Assembly: GCA_963796055.1 (NCBI GenBank)
Contig: CAWCKH010000004.1
Location: 1,120,001 to 1,184,000 of the forward strand
Length of the DNA: 64,000 bases
Direction: 5' to 3'
Source: an uncultured delta proteobacterium
GTDB taxonomy: Bacteria > Myxococcota > Myxococcia > Myxococcales > Myxococcaceae
Numbering within the stretch: the first letter of the stretch is position 1; each line of letters starts with the position of its first letter. The notes below the pieces were generated by a model. That model was not told the DNA's origin, did not search any database, and was given only the letters and a program-made list of their open reading frames with translations. This document shows positions 1 through 64,000 of the stretch, piece by piece. A program made the translations under genes and the position numbers.

Positions 1-408
1 GGTGAAGAGCTTCCGCGCCAGGCCGTGCAGGCGGGCCCGGAACGCGAGCAGGGTCGAGCTGGCGAGCGCGGCGGCGAAGGCCAGCGCTGGGGCTCCCTGG
101 GCGAGGACCCCCAGCGTGAAGGCGAGCACCAGCGCCACCTCGGTGGTGAGCCCCGGGTCCGGCTCGGTCGCCCGCCAGGCCACGAGCAGGGCCAGCAGGA
201 CCACCGCGGCGCCCGCCGCGCCCAGCACCACCGCGCTTCCCGTCTGCAGCGCCACCCCGCCCAGAAGCGAAGTCAGGGCGAAGCTGCGAAGCCCGGCCCA
301 CCGGCGCGGCCGCTCGGCGTCGCGCGCCCGCTCGCGCTCGAGCCCCATCACCAGGCCCACCCCGAGCGCGACCAGCAGCCTCCATTCAGGCCGGTCCTCG
401 AACCCCAT
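1..408 (-). CDS. MgtC/SapB-family membrane protein (DUF4010-type), 3' end outside window
   Basis: Manual translation from ATG at 408: MGFEDRPEWRLLVALGVGLVMGLERERAR...AGLRSFALTSLLGG...DPGLTTEVALVL. GLERE and AGLR(S/T)F are MgtC-family motifs. Confidence 0.8.
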   Translation of the reverse strand, partial: MGFEDRPEWRLLVALGVGLVMGLERERARDAERPRRWAGLRSFALTSLLGGVALQTGSAVVLGAAGAAVVLLALLVAWRATEPDPGLTTEVALVLAFTLGVLAQGAPALAFAAALASSTLLAFRARLHGLARKLFT

Positions 409-541
409 TCGCCTGCCTACCATTGGCGGGAGCGCCCGGTCAGTGCAAGGTCGACTGCTGGCTGCAGCGGATCTGCTCCGACAACGGCGCACCTTGTTCC
501 GCCGGGCGAGGGCGTTAGGTTTCCCGACCTGGAGGTCCCGC

Positions 542-973
542 ATGCCGCTCCGCCGCATCGTGGTCGCCATCGACGGCTCGGAACCGGCCGATCGCGCGCT
601 CGATCTCGCCTCGGAGCTGGTGCGGACCGGCGACGGGGGCACGCTGACCCTCGTCTCCGCCATCTCGGATCCAGTCACCTTCGCACCGACGCCGGTCGCC
701 GGGCTGGAGATGGTGCTCGAGGCCGAGCAGCGAGGGGCCGAACGAGACCTCGCCGAGCGAGCGGAGCGCCTCCGCGCTCAGGGCCTGCGGGTCGAGACGG
801 TGGTCCGGGTGGGTGGAGCGCCCGAGGTCGTCGCCGACGTGGCTGAAGCGGCCCGTGCCGACCTGGTGGTGGCCGGGAGCACCGGCAAGGGGGCCCTCCA
901 GCGCGCCCTCCTGGGAAGTGTCACCACCCGACTCCTTCACCAGCTCCGGAGACCTCTGCTGGTCGTTCCCTGA
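542..973 (+). CDS. Universal stress protein (single USP domain)
   Basis: RIVVAIDGSEPADRAL...ADLVVAGSTGKG...LLGSVTTRLLH...PLLVVP; GGAGG before ATG 542. Confidence 0.9.
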   Translation: MPLRRIVVAIDGSEPADRALDLASELVRTGDGGTLTLVSAISDPVTFAPTPVAGLEMVLEAEQRGAERDLAERAERLRAQGLRVETVVRVGGAPEVVADVAEAARADLVVAGSTGKGALQRALLGSVTTRLLHQLRRPLLVVP

Positions 974-1010
974 TTCCCTTCACCCGCGTCCCCTGTAAGG
1001 TCCGCAACCC

Positions 1011-1364
1011 ATGGCTACCTGGACTTTCCTGACCAACCACGCCCACGTCCTCCTCTGTGTCTGGGAGGACTCCGAGGCCCGGGTCCGCGACATCGCCATG
1101 CGCGTCGGGATCACCGAGCGAGCCGTCCAGCGCATCCTCCAGGAGCTCGAGTCGGAGCAGTACCTGGTGCGCGAGCGCGTCGGCCGCCGTAACCGCTACC
1201 GCATCCGGGGTGACCGGCCCTTCCGTCACCCGGTGGAGGACCACCGCCCGGTGTCGCTCCTGCTGGACCTCATCACCAAGCGGAAGGCGCCCGGCACCCG
1301 CGCCCGCCCCGCGGCACGACGCAGCGCCCGGCCCCGGAGGACGCGAGCCCGCGCCAGACGGTAG
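1011..1364 (+). CDS. Winged-helix (MarR/AsnC-like) DNA-binding protein
   Basis: WTFLTNHAHVL...RVRDIAMRVGITERAVQRILQELE...RVGRRNRY. Confidence 0.8.
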   Translation: MATWTFLTNHAHVLLCVWEDSEARVRDIAMRVGITERAVQRILQELESEQYLVRERVGRRNRYRIRGDRPFRHPVEDHRPVSLLLDLITKRKAPGTRARPAARRSARPRRTRARARR

Positions 1365-1380
1365 GCCGAGCGGCACTGGA

Positions 1381-3732
1381 TCAGGGCTGGGTCCAGGTCC
1401 AGTCGCGTACCTCGGGCATGTCCTCGAGGTGCTCCTCGACATACGCCCGGTGCCGCTCCAGCTCCCCCCGGAACCGCTCGACCAGCTCGGAAGAGTTCTC
1501 GGGGATGCGCCGTGCACGCCGGAGCGCCTCGATGGCCAGGTGGTACCGGCTGATGCCGTTGAGCACCACCATGTCGAACGGGGTGGTGGTGGTGCCCTGC
1601 TCGCGGAAGCCGCGGACGTGGAAGCGCCCGGCGTTCGGTCGTCCGTGCAGCGTGTGGTGGATGCCGAGCGGGTAACCGTGGAAGGCGAACACCACGTCCC
1701 GATCGCGGGTGAAGAGCTGCACGAAGCGCTGCTCGTCCATCCCGTGCGGGTGCTCCTCGGGGGTGAACATCGACATGAGATCGACCAGGTTCACCACCCG
1801 GATGCGCAGCCCGGGCGCCGCGGTACGGAGCAGCCAGGTGGCGGCGAGCGTCTCCATGGTCGGCACGTCGCCGGCGCAGGCCATGACGATGTCCGGGTCG
1901 CCTTCGTCGTTGCTGGCCCACTCCCAGACCGAGGCCCCACGCTGGCAGTGGCGTTGCGCGGATTCCAGGTTCAGGTACTGGAGCTGCGGCTGCTTGTCGA
2001 TGACGATGACGTTGACGTGCGCCGCGTGCCGGAAGCAGTGGTGCGCCGTCCAGAGCAGGCAGTTGGCATCCGGCGGCAGGTAGATGCGCGAGACCGTCGG
2101 CTTCCGGGTCAGCATCGCATCGATGAAGCCCGGGCCCTGGTGGCTGAAGCCGTTGTGGTCGTTCCGCCAGCAGGTGGAGGTCAGCAGCACGTTGAGCGAG
2201 GGGACCGGCTTGCGCCACTCGAGCTTCAGCGACTCGTCCAGCCACTTGCTGTGCTGGATGGCCATGGAGGCCACCACCATCGCGAACGCCTCGTAGGTCG
2301 CGAACAGCCCGTGCCGCCCGGTGAGGATGTAGCCCTCGAGCCATCCCTCGCAGTTGTGCTCGCTCAGGACCTCCATCACCCGGCCGTCGGGGCCGAGCGA
2401 TTCGTCGGTGGGCTCGACCGGGAGCATGAAGGCGCGCTGGCTGGTCTCGAACACCGCGCCGAGGCGATTGCTGTTCGTCTCGTCGGGGCAGAAGAGGCGG
2501 AAGCGGCCCGGGTTCACCCGGTAGAGGTCGCGCATCAGCTGCCCGAGCCGCCGGGTGGACTCCTCGCGTTGCGCCGCCGGCGCTTCGACCTTCACCGCGT
2601 AGGGCTCGAGCGCCGGCATCTCCAGCGGCTCACAGGTCTCGCCGCTGGTTCTGGGGTTGGCGCTCATCCGGAGGTCGCCCCTGGGGGCCAGCGACCGCAG
2701 CTCTGGGACGAGCGAGCCGTGCGCGTCGAACAGCTCCGCCGGTCGGTAGCTCCGCATCCAGGACTCGAGGAGCTTCAGATGCTCGGGGTTGTCCCGGACG
2801 CCGGAGAGCGGGACCTGGTGCGCGCGGAATGTGCCCTGCACCTGGACCCCGTCCACGACGTCGGGACCGGTCCACCCCTTCGGCGTCCGGAGCACCAGCG
2901 CGGGCCAGCGCGGACGCCCCTTCACCCCCGAGCTGCGGGCCTCCTTCTGGATCCGGCGGATGCGCTCCAGGCAGCCGTCGAGCGCGGCGGCGAGCGCCTG
3001 GTGCACGCGTGGGGGGTCATTCCCCTCGACGAACAGCACCTCGTATCCGTGGCCCTCGAGGAGCGAACGGACCTGTGCATCGCTCGAGCGCCCGAGCACC
3101 GTGGCGCTGGAGATCTTGTATCCGTTGAGGTGGAGGATGGGCAGGACCGCGCCGTCGCGGGCCGGGTTCAGGTAGGTGATGCCCTTCCAGCTGCCCTCCA
3201 AGGGTCCGGTCTCCGCCTCGCCGTCGCCCACCACCGCGATGGCGACCAGGTCGGGGTCGTCGAACACCGCGCCGAAGGCGTGGGTCAGCACGTAGCCCAG
3301 CTCGCCGCCCTCGTGGATGGAGCCCGGGGTGGGGGCGCTCACGTGGCTGGGGATGCCACCCGGCGTGGAGAACTGGCGGAAGAGCCGTCGCATCCCCACC
3401 CCGTCGGGCGTCACCCGCGGGTAGAGCTCGCTGTACGTGCCCTCGAGGTAGGTGCAGGCGACGATCGCCGGCCCGCCGTGTCCCGGTCCCGCGAGGTAGA
3501 TGGCCGGGAAGGCGTCGCGCCGGATGAGCCGGTTGAGGTGCGCGTAGATCAGGCTCAGGCCCGGGCTGGTGCCCCAGTGGCCGAGGAGGCGGGGCTTGAT
3601 GTGCTCGGGGCGGAGCGGCTCGCGGAGCAGCGGGTTGTCCTGGAGGTAGATCTGCCCGACGGTCAGGTAGTTGGCCGCGCGCCACCAGGCGTCGATCAGC
3701 CGCAGTTCCTCGGGGGTGAGCGCGTCAGGCAT
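1381..3732 (-). CDS. xfp: Xylulose-5-P/fructose-6-P phosphoketolase
   Basis: [63 protein letters not shown]. Confidence 0.95.
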
Positions 3733-3925
3733 CGGTCGGCCTCCGGTCTCGTCAGTCGTCGAGCCCCTTCTACGCGCTCTGCGCCGGGCTGGCAGACCCT
3801 GAACGGCCCCCGTGGCAATCGTGCGACATCCCCGGTGCTCGGCCGCTCCTGAACCGGGCCGCCCCGTCGATGGGCCATTCCCACTCCCGGAGCGGGCGGG
3901 CTGCTGCCTAGTGTGCACCCCGCGC

Positions 3926-5041
3926 GTGGCTCCCGTCCTGGTGGTGAACGTCGGTTCGAGCAGCTTCAAGTGGTCGGCCCTGGAGGACGACGGGACGCCC
4001 ATCGCCTCGGGCAACGAGGCCTGGACGCCATCGAGCGACTCCTCCGCGGAGCATGTCGCGGGCGCGCTCCAGCGCGTGGGGCGGCCACGTGCCATCGGCC
4101 ACCGGATGGTGCATGGCGGGCCGGCCTTCAGCGGTCCGGTCCGGCTCGACGCGGCCGTCCGGGAGACGCTGGAGAGGCTGCGGCCGCTCGCCCCGAAGCA
4201 CATGGCACCGGCGCTGGCCTCGGTGGACGCCTGCACCCGGCTGCTTCCCGACGTTCCCCAGGTCTGCGCGTTCGACACCGCCTTCCACGCCACCATGCCC
4301 GAGGAGGCGCGGCTCTACGCGGTGCCACCGGCCTGGGCCGAGCCGCTCTCGCTGCGCCGCTACGGCTTTCACGGGCTGAGCGTGGCCCACGCGGTGCGGC
4401 GGACGGAGGCGCTGCTGGGGGCGCTGCCTCCACGGGTCGTGGTCTGCCACCTCGGCAGCGGCGCCTCGGTCACCGCGGTCCGCGAGGGGCGCTCCGCCGA
4501 CAACAGCATGGGCTACACCCCGCTGGACGGCCTGGTGATGGCCACCCGGGCCGGGCACCTGGATCCGGGCGCGGTCCTCGCCCTCGCCGAGCACCTCGGG
4601 ACGGCGCCGGGTCCTCTCGCGGAGCGGCTGGAGAACGAGTGCGGCCTCCTCGCGCTCGCCGGCACCGCAGACCTGAGGGAGGTGCTCGAGCGGGCCGACC
4701 GCGGCGAGCCGCCCGCCCGTACCGCCTACGGCGTCTACCTCACCGCGCTGGTCCGGACGGTGGGGAGCGCGGTGGGCATCCTCGGCGGGCTCGACGTGCT
4801 GGTGTTCACCGGCGGGGTGGGTGAGCACTCGGCGCGGGTGCGGGACGACGTGTGCCGGGCGTTCGCCTTCACCGGGGTGGCGCTCGACCGGGATCGGAAC
4901 GAGGCACCCGAGGGCGATGCGGATCTCGCACAGGCGGCGGCCCCGGTCCGGGTGCTGCGGATCATCGCTCGGGAGGACCTGAGCGTCCTGGTAGACGTGC
5001 ACCGGGTGCTGGGGAGAGCCCGATCGGCCGACTCCGGCTGA
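3926..5041 (+). CDS. ackA: Acetate/propionate kinase
   Basis: [60 protein letters not shown]; start GTG 3926 or 3911. Confidence 0.92.
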
Positions 5042-5137
5042 GTCACTCCAAGCAGGGCACCACCCAGCAGCTCACGTCCCTGCTCCTCGACTGCGGAAGC
5101 CGAGCCTGCGCAAGCTGGGCCGAACGAGGTCTCCTCG

Positions 5138-6511
5138 ATGAGCGACGCACTCTTCTGGCATCGCCTGCACTTCGGCTTCACCGTCACCTACCACTACCTC
5201 TTCCCTCAGCTGACGATGGGGCTGGCGCTGCTCATCCTCCTCTTCAAGTGGCGGGCGTTCCGGACCGGCAGCGCGCTCCACGCCGACGCGGCACGCTTCT
5301 GGGCCCGCATCTTCGGCGTGGCGTTCGCGATGGGGGTCGTCACCGGCATCCCGCTGGAGTTCCAGTTCGGGACCAACTGGTCGCGCTTCAGCCAGTTCGC
5401 GGGGGGAGTCATCGGTCAGACCCTGGCGATGGAGGGCATCTTCGCCTTCTTCCTCGAGTCCACCTTCCTCGGCCTCTTCCTCTACGGTGAGAAGCGGTTC
5501 GGCCCGCGGATGCACCTGGCCTCGGCCGCGGCGCTCTGGGCCGGAAGCTGGCTGTCCGGGTACTTCATCATCGCCACCAACGCCTTCATGCAGTCGCCGG
5601 TGGGCCACTCCATCGGTCCGGACGGCCGGCTTCAGCTCGCCGACTTCTGGGCCTTCGTCCTCAACCCCTGGGCCATCTGGCAGTACCTCCACAACATGAC
5701 CGCCTCGGTGGTGACCGCCTCCTTCGTCGTGGCCGGGGTGGGGGCGTTCTGGTCGCTGTCGGGGCGCCACCGCGAGGCTGCCACCCTGGCGCTCCGCACC
5801 GGGGTCATCGCCGGCCTGGTGGCCTCGTGCCTCCTCATCTTCCCCACCGGAGACCGCAACGGGAAGCTGGTGGCCGAGAAGCAGCCGGCGACCTTGGCGG
5901 CGATGGAGGGCCTCTTCGAGAGCAAGCCCGAGGCCGAGCTGGCCATCATCGGCCAGCCCAACGTCCAGCAGCGCCGGCTCGAGAACCCGATCGTCGTCCC
6001 GGGGATGCTGAGCTTCCTGGTCTACGGGAGCTTCGGGAGCACCGTCACCGGACTCGACGACATCCCGCGAGACCGGTGGCCGGACAACATCGAGCTGCTC
6101 TACTACGCCTACCACGTGATGGCGGGGCTGGGGACGCTGCTCATCGCCCTGCTCGCGCTCGCCGTCCTGCAGCTCTGGCGCGGGCGTCTCGAGACCTCGC
6201 GGCCGCTGCTCTGGGCGCTGATGCTCGCCATGCCCTTCCCGTACATCGCCACCACCGCCGGATGGATGACCGCGGAGCTGGGACGGCAGCCGTGGCTGGT
6301 CTACGGGCTGATGCGAACCGCCGAGGGCACCTCGGCGCAGGTCTCGGCCGGCAACACCCTCTTCACCCTCCTCGGCTTCTCGGGCCTCTATCTGGTGATG
6401 GGCATCCTCTTCCTCTACCTGGTCGGACGGGAGATCGCCCACGGACCGGGTGGAGCACACGGCGCCATCGAGGCCGCGGAGCACTCGCCGCTCGCCGGGG
6501 AGGCCGTCTGA
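5138..6511 (+). CDS. cydA: Cytochrome bd ubiquinol oxidase subunit I
   Basis: FGFTVTYHYLFP, EFQFGTNW, FFLESTFLG, QPATLAAMEG, GWMTAELGRQPW. Confidence 0.95.
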   Translation: MSDALFWHRLHFGFTVTYHYLFPQLTMGLALLILLFKWRAFRTGSALHADAARFWARIFGVAFAMGVVTGIPLEFQFGTNWSRFSQFAGGVIGQTLAMEGIFAFFLESTFLGLFLYGEKRFGPRMHLASAAALWAGSWLSGYFIIATNAFMQSPVGHSIGPDGRLQLADFWAFVLNPWAIWQYLHNMTASVVTASFVVAGVGAFWSLSGRHREAATLALRTGVIAGLVASCLLIFPTGDRNGKLVAEKQPATLAAMEGLFESKPEAELAIIGQPNVQQRRLENPIVVPGMLSFLVYGSFGSTVTGLDDIPRDRWPDNIELLYYAYHVMAGLGTLLIALLALAVLQLWRGRLETSRPLLWALMLAMPFPYIATTAGWMTAELGRQPWLVYGLMRTAEGTSAQVSAGNTLFTLLGFSGLYLVMGILFLYLVGREIAHGPGGAHGAIEAAEHSPLAGEAV

Positions 6512-7584
6512 TGGAGGCGCTCTGGTTCGGCATCGTCGCCGGCATGCTCGCGGTGTACGTGGTCCTCGACGGCTTCGACTTCGGGGCCGGCTTCCTGCAC
6601 CTGGCGGTGGCCCGGACCGACGCCGAGCGACGCACCGTGCTCGCCGCCATCGGCCCGGTCTGGGATGGAAACGAGGTCTGGCTGATCGCCGGCGGGGGCG
6701 CGCTCTTCATGGCCTTTCCCACGGCGTACGCGGTGGGCTTCGCCGGATTTTACCTGCCGCTGATGCTCCTGCTCTGGGTGCTCATCCTCCGCGGCCTGTC
6801 CATCGAGCTCCGCGGCCACGTCACCAACCCGCTCTGGGCGGCGTTCTGGGACACCTGCTTCGCGCTGGGAAGCACGCTCATCGCCATCGTCCTCGGGGCT
6901 GCGCTGGGCAACGTGCTGCGCGGAGTGCCGCTGGACGCGACGGGCACGTTCCACGTCGCGCTTTGGGACAGCTTCTGGCCGGGGAAGGACTCCGGAGTCC
7001 TCGATGCCTACACCGTGCCGGTGGGCGTCTTCACCCTGCTCGCGCTCGGAGGACATGGGGGGCTGTACCTGGCGCTCAAGACCGACGGAGCGGTTCAGGC
7101 GCGAAGCCTGCGCGCAGCCCGCCTCCTCTGGGTCGGCGCCGGCATCCTCTTCCCGCTGGTGACCTGGGGCACGCTGCGGGTCTCGCCCGAGCTGCTGCCC
7201 GCCGCCGCGGGGCGTCCGCTGGTCTGGGTGCTCCTCACGGTCCAGCTGGCCTCGGTCGCCGCGCTTGTCTCGGGACTGGTGCGCCGCCGCCCGGGGCTCG
7301 GCTTCCTCGGCTCGGCGGGGACGCTCTTCACCATGCTCGGAACGGCCGCCGCTGCGCGCTGGCCGGTGCTGCTCCGCTCGAGCCTGGGCCCCTCCTTCTC
7401 CCTCGATGCGTTCGCGGCCGCCACCACCCACCATGGGCTCCGCGTGGCTCTGAGCTGGTCGATGCTCGGGCTTCCGCTGGCCTGCGGCTACTTCCTGTTC
7501 CTGGCGCGGCTGTTCCGCGGCAAGGTCCAGGTGGCCCCGGAATCCGCACCGGACGGTCCGGCCAGGGGGCGCGCCGGGCCCTGA
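6511..7584 (+). CDS. cydB: Cytochrome bd ubiquinol oxidase subunit II
   Basis: YVVLDGFDFGAG, IGPVWDGNEVWLI; TGATG overlap with cydA stop. Confidence 0.95.
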   Translation: MEALWFGIVAGMLAVYVVLDGFDFGAGFLHLAVARTDAERRTVLAAIGPVWDGNEVWLIAGGGALFMAFPTAYAVGFAGFYLPLMLLLWVLILRGLSIELRGHVTNPLWAAFWDTCFALGSTLIAIVLGAALGNVLRGVPLDATGTFHVALWDSFWPGKDSGVLDAYTVPVGVFTLLALGGHGGLYLALKTDGAVQARSLRAARLLWVGAGILFPLVTWGTLRVSPELLPAAAGRPLVWVLLTVQLASVAALVSGLVRRRPGLGFLGSAGTLFTMLGTAAAARWPVLLRSSLGPSFSLDAFAAATTHHGLRVALSWSMLGLPLACGYFLFLARLFRGKVQVAPESAPDGPARGRAGP

Positions 7585-7630
7585 CTGCGCCCGGGCACCG
7601 CCGGGGTCGATGGGGTACGCTGGGGCGACC

Positions 7631-7930
7631 GTGTCGAGGACGCTCCCCCTCCTTCTGCTGGTTGCGCTGGCCAGCCCCGCCCGGGCGCAGCCCGCCATCC
7701 CGGTGGAGGTGCAGGTCGGCAAGACGGCCAAGGTGAACGTCGGCCTGGCGCAGGGGCTGAACTGCGACGACCTCGGCGTGGTGGACGCGAAGCTCGTCCC
7801 CGCCAAGGACAAGAAGACCCTGTTCCTGGTGCTGAAGGGCAAGGCCGCGGGCGACACCTACTGCCGCGCCGGCACCGGCCTGGGCGCGACCGTGCTGGTG
7901 CACGTCACGGTGAGCGAGCCCCCGCTCTGA
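7631..7930 (+). CDS. Small exported hypothetical protein
   Basis: Signal peptide ending ARA, beta-rich mature part with two Cys, strongly G/C third-position codons. Confidence 0.6.
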   Translation: MSRTLPLLLLVALASPARAQPAIPVEVQVGKTAKVNVGLAQGLNCDDLGVVDAKLVPAKDKKTLFLVLKGKAAGDTYCRAGTGLGATVLVHVTVSEPPL

Positions 7931-8044
7931 CGCGCGCCGGAGGGCTCTGCGCACAGTCGTCGCGAGAACACCGGAGCGCAGGGCAGCACCGGCCCGGCCG
8001 AGCGGTCCACTAGCGTCCCTCGCCGCTCCTGCCCCGGAGGCCCC

Positions 8045-8449
8045 TTGCCCAGCCCCCACGCGCCCGCCGCCGGCGTCGTGAGCAAGCCCAGCCCGCGCAG
8101 TGCCGGCGAGACGCTGGACCGGCTCCTGAAGGTGATCCGTTCCCGCGGGCTGACGCACTTCGCGAGCATCGACCACGCTGCCGGGGCCGCCGCCGTCGGG
8201 CTCTCGCTCCGGCCGGCCACGGTGGTCATCTTCGGCAACGCGCGGGCGGGGACACCACTCATGTCCGCGGTCCCGCTGCTCGCGCTCGAGCTCCCGCTTC
8301 GGGTCCTGGTCTGGGAGGACGCGGAGGGACGGGCACAGCTGAGCTACCTGGACCCGGCCTGGCTCGGCGAGCGCTACGGGCTCGAGGCCGGCCAGATGCA
8401 CGCGCTCGATGGCGTGCACGCCGTCACCGACGCCGCGGTGGCTCCCTGA
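8045..8449 (+). CDS. DUF302 family protein
   Basis: FASIDHAAGA...VIFGNARAGTPLM...LELPLRVLVWED. Confidence 0.85.
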   Translation: MPSPHAPAAGVVSKPSPRSAGETLDRLLKVIRSRGLTHFASIDHAAGAAAVGLSLRPATVVIFGNARAGTPLMSAVPLLALELPLRVLVWEDAEGRAQLSYLDPAWLGERYGLEAGQMHALDGVHAVTDAAVAP

Positions 8450-8458
8450 GGCGCCCGC

Positions 8459-8815
8459 TCAGCCCCGGCCGGAAGCGTCCTCGACGTTGATGGTCGCCCA
8501 GGGCAGCGCCTCCAGCCGGGCGAGGGGGATGGGCTCACCGGTGACGTCGCTCAACCCGTAGGAGCCCTCGGCGAGCTTGGCCAGGGCGCGGTTCACCTGA
8601 GCGAGCTGCGCCCGCTCACCCGTGGTGAGGGTGTTCCGGGTCGTCCGTTCCACCTGTTCCTCCGCGACGTCGGCGGCGTCACCCGGGTCGGCGAGGCCGG
8701 GCATCTCCGGCGGCGCGTCCGAGTTGGTGAGCCCGAGCAGCCGGGCGCGCTCGCGCTGCAGCCGCTCCTCGAACCGGGCCAGCTGGTTCCGTGTCAGCTG
8801 CGGGGTGGAGGCCAT
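8459..8815 (-). CDS. TraR/DksA-family protein lacking zinc-finger cysteines
   Basis: Coiled coil with DPGDAA tip, then RALAKLAEGSYGLSDVTGEPIPLARLEALPWA. Confidence 0.8.
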   Translation of the reverse strand: MASTPQLTRNQLARFEERLQRERARLLGLTNSDAPPEMPGLADPGDAADVAEEQVERTTRNTLTTGERAQLAQVNRALAKLAEGSYGLSDVTGEPIPLARLEALPWATINVEDASGRG

Positions 8816-8891
8816 GGTGGGGGGACCCTAGCACCCCTCCCAGGTGACAGCGGACGCGCTTACCCTCTCTGGCGGTGAAGGCCGACCGACC

Positions 8892-9971
8892 ATGAACACC
8901 TTTCGCACGCTCTTCGGGGCGGACCCCGAGGTGACGGCCGAGGCCCCCGGGCGAGCGAACCTCATCGGGGAGCACACCGACTACTCGGGGGGCTACGTGC
9001 TGCCGGTCACCATCCCGCAGAGGACGCGGGTGGAGCTGCGCCGGCGCGCGGATGCCACCGCCCGGGTGCACTCGGTGCAGCTGCGGAGGACGGAGGAGTA
9101 CCGGGTGGGCGCCGAGGCCCCGCGCCACGACTGGCTGGACTACGTCCAGGGCGTGACCGCGGTGGCGCGGCCCAGGCCACTCGGCGGGTTCGAGGCGTGG
9201 ATCGACTCCGACGTGCCACCGGGCGGCGGGCTGGCGTCGAGCGCGGCGCTGGGGGTGTCGATGCTCCGCGCGCTCCGGCAGGCCTTCGGATGGGAGCTGG
9301 ACGACGTGCGGCTGGCGCTGCTCGAACAGCGGGCCGAGGTGGAGTTCGTGGGTGCCCCGGTGGGGGTGATGGATCCGATGGTCTCGAGCCTCGGCGGTCC
9401 GCGGGCGGCGCTGCTCATCGACACCCAGTCGCTCCTCACCGAGTCCATTCCGCTCCCCCGAGGGCTGGCGATCGCGGTCGTGCACTCCGGCATCTCGCAC
9501 GACCACGCCAGCGGCGAGTACCGGGCCCGACGCAACGAATGCGAGGAGGCCACGCGGGCGCTGGGGGTGACCAGCCTCCGGTCGCTCTCGGTGGCGGAGC
9601 TGCCGCGGCTGGAGCTGCTCCCGCCCCCGCTCGACCGCCGGGCCCGCCACGTGGTGACCGAGAACGCGCGGGTGCTGGAGGCAGTGCAGGCGCTACGGTC
9701 CGGGGAGCTCGAGCGGCTGGGGGCGCTGCTCGCGGCGTCCCATCGTTCGCTGCGCGACGACCATCAGGTCAGCGTGCCCGACCTGGACCGCCTGGTGACG
9801 CTCGCCGCGGAGGCTCCGGGGGTCTTCGGCGCGCGGCTGACGGGGGGCGGGTTCGGCGGGGCCATCGTCGTCGCCGCGCGGCCGGAGGGCTTGCGCGCCT
9901 CGATGGAGCGGGTGGCGGAGCGGTACCGGGTGCAGACTGGACGCACCGCGACCGTTCTCGTCCCGGTCTGA
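8892..9971 (+). CDS. galK: Galactokinase
   Basis: APGRANLIGEHTDY, VPPGGGLASSAA, GARLTGGGFGG. Confidence 0.9.
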   Translation: MNTFRTLFGADPEVTAEAPGRANLIGEHTDYSGGYVLPVTIPQRTRVELRRRADATARVHSVQLRRTEEYRVGAEAPRHDWLDYVQGVTAVARPRPLGGFEAWIDSDVPPGGGLASSAALGVSMLRALRQAFGWELDDVRLALLEQRAEVEFVGAPVGVMDPMVSSLGGPRAALLIDTQSLLTESIPLPRGLAIAVVHSGISHDHASGEYRARRNECEEATRALGVTSLRSLSVAELPRLELLPPPLDRRARHVVTENARVLEAVQALRSGELERLGALLAASHRSLRDDHQVSVPDLDRLVTLAAEAPGVFGARLTGGGFGGAIVVAARPEGLRASMERVAERYRVQTGRTATVLVPV

Positions 9972-10220
9972 AGACGCCTGCGGCCCGCGGGTCGCGCGCG
10001 ACGCGCAGCAGCGGATGCTGGAGGAGCAGGTCGCACTTCACCCCATCCGCCCCCGGACGCGGCAGCACGTCGGGAGCTGGACAGCGCCTGTTTTCGTGCT
10101 CTTTTCAGTGGGGAGACCCCATTGCAGGCTCGGTGGCGCAAGCAGACTGCCCTTCCCGACGCCCGGGCAGGTCAGGCGTTCACGGTCGAACGACCGGTGT
10201 CCACGAGGTTGGAGGAGACT

Positions 10221-10625
10221 TTGCCCGATGTCGCCCTGCCGATAGACGCGCCCGACATGGGGCCTGGAAGCGTCCTGCTGGTCGAGGACGACGCCGACAT
10301 CCGGGAGGCGCTCACCGACGTGCTCCAGATGGAGCGCTGGACCGTGGAGCCGGCGGCGAACGGCAAGCTCGCTCTGGACCGTCTTCGCGCTGGACCGCCG
10401 CCGGACCTGATGCTCCTGGATCTCATGATGCCGGTGATGGACGGCTTCGAGCTGCTGGAACAGCTGCGCGGTGAGCCGGGTCCGTCGACGGTGGTGCTCT
10501 CCGCGAGCCGGGACGTGGACCGGGTCCGGGAGCATCCCCTGGTCCGGGCCACGCTGGGTAAGCCGGTCGAGGTCGGGGTGCTGCTCGGGCTGCTCGAGCG
10601 GTTGCGCCGGGCCGATCAGGGCTGA
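10221..10625 (+). CDS. Single-domain response regulator
   Basis: VLLVEDD...PDLMLLDLMMPVMDG...KPV; TTG after GGAGGA (alternative ATG 10257). Confidence 0.85.
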   Translation: MPDVALPIDAPDMGPGSVLLVEDDADIREALTDVLQMERWTVEPAANGKLALDRLRAGPPPDLMLLDLMMPVMDGFELLEQLRGEPGPSTVVLSASRDVDRVREHPLVRATLGKPVEVGVLLGLLERLRRADQG

Positions 10626-10647
10626 GGCAAGGCAGGGGGAGGTTCCC

Positions 10648-11280
10648 GTGCTGAAGCTGTTCGGTCATGACGCCTCGCCGTACGTCCGTCGGGTCCGGAT
10701 CGTGCTCGCCGAGCTGCAGATCCCGTTCGAGCGTGACGTCCACAGCTGGCAGGACCCGGCGCCCGAGTTCAGCGCTGCCTCGCCCATCCGGCGTGTGCCG
10801 ATGCTCGACCTCGGTCCGGGGGCCCCGGTTCGCCATGTGTTCGAGTCGCGGGTCATCACCGCGCTGCTCTACGCCATGCCCCACCCCCGCCCCGGCGGCG
10901 CGCCGCCGTTCCAGGACTCGGTCTTCGACCCGGGGCTCGCGCTCCTGGACCAGAACGTCGTCTCGGCGGCCGACGCCGCGCAGGACAGCCTGGTGAACGT
11001 CTTCCTGCTCGAGAACGACGGCGTGCGAACCGAGCAGTCGTCGTACCTCCGGCGTCAGGTGGACCGGGGGCGGGCGTGCCTGGACTGGCTCGAGGCCCGG
11101 TACCAGGGCAAGAGCACCCTCGCCCCGGGACGGCTGGCCTACGCCGACGTGGCGGTGATGAGCCTGCTGGGCTGGATCCGGTTCCGGAACCGGATGGACC
11201 TCACGCCCTGGCCGGAGCTGCTGGCCCTGGAGGCGGCCCACGCCGGGCGCCCGAGCATCGCCTCGACCCGGCCGGCGTAG
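10648..11280 (+). CDS. Glutathione S-transferase family protein
   Basis: KLFGHDASPYVRRVRIVL, SPIRRVPML, FESRVI, LAYADVAV. Confidence 0.8.
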   Translation: MLKLFGHDASPYVRRVRIVLAELQIPFERDVHSWQDPAPEFSAASPIRRVPMLDLGPGAPVRHVFESRVITALLYAMPHPRPGGAPPFQDSVFDPGLALLDQNVVSAADAAQDSLVNVFLLENDGVRTEQSSYLRRQVDRGRACLDWLEARYQGKSTLAPGRLAYADVAVMSLLGWIRFRNRMDLTPWPELLALEAAHAGRPSIASTRPA

Positions 11281-11281
11281 G

Positions 11282-11406
11282 TCAGGGCGGCCGCTGTCGA
11301 GATCCGGGTCAGGGGTCCTCAGGCGCTATAGTCGGCGAACTCAGGGCGGCCGCTGTCGAGTGGTCAGGGCGGCCGCTGTCGAGTGGTCAGGGCGGCCGCT
11401 GTCGAG
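11282..11406 (+). repeat. Four exact copies of 20-mer TCAGGGCGGCCGCTGTCGAG
   Basis: Copies start at 11282, 11341, 11364 and 11387; the last three have a 23-bp period. Confidence 0.9.
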
Positions 11407-11790
11407 ATCCCCGGAACAACACTCTGAACGGAGTGTTGGACCCGCCGCTGGGCGAGCGCATCACCGCGGTCTCCTCCGCCGTTCGCTGTGACATCCAGGT
11501 GGACCCGGACGGCCGTAACCTGTCCGGGCGTTGCACCGTACCCCTGACCAGCATCACCGTGGACGCCGACCCGACCAAGACCGAGCACTTCCGCCAGTGG
11601 GCCACCAACCGCAAGGTTGACGCTGCTCGCTGCATCTTCGGAGCGCAACTCGACCGGATCGCGGTGTCCTGGCTCCAGGCGCCGGGTGAGACCACCGAGT
11701 TCCAGGCCGAGATTCCGTTCACCGTATGCGGGCGTCCCCGTGAAGACGCCGGGCGTGAGCGCGTGACCGGCACCCTGGTGCGCCTGGACG
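11406..11790 (+). pseudogene. Start-less fragment of a YceI-like (beta-barrel) protein
   Basis: Coding-like stretch NNTLNGVLDPPLGERITAVSS...GRCTVPLTSITVDADPTKTEHFRQW with no own start; 5' end replaced by repeats. Family call is tentative. Confidence 0.4.
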
Positions 11791-11951
11791 ATGGGTATGG
11801 CCAAGGTGGTCGCCGAGGAAGGTACGCTGGAGCTGACGCTGTTCGCCTCGCCCCCGGGGAGTTGCGCCCGCCCGCGTGCGAGCGGAGAAAACGCGCCGTG
11901 TGTTCCGCGGCCGTCCACCCGCAGTCCAAACGAAGAGAGGAAGTGTCGAAC

Positions 11952-12230
11952 ATGAATGGAAAGAATCTGAAGGGGGCGCTCATCGCCTCAGCCGTGTGCG
12001 CGATGTTCGCCACCGCCGCCCACGCCGCGGACAAGGCCGCGGGTCATGACAAGGCCGGCGGCGAGGTGAAGTGTGCCGGCATCAACTCCTGCAAGGGCAC
12101 CGGCTCGTGCGCCGGCGGCGGCCACGGCTGCGGCGGCCAGAACGCCTGCAAGGGCCAGGGCTGGAACGCGACCAAGACCGAGAAGGAGTGCACCGACAAG
12201 GGCGGCAAGATCGTCACCGCCAAGAAGTAG
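11952..12230 (+). CDS. bufA: Bufferin-type (six-Cys, BufA2-like) RiPP precursor with signal peptide
   Basis: Signal ending AHA, then CAGINSCKGTGSC...CGGQNACKGQGW...EC; directly upstream of DUF692/DUF2063. Confidence 0.85.
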   Translation: MNGKNLKGALIASAVCAMFATAAHAADKAAGHDKAGGEVKCAGINSCKGTGSCAGGGHGCGGQNACKGQGWNATKTEKECTDKGGKIVTAKK

Positions 12231-12249
12231 TCGTCGGTTTCTCACCCCT

Positions 12250-12290
12250 CACCGGAGCCGGACCGCCTGGTTCGGCTCCGGTGTGCTTTT
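12250..12290 (+). terminator. Stem-loop with short U tract between precursor and maturase
   Basis: CACCGGAGCCG...CGGCTCCGGTG followed by TGCTTTT. Confidence 0.65.
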
Positions 12291-12302
12291 CTGAAGCCCT
12301 CC

Positions 12303-13133
12303 ATGGTTCCCTTCCTCGGGCACGGCATCGGCCTCCGCACCAAGCACTTTCCGGATCTGCTGGAGCAGGGCCGGCGAGCGGACTGGTTCGAGGTCATCAC
12401 CGAAAATTTCCTGAACGTCGGCGGACGCCCCCGGGCGGTGCTGGAGGCAGTGCGCGCGGACCGGCCGGTGGTGCTCCATGGCGTCTCGCTGTCGGTGGGC
12501 TCGGTGGACCCGCTCGACGAGGGGTACCTGCGCGACGTGCGCGCGCTCGCCGACGCGGTGGAGCCAGCCTGGGTGTCGGACCACCTCTGCTGGGGCACCT
12601 TCGGAGGCCACAATGCGCACGACCTCTTGCCGATGCCGTTCACCGAGGAGTCGCTGGCCCACGTGGTGTCGCGGGTCTCCGAGGTCCAGGAGCGGCTCGG
12701 CCGGCGCCTGGTTCTGGAGAATGTCTCCAGCTACCTGACTTACGCCGCCTCGACCATCTCCGAGTGGGACTTCCTCGCCGAGGTGGCGCGGCGGGCGGAC
12801 TGCCTCGTCCTCCTCGACGTGAACAACGTCCACGTCAGCGCGGTCAACCACGGCTTCGACCCCCACGCCTACCTGCGCGGGATCCCCGAGGACCGGGTGG
12901 CGCAGATCCACCTCGCCGGCCACCAGGACCTGGGCACGCATCTGCTGGACACCCACGACGCACCGGTGCCGGATCCGGTGTGGGCCCTCTACCGCGAGGC
13001 GGTTCGCCGCTTCGGCCGGGTGAGCACCCTGGTGGAGTGGGACGATCACATCCCCCCGCTCGACGAGGTGCTGGACCAGGCCGAGAAGGCCCGGGCCTTC
13101 GAGAAGGCGGTGCTGGAGGGAGAGGCGTCGTGA
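12303..13133 (+). CDS. bufB: DUF692 multinuclear non-heme iron oxidase (MNIO, bufferin maturase)
   Basis: GIGLR, WFEVITENF, LHGVSLSVG, SDHLCW, LENVSSY, LDVNNV, QIHLAGH, DTH, EWD. Confidence 0.93.
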   Translation: MVPFLGHGIGLRTKHFPDLLEQGRRADWFEVITENFLNVGGRPRAVLEAVRADRPVVLHGVSLSVGSVDPLDEGYLRDVRALADAVEPAWVSDHLCWGTFGGHNAHDLLPMPFTEESLAHVVSRVSEVQERLGRRLVLENVSSYLTYAASTISEWDFLAEVARRADCLVLLDVNNVHVSAVNHGFDPHAYLRGIPEDRVAQIHLAGHQDLGTHLLDTHDAPVPDPVWALYREAVRRFGRVSTLVEWDDHIPPLDEVLDQAEKARAFEKAVLEGEAS

Positions 13134-13909
13134 GGCTGGGCGAGCTCCAGGCGTTGCTCCACGGGCGGATCACCGGCAGCGTGGCCGGCCGCGAGGACGA
13201 GCTCCGGGAGCAAGTCGTGCCCCGCCCCCCGCTCGACGCGCTGGAGCGAGTGGAGATCTACGCCCGGATGTACCTCTATCGGCTGGTGGACGCGGTGGCC
13301 GAGGACGTCCCTCACACCGCCCGGGTGCTGGGCCACGAGGCCTTCGTGAACCTGGTGCGTGAGTACCTGCTGGAGCACCCCAGCCGCTCGCCGGACATCG
13401 GGCAGGTCGGGCGCCACTTCGGATCCTGGCTCCGGACGCGGGAAGGATTCCGCGCCGACCTGCCGGATCTGGCACTGCTCGAGCGAGCGCGGTCCGAGGT
13501 CCGCACTGCGCTGGACGCGCCGGTCGCGGGAACCGAGGCCCTGCAGGGCCTGCCGCCCGACGCGCTGCCCGCGGCCCGGTTCGTCTTCTCCCCGTCGCTC
13601 CGGGTCCTCCGGTTGCAGCACGACGTCATGCCGCTCTGGGATGCGCTGGAGAAGGACACGGGCACGGTCCCCGAGCCCATCACCGGACCGACCGCGCTCC
13701 TGGTCTGGCGGCAGGAGTTCAAGGTCTTCCACACCGGGCTGTCCGAGCCCGAGGCGCGGGCGCTGGTGGTGGCGCGCGAGGGCGGCACCTTGGAGGACGT
13801 CTGCGCGACGTTCGCCGGCGAGCCCGATCCGGCCCACACCGCGTTCAAGACGGTGCTCAGCTGGTTCGCCGACGGGTGGGTGGCGGCGGTCACCTGGGAG
13901 CGGGCCTGA
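13130..13909 (+). CDS. bufC: DUF2063 MNIO partner protein
   Basis: ERVEIYARMYLYRLVDAV...EYLLEHPSRS...DLALLERA; GTGA overlap with DUF692. Confidence 0.85.
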   Translation: MRLGELQALLHGRITGSVAGREDELREQVVPRPPLDALERVEIYARMYLYRLVDAVAEDVPHTARVLGHEAFVNLVREYLLEHPSRSPDIGQVGRHFGSWLRTREGFRADLPDLALLERARSEVRTALDAPVAGTEALQGLPPDALPAARFVFSPSLRVLRLQHDVMPLWDALEKDTGTVPEPITGPTALLVWRQEFKVFHTGLSEPEARALVVAREGGTLEDVCATFAGEPDPAHTAFKTVLSWFADGWVAAVTWERA

Positions 13910-13915
13910 GGGGGA

Positions 13916-14032
13916 TCAGCCGACCTCCAGGCGCGCGATCTTCTGGCCTTCGAGCTTGAACCAGTAGGTCAACGCGACCGGACTTCCCGGAAAGCTGCCC
14001 GACACGCGGACGCTGACGGCGGTTCGCCCAGA
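13916..14032 (-). pseudogene. C-terminal remnant of SnoaL/NTF2-like protein
   Basis: Manual translation SGRTAVSVRVSGSFPGSPVALTYWFKLEGQKIARLEVG*; no N-terminus. Confidence 0.6.
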
Positions 14033-14267
14033 AGAGCATCAGGGGGCGGCGCGCGGCGGTTACGCGGGCGCTGCCGGGGCCTTCCTGCTCCGTGGAGGAC
14101 GCGGGGTGGTCATGAGCCGGCGTCGGTGCCCGGACCGGGGCGGCCTGCGCGCCTCTCGAGCGCTCCGGCAATCCGGACGGTCCCATTCAGGAAAGAGCGG
14201 AAAGGCAGGTTCGCGCGACCCGTCCGGAACGTGGCCTTGCACGTCACATCCCCGCCGTCGGCCGGGC

Positions 14268-15026
14268 TCAGGGCGCGACCGACACCGCCCGGCCCTTGAG
14301 CGGCTGCACCGGCCGCGCGTTCTTCGCGTACTTCGCCTTGAACCCGTCGAGCTCCGGCTTCGACACCGGCTCGGCGGCGAGCAGCACGATCCACTGCACG
14401 TCCTCGCTGCAGGGCGGAGTGGTGAGCGAGCCGGCGTAGGCGAAGTGCTTCCGGTCGGCGGGGAGCATCGCCGGGAGGTCGACCTCGACGGTCTTCTTCT
14501 CGCCCGGGGCCGGAAGCGCGGTGAGCACCGGCGCGAATGCCGAGGGTGCCGTCCCCTGCTTCACCATCACCCCGACCACCGCCAGCTTCCCCTCGGCCGA
14601 CTTGTGGACGAAGTGGACCTCCATCGGGGCCGCCTTGCCATCGATGGTGTGCTCGGACGGGGTGTGGAAGTGGAACTGGAGCAGCTCGTACCGCGTCCCG
14701 CCGTAGGTGATGGCGTTTCCCGGCGGGAGGTTCACCTGGTCGCTGTGCCCGGTGTCGACCAGCTCACCGGTCGACCTGCTCCACGCGAACTCCAGCGGCT
14801 GCTGCGGTGCCTGGGCCTTGGCCTGCTTCGTCGAGAGCGCGACCGGACTCTGGTGCGTCCCGGTGGCGCAGGTGGGCGAAACCTCGCCCCACTTCGGCGG
14901 GGTGATTCCGTGGGTGTAGCTCCACTGGTGCTCGCCCTCGGCCTTCTTCGGCTCGTCGGCACGGGCAGCGGCGACGAGCGCGACGGCGGCAACGGCGGCA
15001 ACGGCGAACGTCTGGATGAGGCGCAT
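14268..15026 (-). CDS. Secreted alpha-class carbonic anhydrase
   Basis: Signal peptide, WSY, QSPV, QFHFHTPSEH, EVHFVH, YAGSLTTPPCSE, NARPVQP. Confidence 0.93.
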   Translation of the reverse strand: MRLIQTFAVAAVAAVALVAAARADEPKKAEGEHQWSYTHGITPPKWGEVSPTCATGTHQSPVALSTKQAKAQAPQQPLEFAWSRSTGELVDTGHSDQVNLPPGNAITYGGTRYELLQFHFHTPSEHTIDGKAAPMEVHFVHKSAEGKLAVVGVMVKQGTAPSAFAPVLTALPAPGEKKTVEVDLPAMLPADRKHFAYAGSLTTPPCSEDVQWIVLLAAEPVSKPELDGFKAKYAKNARPVQPLKGRAVSVAP

Positions 15027-15169
15027 GGGCGACTTCCCTCCCGGCGGGTGGCCAGCGACGAGATGCGACGACGCCGACCGCGGACAATGCGTCCAAAGAC
15101 CTAGCCCTCGACGCTCCGTGGCGGAGACGACTCCGGATTGCAACTTCCCTGGGGACGCAGGCCGCCGGT

Positions 15170-17308
15170 CTACTTGTGGACCGAGACTGCGACCTGGCCC
15201 GATCGCCGGGAGACGTCCACCCCGGCCCCGCCATCGGCGTAGCGATGGATCCGGAGGTCGATGCGTGACGAACCCACGCGGAGACCCTCGATGTGCAGAA
15301 CGTCGAGGAACCCGGGGAGCATCGGATTGCTGAAGGTCACCTGCCCGCGCACCCCGTCGACGTCGAGCCCGAGCGCGGCCCGGAGCATCATCAGCACCGC
15401 TCCGGAGGCCCAGGCCTGCGGCGAGCACGCCACCGGGTACAGGGTGGGCCCCGAGCCCGGCCGGCGCGGGAAGCCGCAGAACAGCTCGGGAACGCGCCGG
15501 AGCTCGAACGACAGGCTGGCCTCGGAGAACCGCTCCAGCACCGCCAGCGCGGCTTGCTTCAGGCCGTAGTGCGAGAACCCCAGGGCGGCGAGGGCGTTGT
15601 CGTGCGGCCAGACCGAGCCATCGTGGTACGACATCGGGTTGAAGCGCGCCTCCCCGAGCGCCACGGTGCGGATCCCCCAGCCGGAGAAGAACGCCTCGCC
15701 GGTCAAGGTGGCGGCCACCTTTCTCGCCCGCTCCGCGCTCACCAGCTGCATCGCCAGGCAGTGCCCGGCGTTCGAGGCGCGCACCTCGCACGGCCTCTTG
15801 GCCCCATCGAGCGCCAGCGCATAGGTGGAGAGCTCCTCGCACCAGTACGCGCTCTCGAAACGCGCTCTGAGCTCCTCGGCGAGCTCGCTCTGCCGCCTGG
15901 CCAGCTCGGAGCGCCCGAGCGCGGTCGCCATCCGCGCCATCGCCCGGCGGGCCGCGTAGACGTAGCCCTGCACCTCGCATAGCGCGATGGGGCCCTCGGC
16001 CAGGCGGCCGTCGGCGTGGAAGACGGCATCGAACGAGTCCTTCCATCCCTGGTTGCTCAGGCCTGTGGCTGAACGGCGGGCGTACTCGATGAAGCCGTCG
16101 CCGTCCCGGTCGCCGCTGGTCTCGATCCAGCCCAGCGCCGCCTGGAAGTGCGGCCAGAGCTCCTTCACCAGCGCGACGTCGCCGGTGGCGTGCAGGTACT
16201 CGCCGGCGAGGACCAGGAAGAGCGGCGTGGTGTCCACCGCGCCGTAGTAGCGACCGAAAGGAACCTCGCCCAGCGCCGCCATCTCCCCCTCGCGCATCTC
16301 GTGGATGATCTTCCCCGGCTCGGCGTCCTCCTCCGCCGAGGAGTGAAGGGCCTGGGTGGCGGCCAGGAAGCGCAGAACGCCGGCCGCCACCTCCGGCTGG
16401 ATCCACAGCATCTGGAGCGCGGTGATGATCCCGTCGCGGCCGAAGGGAGTGCTGTACCAGGGCACGCCAGCATAGGGGTACAGGCCCTCATGCTTCCGGG
16501 TGAGGAGCATCCGCAGGTCGGACACGGAGCGATCCAGCCACTCGTCGAACAGGCCGCTGGACGAGCCGATGCGGGCCTCCGCGCGCCGCAACGCCTCATG
16601 CTCCGCTCCCCTGCGCCCGGCCGCATCGGCGTAGGAGCTGACCTTCTCCGCGGACGTGCCCTGGGTGAAGGTCACCTCAAAGGAGATCTCGCGCTCCTCC
16701 CCGGGCCCGAGCGCCAGGGAGTAGCGCACGTCGTGGTCGGCGACCTGGGTCGGGTCGGGCCGGCACCGCAGGCGCGTCCGTCGGAGCACGCCGTCCAGGC
16801 CGTGGTACGCGATGCCGATGCCGTCAGGGTGCAGCTCCGGAGGATCTTGCCTCCCGCGCCGGCTCCGCGGCGTCCCCCGCACCTCGAAGACGTCCGCGAA
16901 GTCCGCCTCCAGCCGGATGCGGAGCTCGAAGGCGACCACGCCGGCCGAGAAGTTGTTCACCCGCACCCGCTGGTGACACACGCCGTCCTCGAGGATGCAC
17001 CCCCGGAACAGGTGAACGCTGTCGTGCGGGACTGCCAGCTCGCCCTCGCGGGAGAGGTCCGGGTTGGTCAGATCCACGGCCAGGAGCACGTTGTCCCGCA
17101 CCACCGTCGAGCTCAGGGTCATCGGACGCTGACCGTCGACACGGACATCGAGGCGAGACACGTACCGGGTTCCGCGGTGGTAGACGCCCTGCTCCTGCCG
17201 CGCATCGGAGGAGATGGCGCCGGCCCGGTCGAACACCGCGAAGGTGTCCTGGTGCATCAGCACCCGGGCCAGCTCGTCGTGGCCCTCCGTCACCCGCGTT
17301 TCAGCCAT
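15170..17308 (-). CDS. Amylo-alpha-1,6-glucosidase / glycogen-debranching family protein
   Basis: AGVPWYSTPFGRD, EPGKIIHE, YYGAVDTTPLF, NQGWKDS, SYHDGSVWPHD, ACSPQAWA. Confidence 0.9.
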   Translation of the reverse strand: MAETRVTEGHDELARVLMHQDTFAVFDRAGAISSDARQEQGVYHRGTRYVSRLDVRVDGQRPMTLSSTVVRDNVLLAVDLTNPDLSREGELAVPHDSVHLFRGCILEDGVCHQRVRVNNFSAGVVAFELRIRLEADFADVFEVRGTPRSRRGRQDPPELHPDGIGIAYHGLDGVLRRTRLRCRPDPTQVADHDVRYSLALGPGEEREISFEVTFTQGTSAEKVSSYADAAGRRGAEHEALRRAEARIGSSSGLFDEWLDRSVSDLRMLLTRKHEGLYPYAGVPWYSTPFGRDGIITALQMLWIQPEVAAGVLRFLAATQALHSSAEEDAEPGKIIHEMREGEMAALGEVPFGRYYGAVDTTPLFLVLAGEYLHATGDVALVKELWPHFQAALGWIETSGDRDGDGFIEYARRSATGLSNQGWKDSFDAVFHADGRLAEGPIALCEVQGYVYAARRAMARMATALGRSELARRQSELAEELRARFESAYWCEELSTYALALDGAKRPCEVRASNAGHCLAMQLVSAERARKVAATLTGEAFFSGWGIRTVALGEARFNPMSYHDGSVWPHDNALAALGFSHYGLKQAALAVLERFSEASLSFELRRVPELFCGFPRRPGSGPTLYPVACSPQAWASGAVLMMLRAALGLDVDGVRGQVTFSNPMLPGFLDVLHIEGLRVGSSRIDLRIHRYADGGAGVDVSRRSGQVAVSVHK

Positions 17309-18368
17309 GCGACTCGGCTCCCGCGCTCCATCCGGGCTCGCCGACGCCCCGACGGGCGTCGATGAGCTGCTCATACACCCCGACGTACTCCCCGGCCATG
17401 CGGGCCACCGAGAATCTCCGTTCGAACTCCCGCCGGCAGCCGCCGCGGTCCATCGCGATGACCCCGGGTAGAGCGGCCACCGCCTCGTCCACCGAGCCGA
17501 CGATCGCGCCGGTGACTCCCTCCCGGAGCACCTCCTCGACCGCCCCGCCTCGGAAGGCAAGCACCGGCGTACCGCATGCCATGGACTCGATCATCACCAG
17601 ACCGAACGGTTCGGGCCAGTCGATGGGAAAGAGGACCGCGCTTGCCTCCCCCAGGAACTCGACCTTCTCCGCATCGCCGATCTCGCCCAGGTACTCCACG
17701 CCCGGTCCGGCGAGTAGTGGCTCGATCTCCCGTTCGAAGTACCTACGGTCGGCCGGGTCCACCTTGGCCGCGACCCGGAGTGGGAGGCCCACCCGCCGGG
17801 CGATCTCCAGCGCGCGATCGAGGCGCTTCTCCGGCGAGATGCGGCCCAGAAAGGCGAGGTATCCCCCGACGCCCCCTCCGGGGCGGTAGAGCCCGAGCGG
17901 AAGCCCGTGGTGGACGGTCCCGACCCACCGCGCGTGCGGCAGCGGTGCGCGCTGCGCGTCCGAGATGGAGACCACCGCGGCGTGGGAGAAGACCCGGTAC
18001 AGCCGCGCCAGCCCGGGAAGGTCCAGCCGCCCGTGCAGGGTAGTGACCACCGGCGTCAGCGCCTCGCGGAGCAGCGGGTAGTGCAGGCCGTCCCCGTGGA
18101 AGTGGATGACGTCGAAGTCGTCGCTGCTGCGGAAGACCTTCTCCACCTCGATGAGCGCGTGGTGGATCCACATCGGGTCTCCCCGCAATGGCCGTTCCAC
18201 CACCGGCACCAGGCGCGCCGAGGTCTGCGAGTCCGCGGTGGCGAAGAGCGTGACCTCGTGCCCCTGCCGGACCAGCTCCTCGGTGAGGTAGGAGACCACG
18301 CGCTCCGTTCCGCCGTACCGCAGCGGAGGCACGCTCTCGAACAGCGGGGCCACCTGCGCGATCCGCAC
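17301..18368 (-). CDS. Glycosyltransferase family 4
   Basis: RIAQVAPLFESVPPLRYGGTERVV, FLGRISPEK, WPEPFGLVMIESMACGTPV. Confidence 0.92.
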   Translation of the reverse strand: MRIAQVAPLFESVPPLRYGGTERVVSYLTEELVRQGHEVTLFATADSQTSARLVPVVERPLRGDPMWIHHALIEVEKVFRSSDDFDVIHFHGDGLHYPLLREALTPVVTTLHGRLDLPGLARLYRVFSHAAVVSISDAQRAPLPHARWVGTVHHGLPLGLYRPGGGVGGYLAFLGRISPEKRLDRALEIARRVGLPLRVAAKVDPADRRYFEREIEPLLAGPGVEYLGEIGDAEKVEFLGEASAVLFPIDWPEPFGLVMIESMACGTPVLAFRGGAVEEVLREGVTGAIVGSVDEAVAALPGVIAMDRGGCRREFERRFSVARMAGEYVGVYEQLIDARRGVGEPGWSAGAESHG

Positions 18369-18511
18369 GATTCCTCCCTGGGCGGAGGGTAAGACGGAAA
18401 CCGGCGGATGCCACCTGCCCGGCCCCGTGCGGCGACGCGCACGCGCCGAGCCTGGGCGCTCGGCGGGCAGGAGCCGGCGACGTGCCGCCCGGATGGCGAG
18501 GCAGGACGCCG

Positions 18512-20572
18512 TCAGTCCCCGACGCGGACCAGGACGCGCAGCACCTCGGCCACGCTCCACGCCTGGGCCGGCGCGCCGACCGGACGGAACGGAGGCTCGG
18601 GCTCGAAGCACTCGGGCAGCTGGCCCAGGCACCCGGTCTCCATCCGGGCGATGAGCGAGGCGATGGCGGCGCGGGCCCGGGTCCGGGTCTCTGCCGAGCC
18701 GCCGCGCACCGCGAACAGCGCGTCCACGTACGGGCCCACCAGCCACGGCCAGACCAATCCCTGGTGGTAGGCCGAGTCGCGCTGGGAGGGACCGCCGCGG
18801 TAGGCGGGACGGTAACCAGGGTCGCCCCGGGCGAGGGTCCGCAGTCCCACCGGGGTCACCAGCGCGGCCTCCACCGCCTCCAGCACCATCGCCCGACGGC
18901 GCCCGTCGAGCAGTGGAAACGGCAGCCCCACCGCGAACAGCTGGTTGGGACGGAGCCGCGCATCCGGACCCTCGGGGAGGACGACGTCGAAGCAGCAGCG
19001 CCGCGCGTCGTTCCAGAAGGCCCGGTCGAACGCGCCGGCGACCAGATCCGCCTCTCGGCCGAACGCGCGGGCCCGCGGTCCGTCACCGAGCTGGCGCGCC
19101 CATCGCTCGGACAGGCGGAGGGCATTGTACCAGAGCGCGTTCACCTCCACCGGCTTGCCGTGCCGCGGCGTCACCGGGACGTCGTTCACCCGCGCGTCCA
19201 TCCAGGTGAGGTTCGTGCCCGGACCTCCGGCCACCAGCAACCCGTCCTCGGGGTCGACATGGATCCCGTGGTGGGTGCCGCGGAGGTGCGCGTCCACGAT
19301 GGCGCACGCCGCCGGGTAGAACACGTCGCGGACGAACGCCGGCGAGCCCCCCGCCTGCTCCCAGGCGTGCACCGCCTGGAACATGAACAGGGTCGCGTCG
19401 ACGGTGTTGTACTCGGCCGGGCCTGCGGCGTCGGGAAACCGGTTCGGCACCAGGCCGCCGTCGAGGTGGGTGAGGAAGCCCTCCAGCACCTCGCGCGCCA
19501 GCTCCAGCTGCCCGCGGGCGACGAGGAGACCGGGGAGGGAGATCATCGTGTCCCGGCCCCAGTCGGTGAACCATGGGTACCCGGCGATGACGGTGGCCGT
19601 GCCATCCACACGTCGCACCAAGTACGCCTCGGCGGCTCGTTCCAACCGCGCGCATCCCTCGATGAGATCGTCCCGCCGACGCACCGGCCGCGCCGTGGAG
19701 GGAGGACGAAGCCCCGCCTCCGCGCGACGGAAGCGCCCGCCCAGCGCCTGGAGGTCCAGCCGCGCCGCGGACTCGACCGACGCCGCCACCACCGCCGGGC
19801 GGCCCGGTTCGACCTCCAGCTCGAAGCTGCCGGGCAGCAGGAGGTCTTCCCGGAAGTCGAGCCCGCGGTCCAGCTCCTCGAGGTACTCGACGTTCTCGTG
19901 CCACACCGGCGCGCCGGCGAACGGCCCACCTCCGTGCGCGATGCGCAGCGATGGCAGGCCCGGGTACGGCTGGAAGCGCACCACCCGCCCGGCCGCCGTG
20001 CTCTCCTCGTCGAACCCGGTCCAGGCCTCCCGGTTCCGGTGCGTCAGCCCGTGGTAGTCGCGGAATGCGAACAGTGGCTGGACGCGCAGCCGCACCGGGG
20101 CGGCGCTCGCGTAGCGCACGACGACCGTCTGCTCGCCCGGGACGAGCAGCACCCGCCGCTCCACCTCGACGCCCCCCACCGACCAGGTCCAGACCGGACC
20201 ATCGTCGAGGGAGAAGCGCACCAGCCGGGTGTACCCGTCCGGGTACAGGGTGTTCGGGTACTGGTTGACCGACAGCGGGACCGCGCCCTGCGGCGTCAAC
20301 GCGGTCTCCTCCAGCCGGGCGAGGGTGACGATGCGCTGCACGGGTGGGTGGAGGCTCGCAACCAGCAGGCCGTGGTACCGCCGGGTGCTCGACCCGGCCA
20401 CGGTGCCCATCGCGAAGCCCCCGGTGCCGTTGGTGAGCAGCCACTCCAGACGGGAGGCGCGCGGATAGAGCGTGCACACCTCGCGGGGCAGCTCGATGGG
20501 CTCAGGCGAGGAGACGGGCACCGGGCCTCCCGGGACGGCCGCGGGCGCGGCGCTGGTCGCCCGCGTGCTCAT
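18512..20572 (-). CDS. Glycogen debranching enzyme, archaeal-type (GDE_N + GDE_C)
   Basis: EWLLTNGTGGFA, RRYHGLL, IAGYPWFTDWGRDT, TWMDAR, YHQGLVWPW, QAWSVAE. Confidence 0.9.
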   Translation of the reverse strand: MSTRATSAAPAAVPGGPVPVSSPEPIELPREVCTLYPRASRLEWLLTNGTGGFAMGTVAGSSTRRYHGLLVASLHPPVQRIVTLARLEETALTPQGAVPLSVNQYPNTLYPDGYTRLVRFSLDDGPVWTWSVGGVEVERRVLLVPGEQTVVVRYASAAPVRLRVQPLFAFRDYHGLTHRNREAWTGFDEESTAAGRVVRFQPYPGLPSLRIAHGGGPFAGAPVWHENVEYLEELDRGLDFREDLLLPGSFELEVEPGRPAVVAASVESAARLDLQALGGRFRRAEAGLRPPSTARPVRRRDDLIEGCARLERAAEAYLVRRVDGTATVIAGYPWFTDWGRDTMISLPGLLVARGQLELAREVLEGFLTHLDGGLVPNRFPDAAGPAEYNTVDATLFMFQAVHAWEQAGGSPAFVRDVFYPAACAIVDAHLRGTHHGIHVDPEDGLLVAGGPGTNLTWMDARVNDVPVTPRHGKPVEVNALWYNALRLSERWARQLGDGPRARAFGREADLVAGAFDRAFWNDARRCCFDVVLPEGPDARLRPNQLFAVGLPFPLLDGRRRAMVLEAVEAALVTPVGLRTLARGDPGYRPAYRGGPSQRDSAYHQGLVWPWLVGPYVDALFAVRGGSAETRTRARAAIASLIARMETGCLGQLPECFEPEPPFRPVGAPAQAWSVAEVLRVLVRVGD

Positions 20573-20617
20573 GAAGGACGGACCTCGAGGAACGTCAACC
20601 CCGGATCCGTGCAGGGC

Positions 20618-21472
20618 TCAGTTCACGGACGCGCTCGATCCCACACCACCCTTCGCTGGAGCGTCGCGGTCGTTCCGGACCACCGCGCCGCCCTTCATCA
20701 CGAAGAAGATCCCCTTCTTCCGCATCAGCTCGAAGGCCTCGTCGTCCAGAAAGGAGCCGTGCTCGATGGAGTCGATGCCGGCACGGATGGCGCGCTTTGC
20801 CCCTTCCGCTCCATGCGCATGGGCCGCAGTCTTCCGGCCCAGCGCGTGGGCCTCGTCCACCAGCGCGTCCAGCTCGGCCTGGGTCAGCTGCGGCGAGTCG
20901 ACCTTGTCCGCCTCCGAGAGGACGCCGCCGGTGGCGCAGGTCTTGATGACGTCCGCCCCGTGCTTGGCGTTGAATCGGACCGCGGCGCGAATCTGGTCCG
21001 CGCCATTGGCCACGCCCTGGTCCGTGCCGGGCTCCCGGAAGAGCTCCGGCCGGAAACCCCCGGTCGGGTCGCAGTGTCCGCCGCGAGCGCCGATGGCGTA
21101 GACCGAGACCCGCATCCGCGGACCCGGGACCTTCCCCGCATCGATGGCGTTGCGCAGCCCCACGTCGATGAGCCCAGGGAGCAAGGTGGCGTCTCCGAGG
21201 TCGATCACCCGTGCCCCACCCGGAATCTCGGCACGCGGACCGGCCGCGAGGATCGTCCCCTTCGCCACCACCACGATGCCCGGAGCCACGACCGTCTCCG
21301 ATTTCCCGTCGTACAGCCGCGCCGCGCGGACGACGGTCACCGGCTCGGCGGCGGCAGCGCCGACACACCATGACGCCACCAGGCAATGCAGGACGCGCAG
21401 GAAGGGACGGCCTCGGAGATGAGGGGGCTCGAAGGGCATGCCCGGTTCAAAGCACCTTGCCCCGGGCGGCAC
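20618..21472 (-). pseudogene. Amidohydrolase (Xaa-Pro dipeptidase-like) with two in-frame internal deletions
   Basis: TLLPGLID runs straight into VGLRNAI (HxH metal motif absent). LMRKKGI runs straight into FFVMKGG (GTD region absent). AHAHG and SIEHG retained. Confidence 0.7.
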
Positions 21473-21641
21473 GTGGCGAAAGTTGCGAGCGGTGCCCGGG
21501 CGGCGGCCAATCTGTCACGTCGCGCCGCGACCGGCGGACAGCAGGCCCGTGCCCGGGCATGGCGCCCCGAGAACCCTGAGGAGTTCCGCCGGGGCGCGTC
21601 ATGTCACCGCGACCCCACCACGCGTGGGCGACCGATTCTGG

Positions 21642-21667
21642 GTAACCGCCCTTGCCGGCACGCCGTA
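21642..21667 (+). promoter_or_regulatory. Putative ECF sigma (SigF/ECF16-like) promoter
   Basis: GTAACC-N16-CGTA ending about 30 bp before the DoxX ATG. Confidence 0.5.
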
Positions 21668-21696
21668 TCTTCCACGTCCCCTCCAGGAGCTCCACG

Positions 21697-22188
21697 ATGA
21701 ACCTCGAAGCCCTCCGCACCCGCGCCCGCGCCACCCTGGACCGCTTCTCCTGGGTTGGCCCCCTCGCCGTCCGCCTCTCGCTCGGCTCGGTGTTCATCGG
21801 AACCGGCTGGGGAAAGCTGCACAACCTGGGGCAGGTGACGAGCTTCTTCTCCGAGCTGGGGATTCCCTTCCCCACGATCCAGGCGCCAATGGTGTCTGGC
21901 ATCGAGCTCGTCGGCGGAACACTGATCCTCCTCGGCCTCTTCACCCGCTTCGCCGCGCTGCCCCTGATGGCGACGATGGTCGTGGCCATCCTCACCGCCA
22001 AGCGGCCCGAGATCGAGGGAATCCGTTCCCTGCTCGCCTTCGACGAGTCACTGTACTTCGCTGGGTTCCTCTGGCTGTTCGTCGCCGGTGCCGGCAAGGC
22101 GTCGCTGGACGCGCTGATCTTCGGCCGCAAGTCGGGGCTGCCCCGTCCTCTGCTCCGCCCCGGGGCCATGCCGGCCGAGCAGCGCTGA
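21697..22188 (+). CDS. DoxX family membrane protein (BufD-like)
   Basis: RLSLGSVFIGTGWGKL...FFSELGIPFP...ELVGGTLILLGLFTRFAA...GAGKASLD. Confidence 0.9.
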   Translation: MNLEALRTRARATLDRFSWVGPLAVRLSLGSVFIGTGWGKLHNLGQVTSFFSELGIPFPTIQAPMVSGIELVGGTLILLGLFTRFAALPLMATMVVAILTAKRPEIEGIRSLLAFDESLYFAGFLWLFVAGAGKASLDALIFGRKSGLPRPLLRPGAMPAEQR

Positions 22189-22246
22189 ACGCCGAACGAC
22201 GGTGCTCCACCGGAAGGGGCTGGCGAGCCCGCAATGGCGGTGGAAA

Positions 22247-23317
22247 TCAGCCCGCGAGCGAGGCTCGCACCCGCGCCGCATCTGCCACCAGCCAGCGGAC
22301 GATCTCCGCGGCTGGACCGCGCCGGGCGAGGCGGGCTGCCTGTCCCGCCCAGAGCGAGAGCAGCTCGGCCCGTCCGGCACGCGAAGCCGCCGTCCGCATC
22401 GGGCGGGTGAGCGCGTTCTGCAGCGGGTAGGGCAGGATGGCCTGGGGCTGTCCCTCCACTGCGGTGAGGAAACGGTTCACCAGCCCGCGCGCGGCTCTCC
22501 CGGAGAAGGCGCGGGTGACGGCCGTACCATCGTCGGTGGCGGCGAGCACCGCCTCCTTGTACGCCGGGACCGCTCCGCATTCGTCGCTGGCCAGCAACGC
22601 AGTTCCCACCTGCACCCCGGCGGCCCCGAGCGCCTCGGCGGCGACCCAGCCTCGCCCGTCCATGATGCCTCCGGCCGCCACCACCGGGATGCTCACCGCG
22701 TCGGCCACCTGGGGCACCAGAGCCATGGTGCCCACCAGGCCACGCTCGAAGCTGCCGACGAAGCTGCCCCGGTGTCCGCCCGCCTCGCTTCCCTGCGCCA
22801 CCACCGCCTCGAAACCCGCCGCCTCGATCCGGCGCGCCTCCTCCACCGTGTTCGCCGTCCCCATCCGCACCATCCCCGCGCGCTCCAGCCGCGCCAGCTG
22901 TGCCGCCGAGGGAATCCCGAAGGTCACGCTGAACGCCGCCGCGCCGCTCTGCCCCACCGCCTCGATCTGCACGTCCAGCGACCGCGTCACCGGCCCGGGG
23001 GCCTCCGGCGGTGGCAGTCCCAGCTCGGCGTGAATGGGACCGAGCAGCTCCAGCATCGCCCGTGGATCCGCCGCCGGCCCTTCCGGGACGTCGGCGAAGA
23101 GGTTGATCCCGAAGGGCCGATCGGTGCGTGCGCGCACCTCGCGGCTCCACTCGAGGATCTGCTCCGGCGGGGAGTATGCGCAGCCCAGGAAGCCGAGCCC
23201 GCCCGCACGGGAGACCTCTGCCGCCAGCGCCGGGGTGCTGGGACCTCCGGCCATCGGTGCACCGATGAGCGGGTGCTCGATCCGGAGCAGGGAACACAAC
23301 CTCGCTGGTGCACGCAT
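22247..23317 (-). CDS. Nitronate monooxygenase family flavoprotein
   Basis: APMAGG, QGSEAGGHRG, AAGGIMDG, TRAFSGRAARG, LWAGQ. Confidence 0.9.
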   Translation of the reverse strand: MRAPARLCSLLRIEHPLIGAPMAGGPSTPALAAEVSRAGGLGFLGCAYSPPEQILEWSREVRARTDRPFGINLFADVPEGPAADPRAMLELLGPIHAELGLPPPEAPGPVTRSLDVQIEAVGQSGAAAFSVTFGIPSAAQLARLERAGMVRMGTANTVEEARRIEAAGFEAVVAQGSEAGGHRGSFVGSFERGLVGTMALVPQVADAVSIPVVAAGGIMDGRGWVAAEALGAAGVQVGTALLASDECGAVPAYKEAVLAATDDGTAVTRAFSGRAARGLVNRFLTAVEGQPQAILPYPLQNALTRPMRTAASRAGRAELLSLWAGQAARLARRGPAAEIVRWLVADAARVRASLAG

Positions 23318-23339
23318 CGAAACCTCCGTGGGCGGGCGC

Positions 23340-24926
23340 TCAGTGTGCTCCGGCGGGCGCTCCGCCGGGCTGGTTCTTCTTCAGGAAGAGCAGGATCAAG
23401 GGCACGAACACCGCGGTGACGACCGCCAGGTCCTCGATGATGCGGACGTACGCGAGCACCGCCGCCTGTCGCTGGACGGTCAGGTAGAGCATCCCGTACG
23501 CCCGCCGGAGCGCCTCCCCCGGCCCTTCCGAGGCGAAGAGCTGCTGCAGCTGGGCGAGCCTCTCCTGGAGGTAGACATTGGAAGGCGTCAGCCGGTCCAC
23601 CAGGACGTTCTGGAAGGTCTGCGACCGGCGGGCGAGGGTGGTGACGAAGAACGAGATCCCCACGCTCCCCCCGATGTTCCGCGCCAGGTTCATCAGGCCC
23701 GACACCTGGTTGTTCTGCTCGCGCGGCACACCGATGTACGCCACGGTGTTGATCGGCACGAAGAGGAACGCCAGCGAGGCCGCCTGGTAGACCCGGTACA
23801 TCGTCGCGGTGTGCGGATCGATGCCCAGGTTGATGTTGCTCATGTTCCAGAGCGCCAGCGAGAGCCCGGCGAAGCCGGCGGTGATCAGGTACTTCGCCGG
23901 CACCCGCGAGACCAGGAAGCCCACCAGCGGCATCATGGCCATGGTGGTGAAGCCTCCCGGCGAGAGCACCATCCCCGCACGCTCGGCGCTGTAGCCCATC
24001 AAGGTCTGCACGAACTGGGGGATGAGCACCGTGCTCCCGTAGAGGACTGCCCCCAGGGTGAACATCAGCACGGCGCTGGTGGCGAAGTTGCGGTTCAGGA
24101 ACAGCCGCACGTTGACGATGGGATTGGGATGCACCCGCTCCCAGACCACCGTCCCCACCATGCAGATGACGGTCACCATGGTGAAGAACACGATCAGGGG
24201 TGAGCTGAACCAGTCGTCCTGCTGTCCCTTGTCCAGGATGATCTGCAGGCTCCCGAAGGCCGTTGCCACCAGCGCGAGGCCCAGCCAGTCCACCCGCACC
24301 CCGCGGGACTCCTCCTTCTCCTGCTCCAGCCAGGGTGGGTCCTCCACCATGATCGAGCTGAGGATGAGCGAGGCGATGCCCACCGGGATGTTGATGTAGA
24401 AGATCCATCGCCAGCTGGCGTGGTCGACGATGTAGCCGCCGAGGGTCGGTCCGATCGCCGGGGCAAACACCACCGCCAGGCCGTACATCGCGAACCCCAT
24501 CCCGCGCTGCCGGGGCTCGAAGGTGTCGGCCAGGATGCCTTGCTCGCTCGGGGCGAGCCCTCCCCCACCAATTCCCTGCAGTACCCGGAAGAAGATCAGC
24601 GACTGGAGGTTGGGGGCGAAGCCGCACAGGGCGCTGCTCACGGTGAAGAGCACCACGCAAGCCATGTAGAAGCGCTTCCGGCCGACGCGGCTGGAGATCC
24701 AGGCGCTGATCGGCAGGACCACCGCGTTGGAGACCAGGTACGAGGTGAGCACCCAGGTGGCCTCGTCCTGGCTCGCCGAGAGCCCTCCGGCGATGTGCGG
24801 TAACGCCACGTTGGCGATGCTGGTGTCCAGCACCTCCATGAACGTGGCCAGGGTGACGGTCAGGCCCACCAGCCACGGGCTGTGGCTGGGACGCCACTGG
24901 ACCTCGGGGTGCGCCTCGGCCGGCAT
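23340..24926 (-). CDS. DHA2 (EmrB-like) MFS efflux permease
   Basis: FMEVLDTSIANVALPHI, WVLTSYL, RVLQGIGGG, WRWIFYINIP, NLARNIGGSVG. Confidence 0.92.
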   Translation of the reverse strand: MPAEAHPEVQWRPSHSPWLVGLTVTLATFMEVLDTSIANVALPHIAGGLSASQDEATWVLTSYLVSNAVVLPISAWISSRVGRKRFYMACVVLFTVSSALCGFAPNLQSLIFFRVLQGIGGGGLAPSEQGILADTFEPRQRGMGFAMYGLAVVFAPAIGPTLGGYIVDHASWRWIFYINIPVGIASLILSSIMVEDPPWLEQEKEESRGVRVDWLGLALVATAFGSLQIILDKGQQDDWFSSPLIVFFTMVTVICMVGTVVWERVHPNPIVNVRLFLNRNFATSAVLMFTLGAVLYGSTVLIPQFVQTLMGYSAERAGMVLSPGGFTTMAMMPLVGFLVSRVPAKYLITAGFAGLSLALWNMSNINLGIDPHTATMYRVYQAASLAFLFVPINTVAYIGVPREQNNQVSGLMNLARNIGGSVGISFFVTTLARRSQTFQNVLVDRLTPSNVYLQERLAQLQQLFASEGPGEALRRAYGMLYLTVQRQAAVLAYVRIIEDLAVVTAVFVPLILLFLKKNQPGGAPAGAH

Positions 24927-24930
24927 CCGG

Positions 24931-26244
24931 TCACTGCGCCGTGGTGGCGCGATCCAGCGCGACCCTGGCGATGGTCCGCTCGTAGCGCGCCCGGGCGAGA
25001 TTGAGCCTGGCGGTGGTCAAGGCAGACTGCGCGTCGAGCAGGTCGGTGGTGGTCGCCGTGCCGGCGGAGACCTGAGCGTTGGTGACCCGGTACGCCTCGT
25101 CGGCGCTGGCGATCGCCGTCTCCGCCACCTCCACCGCCACGAACTGCGCCTCCAGCTGCGCGGACTTGCTCGCCACGTCGTAGGCCACCTGCTTGCGGGT
25201 GTTCTCCAGCAGCGACGCGGACGCGTCGGCTTGCCGCTGCGCACTCTGCGCCGCGTACCACTTCGTGCCCCAGGTGAAGAACGGCCAGCTGGTCACCACC
25301 CCGATGAAGGAGCTGTTCTCCGGCTGGAAGACCTGCCCCTTCACGTTGCTGTAGGCCGCCTGCACGTCCACCTCCGGGAGCAGCTCCCACATGCGGGCTT
25401 GCCCGTTGGCCCGCGCCGCCTCCGCGTCCTTCTGTGCCCGCTGCACCTCGGGGCGATTCTGGAGCGCGCGGTTGATCAGAGCATCGTTCGTGCCCTCGGG
25501 CCGCACCCCCGCCTGTCGCTCGAGGTCCACCGGCTCCACGAACTCCACCGAGGGGTCCTCGGGATTCCGGGCCAGCAGGGTGAGCAGCGCCTGCCGCGCG
25601 GTCTGGGCCAGTGTGGCCGCCAGGATCCGCTGCTGCTGGGCGTTGGCCACCGCGGTCACGAACCGGAGCAGGTCGGCCTTGGTGATGGTGCCCGCGTTGT
25701 ACCGGGCCTGCGCATCCTGCACCTGCTTCTGCAGCTGCTCGATGCTCGCCTCGGCGATGGCCACTCCGGCCCTGGCCTCGAACAGGTGCAGGTAGGTGGT
25801 GCGGACCTGCTCGGCGATCTGCGACTGGGCATCCGCCTGGTCCGCGCGGCTGGCGTCCGCCGAGGCGCTTGCCGCATGAAGGTCCCGCTCCCGGTGCAGC
25901 AGCCCGAGGATCGGCTGCTGGGCGGCGACGGTGAAGACGTTGGTGTTGATGTTCCTGGCGACCACGCCCGGACTAGTGGTGCCGGGGGGAGCCAGCGAGA
26001 TGACGAAGGGACCGTCCCAGTGCTGCCAGGTGTCGCTGGCGTTCAGCACCGGGAGGAGCCGCCCCCGGGCGCTGCGCGCGGTGTCCTCCGCCCCCTCGGC
26101 GCGGAAGCGGACGGCCCGGAGCTGATCGTTCACCCGCATCGCCTCGTTCACCGCCTCGTCGATGGTGAGCGTCTGCGGACCCTCGGCCAGCACCGCCGCC
26201 GAAGCGAGAAGCGCGGCTGCAATGAGCGGTCGAATCAAGGACAC
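24931..26244 (-). CDS. TolC family outer membrane protein
   Basis: Signal peptide, ARYNAGTITKADL, GTATTTDLLDAQ; located in the efflux operon. Confidence 0.85.
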   Translation of the reverse strand: MSLIRPLIAAALLASAAVLAEGPQTLTIDEAVNEAMRVNDQLRAVRFRAEGAEDTARSARGRLLPVLNASDTWQHWDGPFVISLAPPGTTSPGVVARNINTNVFTVAAQQPILGLLHRERDLHAASASADASRADQADAQSQIAEQVRTTYLHLFEARAGVAIAEASIEQLQKQVQDAQARYNAGTITKADLLRFVTAVANAQQQRILAATLAQTARQALLTLLARNPEDPSVEFVEPVDLERQAGVRPEGTNDALINRALQNRPEVQRAQKDAEAARANGQARMWELLPEVDVQAAYSNVKGQVFQPENSSFIGVVTSWPFFTWGTKWYAAQSAQRQADASASLLENTRKQVAYDVASKSAQLEAQFVAVEVAETAIASADEAYRVTNAQVSAGTATTTDLLDAQSALTTARLNLARARYERTIARVALDRATTAQ

Positions 26245-26260
26245 ACCTCCGGATCCTCGG

Positions 26261-27508
26261 TCACTGGTTCACGTGTACGGTCACCACCACCGACTGGCCG
26301 GCGCGGAGCGCGATGTCGGCGGGTACGGCCTCCAGCGTGATCCGCACCGGGATGCGCTGGGCCACCTTCACGAAGTTGCCGGTGGCATTGTCGGGGGGGA
26401 GCAGGGAGAAGCGGGCGCCGGTGCCGCCAGAGAGGCTCTCCACCTTCCCGTGCAGCGTCCTGCCGTAGGTGTCCACGTCGACGTCCGCGGGCTGACCGGG
26501 GTGCATCTTCCCGATCTGGGTCTCCTTGAAGTTGGCGGTGACGTACTTCCGCACCGGAACGAACTGGGCGACCGTCTGCCCGGTGGAGAGCAGCGCACCA
26601 GGGTGGGCGGTGATGCGGCTCACCGTCCCGTCACCGGGGGCGACGATTCGCGTCCACTCGAGGTTGAGCCTGGCCAGCGCCAGGGCGGCCTCTGCGCTCT
26701 TCACCCGCGCGTGCTGGTAGGCGGCGTTGGCCGTGGCCGCGGCGATGTTCGCGTCCACCGGACCGCTCACCACCAGCCGGCCTTCCGCCTCGTTCACCTG
26801 GGCCTGGGTGCGACGGAGCTGGTCCGCGGCGGCGTTCACCGCTGCCTGCGCGGCAGTCACTCCGGCCTCCGCGGACTGGAACTGGGCTTGCCACTGGTCG
26901 AACTGCTGCTGAGGAATGGCGTTCGCCTTCTGCAGCTCGCGGGCCCGCTCGATGTTCGACTGTGCCAGCTTGAGGTCCGCCTGGCGGCTGACCAGGGTCG
27001 CCCGCGCCTGTTCGAGCTGGGCCCGGGCCCCGGACACCGAACGGCTGCTGCCGACGAGGTTGGCCTGCGCCTGGGTGAGACCACCACGCGCCGCGGCGGC
27101 GGCGACCGCCACCTGGGCATCGGCCGCCGCGGCCTGGGCCTGGACGCTCTCCAGCTCGGCCTCGGCCTGCGCGACGCGCGCCTGGTAGTCCCGGTCATCC
27201 AGCTGGAGAACGACCTCGCCCTTCTTGACGCCCTGGTTCTCGGCCACCGGCACCGAGGCAACCAGCCCGGGGACGTGGGGTGCGAGCGGCACCACGTCGG
27301 CGTCGATCTGCGCGTCGTCGGTCCCCTCCTTCCCCGCGTTCAGCAGCAGATAGAGGAGCACCCCGAGGATCACCACCCCGGCCACGCCTCCGATGATCGT
27401 CAGCGCCCGGCGTTTCCTGGCGGCAGTGTCCGCCGCCGCTACGTCCTTGCTTTGCGCGTCCCGTGCCTGGACGTTCTCGGGCGCCCGCTCCACTGCGGCA
27501 TCGGCCAT
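26261..27508 (-). CDS. HlyD/EmrA family membrane fusion protein
   Basis: TDDAQI, ANFKETQI, TGARFSLLPPDNATGNFVKVAQRIPVRI. Confidence 0.93.
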   Translation of the reverse strand: MADAAVERAPENVQARDAQSKDVAAADTAARKRRALTIIGGVAGVVILGVLLYLLLNAGKEGTDDAQIDADVVPLAPHVPGLVASVPVAENQGVKKGEVVLQLDDRDYQARVAQAEAELESVQAQAAAADAQVAVAAAAARGGLTQAQANLVGSSRSVSGARAQLEQARATLVSRQADLKLAQSNIERARELQKANAIPQQQFDQWQAQFQSAEAGVTAAQAAVNAAADQLRRTQAQVNEAEGRLVVSGPVDANIAAATANAAYQHARVKSAEAALALARLNLEWTRIVAPGDGTVSRITAHPGALLSTGQTVAQFVPVRKYVTANFKETQIGKMHPGQPADVDVDTYGRTLHGKVESLSGGTGARFSLLPPDNATGNFVKVAQRIPVRITLEAVPADIALRAGQSVVVTVHVNQ

Positions 27509-27580
27509 CTGGTCGTCTCCCTCGGACCTCGACTGCGCGAGCGCTCGATAATGGCCACCAGGGAACGTGGCAAGCAGGTC

Positions 27581-27597
27581 ATACGTGACTTAACTAT
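27581..27597. promoter_or_regulatory. AT-rich imperfect palindrome, candidate MarR operator
   Basis: ATACGTGACTTAACTAT between the divergent efflux operon and marR. Confidence 0.4.
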
Positions 27598-27647
27598 CCG
27601 TTGCGCACGACTCGCCGGTAGCTGACTGCTCGAAGGGATTCGTCGCT

Positions 27648-28220
27648 TTGGCCCTCCCCCGCCGCCCACCGTCGCTCGAGCGATACGAGGCCGCTCGCCG
27701 GCTGATGACCCGCGTTCGCGGAGCGGACCCGGAGGCCATCGACACCTGCCTGTGCCTGTGGCGCTTCTCCGAGGAGATGTCGGCCTCGTTCGAGGCGTTC
27801 TACGCTGCACACCACCTCTCCAGCGCCCGCGGCCACGTCCTGGCCCAGCTACTGGAGGCCGAGCGCGGGCTCACGCCAGCACAGCTGGCCGAGCGGGCCG
27901 GAACCACACCTCCGAGCATGACCGGCGTGCTCCGTTCCCTGGAGCGCAAGAGGCTGGTGAAGCGCAAGGCGATGTCGGAGGACCGGCGGTCGCAGTGCGT
28001 CTTTCTCACCGCGGCGGGACGACGCAGGATCGAGGCGCTGCTCCCGCTGATGGCGCGCCGGCTGGCCGAGCTCGCCGGCGCCCTGCCACCTACCGAGCGC
28101 AAGGCGATGCTCTCCGGCGCCCGCCGACTGTGGGAGCGAGCGCGCGCACTCTCCGCCCCGGAAGCAGCCACGAGCCGTCGGCACCGAAGCCACGGCCAGC
28201 ACCGGCGTCGGCGCGCCTAG
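27648..28220 (+). CDS. MarR family regulator
   Basis: LTPAQLAERAG...MTGVLRSLERKRLVKR...EDRRS...LTAAG; start uncertain. Confidence 0.85.
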   Translation: MALPRRPPSLERYEAARRLMTRVRGADPEAIDTCLCLWRFSEEMSASFEAFYAAHHLSSARGHVLAQLLEAERGLTPAQLAERAGTTPPSMTGVLRSLERKRLVKRKAMSEDRRSQCVFLTAAGRRRIEALLPLMARRLAELAGALPPTERKAMLSGARRLWERARALSAPEAATSRRHRSHGQHRRRRA

Positions 28221-28690
28221 TGCGAAGGGGCGTTCTGCCCCTCGGCGGCGGGGAGCGCCTGGCGGTGGCACTGCACGCAGGTCTCCATCACGCTCCCGAA
28301 TGCCCCGGGGAGCTCCGAGTCCGGGCCACGCCGCGCGACGTCGGCCAGCGTGCGCGTGCGGGCGCGGAGCTGCGACTCCATCCTCTCCAGCGACTTGCGC
28401 GTGGTCGCACCTGCGTCCGCACCGGGCCAGGCGCCGAGCCCGGTGTCTCGTTCCAGCCCGGCCGCGAGCTCGGCCACCCTCGGCCGGTCGACCCGGAGCG
28501 TGGCGCTGGCCAGAGCGTCGAGCATCGCCCCGTGCCGCGACATCCGCCGGCGAAGGGCCGCCCGCCCGTCGTCCGGGGCGAGCTCGGGCGGCTGGGAGTC
28601 GTCCAGAGGCCGTGCGCCGCTCTGGGCGACCGCAAGCGCCGTCCCGAGCGACGCTCCAGCGACCACCGCGGCCATCAGCCACCTTCTCAT
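28217..28690 (-). CDS. Class II (cytochrome c'-like) c-type cytochrome
   Basis: Signal peptide, helical body, C-terminal CVQCH. Confidence 0.75.
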   Translation of the reverse strand: MRRWLMAAVVAGASLGTALAVAQSGARPLDDSQPPELAPDDGRAALRRRMSRHGAMLDALASATLRVDRPRVAELAAGLERDTGLGAWPGADAGATTRKSLERMESQLRARTRTLADVARRGPDSELPGAFGSVMETCVQCHRQALPAAEGQNAPSH

Positions 28691-31215
28691 GCCCGTCTCC
28701 TCGCTCGCGGAGTCCCCAGACGTCCGGTGAGCACCAGCGCCGCCACCAGCAGCACCGTGAGCCCGGCGGAGATCGCCAGGTCGTCGAGGTGCAGCGGCCC
28801 GAACTGGAAGACGCGTCGCAGTGGCGGCAGCGCCAGCACCAAGGTCAGCACGCCGATCGCCCCGCCGACCACCGCCCAGAACGCTGGATTCGGGACCTGG
28901 AACGAGCGCCACAACCCGCTGAGGTGCGCGCGGTGCGAGACGATGAGGCCGAGGTTCCCGAGCAGGAGCCCGCTGAAGGCGAGCGTGCGCGCATCGGTGA
29001 GGCCCCCGTGCTTCTGCAGGCCGAGCCAGAACCCCAGCGCCACCACCGCGAACACCGCCAGCCCCTCGGCCAGGCTGCGGAGGATCTCCCTCCTCCCCAT
29101 CAGCCGCCCCCCCGGCGAGCGCGGCGGCCGTTCCATCGCCCGGGGGTCACCAGGCTCCATCTCGAAGGCGATGGAACAGGCCGGATCGATGACCAGCTCG
29201 AGGAAGACGATGTGCACCGGAGTGAAGAGCATCGGCCAGCCGAAGAGCACCGGGAGCATCGCCATACCAGCGATCGGCACGTGGACCGCGAGCACGAAGC
29301 CCAGCGACTTCTGGAGATTGGTGTAGATGCGCCGGCCCGCCCGGATGGCGCCGACGATGGAGACGAAGTCATCGTCGAGGACCACCAGGTCCGCCGCCTC
29401 ACGGGCCACGTCGGTCCCCCGCCCTCCCATGGCCACCCCGATGTGGGCAGCCCGGAGCGCGGGCGCGTCGTTGACCCCGTCCCCGGTCATCGCCACCACC
29501 TCGCCCATGGACTGGAGCACCTCGACCAGGCGCAGCTTGTGGAGCGGCGCCACGCGGGCGAAGACCTGGGTCCCGGCCAGGGCGGAGCGGAGCGCGCCGT
29601 CGTCCAGCGACTCGAGCTGGGCGCCGGTGAGGAACCGGGAGGCGTCGATCCCCGCTTGCCGCGCGATGGCCAGCGCCGTGCTCGGATGGTCGCCGGTGAT
29701 GAGCATGACCCGGATGCCGGCACGACGGCACTCGGCCACCGCCTCCGGGACCCCGGGGCGGAGCGGGTCGGCGAAGGCGAGCAGGCCGAGCATCCGGAAC
29801 CGCAGCCCGCCGAGGTGCTCCGGGGCCGCAGCCGTCGCCAGGTCCGCCCGGGCAACCGCGAGCACCCGGAGCCCTCGCACGGCGAAGTCGTGCACCTGGG
29901 TATCCAGCGCGCGCCGTCGCTCCGCATCCCAGCCCGCCAGCGCGGCGACCGCCTCCGGAGCGCCCTTGGCAGCGATCACCACTCCGCGCCTTCCCGCGTG
30001 GGCGAAGGCCATCACCGGAAGCTCGGGGGTGAGCGGATACTCCCGGAGCACCGGACCGGCCGGGCCGCTGACGGCGGCAGCCCGGCCGAACTCCAGCGCT
30101 GCCTGGTCCATCGCATCGAAGCTCTCGCAAGGAGAGGCCAGCGCAGCGATCTCGCGGAGCTCAGCGACGGGGGCCGGTTCGTCGCCGGTCCGTCCGGGCA
30201 CGGCAGTGGTGAATTCCACCACCCGCATCCGGTTCTCGGTCAGGGTGCCGGTCTTGTCGGTGCAGAGCACCGTGGCCGCCCCGAGCGTCTCCAGCGCCGC
30301 CATCCGACGGGCGAGGACCTTGTTGCGCGCCATCCGGTACGCGCCGAGCGCGAGGAAGACGGTCACCACCACCGGGAACTCCTCCGGCAGCAGCGAGATC
30401 GCCAGGGTCAGGCCGGCGAGGAGGCCGCCCTTCCAGTCGGAACGTCCCAGGCCGTAGATGAGGAGCACCGCCCCGCAGCACGCCGCCGCGGCGAGAGCGA
30501 CCGCGCGCACCAGGCCCGAGAGCTGAAGCTTCAGCGGGCTCTCGGCGGAGGAGACCGATTCCAGCGCGCGGCCGATGCGGCCCACCTCGGTCCGGGCGCC
30601 CGTCGCGCCCACCACCGCCTCGGCACGACCGGCGACGACCAGGGTGCTCGCGTAGACGAAGGGCGTCTGACCTTCCCCGGGAGGCTCGAGGGGAATGGGC
30701 AGGGGAACGGCCCGCTTCCTGACCGCCAGCGACTCTCCGGTGAGCAGCGACTCGTTCACCTTGAGCCCGGTGGCCGAGACCAGCACCGCGTCCGCGGCCA
30801 CCCGGTCTCCTTCCTGCAGCAGGAGCACGTCTCCGGGGACCACCTCGGTCGCCTTGATCCGCAGCGCGCGGCCGTCCCGGCGAACCGAGGCCTGCGGGCT
30901 CGAGAAATCCTTGAGCGCCTGGAGCGCGCGCGCGGTCTTTCCCTCCTGGAGGAGGCTGATCGCGACCACCAGGACGACCGAGCCCCCGAGGATGAGCGCC
31001 TCGGAGAGGTCGCCGAACGCGACGTACACCCCGGCACAGATGACGAGCAGGAGCACCATCGGCTCCCGCACCACGTCGAGGAGCGTGCGCCACCATCCAC
31101 CCCCGCGGTCGGCACCCAGCGTGTTCGGCCCCACCTCGGCGAGCAAACGCCGCGCCTCGACGCTGCCCAGCCCCGGGTTGCCACCCACTGGTGCCACCTG
31201 TGCGGCGGTGTTCAC
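28687..31215 (-). CDS. Cation-transporting P-type ATPase (P2A-like)
   Basis: LTGES, PEEFP, DKTGTLT, KGAPE, MTGDGVNDAPAL. Confidence 0.93.
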   Translation of the reverse strand: MNTAAQVAPVGGNPGLGSVEARRLLAEVGPNTLGADRGGGWWRTLLDVVREPMVLLLVICAGVYVAFGDLSEALILGGSVVLVVAISLLQEGKTARALQALKDFSSPQASVRRDGRALRIKATEVVPGDVLLLQEGDRVAADAVLVSATGLKVNESLLTGESLAVRKRAVPLPIPLEPPGEGQTPFVYASTLVVAGRAEAVVGATGARTEVGRIGRALESVSSAESPLKLQLSGLVRAVALAAAACCGAVLLIYGLGRSDWKGGLLAGLTLAISLLPEEFPVVVTVFLALGAYRMARNKVLARRMAALETLGAATVLCTDKTGTLTENRMRVVEFTTAVPGRTGDEPAPVAELREIAALASPCESFDAMDQAALEFGRAAAVSGPAGPVLREYPLTPELPVMAFAHAGRRGVVIAAKGAPEAVAALAGWDAERRRALDTQVHDFAVRGLRVLAVARADLATAAAPEHLGGLRFRMLGLLAFADPLRPGVPEAVAECRRAGIRVMLITGDHPSTALAIARQAGIDASRFLTGAQLESLDDGALRSALAGTQVFARVAPLHKLRLVEVLQSMGEVVAMTGDGVNDAPALRAAHIGVAMGGRGTDVAREAADLVVLDDDFVSIVGAIRAGRRIYTNLQKSLGFVLAVHVPIAGMAMLPVLFGWPMLFTPVHIVFLELVIDPACSIAFEMEPGDPRAMERPPRSPGGRLMGRREILRSLAEGLAVFAVVALGFWLGLQKHGGLTDARTLAFSGLLLGNLGLIVSHRAHLSGLWRSFQVPNPAFWAVVGGAIGVLTLVLALPPLRRVFQFGPLHLDDLAISAGLTVLLVAALVLTGRLGTPRARRRA

Positions 31216-31216
31216 G

Positions 31217-32515
31217 TCACTCCCGGACCGGGTGGACGACCAGCACGGGGCGGCGACAGCTCCGGACCACCCGCTCGGCAACGGAGCCGAGGGCAATGCG
31301 CTCGACGCCAGCGCGCCCGTGCGAGGCGAGACAGACCACGTCCGCATCGAGCCGCTCGGCAGCGGCGACAATCGCCTGGCTGGGGTCGCGCGCGCCGACG
31401 ACCTCGGTCCGGATCGGAACACCCGGCGGGTCTGGGGCGAGGCCGCGGAGGCGGGCGGCGATGGCGATCGCCTCCGAGGGCGCCGGCTCCTCCGCCTCCA
31501 CCACGTGGAGCAGATACACCTCGCCGCCGGCCACGCGCGCGAGTGCCAGACCGTGCGCCACAGCGACGACCGACGCAGGCGACAAATCCACCGCCACCAG
31601 CACCCGCCGCAGCTCGGGGATGTTCACCGGGATGGTCTCGACGTCACCGGGAACGAGGAGCACCGAGGTGCGCCCATGGTGCAGGACACCTTCCGACACC
31701 GAGGTGAGTCGCGCCAGGCCTCGGGCCCGGTGCGTGCCCACGACCACCAGATGGGCGGCGGAGCGCTCGGCGACGTCGAGCAGGTGGTCGGCCGTCCGCC
31801 CGAGCCCGAGCGTTGGATGGATCCCGACCGCGCCCTCCCCTCCCAGGGAGGACAGTCGCCGCTCGATGTCCCGCGCGACCAGGCGCTCCAGCTCCGGGTC
31901 CGGCGTGGTCCATGGTAACCGCGGGTGCAGCCCGTACCGGTCGTGCGTCCCGGGAGGCGAGTACACCTCGGCGGCAGTCACGTCGCAGCGTCCGGCAGCG
32001 CGCAGCCGGGAGGTCCAGGCCAGCGCCCCGATGAAGGCGGCGTCATCGGAGACCCCGAGGACGACCCGGAGCGGCCGTACTCGGCGGGCCCAGGCCTCGA
32101 ACGGCTCCGAGGCCCGGAGCACGAGCACCGGGCATTCCGCCTCCACCGCCACGCGTTCGGAGGTCGATCCCACGCGCCAGAGCGGACCGACGTGCCGCCC
32201 TGAGGAGACGACCAGGAGATTGGCGCGGTTCCGGGCGGCCTCCGCCGCGAGCTCGGAGGCCGGATGCCCCCGCAGCACGACCGCCCGCGCGCGACAACCG
32301 GGCCAGTCCCGGATCAGCTCGACGGCCAGCGCCTCGAGCCGCTCGCGAGCCCGGATCGCGAGGCGCGCATCGGCGTCCGGATCCAGGGCGGCGTCTGCCC
32401 CGTCGCGCACGTGGACCAGCACCAGCGGGAGGTCGAGGCGCACGGCGAGCGCCGCCGCTCCGGGGACCAGCGCGTTGGACACGTCGGAGAAATCGTGCCC
32501 GTACACTAGACGCAT
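31217..32515 (-). CDS. Multi-domain (three USP) universal stress protein
   Basis: Three USP-like units ending CPVLV, TSVLLVP and RPVLVV. Confidence 0.85.
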   Translation of the reverse strand: MRLVYGHDFSDVSNALVPGAAALAVRLDLPLVLVHVRDGADAALDPDADARLAIRARERLEALAVELIRDWPGCRARAVVLRGHPASELAAEAARNRANLLVVSSGRHVGPLWRVGSTSERVAVEAECPVLVLRASEPFEAWARRVRPLRVVLGVSDDAAFIGALAWTSRLRAAGRCDVTAAEVYSPPGTHDRYGLHPRLPWTTPDPELERLVARDIERRLSSLGGEGAVGIHPTLGLGRTADHLLDVAERSAAHLVVVGTHRARGLARLTSVSEGVLHHGRTSVLLVPGDVETIPVNIPELRRVLVAVDLSPASVVAVAHGLALARVAGGEVYLLHVVEAEEPAPSEAIAIAARLRGLAPDPPGVPIRTEVVGARDPSQAIVAAAERLDADVVCLASHGRAGVERIALGSVAERVVRSCRRPVLVVHPVRE

Positions 32516-32597
32516 GGCGCACCTCGATTGCAGTCCGTGTGCCGCGACCGATCGGTAACCCTCGCCCCGGAGCGTGCAAGGAAACGACCTGGCCAGT

Positions 32598-32669
32598 GCG
32601 CAAGGTCTGCGCGCCATGGCATGGCCCATGCGCTCTTTAACGCTTCCCGCGCTCGCAAGGTCTGCGCGC
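32598..32669. promoter_or_regulatory. Duplicated 16-mer CGCAAGGTCTGCGCGC containing GCGCA-N5-TGCGC palindrome
   Basis: Copies at 32599-32614 and 32654-32669 between divergent USP genes. Confidence 0.6.
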
Positions 32670-32749
32670 ACCGAACCTCGTGGGCCCAAAGGGCAACCCT
32701 TGCCCCGGCAGCACGCTGCGATACGGATGGATCGAAGAGGAGGTCCGTC

Positions 32750-33187
32750 ATGTACAGGCACGTGCTGATCCCGACCGACGGGTCGGACCTCTCGGCGAAG
32801 GCCGAGGCTGCGGGACTCACCCTGGCGAAGGCGCTCGACGCGAAGGTGACGGTGCTCACCGTGACCCCGCCGTTCCAGTTCATCGGCACCGAGCCGATGA
32901 TGTTGACGGCCACGGAGCCCGAGTACGAGAAGGCCCAGACCGCCCGGGCGGAGAAGATCTTCGAGCGGGTGCGGACCACCGCCACGGCGATCGGGGTCCC
33001 GGTGGAGACGCTCCGGTCGATCCAGGTCCACCCCTTCGAGGCGATCATCGCCGCCGCGAAGGAACGCGGCTGCGACCTGGTCTTCATGGCCTCGCACGGA
33101 CGACGCGGGATGGCCGGGCTGATCCTCGGCAGCGAGACCGTGAAGGTCCTCACCCACTCCAGGGTGCCGGTGCTCGTCTACCGCTGA
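32750..33187 (+). CDS. Universal stress protein
   Basis: MYRHVLIPTDGS...CDLVFMASHGRRG...LGSETVKVLTHSRVPVLVYR; GAGGAGG RBS. Confidence 0.92.
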   Translation: MYRHVLIPTDGSDLSAKAEAAGLTLAKALDAKVTVLTVTPPFQFIGTEPMMLTATEPEYEKAQTARAEKIFERVRTTATAIGVPVETLRSIQVHPFEAIIAAAKERGCDLVFMASHGRRGMAGLILGSETVKVLTHSRVPVLVYR

Positions 33188-33209
33188 GGCCCGGCCCGGG
33201 GGGCCGAGA

Positions 33210-34553
33210 CTACTGCCAGCGGGTCGCGGCGGCCGGACGGCGGTGCCCGTTCCTTCGGGGCGGGCCGCCGGAGAAGACCGCGCCGCGCGCCTGACCGTGG
33301 GTCCGGGCGTGGCGGCCGGGAACCTGCCCTGTCGGCCGTGAAGACATGCCGTGCCCGGGCTGGCGTGGCCCCGGGTCCCGCTGCCGTTCGGCGCTCGCCT
33401 CGACCGCGGCGCGGAAGGCCGGCGTGCCCCGCGGCACCTGGCCCTCGGGGACCGTCGCCCGGGTGAGCCGCTCGATCGCCTGGAGCAGCGGGGCGTCCTC
33501 CGGCGCGACGAAGCTCGAGGCCCGTCCGGTCGCCGCCGCCCGCGCGGTGCGGCCGATGCGGTGCACGTAGTCCTCGGGCACGTGTGGAAGGTCGTAGTTC
33601 ACGACATGACCGATGTCGGCGACGTCGATGCCCCGGGCCGCGATGTCGGTGGCCACCAGGACCCGTACCCGGCCGTGGCGGAAGCTCTCCAGGGCGCGCT
33701 GGCGCTGGGCCTGCGACCGGTCGGAGTGCAGCCGGTCGACGGCGTGCCCGGTGCGCTCGAGAGAGCGGGCCACCTTGTCCGCCCGGCGGCGGGTCCGGAC
33801 GAAGACCAGGGTGCTGTCCTCGGACTCGCCGAGGAGCGATTCCAGAAGGGCAGTCTTCTCCGTCTGGCCGATGCGGTAGGCGAGCTGGGTCGCCCGGGCG
33901 GCGGTCGTCCCTGAACGGGCCACCTCGACCCGGACCGGCGACTGCAGATGCTTGCGCGCGAACTCGGCGACCTCACCGGCCATGGTCGCGGAGAAGAGCA
34001 ACGTCTGCCGCTTCGCCGGTACCCGGGCGAGGATCCGTCGGAGCTGGGGGGCGAACCCCATGTCCAGCATGCGGTCGGCCTCGTCGAGGACGAGGATCTC
34101 CACGTCGTCGAGCCGCGCCGTACCGCTCTGGAGGTGATCCACCAGGCGACCCGGGGTGGCGATGAGGATGGAGCGCCGCTCGCGGAGTTGCTGGCGCTGG
34201 CCCTCGGGCGAGACGCCCCCGATGACCACCGCCGCGCGGGCACGGAGCTCACCCCCGAGCACCTCGACCGAGCGGGCGATCTGCACCGCCAGCTCGCGGG
34301 TCGGGGCCAGCACCAGGGCGCGAGTCCCCGTCTTTCCCGCCAGCCGCTCGAGCACCGGAAGGAGGTAGGCCGCGGTCTTGCCAGTGCCGGTGGCGGCGCA
34401 GCCGATGACGTTGGACCCGGCGAGTGCCGGCGGGATGGCGCGCGCCTGGATGGGCGTGGGGGTGGAGAACCCGGCCGCGCTCACCGCGCGCAGGGACGCG
34501 GGCGAGAGGCCGAGGGTGGAGAAATCGGGAGCAGAGACTTGCTCTGTGGACAC
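33210..34553 (-). CDS. DEAD-box RNA helicase (RhlE-like)
   Basis: PTPIQ, TGTGKT, PTRELA, TPGR, DEAD, SAT, ARGID, HRIGR. Confidence 0.95.
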   Translation of the reverse strand: MSTEQVSAPDFSTLGLSPASLRAVSAAGFSTPTPIQARAIPPALAGSNVIGCAATGTGKTAAYLLPVLERLAGKTGTRALVLAPTRELAVQIARSVEVLGGELRARAAVVIGGVSPEGQRQQLRERRSILIATPGRLVDHLQSGTARLDDVEILVLDEADRMLDMGFAPQLRRILARVPAKRQTLLFSATMAGEVAEFARKHLQSPVRVEVARSGTTAARATQLAYRIGQTEKTALLESLLGESEDSTLVFVRTRRRADKVARSLERTGHAVDRLHSDRSQAQRQRALESFRHGRVRVLVATDIAARGIDVADIGHVVNYDLPHVPEDYVHRIGRTARAAATGRASSFVAPEDAPLLQAIERLTRATVPEGQVPRGTPAFRAAVEASAERQRDPGPRQPGHGMSSRPTGQVPGRHARTHGQARGAVFSGGPPRRNGHRRPAAATRWQ

Positions 34554-34743
34554 GTCTGAGAACTACCTTCTGTCGAGCAGGACGGACCGGCCGGACGGGA
34601 AACACACGCACCAGCACGGCGCGGGAGCTCGCAAGCAGCAGCAGGCTCTCGCGATGCGTCAAGCCTTAACAGCCCGGTCACCGAAAAGCGAATCTTCAGC
34701 GACGGCGAGCGCTTCGCCCCTGTGCCTACACCCTGGAGGAACC

Positions 34744-35046
34744 GTGCCCGACCTGGAAATCCGCCCGCTGCTCGCGGTGGGAGTCCTGCTTTCCACGGCG
34801 CTCACCGACGCGGTCTACGTGCTCTTCACCTCGGCGGTTGCCGCCCGGCGACGTCTGGCGGCGGCGACCTGGAGCAGCTGCTGGTACCTGCTCTCGGCGT
34901 TCGCGGTGATCAGCTACACCCGCTCGTGGATCTACGTCGCCTTCGCCGCCGCGGGCTCGTGGCTCGGGGCCTACGCCTCCCTGACCTGGCTGAAGGCCCG
35001 GGACGTGCCCGGCCCGACGACCGCGCCCCCGCCCCGATCTCCCTGA
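34744..35046 (+). CDS. Small hypothetical membrane protein
   Basis: GGAGGA plus GTG; about three hydrophobic segments. Confidence 0.65.
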   Translation: MPDLEIRPLLAVGVLLSTALTDAVYVLFTSAVAARRRLAAATWSSCWYLLSAFAVISYTRSWIYVAFAAAGSWLGAYASLTWLKARDVPGPTTAPPPRSP

Positions 35047-35110
35047 CCGGGATCTCGCAATGGAAGGCCTGGCCCCAGCGTCTGACTCGCATCTCGCAGG
35101 GGGCGCACCC

Positions 35111-35709
35111 ATGACGCGCACGACCAACGCCAGGCTCGCGGGTCTCGCCTTCCTCCTCTACATCGCCGTGGGCATCACCCAGATGGTGCTCTCCGGCCCG
35201 ACAGCCAGCGCGGAAGGAACGGCGGCGAGGCTCGGGCTCTTTGCCCGGCACGCAGCCCATGTCCGGGTGAACGTCGTGCTCTCGCTGGTCGTCTGCGTGA
35301 CGGCCCTGGTGCTGGCAGCGGCGCTCTACGGGCTGACCCGCGACGAGGACCGGGACGTCGCGGTGCTGGCGCTCTCCTTCCGCGTCGGTGAGGCCCTCCT
35401 CGCCGCGCTCGCGCCCCTGCCCACGCTCGGATTGCTCTGGCTGGCATCTCCGCGACGCTCTTCGCCGTGGGGAGCACGCTCTTCTCCTGGCTCTTCCTGC
35501 GCGGTCGCTTGATTCCCGTCCCGCTGGCCTGGCTCGGCGTCCTCGCCTCGGTCCTCCTGGCGGTCGGCCTGCCCCTGCAGCTGGTGGACGTCCTCGGCGG
35601 CACCGTCGTTCAGCTGATGTGGATCCCGATGGCTGCGTTCGAGATTCCGCTCGCCTTCTGGCTTCTGATCAAGGGCGTCGCCGCGTCGGCGCGGCAGCAG
35701 ACGGCTTGA
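35111..35709 (+). pseudogene. DUF4386-like membrane protein with internal deletion/frameshift
   Basis: MTRTTNARLAGLAFLLYI...GLLWLA changes frame near 35445 to ISATLFAVGSTLFSWLFLRGRLIP...FEIPLAFWLLIKGV*. Confidence 0.65.
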
Positions 35710-35716
35710 CGCGGCC

Positions 35717-36301
35717 TCACCGGCGTCGGAGATCCGGGCCCCCGCCTCGACGTCTTCGCCCTGGCCGCCCGGCGACCCGGAAGTCGTCCACCGTGATCGC
35801 CCACCGCTCATGGTCGCGCCAGCGTCCTCCGATCTTGAGGTAACCGGGAGAGAAACCCTCCTTGCGGAACCCGGCACGACGCACGAGCGAACGCGACGCC
35901 CTGTTGCCGGGCTGCACGTTCGCCTCCACACGGTGGAGCCTCAGCATGCGGAAGGCATACCGGAGCAGGAGCTCCATTCCCTCGCTCATGTACCCCTGAC
36001 CGGCGAACGGCGCGCCGACCCAGTAGCCCAGGTACGCGCTCCGGAAGTTTCCAAGGAAGATCTGCGAGAGGTTGAAGGCGCCGAGGATGGCCGCGTCTCG
36101 ACGCCGGACGAGGAGGAACGCCCGGACCGGCCCTTCCCGGCTCCGGCGCAGGTAGCCCCGGAACGCAGCGGGAGTGTCCGGCGGATACGCCCAGGGCCGG
36201 TGGAACGCGCGACTCGCGTTCACCGCGGCGAGGAACTTCGCCTCGTCAGCGGGCCGAGGCGGGCGGAGCAGCACGCGTTGACCGGTTCGAGAGCTGGACA
36301 C
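35717..36301 (-). CDS. RimJ/RimL-type GNAT acetyltransferase
   Basis: SAYLGYW, GQGYMSE, LHRVEANVQPGN, GFRKEG, WRDHERW. Confidence 0.9.
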   Translation of the reverse strand: MSSSRTGQRVLLRPPRPADEAKFLAAVNASRAFHRPWAYPPDTPAAFRGYLRRSREGPVRAFLLVRRRDAAILGAFNLSQIFLGNFRSAYLGYWVGAPFAGQGYMSEGMELLLRYAFRMLRLHRVEANVQPGNRASRSLVRRAGFRKEGFSPGYLKIGGRWRDHERWAITVDDFRVAGRPGRRRRGGGPDLRRR

Positions 36302-36689
36302 GGACTGGCTGGAATTCGACCTTCGCGCTCGAGAGGTCGTACATCGCTCCTGCGATCTTGACCGCCTTCGAGGTGACGAGCTCCCGGATGACCGGGCTGG
36401 TTTCCTGAAATCGCGCCATCGTCAACTCGACGTTCTTCCGGGCGACCGCGTCGACGAACTTGGAATCCTTGCTGGTGCGAGCGCCGGCGCAGGACGTGGG
36501 CTCTCCTCGGGCGAAGCGGGCGTTGCCCTTGCGCATGATCTCCAGGATCTCGTCCGGAGAGAGCCTCGCTCGCTGCTCGGCCGTGAGCGCATCGGCGAAG
36601 GCGGGAAACGAAAGACCCAGCGTGCAGGCAGCGGCGGCAGTCGACGCTCCGAGCAGCGCCCGGCGAGAGACTCGGAACCCGCGCTGCAC
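36246..36689 (-). pseudogene. Tat-exported beta-carbonic anhydrase lacking catalytic core
   Basis: SRRALL Tat signal, GNARF, then directly RTSKDSKFVDAVARKNV...GAMYDLSSAKVEF; CxDSR and HxxC absent. Confidence 0.7.
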
Positions 36690-36805
36690 GTCACCTTCCG
36701 GGGAACCTTCATCGGGCGACCCTCCTCTTGAGGCCGCGTGAGCTCCGGCGGGAGGAATCTACTCCGGCGGTCGAGGGGGAGCGACGTCGACCAGCTCGAC
36801 GCCTT

Positions 36806-37114
36806 TCATCTCCAGCCCCGTGGAAGACGTGATCCGAGCGACGCTGTCGCCTGCAGGTCCTCCTTCCGGAGGTCCGCATGCTCCGAGGACACGGCAAGAT
36901 CGGGCAGCTGGATCCGCAGCACTCCGTCGTGGAGCTCGGCGCGGCGTTCCGGTCCCCGGACGAGGAGGACCCGGATGACGTCGTGGAGGAGGTACCGGGC
37001 CGGTCCTGCGAGAGGCCTCTCGGACTCGATCTGGAGAAAGAGACAGGGCGCGGTCTGTGCGGGCCGCCGTCGCGCCCTTTCCCCGAGCGACCGCGTCTCG
37101 TCCCTCCCCGGCAT
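36806..37114 (-). pseudogene. Truncated FHA-like N-terminus of a signalling protein
   Basis: LFLQIESERPLAGPARYLL...RG...LPDLAVSSEHA resembles GR...SxxH FHA motifs, then breaks off. Confidence 0.4.
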
Positions 37115-37143
37115 TTCGTGACGATAGCGCCATCCGCGCGAGC

Positions 37144-37280
37144 CTCACACAGGCATCCGTGTCATGGGACCGGTTCCCGCACCGAGCGTCGAGCACTCAG
37201 GGCCGCAACTGACGGGCTCCGCGGGCCAGCTTCCCTGGCACGCCGAATGCTCCCTGTCTCGCAGGCTCGAATTCATCTCG
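37144..37280 (+). repeat. Copy 1 of about 137-bp direct repeat containing sigma-54 promoter (37236-37251)
   Basis: Aligns with 39102-39237; TGGCACGCCGAATGCT = GG-N10-GC. Confidence 0.85.
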
Positions 37281-37427
37281 CTTCGCCCTACCGCCGCCCG
37301 CCCTCGCCTCTCGTCGGGGTCATCTGTCATCTGGCCCACGATGCTCGAGGGCTCCTGACCGGGTTCACGCGGCCGGCCGGCCGTTGAGCGCTAGCTTCGG
37401 ATTCGGAACAACCGGGCGGATCTCTGG

Positions 37428-39029
37428 ATGGAAGCCGAACGCCTGCTCGCGCTCGCCGTCGCGGTCGCTGCGGAACGCAGCCTTCCGCGCGTGTTGCAGA
37501 TCATCGTCCAAGGCCTGGCCACTCACCCCGGTGTCGCCCTGGCGCGGATCTGGCTGCTCCTGCCCGGCGACATCTGCGGTTCCTGCTTCATGCGCGCCGA
37601 ATGCGCCGACCGAACGCAGTGCTTCCATCTGGTTGCGAGCGCCGGAACGCCGCTGAGCTCTCCCGGCGAAGACTGGTCGTTCCTCCGGGGACACTTTCGC
37701 CGCATGCCGGTGAATGCGAGGAAGATCGGGCAAGTGGGTGGCTCGGGAACCGCCATGCTGATCAAGGACGTCGTGTCGGAAGGCGAGCGGATCGCGCGAC
37801 CTGAATGGGTGGCTCGGGAGGGGATACGCAGCTTCGCGGGGCACCCCTTGATCTTTCGCGACAACGTGCTTGGCGTGCTCGGGACATTCACCCGGAACCC
37901 GATCGATGACGCGGCATTCGTCTGGCTCGGAATGTTCGCGAACCAGGCCGCCGTGGCGATCGCGAACGCGCGCGCTTTCGAGGAGGTGGATCGGCTGCGG
38001 AAGCAACTGGAGCTCGAAAATGCCTACCTCCACGAGCAGGTCAAGGAAGGGCTGGCGTTCGGGAAGATCGTCGGCCAGAGCCCGGCGCTTCAGGAGGTGC
38101 TCCAGCAGGTCGAGATGGTGGCGCGTACCGACGCCGCAGTGTTGATCAGCGGGGAGTCGGGGACCGGCAAGGAGCTCATCGCCCGGGCGATCCATGACCG
38201 CAGTCCCCGGCGCAACCACGCACTGGTGACGGTCAACTGCGCCTCCGTGCCGCGCGAGCTGTTCGAGAGCGAGTTCTTCGGGCACGTCAGGGGGGCCTTC
38301 ACCGGGGCGCTCCGTGACCGGACCGGTCGTTTCCAGCTCGCCAACAAGGGGACCATCTTCCTCGACGAGGTGAGCGAGATTCCCCTGGAGCTCCAGGGCA
38401 AGCTGCTGCGGGTACTTCAGGAACGGCAGGTCGAACGGGTCGGCGAGGATCAGCTGCGGAAGGTCGACGCGCGCGTGATCGCTGCGACCAATCGCGATCT
38501 CCAGGACGAGGTGGAGGCCGGCCGATTCCGACGTGATCTCTACTATCGGCTGTGCGTTTTCCCGATCCACCTACCTCCGCTGCGGGAGCGACGGGAGGAC
38601 ATCGAGTCGCTGGCGGCTCACTTTCTGGAGCTCGCGGCGCGACGGTTGAGCTCCCCGGAGGTACGGCTGACCGACCATGCCCTCGAGTTGCTGACGGCCT
38701 ATGACTGGCCCGGGAACGTTCGGGAGCTGCACAACGTGATCGAACGCGCGGTCATCCTCTCCCAGCGCGGTCCCCTCCGCATCGACCTGGTCCTCCGGGG
38801 CAGCCCAGCGGGCTCACGCGGAGGAACGACGCTCCGTCTCCCCAACCTCGCCGAGGCCAGGAGCGGCGTCCTGTCGGAGGCGGAGATGTCCCGCCGGGAG
38901 CGGGACAACATCATCGCCGCGCTGGAGCGGACCGGCTGGAAGATCTCCGGTGCGGCGAGGATGCTCGGCGTGAAGCCGACGACGCTCGCCTCACGGCTCA
39001 AGCGGCTCGGTATCGAGCGCCGACCGTAG
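37428..39029 (+). CDS. Sigma-54 enhancer-binding protein, GAF-AAA+-HTH (FhlA-like)
   Basis: GESGTGKE, ESEFFGHVRGAFTGA, IFLDE, FRRDLYYRL, WPGNVREL, C-terminal HTH. Confidence 0.95.
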   Translation: MEAERLLALAVAVAAERSLPRVLQIIVQGLATHPGVALARIWLLLPGDICGSCFMRAECADRTQCFHLVASAGTPLSSPGEDWSFLRGHFRRMPVNARKIGQVGGSGTAMLIKDVVSEGERIARPEWVAREGIRSFAGHPLIFRDNVLGVLGTFTRNPIDDAAFVWLGMFANQAAVAIANARAFEEVDRLRKQLELENAYLHEQVKEGLAFGKIVGQSPALQEVLQQVEMVARTDAAVLISGESGTGKELIARAIHDRSPRRNHALVTVNCASVPRELFESEFFGHVRGAFTGALRDRTGRFQLANKGTIFLDEVSEIPLELQGKLLRVLQERQVERVGEDQLRKVDARVIAATNRDLQDEVEAGRFRRDLYYRLCVFPIHLPPLRERREDIESLAAHFLELAARRLSSPEVRLTDHALELLTAYDWPGNVRELHNVIERAVILSQRGPLRIDLVLRGSPAGSRGGTTLRLPNLAEARSGVLSEAEMSRRERDNIIAALERTGWKISGAARMLGVKPTTLASRLKRLGIERRP

Positions 39030-39046
39030 GACTTCGCTCCGAGCAC

Positions 39047-39083
39047 CGACGAAAGTTCGTCGACCCCCGACGATGCGTCGTCG
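39047..39083. promoter_or_regulatory. Tandem palindromic upstream activator sites CGACGA-N4-TCGTCG
   Basis: 39047-39062 and 39068-39083, 21-bp period, 110-145 bp upstream of the -24 box. Confidence 0.75.
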
Positions 39084-39101
39084 CTGGCCGCGCGCGCAGC
39101 G

Positions 39102-39237
39102 CTCACACAGGCATCTGTGTCATGGCTCCGGTCCCCGCACCGAGCGTCGAGCACTCAGGGCGGGAATGACGGGCTCAGCGGACCAACTTCCCTGGCACGC
39201 CGAATGCTCTCCGCGTCGCAGGCTCGAACTCGTCTCG
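39102..39237 (+). repeat. Copy 2 of direct repeat containing sigma-54 promoter (39193-39208)
   Basis: TGGCACGCCGAATGCT, then GGGGAG RBS and ATG 39249. Confidence 0.85.
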
Positions 39238-39248
39238 GGGAGCACGCA

Positions 39249-40031
39249 ATGAAGATCGTCGTCATCGGAGGCAGTGGCCTCATCGGGACGAAGCTCGTGA
39301 ATCGACTTCGTCGCTGCGGTCATGAGGTCGTGGCAGCGTCCCTCATCTCGGGAGTGAACATCATCACCGGGGAGGGACTGAGTCGGGCCCTCGCGGGCGC
39401 TCAGGTGCTGGTCGACGTGGCGAACTCGCCCTCGTTCGAGGCCCGGGCAGCCCTGGAGTTCTTCGAGACGGCGGGGCGCAATCTTCTGGCTGCGGAGAAG
39501 TCTGCTGGGGTCCAGCACCATCTCGCGTTGTCAATCGTCGGTACGGACCGCATGGCCGACAATGGGTATTTCCGCGCCAAGCTCGCCCAGGAGAGCCTCA
39601 TCAAGGCGTCCGGAATTCCGTACACGATCCTCCGCTCCACCCAGTTCTTCGAGTTCATCAGCGCGATCATCGACTCGGCCACGGTCGGGGATGTGGTGCG
39701 CCTGTCACCGGCCCTCTTCCAGCCCGTAGCGGCGGACGAAGTCGTTGCCGTTCTGGCGGATCTCGCGCTGGAACCTCCCCTCAACTCGACCCTCGAAGTG
39801 GCGGGGCCCGAGGCGCGTCCGCTGGAAGAGATCGCCCGGCAGTTCCTCGGTGCCACCAGGGACGAGCGCCGGGTGATCGCCGATGCCCGGGCGACCTACT
39901 TCGGGGCCGTGCTCGACGACCGCTCGCTGACACCGAGCGCTGGCGCCCGCCTCGGGGCGATCCACCTCGAGGATTGGCTCAGCCAGTCCCGCCTCACAAA
40001 CAGCAGCAGAACAAAGGAGCAGAACCGATGA
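39249..40031 (+). CDS. NmrA-like/atypical SDR oxidoreductase
   Basis: [34 protein letters not shown]. Confidence 0.88.
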
Positions 40032-40849
40032 GCACGATCAAGGCGAAGGACGGTACCACCATTTATTACAAGGATTGGGGCAAGGGCCCGGTCGTCACAT
40101 TCTCGCACGGCTGGCCGCTCAACTCCGACATGTGGGACGGGCAAATGCTGTTCCTCGCCCAGAACGGCTATCGGGTCGTTGCCCATGACCGGCGTGGCCA
40201 CGGGCGCTCCGCACAGGCCTCGAGCGGCAACGACATGAACGGGTATGCCGACGATCTGGCGGCACTGATCACGGCGCTCGAGCTCGACCACGTGACACTG
40301 GTCGGACACTCCACCGGTGGTGGCGAGGTCGCCCGCTACATCGGACGTCATGGAACGGCGCGGGTCGCCAAGGCCGTCCTGATCGCTGCGGTGCCGCCGC
40401 TCCTGTTGAGGACGGAGACGAATCCCGAAGGCCTCCCGATGGAAGTGTTCGACGGTATCCGGGCAGGCCTCCTCAAGGACCGTGCGCAGTTCTATCGGGA
40501 CTTTGCCCCGGTGTTCTACGGCGCCAACCGACCCGGCGCGGTGGTCTCGCAAGGCGTCCTCGATCAGTTCTGGCTCTGGAGCATGCAGGCCGGCCTCAAG
40601 AACGCCTACGACTCCGTCAAGGCCTTCTCCGAGACGGACTTCACCACTGACCTCGCGAAGTTCGACGTCCCGACACTCCTGCTTCACGGCGAGGACGACC
40701 AGATCGTCCCGGTGAAGGATTCGTCCATGAAGTCGGCCCGCCTCATCAAGGGCGCGAAGGACATCTACTACCCCGGTGCCCCGCACGGACTCACCGCCAC
40801 GCATCAGGGACAGGTCAACGAAGAGCTGCTGGCCTTCCTTCGGAAGTGA
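40028..40849 (+). CDS. cpo: Non-heme chloroperoxidase/perhydrolase-type alpha/beta hydrolase
   Basis: [43 protein letters not shown]. Confidence 0.88.
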
Positions 40850-40857
40850 ACCGAGCC

Positions 40858-41505
40858 ATGAGTGCCCCTAGACGCGAAATTGCCGGAGTGATGGTCCCGG
40901 ACACTCCACTCGTTGCCCGTTCGATGGAAGAGGCGCGTGCTCTCTCTGAGCCGTACCTGTTCAACCACGCCGTTCGCTCGTGGCTCTTCGCGGTTCAACT
41001 CGCCGACCTACAGGGCGTTTCCTATGACGAGGAAGTCGTCGCGGCGGCGTCGCTGCTTCACGACGTCGGCCTCACGAGGGAGTACCAGGGCACGCGGCGC
41101 TTCGAGGTCGAGGGAGCGGACGCGGCACGGGCTCTGGCGAAGGCGGCAGGCGTGGACGATCGGAGAGCTCAGCTCCTCTGGTACTGCGTCGCATTGAACG
41201 CAACGCTGTCCATCAGCCCCTACGCTGAGCCAGAAGTCGGGATTTGCACTGCCGGGGCAGGTCTCGACTACGCCGGGTTCCTCTCCGATCGAATCCCGAA
41301 GGAGATCATGGCGAGCATTCTCGCCGCGTTCCCTCGTCTTCAGATGAAGCGCCAGTTGAAGGAATGTCTTTGCGGCATCGTGCGAGCGCGGCCGCAAACC
41401 ACCTACGAAAACTTTCTTCGAGACTTCGGCGAGCGTTTCGTCGCGGGCTACAAGCCGCCAATTTCGACGGTGGACCTCCTTGCAAACGCTCCGTTCGATG
41501 AATGA
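40858..41505 (+). CDS. HD-domain protein (cyanamide hydratase-like)
   Basis: LFNHAVRSW, LLHDVGL, RFEVEGADAA; alternative GTG start 40846. Confidence 0.8.
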   Translation: MSAPRREIAGVMVPDTPLVARSMEEARALSEPYLFNHAVRSWLFAVQLADLQGVSYDEEVVAAASLLHDVGLTREYQGTRRFEVEGADAARALAKAAGVDDRRAQLLWYCVALNATLSISPYAEPEVGICTAGAGLDYAGFLSDRIPKEIMASILAAFPRLQMKRQLKECLCGIVRARPQTTYENFLRDFGERFVAGYKPPISTVDLLANAPFDE

Positions 41506-41558
41506 ACCACACGCGCCACATTTCCTATGAAAACAACCAACTGATGAGGAATACCGCA

Positions 41559-41813
41559 ATGAGCACTTCAGAACCATCGTTCCAGTACCAGAGGCGCCAA
41601 CGCCTCTTCGTCGCCGCGGCGCTGGCTGTCCTAGGCATCGGCGCCGTCTTTTACGGGTTCCGCTCGCGTCTGGCGCTGGGGGAGCCAGAATCGGCTTCGC
41701 ATCCACACGCGACGACGCCGATGACCCAGCAGTCCGTGCAGCCGCGCGCTGCCAGTGCGGATGCCGACGTCGGCCCCGGGCAGTGTGAGCCGTGTGTCGT
41801 CGGCCTGCAGTGA
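41559..41813 (+). CDS. Small single-TM/exported hypothetical protein
   Basis: GAGGA RBS; RRQR followed by a hydrophobic helix; C-terminus paralogous to 43093-43173. Confidence 0.5.
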   Translation: MSTSEPSFQYQRRQRLFVAAALAVLGIGAVFYGFRSRLALGEPESASHPHATTPMTQQSVQPRAASADADVGPGQCEPCVVGLQ

Positions 41814-41930
41814 ACGGTTTTCCCGGAAGTTCCGCGACGAGTGCCTCAACGAGCACTGGTTCACCTCGCGGGTCGAGTACAACGAGGTCCGAGGTGCCCC
41901 CTCGATTGGTCCGCCTGACCTCGCCACGCG
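41812..41930 (+). mobile_element. IS3-family transposase (integrase core C-terminal) remnant
   Basis: ERFSRKFRDECLNEHWFTS|RVEYNEVR matches the IS3 FRDECLNEHWF...YN motif with an internal gap. Confidence 0.7.
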
Positions 41931-41954
41931 CCGTCTGGATGAGGAGATTCAACC

Positions 41955-42830
41955 ATGACTGAAGGAAGCTTCAAAGGTGTCGAAGGCATCAAGATCTTCA
42001 CGCGCGAGTGGCAGCCGGCGGGCAAGCCGCACGCCGTGGTCGTCATCTCCCATGGATTCAACGCGCACAGCGGCCAATACGAATGGGTAGCCCAGCAGTT
42101 CGTTTCCAAGGGGCTCGCCGTCTACGCGCTGGATCATCGCGGCCGCGGCCGCTCCGAGGGCGAGCGCTTCTTCGTCAAGAAGTTCACGGACTGGACGAGG
42201 GATCTCGCGACGTTCATCGACATGGTCAAGGCGCGCGAGCCGGGCCTGCCGGTCTTCCTCCTCGGTCACAGCGCCGGTGGCGTGATCGCCTGCGGCTACA
42301 CGCTGGAACACCAGGACGAGATCGCGGGCCTCATCTGTGAGGATTTCGCGTACCAGGTGCCGGCGCCGGACATCGCGCTGGCGATCCTCAAGGGGGTCAG
42401 CTACGTGGCGCCGCACGCGCACGTGTTCAAGCTCAAGAACGAAGACTTTTCGCGCGACCCGGCGGTCGTGGCGGCGCTGAACGCCGACCCGCTGATCGCC
42501 AACGAGTCGCAGCCGAGCGAGACGATCGTCGAGATGGTGCGCGCGGACCAGTTGCTGAAGGAGAGCTTCGGGCAGTTCACCCTGCCGCTCCTCATCCTGC
42601 ACGGCACCGCCGACAAGGTGACGAAGCCGAGCGGCAGCAAGGAGTTCTACGAGAAGGCCGGCTCTAACGACAAGACGTTGAAGCTGTACGAGGGGCACTT
42701 TCATGATCTGCTAGCCGACGTCGGCAAGCAGCAGGTCATGGCGGACATCCAGGCCTGGATCGACGCGCACATCGGCACGGAGATCCCGCGCACGCCGCTC
42801 GAGCGCAGCGCCAGTCCCGGAGCCCCATGA
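41955..42830 (+). CDS. Monoacylglycerol lipase/lysophospholipase family hydrolase
   Basis: SHGFNAHSG, DHRGRGRS, GHSAGG, HGTADKV, GHFHDL. Confidence 0.88.
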   Translation: MTEGSFKGVEGIKIFTREWQPAGKPHAVVVISHGFNAHSGQYEWVAQQFVSKGLAVYALDHRGRGRSEGERFFVKKFTDWTRDLATFIDMVKAREPGLPVFLLGHSAGGVIACGYTLEHQDEIAGLICEDFAYQVPAPDIALAILKGVSYVAPHAHVFKLKNEDFSRDPAVVAALNADPLIANESQPSETIVEMVRADQLLKESFGQFTLPLLILHGTADKVTKPSGSKEFYEKAGSNDKTLKLYEGHFHDLLADVGKQQVMADIQAWIDAHIGTEIPRTPLERSASPGAP

Positions 42831-43063
42831 CCATGGCAACTCAATCGACCAGCTTCGCGAAGGACATCAGGCCACTCTTTCGTGCGAAGGACATCAACGC
42901 CATGAAGAAGGCGTTCGACCTGTCCGACTACGACGACGTGCGATCCCACGCCGATGCGATTCTCGGGAAGGTCTCGGCCGGCTCCATGCCATGCGACGGC
43001 CCGTGGCCACAGGACCAGGTGGACCTCTTCCGTCGCTGGGTCGAGGAGGGACTGAAGCCGTAG
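42827..43063 (+). CDS. Small hypothetical protein
   Basis: SFAKDIRPLF...MPCDGPW...FRRWVEEG; ATGA coupling to the lipase. Confidence 0.7.
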   Translation: MTMATQSTSFAKDIRPLFRAKDINAMKKAFDLSDYDDVRSHADAILGKVSAGSMPCDGPWPQDQVDLFRRWVEEGLKP

Positions 43064-43083
43064 GAACGGAACCCTAGGGCACC

Positions 43084-43173
43084 GTGGCGCTGGTGCAGCC
43101 GCACGACGCCAGCGCGGACGTTGACGTCGGCCCCGGACAGGTGGAGCCTGTACTGGTCGGCGGCGCGCAGTAA
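43084..43173 (+). other. 29-codon ORF or remnant paralogous to C-terminus of 41559-41813
   Basis: VQPHDASADVDVGPGQVEPVLVGGAQ* versus VQPRAASADADVGPGQCEPCVVGLQ*. Confidence 0.6.
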
Positions 43174-43216
43174 GGAGCCGATCCGCCCGACTCGATCGGG
43201 ATCTGGAGAAGGACAC

Positions 43217-45802
43217 GTGGAGGCCGGGCGCGAGAGCAACGCTGCAATTCGGACCCCGGATCAGAGGCTGCGCGTCTTCGTGAGCTCGACGCTGACCGAG
43301 CTCGCCGAGGAGCGCACCGCCGTGGCGCGCGCCATCTCCGCGCTCCGCCTCACGCCGGTGCTCTTCGAGCTCGGGGCTCAATCGCACCCGCCACGGGAGC
43401 TGTACCGGGCCTACCTTGCCCAGTCCGACATTTTCATCGGCCTCTACTGGCAGCGATACGGCTGGATCGGCCCGGAGATGGACATCTCGGGGCTGGAGGA
43501 CGAGTTCCGGCTCTCCGGGTCGATGCCGCGCCTGCTCTATGTCAAGACCCCAGCGCCGCAGCGGGAGGCGCGGCTCACTGCGATGATCGAGGAGCTGCAG
43601 ACCAAGGGCACCGTCTCCTATCGATCGTTCCGTACACCGCGGGAGCTCGGGCGACTCGTCCGTACCGATCTCGCCGTGCTCCTCAGCGAGCGGTTCGAGG
43701 CTGGAGCCGGCCGCGCTGCTCGTTCGGCCTCGCCCTCGAACGACCTCGGGAGGCTCCCGCGCTCGCTGCCCGTGGCATTGACGACATTGATCGGACGTGA
43801 GCACGACGTCTCGGAGGTCTCGAAGCTGCTGGAGACGGACGGAGCCCGGCTGGTCACGCTCACGGGTCCTGGTGGCATCGGGAAGACGCGGCTGGCAGTC
43901 GCGGTAGGTGCGCGCCTGGATGGTCGCTACCCACAAGGCGCGGTCTTCCTGCCGCTCGCCTCGATTGCTCGGCCGGAGCTCGTGGTTCCACGCATCGCCG
44001 CTGCGGTCGGCGCGTCCCTCGAGGGCGGACGTTCTGCCGTGGACGTCGTGACTGAGCGTCTCGGGGACACGCCGACCCTGCTCGTGCTGGACAACCTCGA
44101 GCAGGTCATCGGTGTGGGGCCCGAGCTCGACCAGCTTCTGGCCCGCTGCCCTGGGCTCAAGATCCTGGGCACGAGCAGGACGGTGCTGCAGCTGCGCGCA
44201 GAGCGCGAGTACCTCGTCGGGGCCCTGACTGTGCCGCCGCTCGCACGTCGCCCCTCGCTGGAGGAGCTGGGCTCGTCGCCCGCAGTCCAGCTGTTCGTGG
44301 ATCGCGCCCGGGCGGTGCGCCGCGGCTTCGACCTGACTTCCGGCAACGCCTCCGCCGTGGCCGAGATCTGCCGGCGCCTCGACGGTCTGCCGCTTGCCAT
44401 CGAGCTCGCGGCCGCGCGCGCGCGCCTCCTCGAACCAGAGCAACTGCTCGGACGGCTCGTCGGGAGCCTGGACGCGTTGGGCCAGGGTCCGACCGACCTT
44501 CCCGAGCGACAACGCACGTTGCGCGCCACGGTCGAGTGGAGCATCGGACTCCTCGACGATCCGGAGCGGAAGATGCTGGCCACGCTGTCCGTGTTCGTCG
44601 AGGGCTGGACGATCGACGCAGCGGTGCACGTTTCCGGTCTCGCCGAGGAACGAACGCTCGATCTGCTCGACGCCCTCGTTCGGCACAGCCTGGTCAGTCT
44701 CGATTCGACCAACGCTCAGCCGAGGTTCCGGATGCTCTCCTCCATCCGTGAGCTGGCCGCGGAGCGCCTGACCGCCAGCGCAGATCGAGCTGAGGTCGAG
44801 CGACGGCACGCCGAGCACTTTGGTGCGCTCGTGGAGAACGCCGACTGGCCCCCCGAGAGGCAAGCGGAGTGGGCCGAGCGTCTGAGGGCCGAGGATGGGA
44901 ATCTCGGTATCGCCATCCGCTGGTTCTTTGGCCACGATCTCAGACCGCTGCCGCACATGTTTCGAATCCTCTGGCTGTTCTGGCAGATGCGAGATCGTCT
45001 CCCGGACGGCTGGGCGTGGATCCAGGAGCTCCGGCACCGGGCCGATGCCCTGGACGACCGTGCGCGGGCCGAGCTGTCGTTGATCTGCGTCGTGACGGCG
45101 GCCGAGGTTGGTGATGACGAGGGTGCGCGGGCCGAAGTCCCTGAGCTCGAACGACTCGCCGGCCGTATCGATGATGCGTCTCTGAAGAGCGCGGCGCAGC
45201 TGGCAATTTCGTGGGTCCGGCCAATCGTCGATGACCTCGAGGGCGCGCTGCAGGCCGCCCTGGCTGCGCACGAGGGGTTCCGCCGCCAGAATGAACCGTT
45301 CCTGGGATGGGCCGCGCTCACCGCCGGGATGCTGGAACTGGCGCTGGGCCGGCACGACGCCGCGCGCGTGCACCTCACCGAGGCCAGCGCGCTCGGCGGC
45401 CAGCTGGGCAACTACTGGCTGAGATCGACTGCGCGAACACAGCTCGCCTCGCTCGCCGTGGCGACGGGTCATCTCGACGAGGCTCGGACATTGCTGCGAG
45501 AGTCCGTGGACGCAAGAGAGGATACGGAGCTGAGCACGCAAGCCTTGACCTTCTCGCTCATCGCCCATGCCCAGCTCGCCCTGGCGCAAGGAGACCCCCG
45601 ACCGGCGGCGCTGGCTCTGGGTGCCGCCAACGGGCTCCGGCAGCGCGTCGGACTCCGGGCCTGGCCGTCGACGCGACGGAGCGAGGCCGACCTTCTCGCG
45701 GGTGTGGCGGAAAAGCTCGGTTCAGATGCGATGGAGCAGGTCCTTGCGGAGGGTTCCCGGATCGATCGGTCTGATGCCATCGCCCTCGTGCGCATGGCCT
45801 GA
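43217..45802 (+). CDS. DUF4062 - STAND/NB-ARC ATPase - TPR-like protein
   Basis: RVFVSST...AEER...SDIFIGLYWQRYG; GPGGIGKT; LVLDNLE; LDGLPLAIELAA; helical C-terminus. Confidence 0.85.
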   Translation: MEAGRESNAAIRTPDQRLRVFVSSTLTELAEERTAVARAISALRLTPVLFELGAQSHPPRELYRAYLAQSDIFIGLYWQRYGWIGPEMDISGLEDEFRLSGSMPRLLYVKTPAPQREARLTAMIEELQTKGTVSYRSFRTPRELGRLVRTDLAVLLSERFEAGAGRAARSASPSNDLGRLPRSLPVALTTLIGREHDVSEVSKLLETDGARLVTLTGPGGIGKTRLAVAVGARLDGRYPQGAVFLPLASIARPELVVPRIAAAVGASLEGGRSAVDVVTERLGDTPTLLVLDNLEQVIGVGPELDQLLARCPGLKILGTSRTVLQLRAEREYLVGALTVPPLARRPSLEELGSSPAVQLFVDRARAVRRGFDLTSGNASAVAEICRRLDGLPLAIELAAARARLLEPEQLLGRLVGSLDALGQGPTDLPERQRTLRATVEWSIGLLDDPERKMLATLSVFVEGWTIDAAVHVSGLAEERTLDLLDALVRHSLVSLDSTNAQPRFRMLSSIRELAAERLTASADRAEVERRHAEHFGALVENADWPPERQAEWAERLRAEDGNLGIAIRWFFGHDLRPLPHMFRILWLFWQMRDRLPDGWAWIQELRHRADALDDRARAELSLICVVTAAEVGDDEGARAEVPELERLAGRIDDASLKSAAQLAISWVRPIVDDLEGALQAALAAHEGFRRQNEPFLGWAALTAGMLELALGRHDAARVHLTEASALGGQLGNYWLRSTARTQLASLAVATGHLDEARTLLRESVDAREDTELSTQALTFSLIAHAQLALAQGDPRPAALALGAANGLRQRVGLRAWPSTRRSEADLLAGVAEKLGSDAMEQVLAEGSRIDRSDAIALVRMA

Positions 45803-45968
45803 GGCCGGGCGTCTTCGCGGAGTTCGATCCGGTCGAGAGACCGTAAGGAGCAGCCCCGCTAGCGGTGGGGAGCTTCTGTCGGATTGTGGCGAGCCAGCTC
45901 CGATGCCCGCTTAACAGCCGCCCGCCTGGCGTGTAGTAAACCACGCTGCATTGGGCGCGAGGCTCGCG

Positions 45969-47255
45969 ATGCGTTGGCGCGTATACGGAGTCCTGGCCCT
46001 CGTGCTGGGCGCCATCGGCACCATGCTGGGGGTGGACCTGGCCGCCGCCATGGCCGCCTCGAGGAACGAGGAAGCCCTCACCCTCCGCACGCTTCGCTCG
46101 ATCGAGCTCGCCGACGACATTCGCTGGCAGATCGACCGCCTTCCCCGGACTGGCAACGTGCTGGCCTCGGCCGGCACTGCGGGCGACGCCAGGCTACACC
46201 GGCTGGACGTGGACCTCGGAGCCTACGAGCCTCTGGCCACCTTCGAGAACGAGCGTCCGGAGTGGCTTCAGCTGCGCACTCTGGTCGACGAGCTGAAAGG
46301 CGATCTGGCCCGGGGCGATGCCTCCGGCCTGGCGATACATGCGGAGCGGGCGAACACCTCGGTGAAGCACCTCGTTCAGCTCAACTCCAAGGAAGCCACC
46401 GTCGTGGGCCAGCGGATGGTGGCTCTTCGACGAAACGAGCTGGTCATCGATGGAGCGGCCGGGGCCTTCACCCTGCTGCTGGTGTTCCAGATCGGAGCCG
46501 CTCGGCTCCACTCGATGGAGCGGGAGCGGGTCCTCATGGCGGAGAACCTCGTTCTGGTGCAGACGAAGAACCGTGAGCTGGAGACGTTCGCCGGTCGGGC
46601 GGCGCACGACCTCCGCGGTCCCCTGGCGCCGATCCGCGGGTTCGCTGACCTGATTGCCCACGGTCACAAGGCGCCGGAGGAGATGGTCCGCCTTGGAAAT
46701 CGGATCAGCGCCGGAGTCGCCCGGATGGGGTCGACCATCGACGCCATGCTCGAGCTCTCCCGCTCGGGTCAGCTCCCCGAAGGTGTGGCCTCGGTGGCGG
46801 AGACGGTCCGCGACCTGGTCGACGAGCTCGCGCCGTCGCTGGTGGGAGTGGGCCTCTCGCTGGAGGTAGGGGATCACTGGGTGGCCTGTGCTCCGCACGT
46901 GCTGGCACAGATGCTTCGAAACGTTCTGAGCAACGCGCTCAAGTACCGGGCTCCGGAACGAGCTCCGGAGGTGACCGTCGTGGCGCGAGTGGAGGAGGCC
47001 TTCGTCGCCATCGAGGTCTCGGACAACGGTGTGGGCATGGATCCCGAGTGCGCCCGTCGCGCGCTCGAGCCCTTCTTCCGGGGCCAGACCGAGGCGGCCG
47101 GCCATGGGCTGGGCCTGGCCATCGTCGACAGCTTCGTCCGGGCCGTGGGGGGCTCGGTGGAGATCGCCTCCGAGCTGGACGTCGGAACCCGGATCACGCT
47201 GCGGCTGCCCCGGGCCGCAGGGAGCCCGACCTCAAACGTCCGGGTCGTGTCGTGA
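45969..47255 (+). CDS. Membrane sensor histidine kinase
   Basis: Two TM segments, AHDLRGPL, NVLSNALKY, DNGVG, GHGLGL. Confidence 0.9.
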   Translation: MRWRVYGVLALVLGAIGTMLGVDLAAAMAASRNEEALTLRTLRSIELADDIRWQIDRLPRTGNVLASAGTAGDARLHRLDVDLGAYEPLATFENERPEWLQLRTLVDELKGDLARGDASGLAIHAERANTSVKHLVQLNSKEATVVGQRMVALRRNELVIDGAAGAFTLLLVFQIGAARLHSMERERVLMAENLVLVQTKNRELETFAGRAAHDLRGPLAPIRGFADLIAHGHKAPEEMVRLGNRISAGVARMGSTIDAMLELSRSGQLPEGVASVAETVRDLVDELAPSLVGVGLSLEVGDHWVACAPHVLAQMLRNVLSNALKYRAPERAPEVTVVARVEEAFVAIEVSDNGVGMDPECARRALEPFFRGQTEAAGHGLGLAIVDSFVRAVGGSVEIASELDVGTRITLRLPRAAGSPTSNVRVVS

Positions 47256-47669
47256 CACGGGTGGGCAGCGGGAGAAGAGCTCGTTTGTCGCCCGGATGAT
47301 CTCCTCCAGACCCACCGGCTTACGGAGGAGCGCGACGCACTCCATCCGGGAGATCTGGGCTTCGATGTCCGGATCGGTCAGGCCGGTGATCACCACCGCC
47401 GGCACCTGGACCCCCGCCGCCCGGGCACTGGCGATGACCTGGAGCCCGCTCATCCAGGGCATGGCCACGTCCGTCACCAGAAGATCGAAAGGGTGGTAAT
47501 CGGCCAGAAGGCTCACCAGCTCCGCACCACTCGTTGCCGTGCGAACCTCTACTTCCGGCCCCGAGAAGGCAGACCGGAGAAATTCCAGGGTGGACTGGTC
47601 GTCGTCGGCGAGGAGGATGCGGATCATCGGGAGCTCCGCCGGAGGGAACGAAATCAGTTGCCCGGGCAT
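47232..47669 (-). CDS. Single-domain response regulator
   Basis: ILLADDD...LLVTDVAMP...ITG...KPV; start may be 47627. Confidence 0.85.
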   Translation of the reverse strand: MPGQLISFPPAELPMIRILLADDDQSTLEFLRSAFSGPEVEVRTATSGAELVSLLADYHPFDLLVTDVAMPWMSGLQVIASARAAGVQVPAVVITGLTDPDIEAQISRMECVALLRKPVGLEEIIRATNELFSRCPPVSRHDPDV

Positions 47670-47815
47670 TCCGGGGTCTCGGGAGGTTGACGGCATGCAC
47701 GGCTTGCCCGCTCGTGAGGCGGGTGGGTAGAGGCCCAGACATTCGCTTGCGTGGCTCCGAGTCCTGCATACCGGGGTGAACCATCGGACTGCCGCCTTCG
47801 CCTACCGCGGCGCTG

Positions 47816-48504
47816 TCAAGTACTGTTCCCGACGGCGACAACTTCAGCCGGTGCGAGGGGCGCATCTGCCGCGATGGTGACCACCCATCCATCGCGCGTC
47901 CGCCACAAGCCCCAGAAGGTGGCAGCGGCCGCTCTCACCTGGAACCGGCGCCACCCACTCTCCGGCGCCAATTCGAGCAGCTCCACCGCGAGCGTGCGCG
48001 TGTCCAGGCGAAGGCCCTGGCGAAGCGCCTTGGCCGCGCATTCCTTGGCGCTCCAGATCAAATTCGCTGAGAGATCCCGTCCCAGCGGCGACCGGAGTAC
48101 CGATTTTTGCTCGGCCTCGGTGAAGAAGTCGCTCACGAAGGCAAAGCTCCGCGGCTCGAGCCGCTCGAGGTCGGCCCCGAGCGCGACCTCGGGCCCGGCC
48201 ACCGCGCAGAGCGCGCGACCATCGCGATGGCTCAGCGAGATGGTGACCGGCAACTTCGCACCGCCGATCAGCGCCTCGGGAGCGCCGTCGGGCGCGGCCC
48301 GGATCTCCAGTGACGCGAGCTGCAGAGGGTTCGGCATCCACCCGGAGAGGGCCTGGCGCGCGGCGAGCCTTCCGAGCAGGAAGTCCCGGCGCCGCTGCTC
48401 GATGCGCATACTGCGAGCGCGGTTGCGCTCCGCAGCCGAGAGCCATCCATCAGATGATGGAAGCTCATGCTCGTCCACAACGAGCCAGCCGATCCGGCCG
48501 GCGT

Positions 48505-48508
<4 letters not shown>
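47816..48508 (-). CDS. Sfp-type 4'-phosphopantetheinyl transferase
   Basis: LSAAE...LGRLAAR, ISLSH, GADLE, WSAKECAAKA; GTGA overlap with upstream gene. Confidence 0.88.
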
Positions 48509-53763
<5,255 letters not shown>

Positions 53764-53767
53764 GGCG

Positions 53768-56700
53768 TCACCCCGCCAGCCGCGAGAGCAGCTTGGGGTC
53801 CAGTGCGTCGGGGAGAGGAGTGGTGCGGTAGCCGCTCAGCCGCACGTACGCGTTGCCTGCCTCGTCCACCACCTGGGCATCGAAGGCACCGCCAGGGCCA
53901 TCCACCACCACTGCGCTCAAGCGTCCCACCGCGCGCCGGAGCTCGCCCGCTGCTTCTAGGTAATCCACGTGCTGGGGCAGTCCCAGGTGACCGGTGGCGC
54001 GCATCTCGCGCAGGCCGGCGGTCTGGAAGCACAGCTCGATGAGCCGCGGTGAAAGCAAGAGCGGCGCCTCCGCCGGCTCGTGGTCCAGAGGCAACTGCGC
54101 GGGAAGGACTCCCACCGTGTCGGTCCCAGTGCCATTGGACGCGCGCTCGAGGACCCGGTACGCCGGACCATGGAAGTAGACCCGGTAGATGTCATCCGCC
54201 GGAACCCAGGCGCCCTGTGGCTCGGCCCGCGTAGCCGGCGCCAGCGATGGCGGCGTGCGCGCGAGTCGCACCCGGGCGGTGAAATGGGTGGTGATCTGGG
54301 GAGCCTGTCCGGCAAGCGTCCGCTCGCCGCTCAAGCTGCAGTCGGCGACCAGCTCTCCTCCTTCCTCGCGAATCTGCGCGCACAAGCTCAAGGTGCGAGG
54401 CTGAGCGCGGAAGAACTTGAACGGCGCGAGGAACTCGATCGCCTCCACCGCTGCGAGGTAGTAGCCCGGAGCCAGCAGCGCAGCCAGCTCGCCGAACCCC
54501 TCCACGCCCATCACGCCGGGTAGCACCGGGATCCCGTCGATCTGGTGATCGCGCAGGAACGGCTGCCGCTCGGGATCGAGCGTGGTTTCCACCTCCAGAC
54601 CTCGCTGAAGCGTCATCCCGACCACCCGGCCGATCATCGGGCCGCACCTCGAGGTATCCACCCGCTCAGGAGCGAGCCCCCCGGTCGGATCGCGCTCGTC
54701 GAGCAGCGTCCCCAGCCGCCCGGCGACCACCACCTCTCCACGAGCTCCGCCGCGCGTCAGCTCTCGCCGGATGGTCGGAATGCCTACCTGGGGCGGGAGC
54801 ATCTCGATGCCGGCGCGCTCCATCATCGCCGGGATGGAGCCACGCGTGGCCATGCCGATGCCGGCCCAGGCGGTCCAGTCGATCGCGATGCCCCGCGTGG
54901 CAGGACGCGTGGTGCGCAGCGCGCTCGCCTGCTTGCAGAGGAGATCATTGGCCGCGCTGTAGTCCGTCTGGCCCGCGTTGCCGAAGCGCCCGGCAACGGA
55001 GCTGAAGGCCACCGTCGCCCCGAGCGGCATCTGGCCAATTGCGTGAATCAGGTTGAACCAGCCGTCGCATTTCACGTCGAAGACGAGGTCGAACTCAGCC
55101 TGGCTCTTGTCGGGTAGCACTCGACTGAGCTCCAAGCCGCCGGCGTGGAGCAGGACGTCCACCCGCCCGCTGCCCTCGCGCACCGCATCGATGGCCCGGG
55201 CCACGGCAGACGCATCACGCAAGTCCGCCGAGTGCCAGAAGGCGCGTCCGCCTGCCTCGCGCACCGCCTTGATCGCCGCCGCGCCACTGGCGGCCCGCTC
55301 CAGCGCCGCCAGCTCCTTCTCCACCAGCGCCGGCGTGGCCCGGTCACCGCGCGCCTTCATCCGCTCGAACAGCTCGCGCTTGAGGCCCTCGCGGTCGGTC
55401 GCCAGTCGCTTCACGTCCGACGACTGCCCGTCAGGCTCGGGAATCAGGTCGAGCAGGTGGAAGGTGCCGCCGGAGGAGGCCGCCAGATCGCCGACGATCG
55501 CCGAGACGATGCTGCCCGCCGCGCCGGTCACCACAAAGACGGTATCTCGTCCCAGCGAGAGGCCGGGTTTGCCGTCCGCGGCGAGCACGTCGCGGAGGAC
55601 GACCGAGAAACGTTGCTCCCCAGACCAGCCGATCTCGACTGCCCCCGGATCCCGCAGCGTTTCTTCGACGAGCAGTCGGGCCACCTCCTGGGGCGCCCGG
55701 GAGCCGTCGAAGTCGACGGCCTTGACCAGCGCTTCCGGCCGCTCGCGCGACAACGCCTTCGAGAAGCCAACGACCGCGCCCCCCATCGGCGCACTCGCCC
55801 CGGTCTGGCCATAGCCGTGCAGCCCGCCGAGCCGGGTGGCGACGATCGCGAATGCACCGGGCGCCCCGAGCAACGGATAGAGAGCCCGCGCAGCGGTCGC
55901 GAGGAGCTTCACGCGCAGAAAGAGCGCGGCACGCCACGCTTCCAGCGTCATCGCTCGCAGATCGCCCTCGTCGTCGAGCGCGGGCAGCCAGTAGATGCCG
56001 CGCAGGCCCTTCTCCGCCTCGGCGGAGATCCTTGCCGCGAGCTGATCGGGCGATGTCTGGCGGTCGAGCAGCACCGCTTCCACTCCGATCAGTCCGAGGC
56101 GCGCGACCAGCGCCTCGGCCACGCCGCCGGCATCGGGCATCACCAGCACGCGCGCGCCTCGCTGGAGCAGGACGGCTGTGTCCTTGCAAACGGCCAGCGG
56201 CGGTCGGAGAACCGGGACCGGCACGCGCCGTGGAAAGGCATCGGCCGCGTCAGTCGAGGTCGCCGGGGAAGGACCGGCGCTCGCCGAGGACATGGCGGAC
56301 AGGGGCGCGTCCATCGATGATGCAGGCACCGGCGCAGCGGCCCACGGTGCGGGTAGCGGCGCGGCGGCCGACGGGGGGCCCCCGAGATCCGGTCGCCGCT
56401 CGAGCACGAAGCGAATCACGTGCTCGACGGTGGGAAAGTCGCGCAGCTTGAGGTTCTCATCTCGCGGGATGCCATAGGCCTGGCGCACCGCCGCAAACGT
56501 CTCCGCCTGCTTGACGGTGTCCACGCCAAGGTCCGCCTCGAGGTCGAGCCCCGGATCGATCATGTCCGGCGGATAGCCGGTCTTCTCGGCGACGATGGAG
56601 AGCACCTTGGCGCGCACCGCATCGTCAACCTCATTTCCAGCCACGGGCGACGGACCCCCGGTCGGTGTTGCGGGCTGCGCTCCCGGACCTGCCAGGTCCG

Positions 56701-59700
56701 GCCGCCGGTCGCGGACGAAGCGGATCACGTGCTCGACAGTTGGGAAGTCCCGAAGCTTGAGGTTCTCTTCGCGCGGAATGGCGTAGGCCTCACGGACCGC
56801 GGCGAAGGTCTCCGCCTGTTTGACGGTGTCGACCCCCAGATCGGCTTCGAGGTCGAGCCCCGGGTCGATCATCTCGGGCGGGTAGCCGGTCTTCTGCGCG
56901 ACGATGGCGAGCACCTTCTCTCGAACGGGATCGGCCGCAGCGGACGACGCCGGCGGCGGCGCGGCAGCACCGGCTTGGATCGGAGACGTGGCCGCAGGTC
57001 GACTTGCCGTGGCACCGGCATCCGTGTCGCCTCGACCAATGGGCCCAGGGCTCACCGCGAGATCTGGCCGTCGATCGCGGACGAAGCCGATGACGTGCTC
57101 GACCGTGGGGAAGTCCCGAAGCTTGAGGTTTTCCTCGCGGGGAATGGCATAGGCCTCGCGAACGGCGGCGAACGTCTCCGCCTGCTTGACGGTGTCCACA
57201 CCCAGATCGGCCTCCAGGTCGAGTGAGGGGTCGATCATCTCCGGGGGATAGCCGGTCTTTTCCGCGACAATCGCCAGCACCCTGGTCCGCACGGGATCTG
57301 CGGAGGACGGGGGCGTCGCAGCTGAGCTCAGGCTCGAGGCCGCCGGGGACGTTGCCGCCGAGCTCGGGGTCGGAGCCGCTGGGGCTGGCGGCGCTCCCAC
57401 TCCCGCAGGCGAGGCCGCTCGGCCCGGCTCAACCGCGGGCGCCTGCATCGCGACAGGCGGAGCGGTGGGAGAGGCAGCGCGCGGGGCCGGGGCAGGGGTA
57501 GCAGCCTCTCCCTTGGCGCGCCCTCGGCGGGCATGATCGCCGCTGTCCTGCACGCGCAGCGTCCGCTGAACGACCTCGAGCCGAGCATCCTTTCGTCCGC
57601 TGACCCGGGCAACCCAGGAGTCGAACGCGGCAGGGTTCTCGATTCGCCACTCGTAGCCGAGTGCTTCGGGTGCGCGGCGCGAGCCGTCCACCGACGCCGA
57701 GCGCCGCACGAGCGTCATGCTGATTTGCGATCCGAATCCCGCGGCCAGCCGGAGCGCGTACTCGACCGGTTGCGCTCCGCCCTTGGAGAGATTGAGCGCG
57801 CCAAGCTCGGGATCGACCTCCTTGAAATTCGGAATGGGGGGCACGATGCCGGTTTCGAGCGCCTTGAGCGCCACCACGTCCTCGATACCGACGCCCATCG
57901 GGTGACCGGTGAATCCCTTCGTGTTCGCCACCACGATCCGGTCGGCATCCGCCCCGAACACCTTGCGCAAGGCGAACACCTCGGCGGCTGCGCTTCCGCC
58001 TCGGGCCGGGGTGTACGTTTCGTGCGACAGGAAGACCAGCTGGTGCGCGATCTCGGCTCGCCGAAGGCCGGTACGCTCTTCGACCTGCGAGATGAGTCGC
58101 TCCATCAACCCGCCGATGTGCTCGACGTCGAGGCGGGTCCCATGGAATGCGCTGTTCGCGGCGACCGCCCCGAGCACCTCCCCGATCGGGCGAAGCCCAC
58201 GGTCCTGTGCGGCGGAGGCGCTTTCCACCACCATTGCAGCGGCGCCCATCCCGACGATCATTCCGTGGCGCCTTCGATCGAAGGGGGTGGCCGCGTCCTC
58301 GGCGAGCGCATCCGTGGCTGCCGCTCCGCTGGCCAGAAAGCCTGCACCGATCCACTCCATCAAGTTGTCCGAGGTCGCATCGTCCCCGGCGATGACGATC
58401 ACCCGTCGGCAGCGGCCGGCACGGATCCAGTCCTCCGCCAGCGTGACGGCCAGCGTCGTGCTGGCGCAGGCGGAGTTCACTTGGGTATTGGGCCCGCGCG
58501 CGCCGATGTACTCCGCGAACTGCGAATGACCCATCGACAGAACGCGGAACAGGAACCGCCGGTCGAATGCGTATGGCTCGCGTTCCAGCTGGCCGCGAAG
58601 CTCATCGATGCGGCGAGCGAGGTCGGCGATGACGGGATCGTGCCCGTTGTCCGGAGCCCGCCGCGCATGGAGGGCCTCCAGCGCCTGCAGCTGCTCGCGG
58701 CGAGCCCGATCGCGGTGGTAGCGTGTCATCTCTCCGGCCAGCGCATTCAGCCCCGGAAATGCCGAGGCGAAAATGACGCCGGTCTCGTCGCGAAGCTCGT
58801 CGGGAAGCATCCAGCGATCGGGCAGCTGCGTCCCGCGGGTGGTGGTGCGATAGCGCAGGACGAGCGGAATTCCGGCGTCGCGCAGCGCCTCGAGACCCGC
58901 GGCGATCGCCAGAGAGGTCGTGACGTCGAACGCCTCGACGCGTTCCTTGGGCACGCCGAACTCGGCGGTCAAATCGAACTCGCCGCGCCGGCCCGCCAAC
59001 TTGATCACCTCAGCTGGGCTCTCCAGCGCTGCGAAGTTTGCGCTTCCGTCCTCGCCCTTCACCAGCCGGGTGATGTGCTTGGCGAGCATCGCTTTCCGCA
59101 GGCGAGCCGGAATCGAGTCGATCAACTGCTCGCCCTCGAGGATCCGAGCCACGTTGTCGTCGGCGAAGACACGCTCGCCTCCAGGCAGACCGAGACCTGC
59201 TCCGGTGATGACCACCGGCTCGGCCACCGCCGGCTTGGCCGCTGGCGGACGAACTTGCGGCTCGGGCAGAGGTCTGGCCGGCGCTTCCGGTGCCGCTTCC
59301 GCCCGTCCCGATCCGATCCCTGCGGCGTAGAGCCCGCAGAGCGCCCGATTGAAGGCGACCGCGTCGTCGATCTTCGGATGATTCGTGAACAGGACGCTCA
59401 CGCCCTCGCGGTCGCCGAGGACCTCCTCGGCAAACCCTTGCAGTGCCTTCTTCGGCCCCACCTCCACGAAGACGCGTGCGCCGGCCCGATAGAGAGTCTC
59501 CAGGCCCTTGACGAACTGAACCGGCGCCGCGACCTGCTTGCTCAGCATGTCGATCACCGCCGAGCGCACCTCGCCTTCCGCCGGGTAGAAGTCGCCGGTG
59601 ACGTTGGCCACCACGGGAATCCTGGGCGGCTTGACCTCCAGTCGCTCGAGCATCTTGCGCAGCGGCTCGCTGGCCGGGGCGACGATCGCGGTGTGAAAGG

Positions 59701-62104
59701 CATGGCTCACTGGCAGAAGCACCGTGTTGCGCCCCGCCTCGGTGAACATCTGCTGGGCCTGGGTCACCGCCTTGCTCTCTCCGCCGATCACCGCTTGAGT
59801 GCGGCTGTTCACGTTCGCCACCACGGCGTAGCCGTCGATCTTCGCCAGCGTTTGCTCGATCTCCTCCAGCGGCGCGGTGACCGCCACCATCAACCCGTTG
59901 TCCTCCAGCGAGACCCGGGTCATCTCACGGCCGCGCGCGCTCACCGCTTCCAGCGCGTCGCGGAACGAGAGCGCGCCGGCCACGGTCAGCGCGCCGTACT
60001 CGCCGAGGCTGTGGCCGATCACGAAATCCGGCGAGACTCCGAACGATGAGAACAGGCGCGTCAAGGCCACGTCGACGGTCAGCACAGCGGGCTGGGTGAT
60101 CGCCGTCTGGCGAAGCGCCTCTTCCGCAGCGGGGTCCTTCGGATCGGCGAACAGGTAGGAGCTGAGCGATCGGTCCAGCAGGGCCGGCATCTCCCGATCT
60201 GCTTCGGCGAACGTCTCCGCCACGATCGGTTCCAGCTCCCGCAGCTTCCTCAGCATGCCGACGTACTGCGAGCCCTGGCCGGTGTAGAGGAACGCGAGCT
60301 TCCCCGCCGGGCCCCGCCCGCGGAAGATTCCCCGCGCCCGCAGCGCCTTCCACGACCCGGCTTCGTCGTTGACCAGCGCATGGCGCGCCAGCGCGGCGTT
60401 CTCCGCCAGCTCGGCCGCGTTTCCGTAGTCCAACGCCACGCGCTCCTGGGCGCGCAGGTCGCGCTGGTCGGGCGCGAGCAGCGGCGGCAGGCGTCCCTCG
60501 TGCGCCTCGCGCTCGGTCGCCTCCAGCCTCCGGGCGAGCTCTTCACGCGTGGTGGCGCCGATCAGCAGTGCCCCTCTCAGCGGAGGGCGCGGCTCGGAAG
60601 CATCGCGCGCCAGCGCGACGGGCTCCGTTGGTTGTCGCAGTGCAGCCCCGGTCGGAGAGCTTCGCTTGCCCGAGAGCATTCCTGGCACGAACTCCTCCAG
60701 CACGACGTGGAAGTTCGTGCCGCCGAACCCGAATGCGCTCACCCCCGCGCGCCGCGGTGTCCCGTCCTTCGGGGCATCCCACGATTGCAGCTCGCGGTTC
60801 ACCCGGAACGGGGAATGGGCGAAGTCGATGTTTGGGTTCGGCTTCTCACAGTGGAGGCTGGGCGGGAGCACCTTCTCGTGGAGGGCCAGGATGGCCTTGA
60901 GCAGGCCTGCGGCGCCGGCCGCGGCCTTCAGATGCCCGATGTTCGATTTCACCGAGCCGAGCGCGATCGCGCCAGCGGGAAGCTGCGCTCCGCCGAAGGA
61001 CTCGGTGAGGCTCTCGACCTCGACCACATCGCCCACCTTGGTGGAGGTGCCATGTCCTTCGATCAATCCGGCGCTCGAAGGCGGCAGGCCGGCGGACTGC
61101 CACGCACGTTGGACGGCGAGCTTCTGGCCCACCGGGTTTGGTGCGGTGATCCCTTTGCCCTTGCCGTCGCTCGAGCCGCCGATCCCGCGCAGCACGGCAT
61201 AGATCCGGTCGCCGTCTCGCTCGGCGTCGGCCAGTCGCTTGAGCAGAAACACGGCCGCGCCTTCCCCCATCACGAAGCCATCGGCTCCATCGGCGTAGGG
61301 GCGCGTCCCGGTGGCCGAGAGGGCGCCGATCTTGCAGAATTTCACGAATGCATTGACGCCCATGTTCCGGTCGATTCCGCCGGTGAGCGCAGCGTCGATG
61401 TCCCCTTCGACGAGGCCGTGCATCGCAGCCTCCATCGCCGCCATCGAGGACGCGCAGGCGGCGTCCACCGTGTAGTTCGGCCCGCGCAAGTCAAAGACGT
61501 TGGCCACGCGGCCGGCGATGATGTTCGACAGCTCGCCGGGCATGGAGTCCTCGGTGATCACCGGAAGTCGCGCTTCCAGCGCTTCACGCGCATCCCTGGA
61601 GAGCCGCTCGCGGAGGTCCCTGGGGAGCTCCTCGAAGCTCTTGGCGTGCTCCAGCGCCTGAGAGATTTCCGGGATCAGCGTGCGCATCGTGGTGAACAGA
61701 TGGCGCTCGCCCCCCATCGCGTTGCCGAAGATCACCGCGGTTCGCACCGGATCGAGTGGGCGCTTTGGATACCCGTAATCGAGCAGCGCGGCGCGCGAAC
61801 AGGCCACGGCCCACTTCTGGCCGTCATCCATGGCCTCGGCGACCCGAGGGGGAATGGGAAGCTTCCAGCCGATTGGATCCCAGCTCCACGAGCGGACCCA
61901 GCCGCCGATCTTCGAGTAGGTTCGATCGGGCGCCGCGGGATCCGGATCCCAGTGGAGAGCAGGATCCCAACGCTCTGGCGACACTTCGGAGATGCTGTAG
62001 CTGCCTGAGGTGACGTTCCTCCAGAAGGCGGCCACGTCCGGCGCGTCGGGCAAAATGGCGCCCAGGCCCACGATGGCGATGCTCCGGTTCAGCTTGTCTT
62101 CCAT
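53768..62104 (-). CDS. Iterative type I PKS/FAS, Pfa-related: KS-AT-KS-ACPx3-KR-DH
   Basis: KS1 DAACASS/HGTST/NIGH; AT GQGSQ/GHSLG/HAFH; KS2 SACAST/HETYT/TGHP; three [39 protein letters not shown]. Confidence 0.93.
56385..57298 (-). repeat. Three near-identical ACP domains separated by Pro/Ala/Ser linkers
   Basis: About 57060-57298, 56690-56932 and 56385-56620; proteins nearly identical with many synonymous differences. Confidence 0.9.
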
Positions 62105-62122
62105 GATCGCCTCCTCGGCGCC

Positions 62123-63790
62123 TCAGGCGGCCTGCTGCTTCTCGGCGGCTCGCCCGTAGATGGCGTCCGCGGCCGCGTCCATGTCGGCCACCAGCCCGAT
62201 CTGGGCTCGATGAATCTCGGGCAGGCCCAGCGAAGCCTCCAGCGCTGGAACCTCGGCGTCGCGAACGCCGCCCGCGCCGCAGATCCACGCCAATCCTTCC
62301 TCGCTGATCCTTGCCGCCGCCTCTCGGGCGAAGATGCGGCTGAGCGCCGCCAGCGGCTCAGGCGCGAAACGTCCGTCGGCCTTTTCGGGGAGCGTTCCGG
62401 CGAATGCCGCTGCCGCCCGGCGCGCGAACGCAGCGGCGGTTTCCCCGAAGGCGATCAGCTCGCCCAAGCGAAACAGCACGTGCTGGTGGCGAGTCAGCCT
62501 GGCGACGCGCGAGCGCTCCATCACCTCGGCGAGCGACTCGAGGGCGAGCGCTGCGATCGGCCCGCCCGAGCTTGCCGGAAGCTGTGTCACCTTCCGCGCC
62601 TGCTCCCGGTGGTACTGACCGCGCGTCTTCAAGTGCTGCTGCCAGCGATCGCGGGCGATGGTCATCTCCAGTATTTCGGAGGTTCCCTCGTAGATGGTGG
62701 TGATCCGGACATCGCGTTTGATTTTCTCGACCATGTACTCGCGGGTGTACCCGTAGCCGCCGAGCGCCTGGATGGACGCGTCGGCGGCGCGGTTGCCCGC
62801 CTCGGTCGCCAACAGCTTGGCGATCGCGCCTTCGGTGTTCAGCTCCTTCTCGCCCTCGTCCAGGCGGGTGGAGGTCTCCTCGACGTGCGCCCGCGCCGCC
62901 TCCAGTCGCGCGGCGTGGGGGACGATCAGCTTGTGGGTGTACCCCTGCTTTCCCGAGAGCGGCGAGCCGCCTTGCAGGCGCGTCTTGGAGTACTCGATCG
63001 CCCGGTCCAGGGCAGCCCAGCCGGCCCCCAGTCCGAATGCAGCGACCATCAATCGGGTGTAGCCGAAGACCGCCTGCGCCTGGACCAGGCCGCGCCCCTC
63101 CACCAGCCCGACCACCCGGTCGACGGGGACCTCCACTTCGTCGAGCGCGAGCGCCGCGGTGTTGCTGGCGCGAATGCCGTGCTTGTCCTCTGGTTTGCCG
63201 GCGCTCAGACCCGGCGTTCCCTTGTCGACCACGAACCAGGTCGGCCCCCCGGGAGCGTTGGCGAGGATGGTGTAGAGGTCTGCAAAGCCGCCGTTGCTGA
63301 TCCACTGCTTGGCGCCGTTGAGGCGATAGCCCACCAGCTGACCGTCCTTCTCCACGCGGGTCGCGGTCGTTCGCAGAGCGCCCAGGTCGCTGCCCGCGGC
63401 CGGCTCGGTTGCGCCGTACGCCATGATGATTCCCTCGTCGGCGATCCTGGTCAGCCAGCGCTGCTTCTGTTCCTCCGTCCCGCCCACGGAGATCGGCTCA
63501 CTGCCGAGGAAGGTGGCGAACAGGCCGGTGGCGATGCCCACGTCGATTCGCGCCATCTGCTCGCACAGGCGGTACAGGTCGAAGGATCCGCCGCCCATGC
63601 CATGCAGCTCCTCGGGCATGAACGCCATCTGGATGCCAAGCTCGGGACCGCACATGCCGCGGATGATCTCGACCGGGTACTCGTCCTTCGCATCGAGCTC
63701 GAGAAGCTTGGGGTCGGTGAGCCGCCTGGCTCCAAAATCCCTCAGGGCATCGATGATTTCTTGAAGCGTCTGCCTGTCCAGTCCTCCCAT
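62123..63790 (-). CDS. Acyl-CoA dehydrogenase family protein with C-terminal extension
   Basis: [41 protein letters not shown]. Confidence 0.92.
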
Positions 63791-63813
63791 CCGGCTTCTC
63801 CCCTGACGGGAGA

Positions 63814-63829
63814 AGCAACTGGCGAGCCA
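63814..63829 (-). promoter_or_regulatory. Putative sigma-54 -24/-12 promoter of the synthase operon
   Basis: Minus strand TGGCTCGCCAGTTGCT (GG-N10-GC); predicted +1 about 63803, just before GGGAG RBS. Confidence 0.65.
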
Positions 63830-63917
63830 ACGAGTGCCTCGGCAGCGGTCGCCCTGCCACCTCACGACGGGACGCCGCGTCGCCTCGAATGGCGTGACCG
63901 CACTAGGTGCGTCGGCC

Positions 63918-63932
63918 GCGCACAATTTGCGC
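63918..63932. promoter_or_regulatory. GCGCA-N5-TGCGC palindrome, candidate activator site
   Basis: GCGCACAATTTGCGC about 90 bp upstream of the -24 box. Confidence 0.5.
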
Positions 63933-64000
63933 GCCAGCTCCGGCAAGCCTGATACGACTCCCTCCCCGAAAGCATCGGTTGTTGTTCCTCGGACCTAGGC

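Follow-up and report, generated by a model that had tools for sequence, protein, structure and literature searches.

Threonine in place of serine at the attachment site of the carrier domains of Type R synthases: a putative case of phosphopantetheinylation on threonine

The window, that is, the whole 64,000-nucleotide stretch of DNA that was analysed, comes from an uncultured delta proteobacterium (assembly GCA_963796055.1, contig CAWCKH010000004.1, positions 1,120,001-1,184,000 of the forward strand) and contains an operon for a large multidomain synthase. The features of this operon, in window positions, are as follows.

62123..63790, minus strand: gene of the acyl-CoA dehydrogenase family, 555 aa when read from the probable start ATG (Pfam Acyl-CoA_dh N/M/1)
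53768..62104, minus strand: Type R megasynthase, 2778 aa, KS1-AT-KS2-ACP3-KR-DH (ORF, Pfam, NCBIfam)
60692..62086, minus strand: KS1, with Cys217, His351 and His391 (Pfam; residues in 45/45 homologs)
59414..60292, minus strand: acyltransferase (AT), with Ser699 of GHSLG and His804 of HAFH (Pfam, alignment)
57605..59194, minus strand: KS2, the marker domain of the family, triad Cys1213-His1361-His1401 intact (45/45 homologs)
57050..57298, minus strand: ACP1, Thr1638 (where helix II begins), codon 57191-57193
56690..56932, minus strand: ACP2, Thr1760, codon 56825-56827; residues 1722-1799 contain no Ser
56381..56623, minus strand: ACP3, Thr1863, codon 56516-56518 (from the sequence)
54863..55552, minus strand: ketoreductase (KR), with Ser2369 and Tyr2382 (Pfam, alignment)
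53804..54640, minus strand: PKS-type double-hotdog dehydratase (DH), with His2520 and Glu2690 (Pfam, alignment)
48505..53763, minus strand: single-chain biotin carboxylase (BC-BCCP-CT), 1752 aa (Pfam)
47816..48508, minus strand: dedicated Sfp-type PPTase, 230 aa, with His94, Asp113, Glu115, Trp152, Glu156 and Lys160 (Pfam, alignment)

The catalytic residues of the megasynthase are retained in 45/45 aligned full-length homologs (44/45 for the DH Glu), and the KS2 Cys is present in 111/111 distant representatives with the motif matched; with these residues intact, the synthase looks active. The HAFH motif of the acyltransferase is one that we take to be malonyl-specific, and the carboxylase is the presumed source of malonyl-CoA; a carboxylase gene of some kind is found in 48 of the 80 homologous loci, many of which are cut by contig ends. 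The acyl-CoA dehydrogenase gene, the first of the conserved core, adjoins the synthase upstream in 66/68 loci with room, and its product retains the YEGT motif that presumably holds the catalytic Glu of acyl-CoA dehydrogenases. The PPTase gene is the last of the operon, its GTG overlapping the carboxylase stop. An SDR/epimerase gene further upstream (G000:C4:1183998-1184954) was considered as a member of the system and rejected, such a gene being present in 0/80 loci.

The sequence-only reading of this DNA had reported Thr rather than Ser at the attachment site of all three ACPs, encoded each time by ACC, and precisely these codons were recovered at the same plus-strand positions. It had also described synonymous divergence between the ACP copies, which in pairwise comparison over 78 codons show 27-28 synonymous and 7-15 non-synonymous differences, and had recognised a PPTase gene and no further ACP in the operon; both points hold, the Pfam PP-binding stretches being the three in the synthase, with none in the other operon genes. 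In PDB alignments, the site Thr falls on the Ser of GxDS. The AlphaFold2 model of ACP1 (pLDDT 94) has helix II starting at the site Thr, and the best Foldseek matches of this model are ACPs, with a TM of about 0.8 to AcpP. Compared with the description of PF00550, these domains have the helical bundle, with the attachment site where helix II begins, and lack the GxDS serine.

Short-read contigs from other runs span all three Thr codons with no change listed: contig X1 covers those of ACP3 and ACP1, the latter just 10 letters from the contig end, and contig X3 covers those of ACP2 and ACP1. The only RNA run considered yielded just short, divergent contig pieces. None of the 8 congeneric genomes compared has the cluster, which may therefore be a recent arrival, a circumstance that could fit a sequencing error or the decay of a single gene; this explanation is refuted by the agreement of independent contigs, by the same Thr in hundreds of homologs, and by the intact reading frame and catalytic residues. 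Because the ACP copies descend from one another, the three threonines do not represent three independent events, and the case for selection rests on the homologs.

The homolog sets, which partly overlap, give a consistent picture. Across the 80 loci, 293 of 298 ACP matches have Thr, none has Ser and 5 do not reach the site; all 258 distinct full ACP domains from these loci carry Thr at a mean pairwise identity of 72% (minimum 52%, 3000 sampled pairs), and 11 neighbouring motif positions are invariant. KS-selected homologs (89 proteins) yield 291 Thr and 0 Ser, and 40 loci from the host phylum yield 117 Thr, 0 Ser and 1 Ala, against 113 Ser and 0 Thr in 24 unrelated PKSs used as a control. Selection on KS only, extended to 150 distant representatives, gives 345 matches with 325 Thr, 12 Ser, 6 other residues and 2 gaps; 28 representatives are ACP-less, and in the 7 of these that were scanned no Pfam PP-binding domain is present. 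The conservation of GxDT, rather than of a serine, together with the agreement of the contigs, bears out the earlier proposal of a selected feature as opposed to decay or error, and, judged by these alignments, Thr at the carrier site is a selected family trait.

Among the intact motifs of the distant set, Ser is the only alternative to Thr. Serine arose four separate times within Thr clades, a single Ser clade being rejected (AU p 2e-52), and one synthase protein combines Ser-Thr-Ser ACPs with one fused PPTase. Gln lies three residues past the site in 322/325 Thr domains vs 3/12 Ser matches. Decayed ACP-like copies lose the whole motif and have Asp, Gly, Ile, Gln or Pro at the site. By this comparison, the property kept at the carrier site is the hydroxyl. 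In the 80 loci, the site Thr is encoded by ACG (142), ACC (126), ACT (17) and ACA (9). One could imagine that Ser is inserted at these codons at a low rate, through a mischarged tRNA or RNA editing, and that only the resulting chains are active, several ACP copies conceivably raising the odds of one Ser copy. Such a scheme is extremely improbable given that each of the four Thr codons occurs and that 48/80 loci mix codons at the ACP motif, that the trait reaches into archaea as well as at least seven bacterial phyla, and that Ser remains rare although selection would strongly prefer an ordinary Ser codon.

The PPTase has the hallmarks of the Sfp type (~230 aa, a CoA-binding His, and the GxDxE and WxxKE..K motifs), its His, Asp, Trp, Glu and Lys being conserved in 38/38 sequences and Glu115 in 37/38. 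The gene lies inside the locus in 48/50 loci with room, and in three tested loci without a local copy it was found elsewhere in the genome (E at most 1e-74). Among 401 genomes, 52/54 best PPTase-profile matches fall in synthase-bearing genomes and 52/57 synthase genomes have a best-class match, at a cut-off set after the list was seen. The PPTase is fused to the synthase in 39/150 representatives, 35 of which are Thr-only. The suspected co-occurrence of a PPTase clade with the synthase is thus evident, the clade being distinct and frequently fused. The further suggestion of a specialised enzyme holds for the dedicated clade and fails for any sequence feature marking adaptation to Thr: comparison by eye with Sfp and with the fused PPTases of Ser members revealed no Thr-specific signature, Ser revertants retain the same kind of PPTase, and the enzymes fused to Ser synthases look like those fused to Thr synthases.

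A model of the PPTase-ACP complex scored 0.90, with a partner pLDDT of 91 and runs agreeing in at least 96% of contacts, vs a score of 0.02 for the best control. The score mark was reached by 116/157 solved and 2/215 mismatched pairs; since PPTase and ACP are a textbook pair, the pass may come from resemblance to solved complexes. The modelled interface holds Asp-Thr-Val of the ACP and Glu115, Trp152 and Glu156 of the PPTase. Taken together, the alignments, the link to the PPTase clade and this model suggest, with a probability of about 0.8, that the carrier Thr bears phosphopantetheine installed by the cognate PPTase. The arm might instead sit on another residue, or the Thr might carry a different group, such as an acyl chain esterified directly to its oxygen or some other moiety derived from CoA, and the 258 domains indeed have two further near-invariant threonines, in the KTGYP and PT motifs. 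The modelled interface, however, includes the site Thr and neither of these two; 114/258 domains are entirely without Ser, and in 227/258 no Ser falls within 10 residues of the site; and the KS and AT domains have the residues of ordinary thioester chemistry, just as the PPTase has an ordinary active site. Such alternative linkages appear improbable.

Elsewhere, the genome encodes five PP-binding matches, all with Ser (AcpP and four more), as well as AcpS and a second Sfp-type PPTase, and PP-binding matches occur in 50/50 host genomes tested, the synthase's own domains included. These carriers leave room for the possibility that the Thr domains are permanently apo, with a scaffold or docking role, and that a Ser-ACP such as AcpP acts in trans after activation by the cluster PPTase; moreover, in E. 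coli ACP the Ser-to-Thr swap S36T stays unmodified and is a dead control (PMC3340395). Nevertheless, the 80 loci contain no conserved stand-alone ACP, the sole Ser-ACP match lying inside an unrelated 980-aa frame, and AcpP is already served by the AcpS of the genome, so that a fused second PPTase would be left unexplained. Furthermore, whereas decayed copies lose the entire motif, the Thr copies keep their 11 invariant positions, and intact distant copies swap Thr solely for Ser. We therefore regard permanently apo domains as improbable.

Two further ideas were examined. The synthase as a replacement for FAS II was rejected: FabZ is unmatched in 11/50 host genomes, mostly Anaerolineae-type, but 0/151 genomes of this class pass the FabZ cut-off although only 16/151 have the synthase, so that the lack of FabZ is a property of the class as a whole and no counterpart to the synthase. 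Thr as a shield from ACP phosphodiesterase found no support, PF04336 being unmatched in the genome (98.5% complete).

Under the favoured reading, modification on Thr, the operon would encode a self-contained iterative fatty-acid-type synthase with Thr as the carrier attachment residue. The cognate PPTase would bind CoA and Mg, dock on helix II of the ACP, and transfer 4'-phosphopantetheine to the Thr hydroxyl of GxDTVKQ. By analogy with the family, malonyl-CoA from the carboxylase would then be loaded onto the arm by the AT, with condensation by both KS domains and reduction and dehydration by KR and DH. It is a proposal with slightly less than even odds that the acyl-CoA dehydrogenase, with ETF, takes over the role of the absent enoyl reductase, so that the acyl chain would come out long and mostly reduced. 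Two points count against such a reductase step: ETF fits the oxidative direction equally well, and in a third subtype (loci L120-L132) no dehydrogenase and no reductase domain lies nearby. The mutual exclusivity of dehydrogenase and reductase was examined mostly one way, and a metagenome scan found one locus with a reductase-fused member.

The reason for Thr is likely insulation, in that housekeeping PPTases requiring Ser would pass these domains by. More tentatively, O-phosphopantetheinyl-Thr may define a naturally orthogonal pair that walls off a complete, self-activating FAS from FAS II and that spread through many phyla of bacteria and to Asgard archaea (Heimdallarchaeota). If so, the cognate PPTase clade modifies Thr-ACPs ignored by AcpS and Sfp, a pair that could become a tool for site-specific labelling and for the insulation of engineered synthases, and the single-chain ER-KS-AT-KS-ACP-KR-DH-PPTase could give Asgard relatives of eukaryotes ACP-dependent fatty-acid synthesis. 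Reviews name a conserved serine as the residue that bears the arm of carrier proteins (PMC7949117, PMC6619796). Within the literature covered by our search, neither Thr phosphopantetheinylation nor a Type R-like synthase in Asgard archaea is reported, and the main text of the Heimdallarchaeum genome paper (PMC8813620) does not contain 'polyketide', 'acyl carrier' or 'ketoacyl'. A natural Thr-conserving family would be an exception to the serine rule, with a post-translational linkage of a new kind; rules of annotation by which non-Ser carriers count as inactive would then fail for hundreds of soil Acidobacteriota, Chloroflexota and Myxococcota clusters.

Going by the main text of Shulse and Allen (2011, PMC3098273), the cluster is a Type R synthase as catalogued there, with named examples in Koribacter, Solibacter, Roseiflexus and Elusimicrobium; that text describes one pfaA homolog with KS-MAT-'CLF'-ACP(3-6)-KR, a PPTase downstream and sometimes a carboxylase between. 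The present locus likewise has a single pfaA homolog with KS-AT-second KS-ACP3-KR, a PPTase downstream and a carboxylase between, and homologs in Korobacteraceae and Roseiflexus records show 58-59% identity over the best segment. Unlike the type as presented in that main text, the locus here retains every triad residue in KS2, the domain named a chain-length factor ('CLF') in 2011, carries a DH after the KR, and has an acyl-CoA dehydrogenase gene ahead of the synthase. The words 'threonine' and 'serine' are absent from the main text of PMC3098273, where the Thr site goes unremarked; what is new here is the Thr site of Type R synthases, the cluster type itself having been known since 2011.

Canonical ACP/Sfp-type pairs (Sfp 1QR0, 4MRT; E. 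coli AcpP) share with the present pair the ACP fold and Sfp-like catalytic residues, and a review likewise puts their attachment site where helix II begins (PMC7949117). They differ in having Ser, a residue whose exchange for Thr abolishes modification of E. coli ACP (PMC3340395), where the present domains have Thr with Gln three residues on. PfaA of the omega-3 PUFA synthases (TIGR02813) shares KS-AT, tandem ACPs and KR, and TIGR02813 is the best NCBIfam match, but the score of 885.6 lies below the cut-off of 1010.1, which places the synthase outside PfaA. The synthase has an additional KS and an in-chain PKS-type DH compared with PfaA, and neither the operon nor its conserved neighbours include the partners pfaB, pfaC (FabA-like DH) and pfaD. 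The ACPs of Pfa synthases read LGIDSIK. Fungal type I FAS is self-activating, with a PPTase fused C-terminally; some members of the present family, single chains of ER-KS-AT-KS-ACPn-KR-DH-PPTase, parallel this arrangement, with a different domain order and a different placement of the reductase.

The minus strand of the window carries four consecutive genes:

62123-63790, minus strand, acyl-CoA dehydrogenase
53768-62104, minus strand, synthase of 2778 aa with the domain order KS1-AT-KS2-ACP3-KR-DH
48505-53763, minus strand, single-chain biotin carboxylase
47816-48508, minus strand, Sfp-type PPTase

Each of the three ACPs of the synthase contains the same 15-residue stretch with Thr, encoded by ACC, at the phosphopantetheine attachment position (Thr1638, Thr1760 and Thr1863), exactly where the sequence-only reading had placed it. 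Over 78 codons, the ACP copies differ by 27-28 synonymous and 7-15 non-synonymous changes, and the three Thr codons are unchanged in contigs of other sequencing runs. In alignments with ACPs of known structure, the Thr coincides with their Ser, helix II begins at this residue in an AlphaFold2 model of the ACP (pLDDT 94), and the top Foldseek matches of the model are ACPs (TM about 0.8); by alignment and predicted structure, Thr occupies the canonical attachment site. The 53768-62104 cluster is present in none of the 8 other genomes of the host genus and in 2 of the 171 genomes of the family, a patchy occurrence that perhaps reflects sideways acquisition.

To collect homologs, species genomes were scanned with ACP1 and its linker, the site being left out of the seeds. 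The best 80 loci, from 347 matching stretches, belong by record annotation to Acidobacteriota (52), Chloroflexota (14), Myxococcota (6), Gemmatimonadota (2) and Spirochaetota, Pseudomonadota and Binatota (1 each), with 3 lacking a phylum. Among the 298 ACP matches in these loci, all 293 that reach the site have Thr, as do all 258 distinct full domains, with all four Thr codons in use. Because this set was ranked on ACP similarity, the count was repeated with homologs picked by ketosynthase alone. The 93 family proteins picked with KS1, 89 of which have ACPs, yielded 291 Thr and no Ser (the window's own three counted), and 150 representatives picked with KS2 (50% clustering, about 40-75% identical, 28 lacking an ACP) yielded 345 ACP matches, in which the site is Thr in 325, Ser in 12, another residue in 6 and a gap in 2. 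KS2 is present in 57 of the 401 genomes of the host phylum, and the loci taken from these (40 of 57) show 117 Thr, no Ser and 1 Ala. These homolog sets partly overlap. As a control, a motif search of 24 unrelated PKSs from the KS1 retrieval gave 113 Ser and no Thr.

Catalytic residues were compared in an alignment of the first 45 full-length members of the family set. The triads of KS1 and KS2, the Ser and His of AT, the Ser and Tyr of KR and the His of DH never vary, and 44 of the 45 retain the DH Glu. Judging from these residues, the synthase looks alive. The homolog counts, the intact synthase residues and the agreeing contigs uphold the earlier proposal of a selected feature as opposed to decay or sequencing error: the Thr site is genuine and strongly selected across a large, already known family. 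Many assemblies (L002, L016, L024, L027, L040, L041, L059 and other loci) show frame breaks concentrated in the tandem ACPs, probably caused by errors of assembly or of long reads over repeats.

Four KS2-picked representatives (P0182, P0225, P0240 and P0242) account for ten intact Ser domains; the other two of the 12 Ser matches are decayed copies. Of the three of these representatives that were looked up, two are from Heimdallarchaeota and one lacks a recorded taxon. In P0225 and its cluster, the ACPs run Ser-Thr-Ser and a single PPTase is fused to them. A KS2 tree with 122 rows requires four changes to explain the Ser state, and in a 32-row subsample every Ser member lies inside a starred clade of Thr members; a single Ser clade is rejected in this subsample (AU p 2e-52). 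On the simple reading of the tree, the root of which was not carefully inferred, the Ser members would represent separate returns to Ser. Copies that have neither Thr nor Ser at the site have lost the surrounding motif, so that intact domains retain a hydroxyl, as predicted for an attachment site; this does not cover the single Ala copy, in locus L131. A Gln three residues past the site is found in 322 of the 325 Thr domains vs 3 of the 12 Ser matches.

The PPTase gene is present in 48 of the 50 loci with enough downstream room, and three genomes without it at the locus each encode a close member elsewhere. With a profile cut-off of 123.5 bits, set after viewing the list, 52 of the 54 best matches in the 401 host-phylum genomes fall in synthase genomes, which include kin and are not independent, and the remaining two come from incomplete assemblies, where they sit within long reading frames; 52 of the 57 synthase genomes have a match of at least 123.5 bits. 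Of the 150 distant representatives, 39 carry the PPTase and the synthase as one fused protein (35 Thr-only, 1 Ser-only, 1 mixed and 2 without an ACP in the fragment). The catalytic residues of the PPTase are those of Sfp and are conserved in the family. A model of the PPTase with CoA, Mg and ACP scored 0.90, compared to 0.02 for the best control; the mark applied is attained by 116 of 157 solved pairs and by 2 of 215 mismatched ones. At least 96% of the contacts agree between runs, the partner pLDDT is 91, and the interface includes ACP Asp-Thr-Val as well as PPTase Glu115, Trp152 and Glu156. Given that PPTase-ACP complexes have already been solved, the score shows likeness more than binding. 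The suggested co-occurrence with a specialised PPTase holds as far as companionship with the synthase is concerned, but comparison by eye with Sfp and with the fused PPTases of Ser members revealed no residue marking adaptation to Thr.

An active synthase of this type requires a holo carrier. In principle, this could be a Ser carrier acting in trans, since the host genome encodes AcpP, four other Ser carrier matches, AcpS and a second Sfp-type enzyme; however, the 80 loci contain no conserved free ACP. Contig C6 of the host genome encodes a free carrier (44125-44403) whose motif, GMTSH, is unusual; it lies ~8 kb from the second Sfp-type PPTase (35742-36497). Thr-linked phosphopantetheine is the best explanation of the conserved Thr: we infer, with a probability of roughly 0.8, that the cognate PPTase attaches 4'-phosphopantetheine to the Thr hydroxyl and that the synthase then works by the usual thioester chemistry, with malonyl-CoA supplied by the carboxylase. 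The strongest point against a Thr-linked arm is that the S36T variant of E. coli ACP, according to PMC3340395, is neither modified nor functional (S36T is also used in PMC13343975). By analogy with this variant, a possible advantage of Thr would be that housekeeping transferases are shut out. A search of the open-access literature, with subscription journals mostly outside its reach and an earlier mention therefore possible, found no report of Thr phosphopantetheinylation.

The synthase chain lacks an enoyl reductase. In 66 of the 68 loci with room, the gene directly upstream of the synthase is the dehydrogenase; of the 80 loci, 33 encode both ETF subunits and 30 have a CCG-domain Fe-S gene. 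In many acidobacterial loci (L008:1-4191, L016:1-4596 and 31 more), the CCG-domain Fe-S oxidoreductase, etfB and etfA directly precede the dehydrogenase. With these neighbors and no reductase in the chain, the dehydrogenase may itself serve as the enoyl reductase, a tentative assignment to which we give slightly less than even odds. As many as 19 of the 150 representatives have the Pfam NMO region, which we take to be a PfaD/FabK-like reductase, as a fused part, and none of the 80 loci contains it. Just the dehydrogenase is present in 24 of the 41 later loci and just the reductase in 1, while 16 lack both; the subtype with neither weakens the assignment, and either direction of the dehydrogenase reaction may fit. 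In this subtype (L120-L132), an extra Thr-ACP lies between KS1 and AT and the PPTase is fused; several members adjoin rodA-like and YqgE-like genes (labeled by eye). P0176, P0208 and P0243 are variants with three ketosynthase stretches. None of the 151 genomes from the class of genome G029, Anaerolineae by record annotation, passes the cut-off for the fatty-acid dehydratase FabZ.

Several distant members are annotated at source as Asgard archaea, namely Heimdallarchaeota (P0276, P0273, P0271, P0151, P0182, P0152 and locus L112), and some of these are complete single-chain ER-KS-AT-KS-ACPn-KR-DH-PPTase synthases. The contigs that carry the members from Ca. Heimdallarchaeum endolithica and aukensis, so named by source annotation, measure 3.3 and 3.1 Mb, and in endolithica a single polypeptide comprises ER-KS-AT-KS-ACP3-KR-DH-PPTase. 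The main text of the genome paper (PMC8813620) does not mention this synthase. Such members may give archaea ACP-dependent fatty-acid synthesis.

Identity with PfaA, the omega-3 PUFA synthase protein, was ruled out by a model score below the cut-off and by missing partner genes. The cluster is the one that Shulse and Allen catalogued as Type R in 2011 (PMC3098273); the main text of that paper contains neither "threonine" nor "serine" and gives no product. The same text terms KS2 a chain-length factor, whereas KS2 of the window synthase (57605-59194) carries an invariant Cys-His-His triad.
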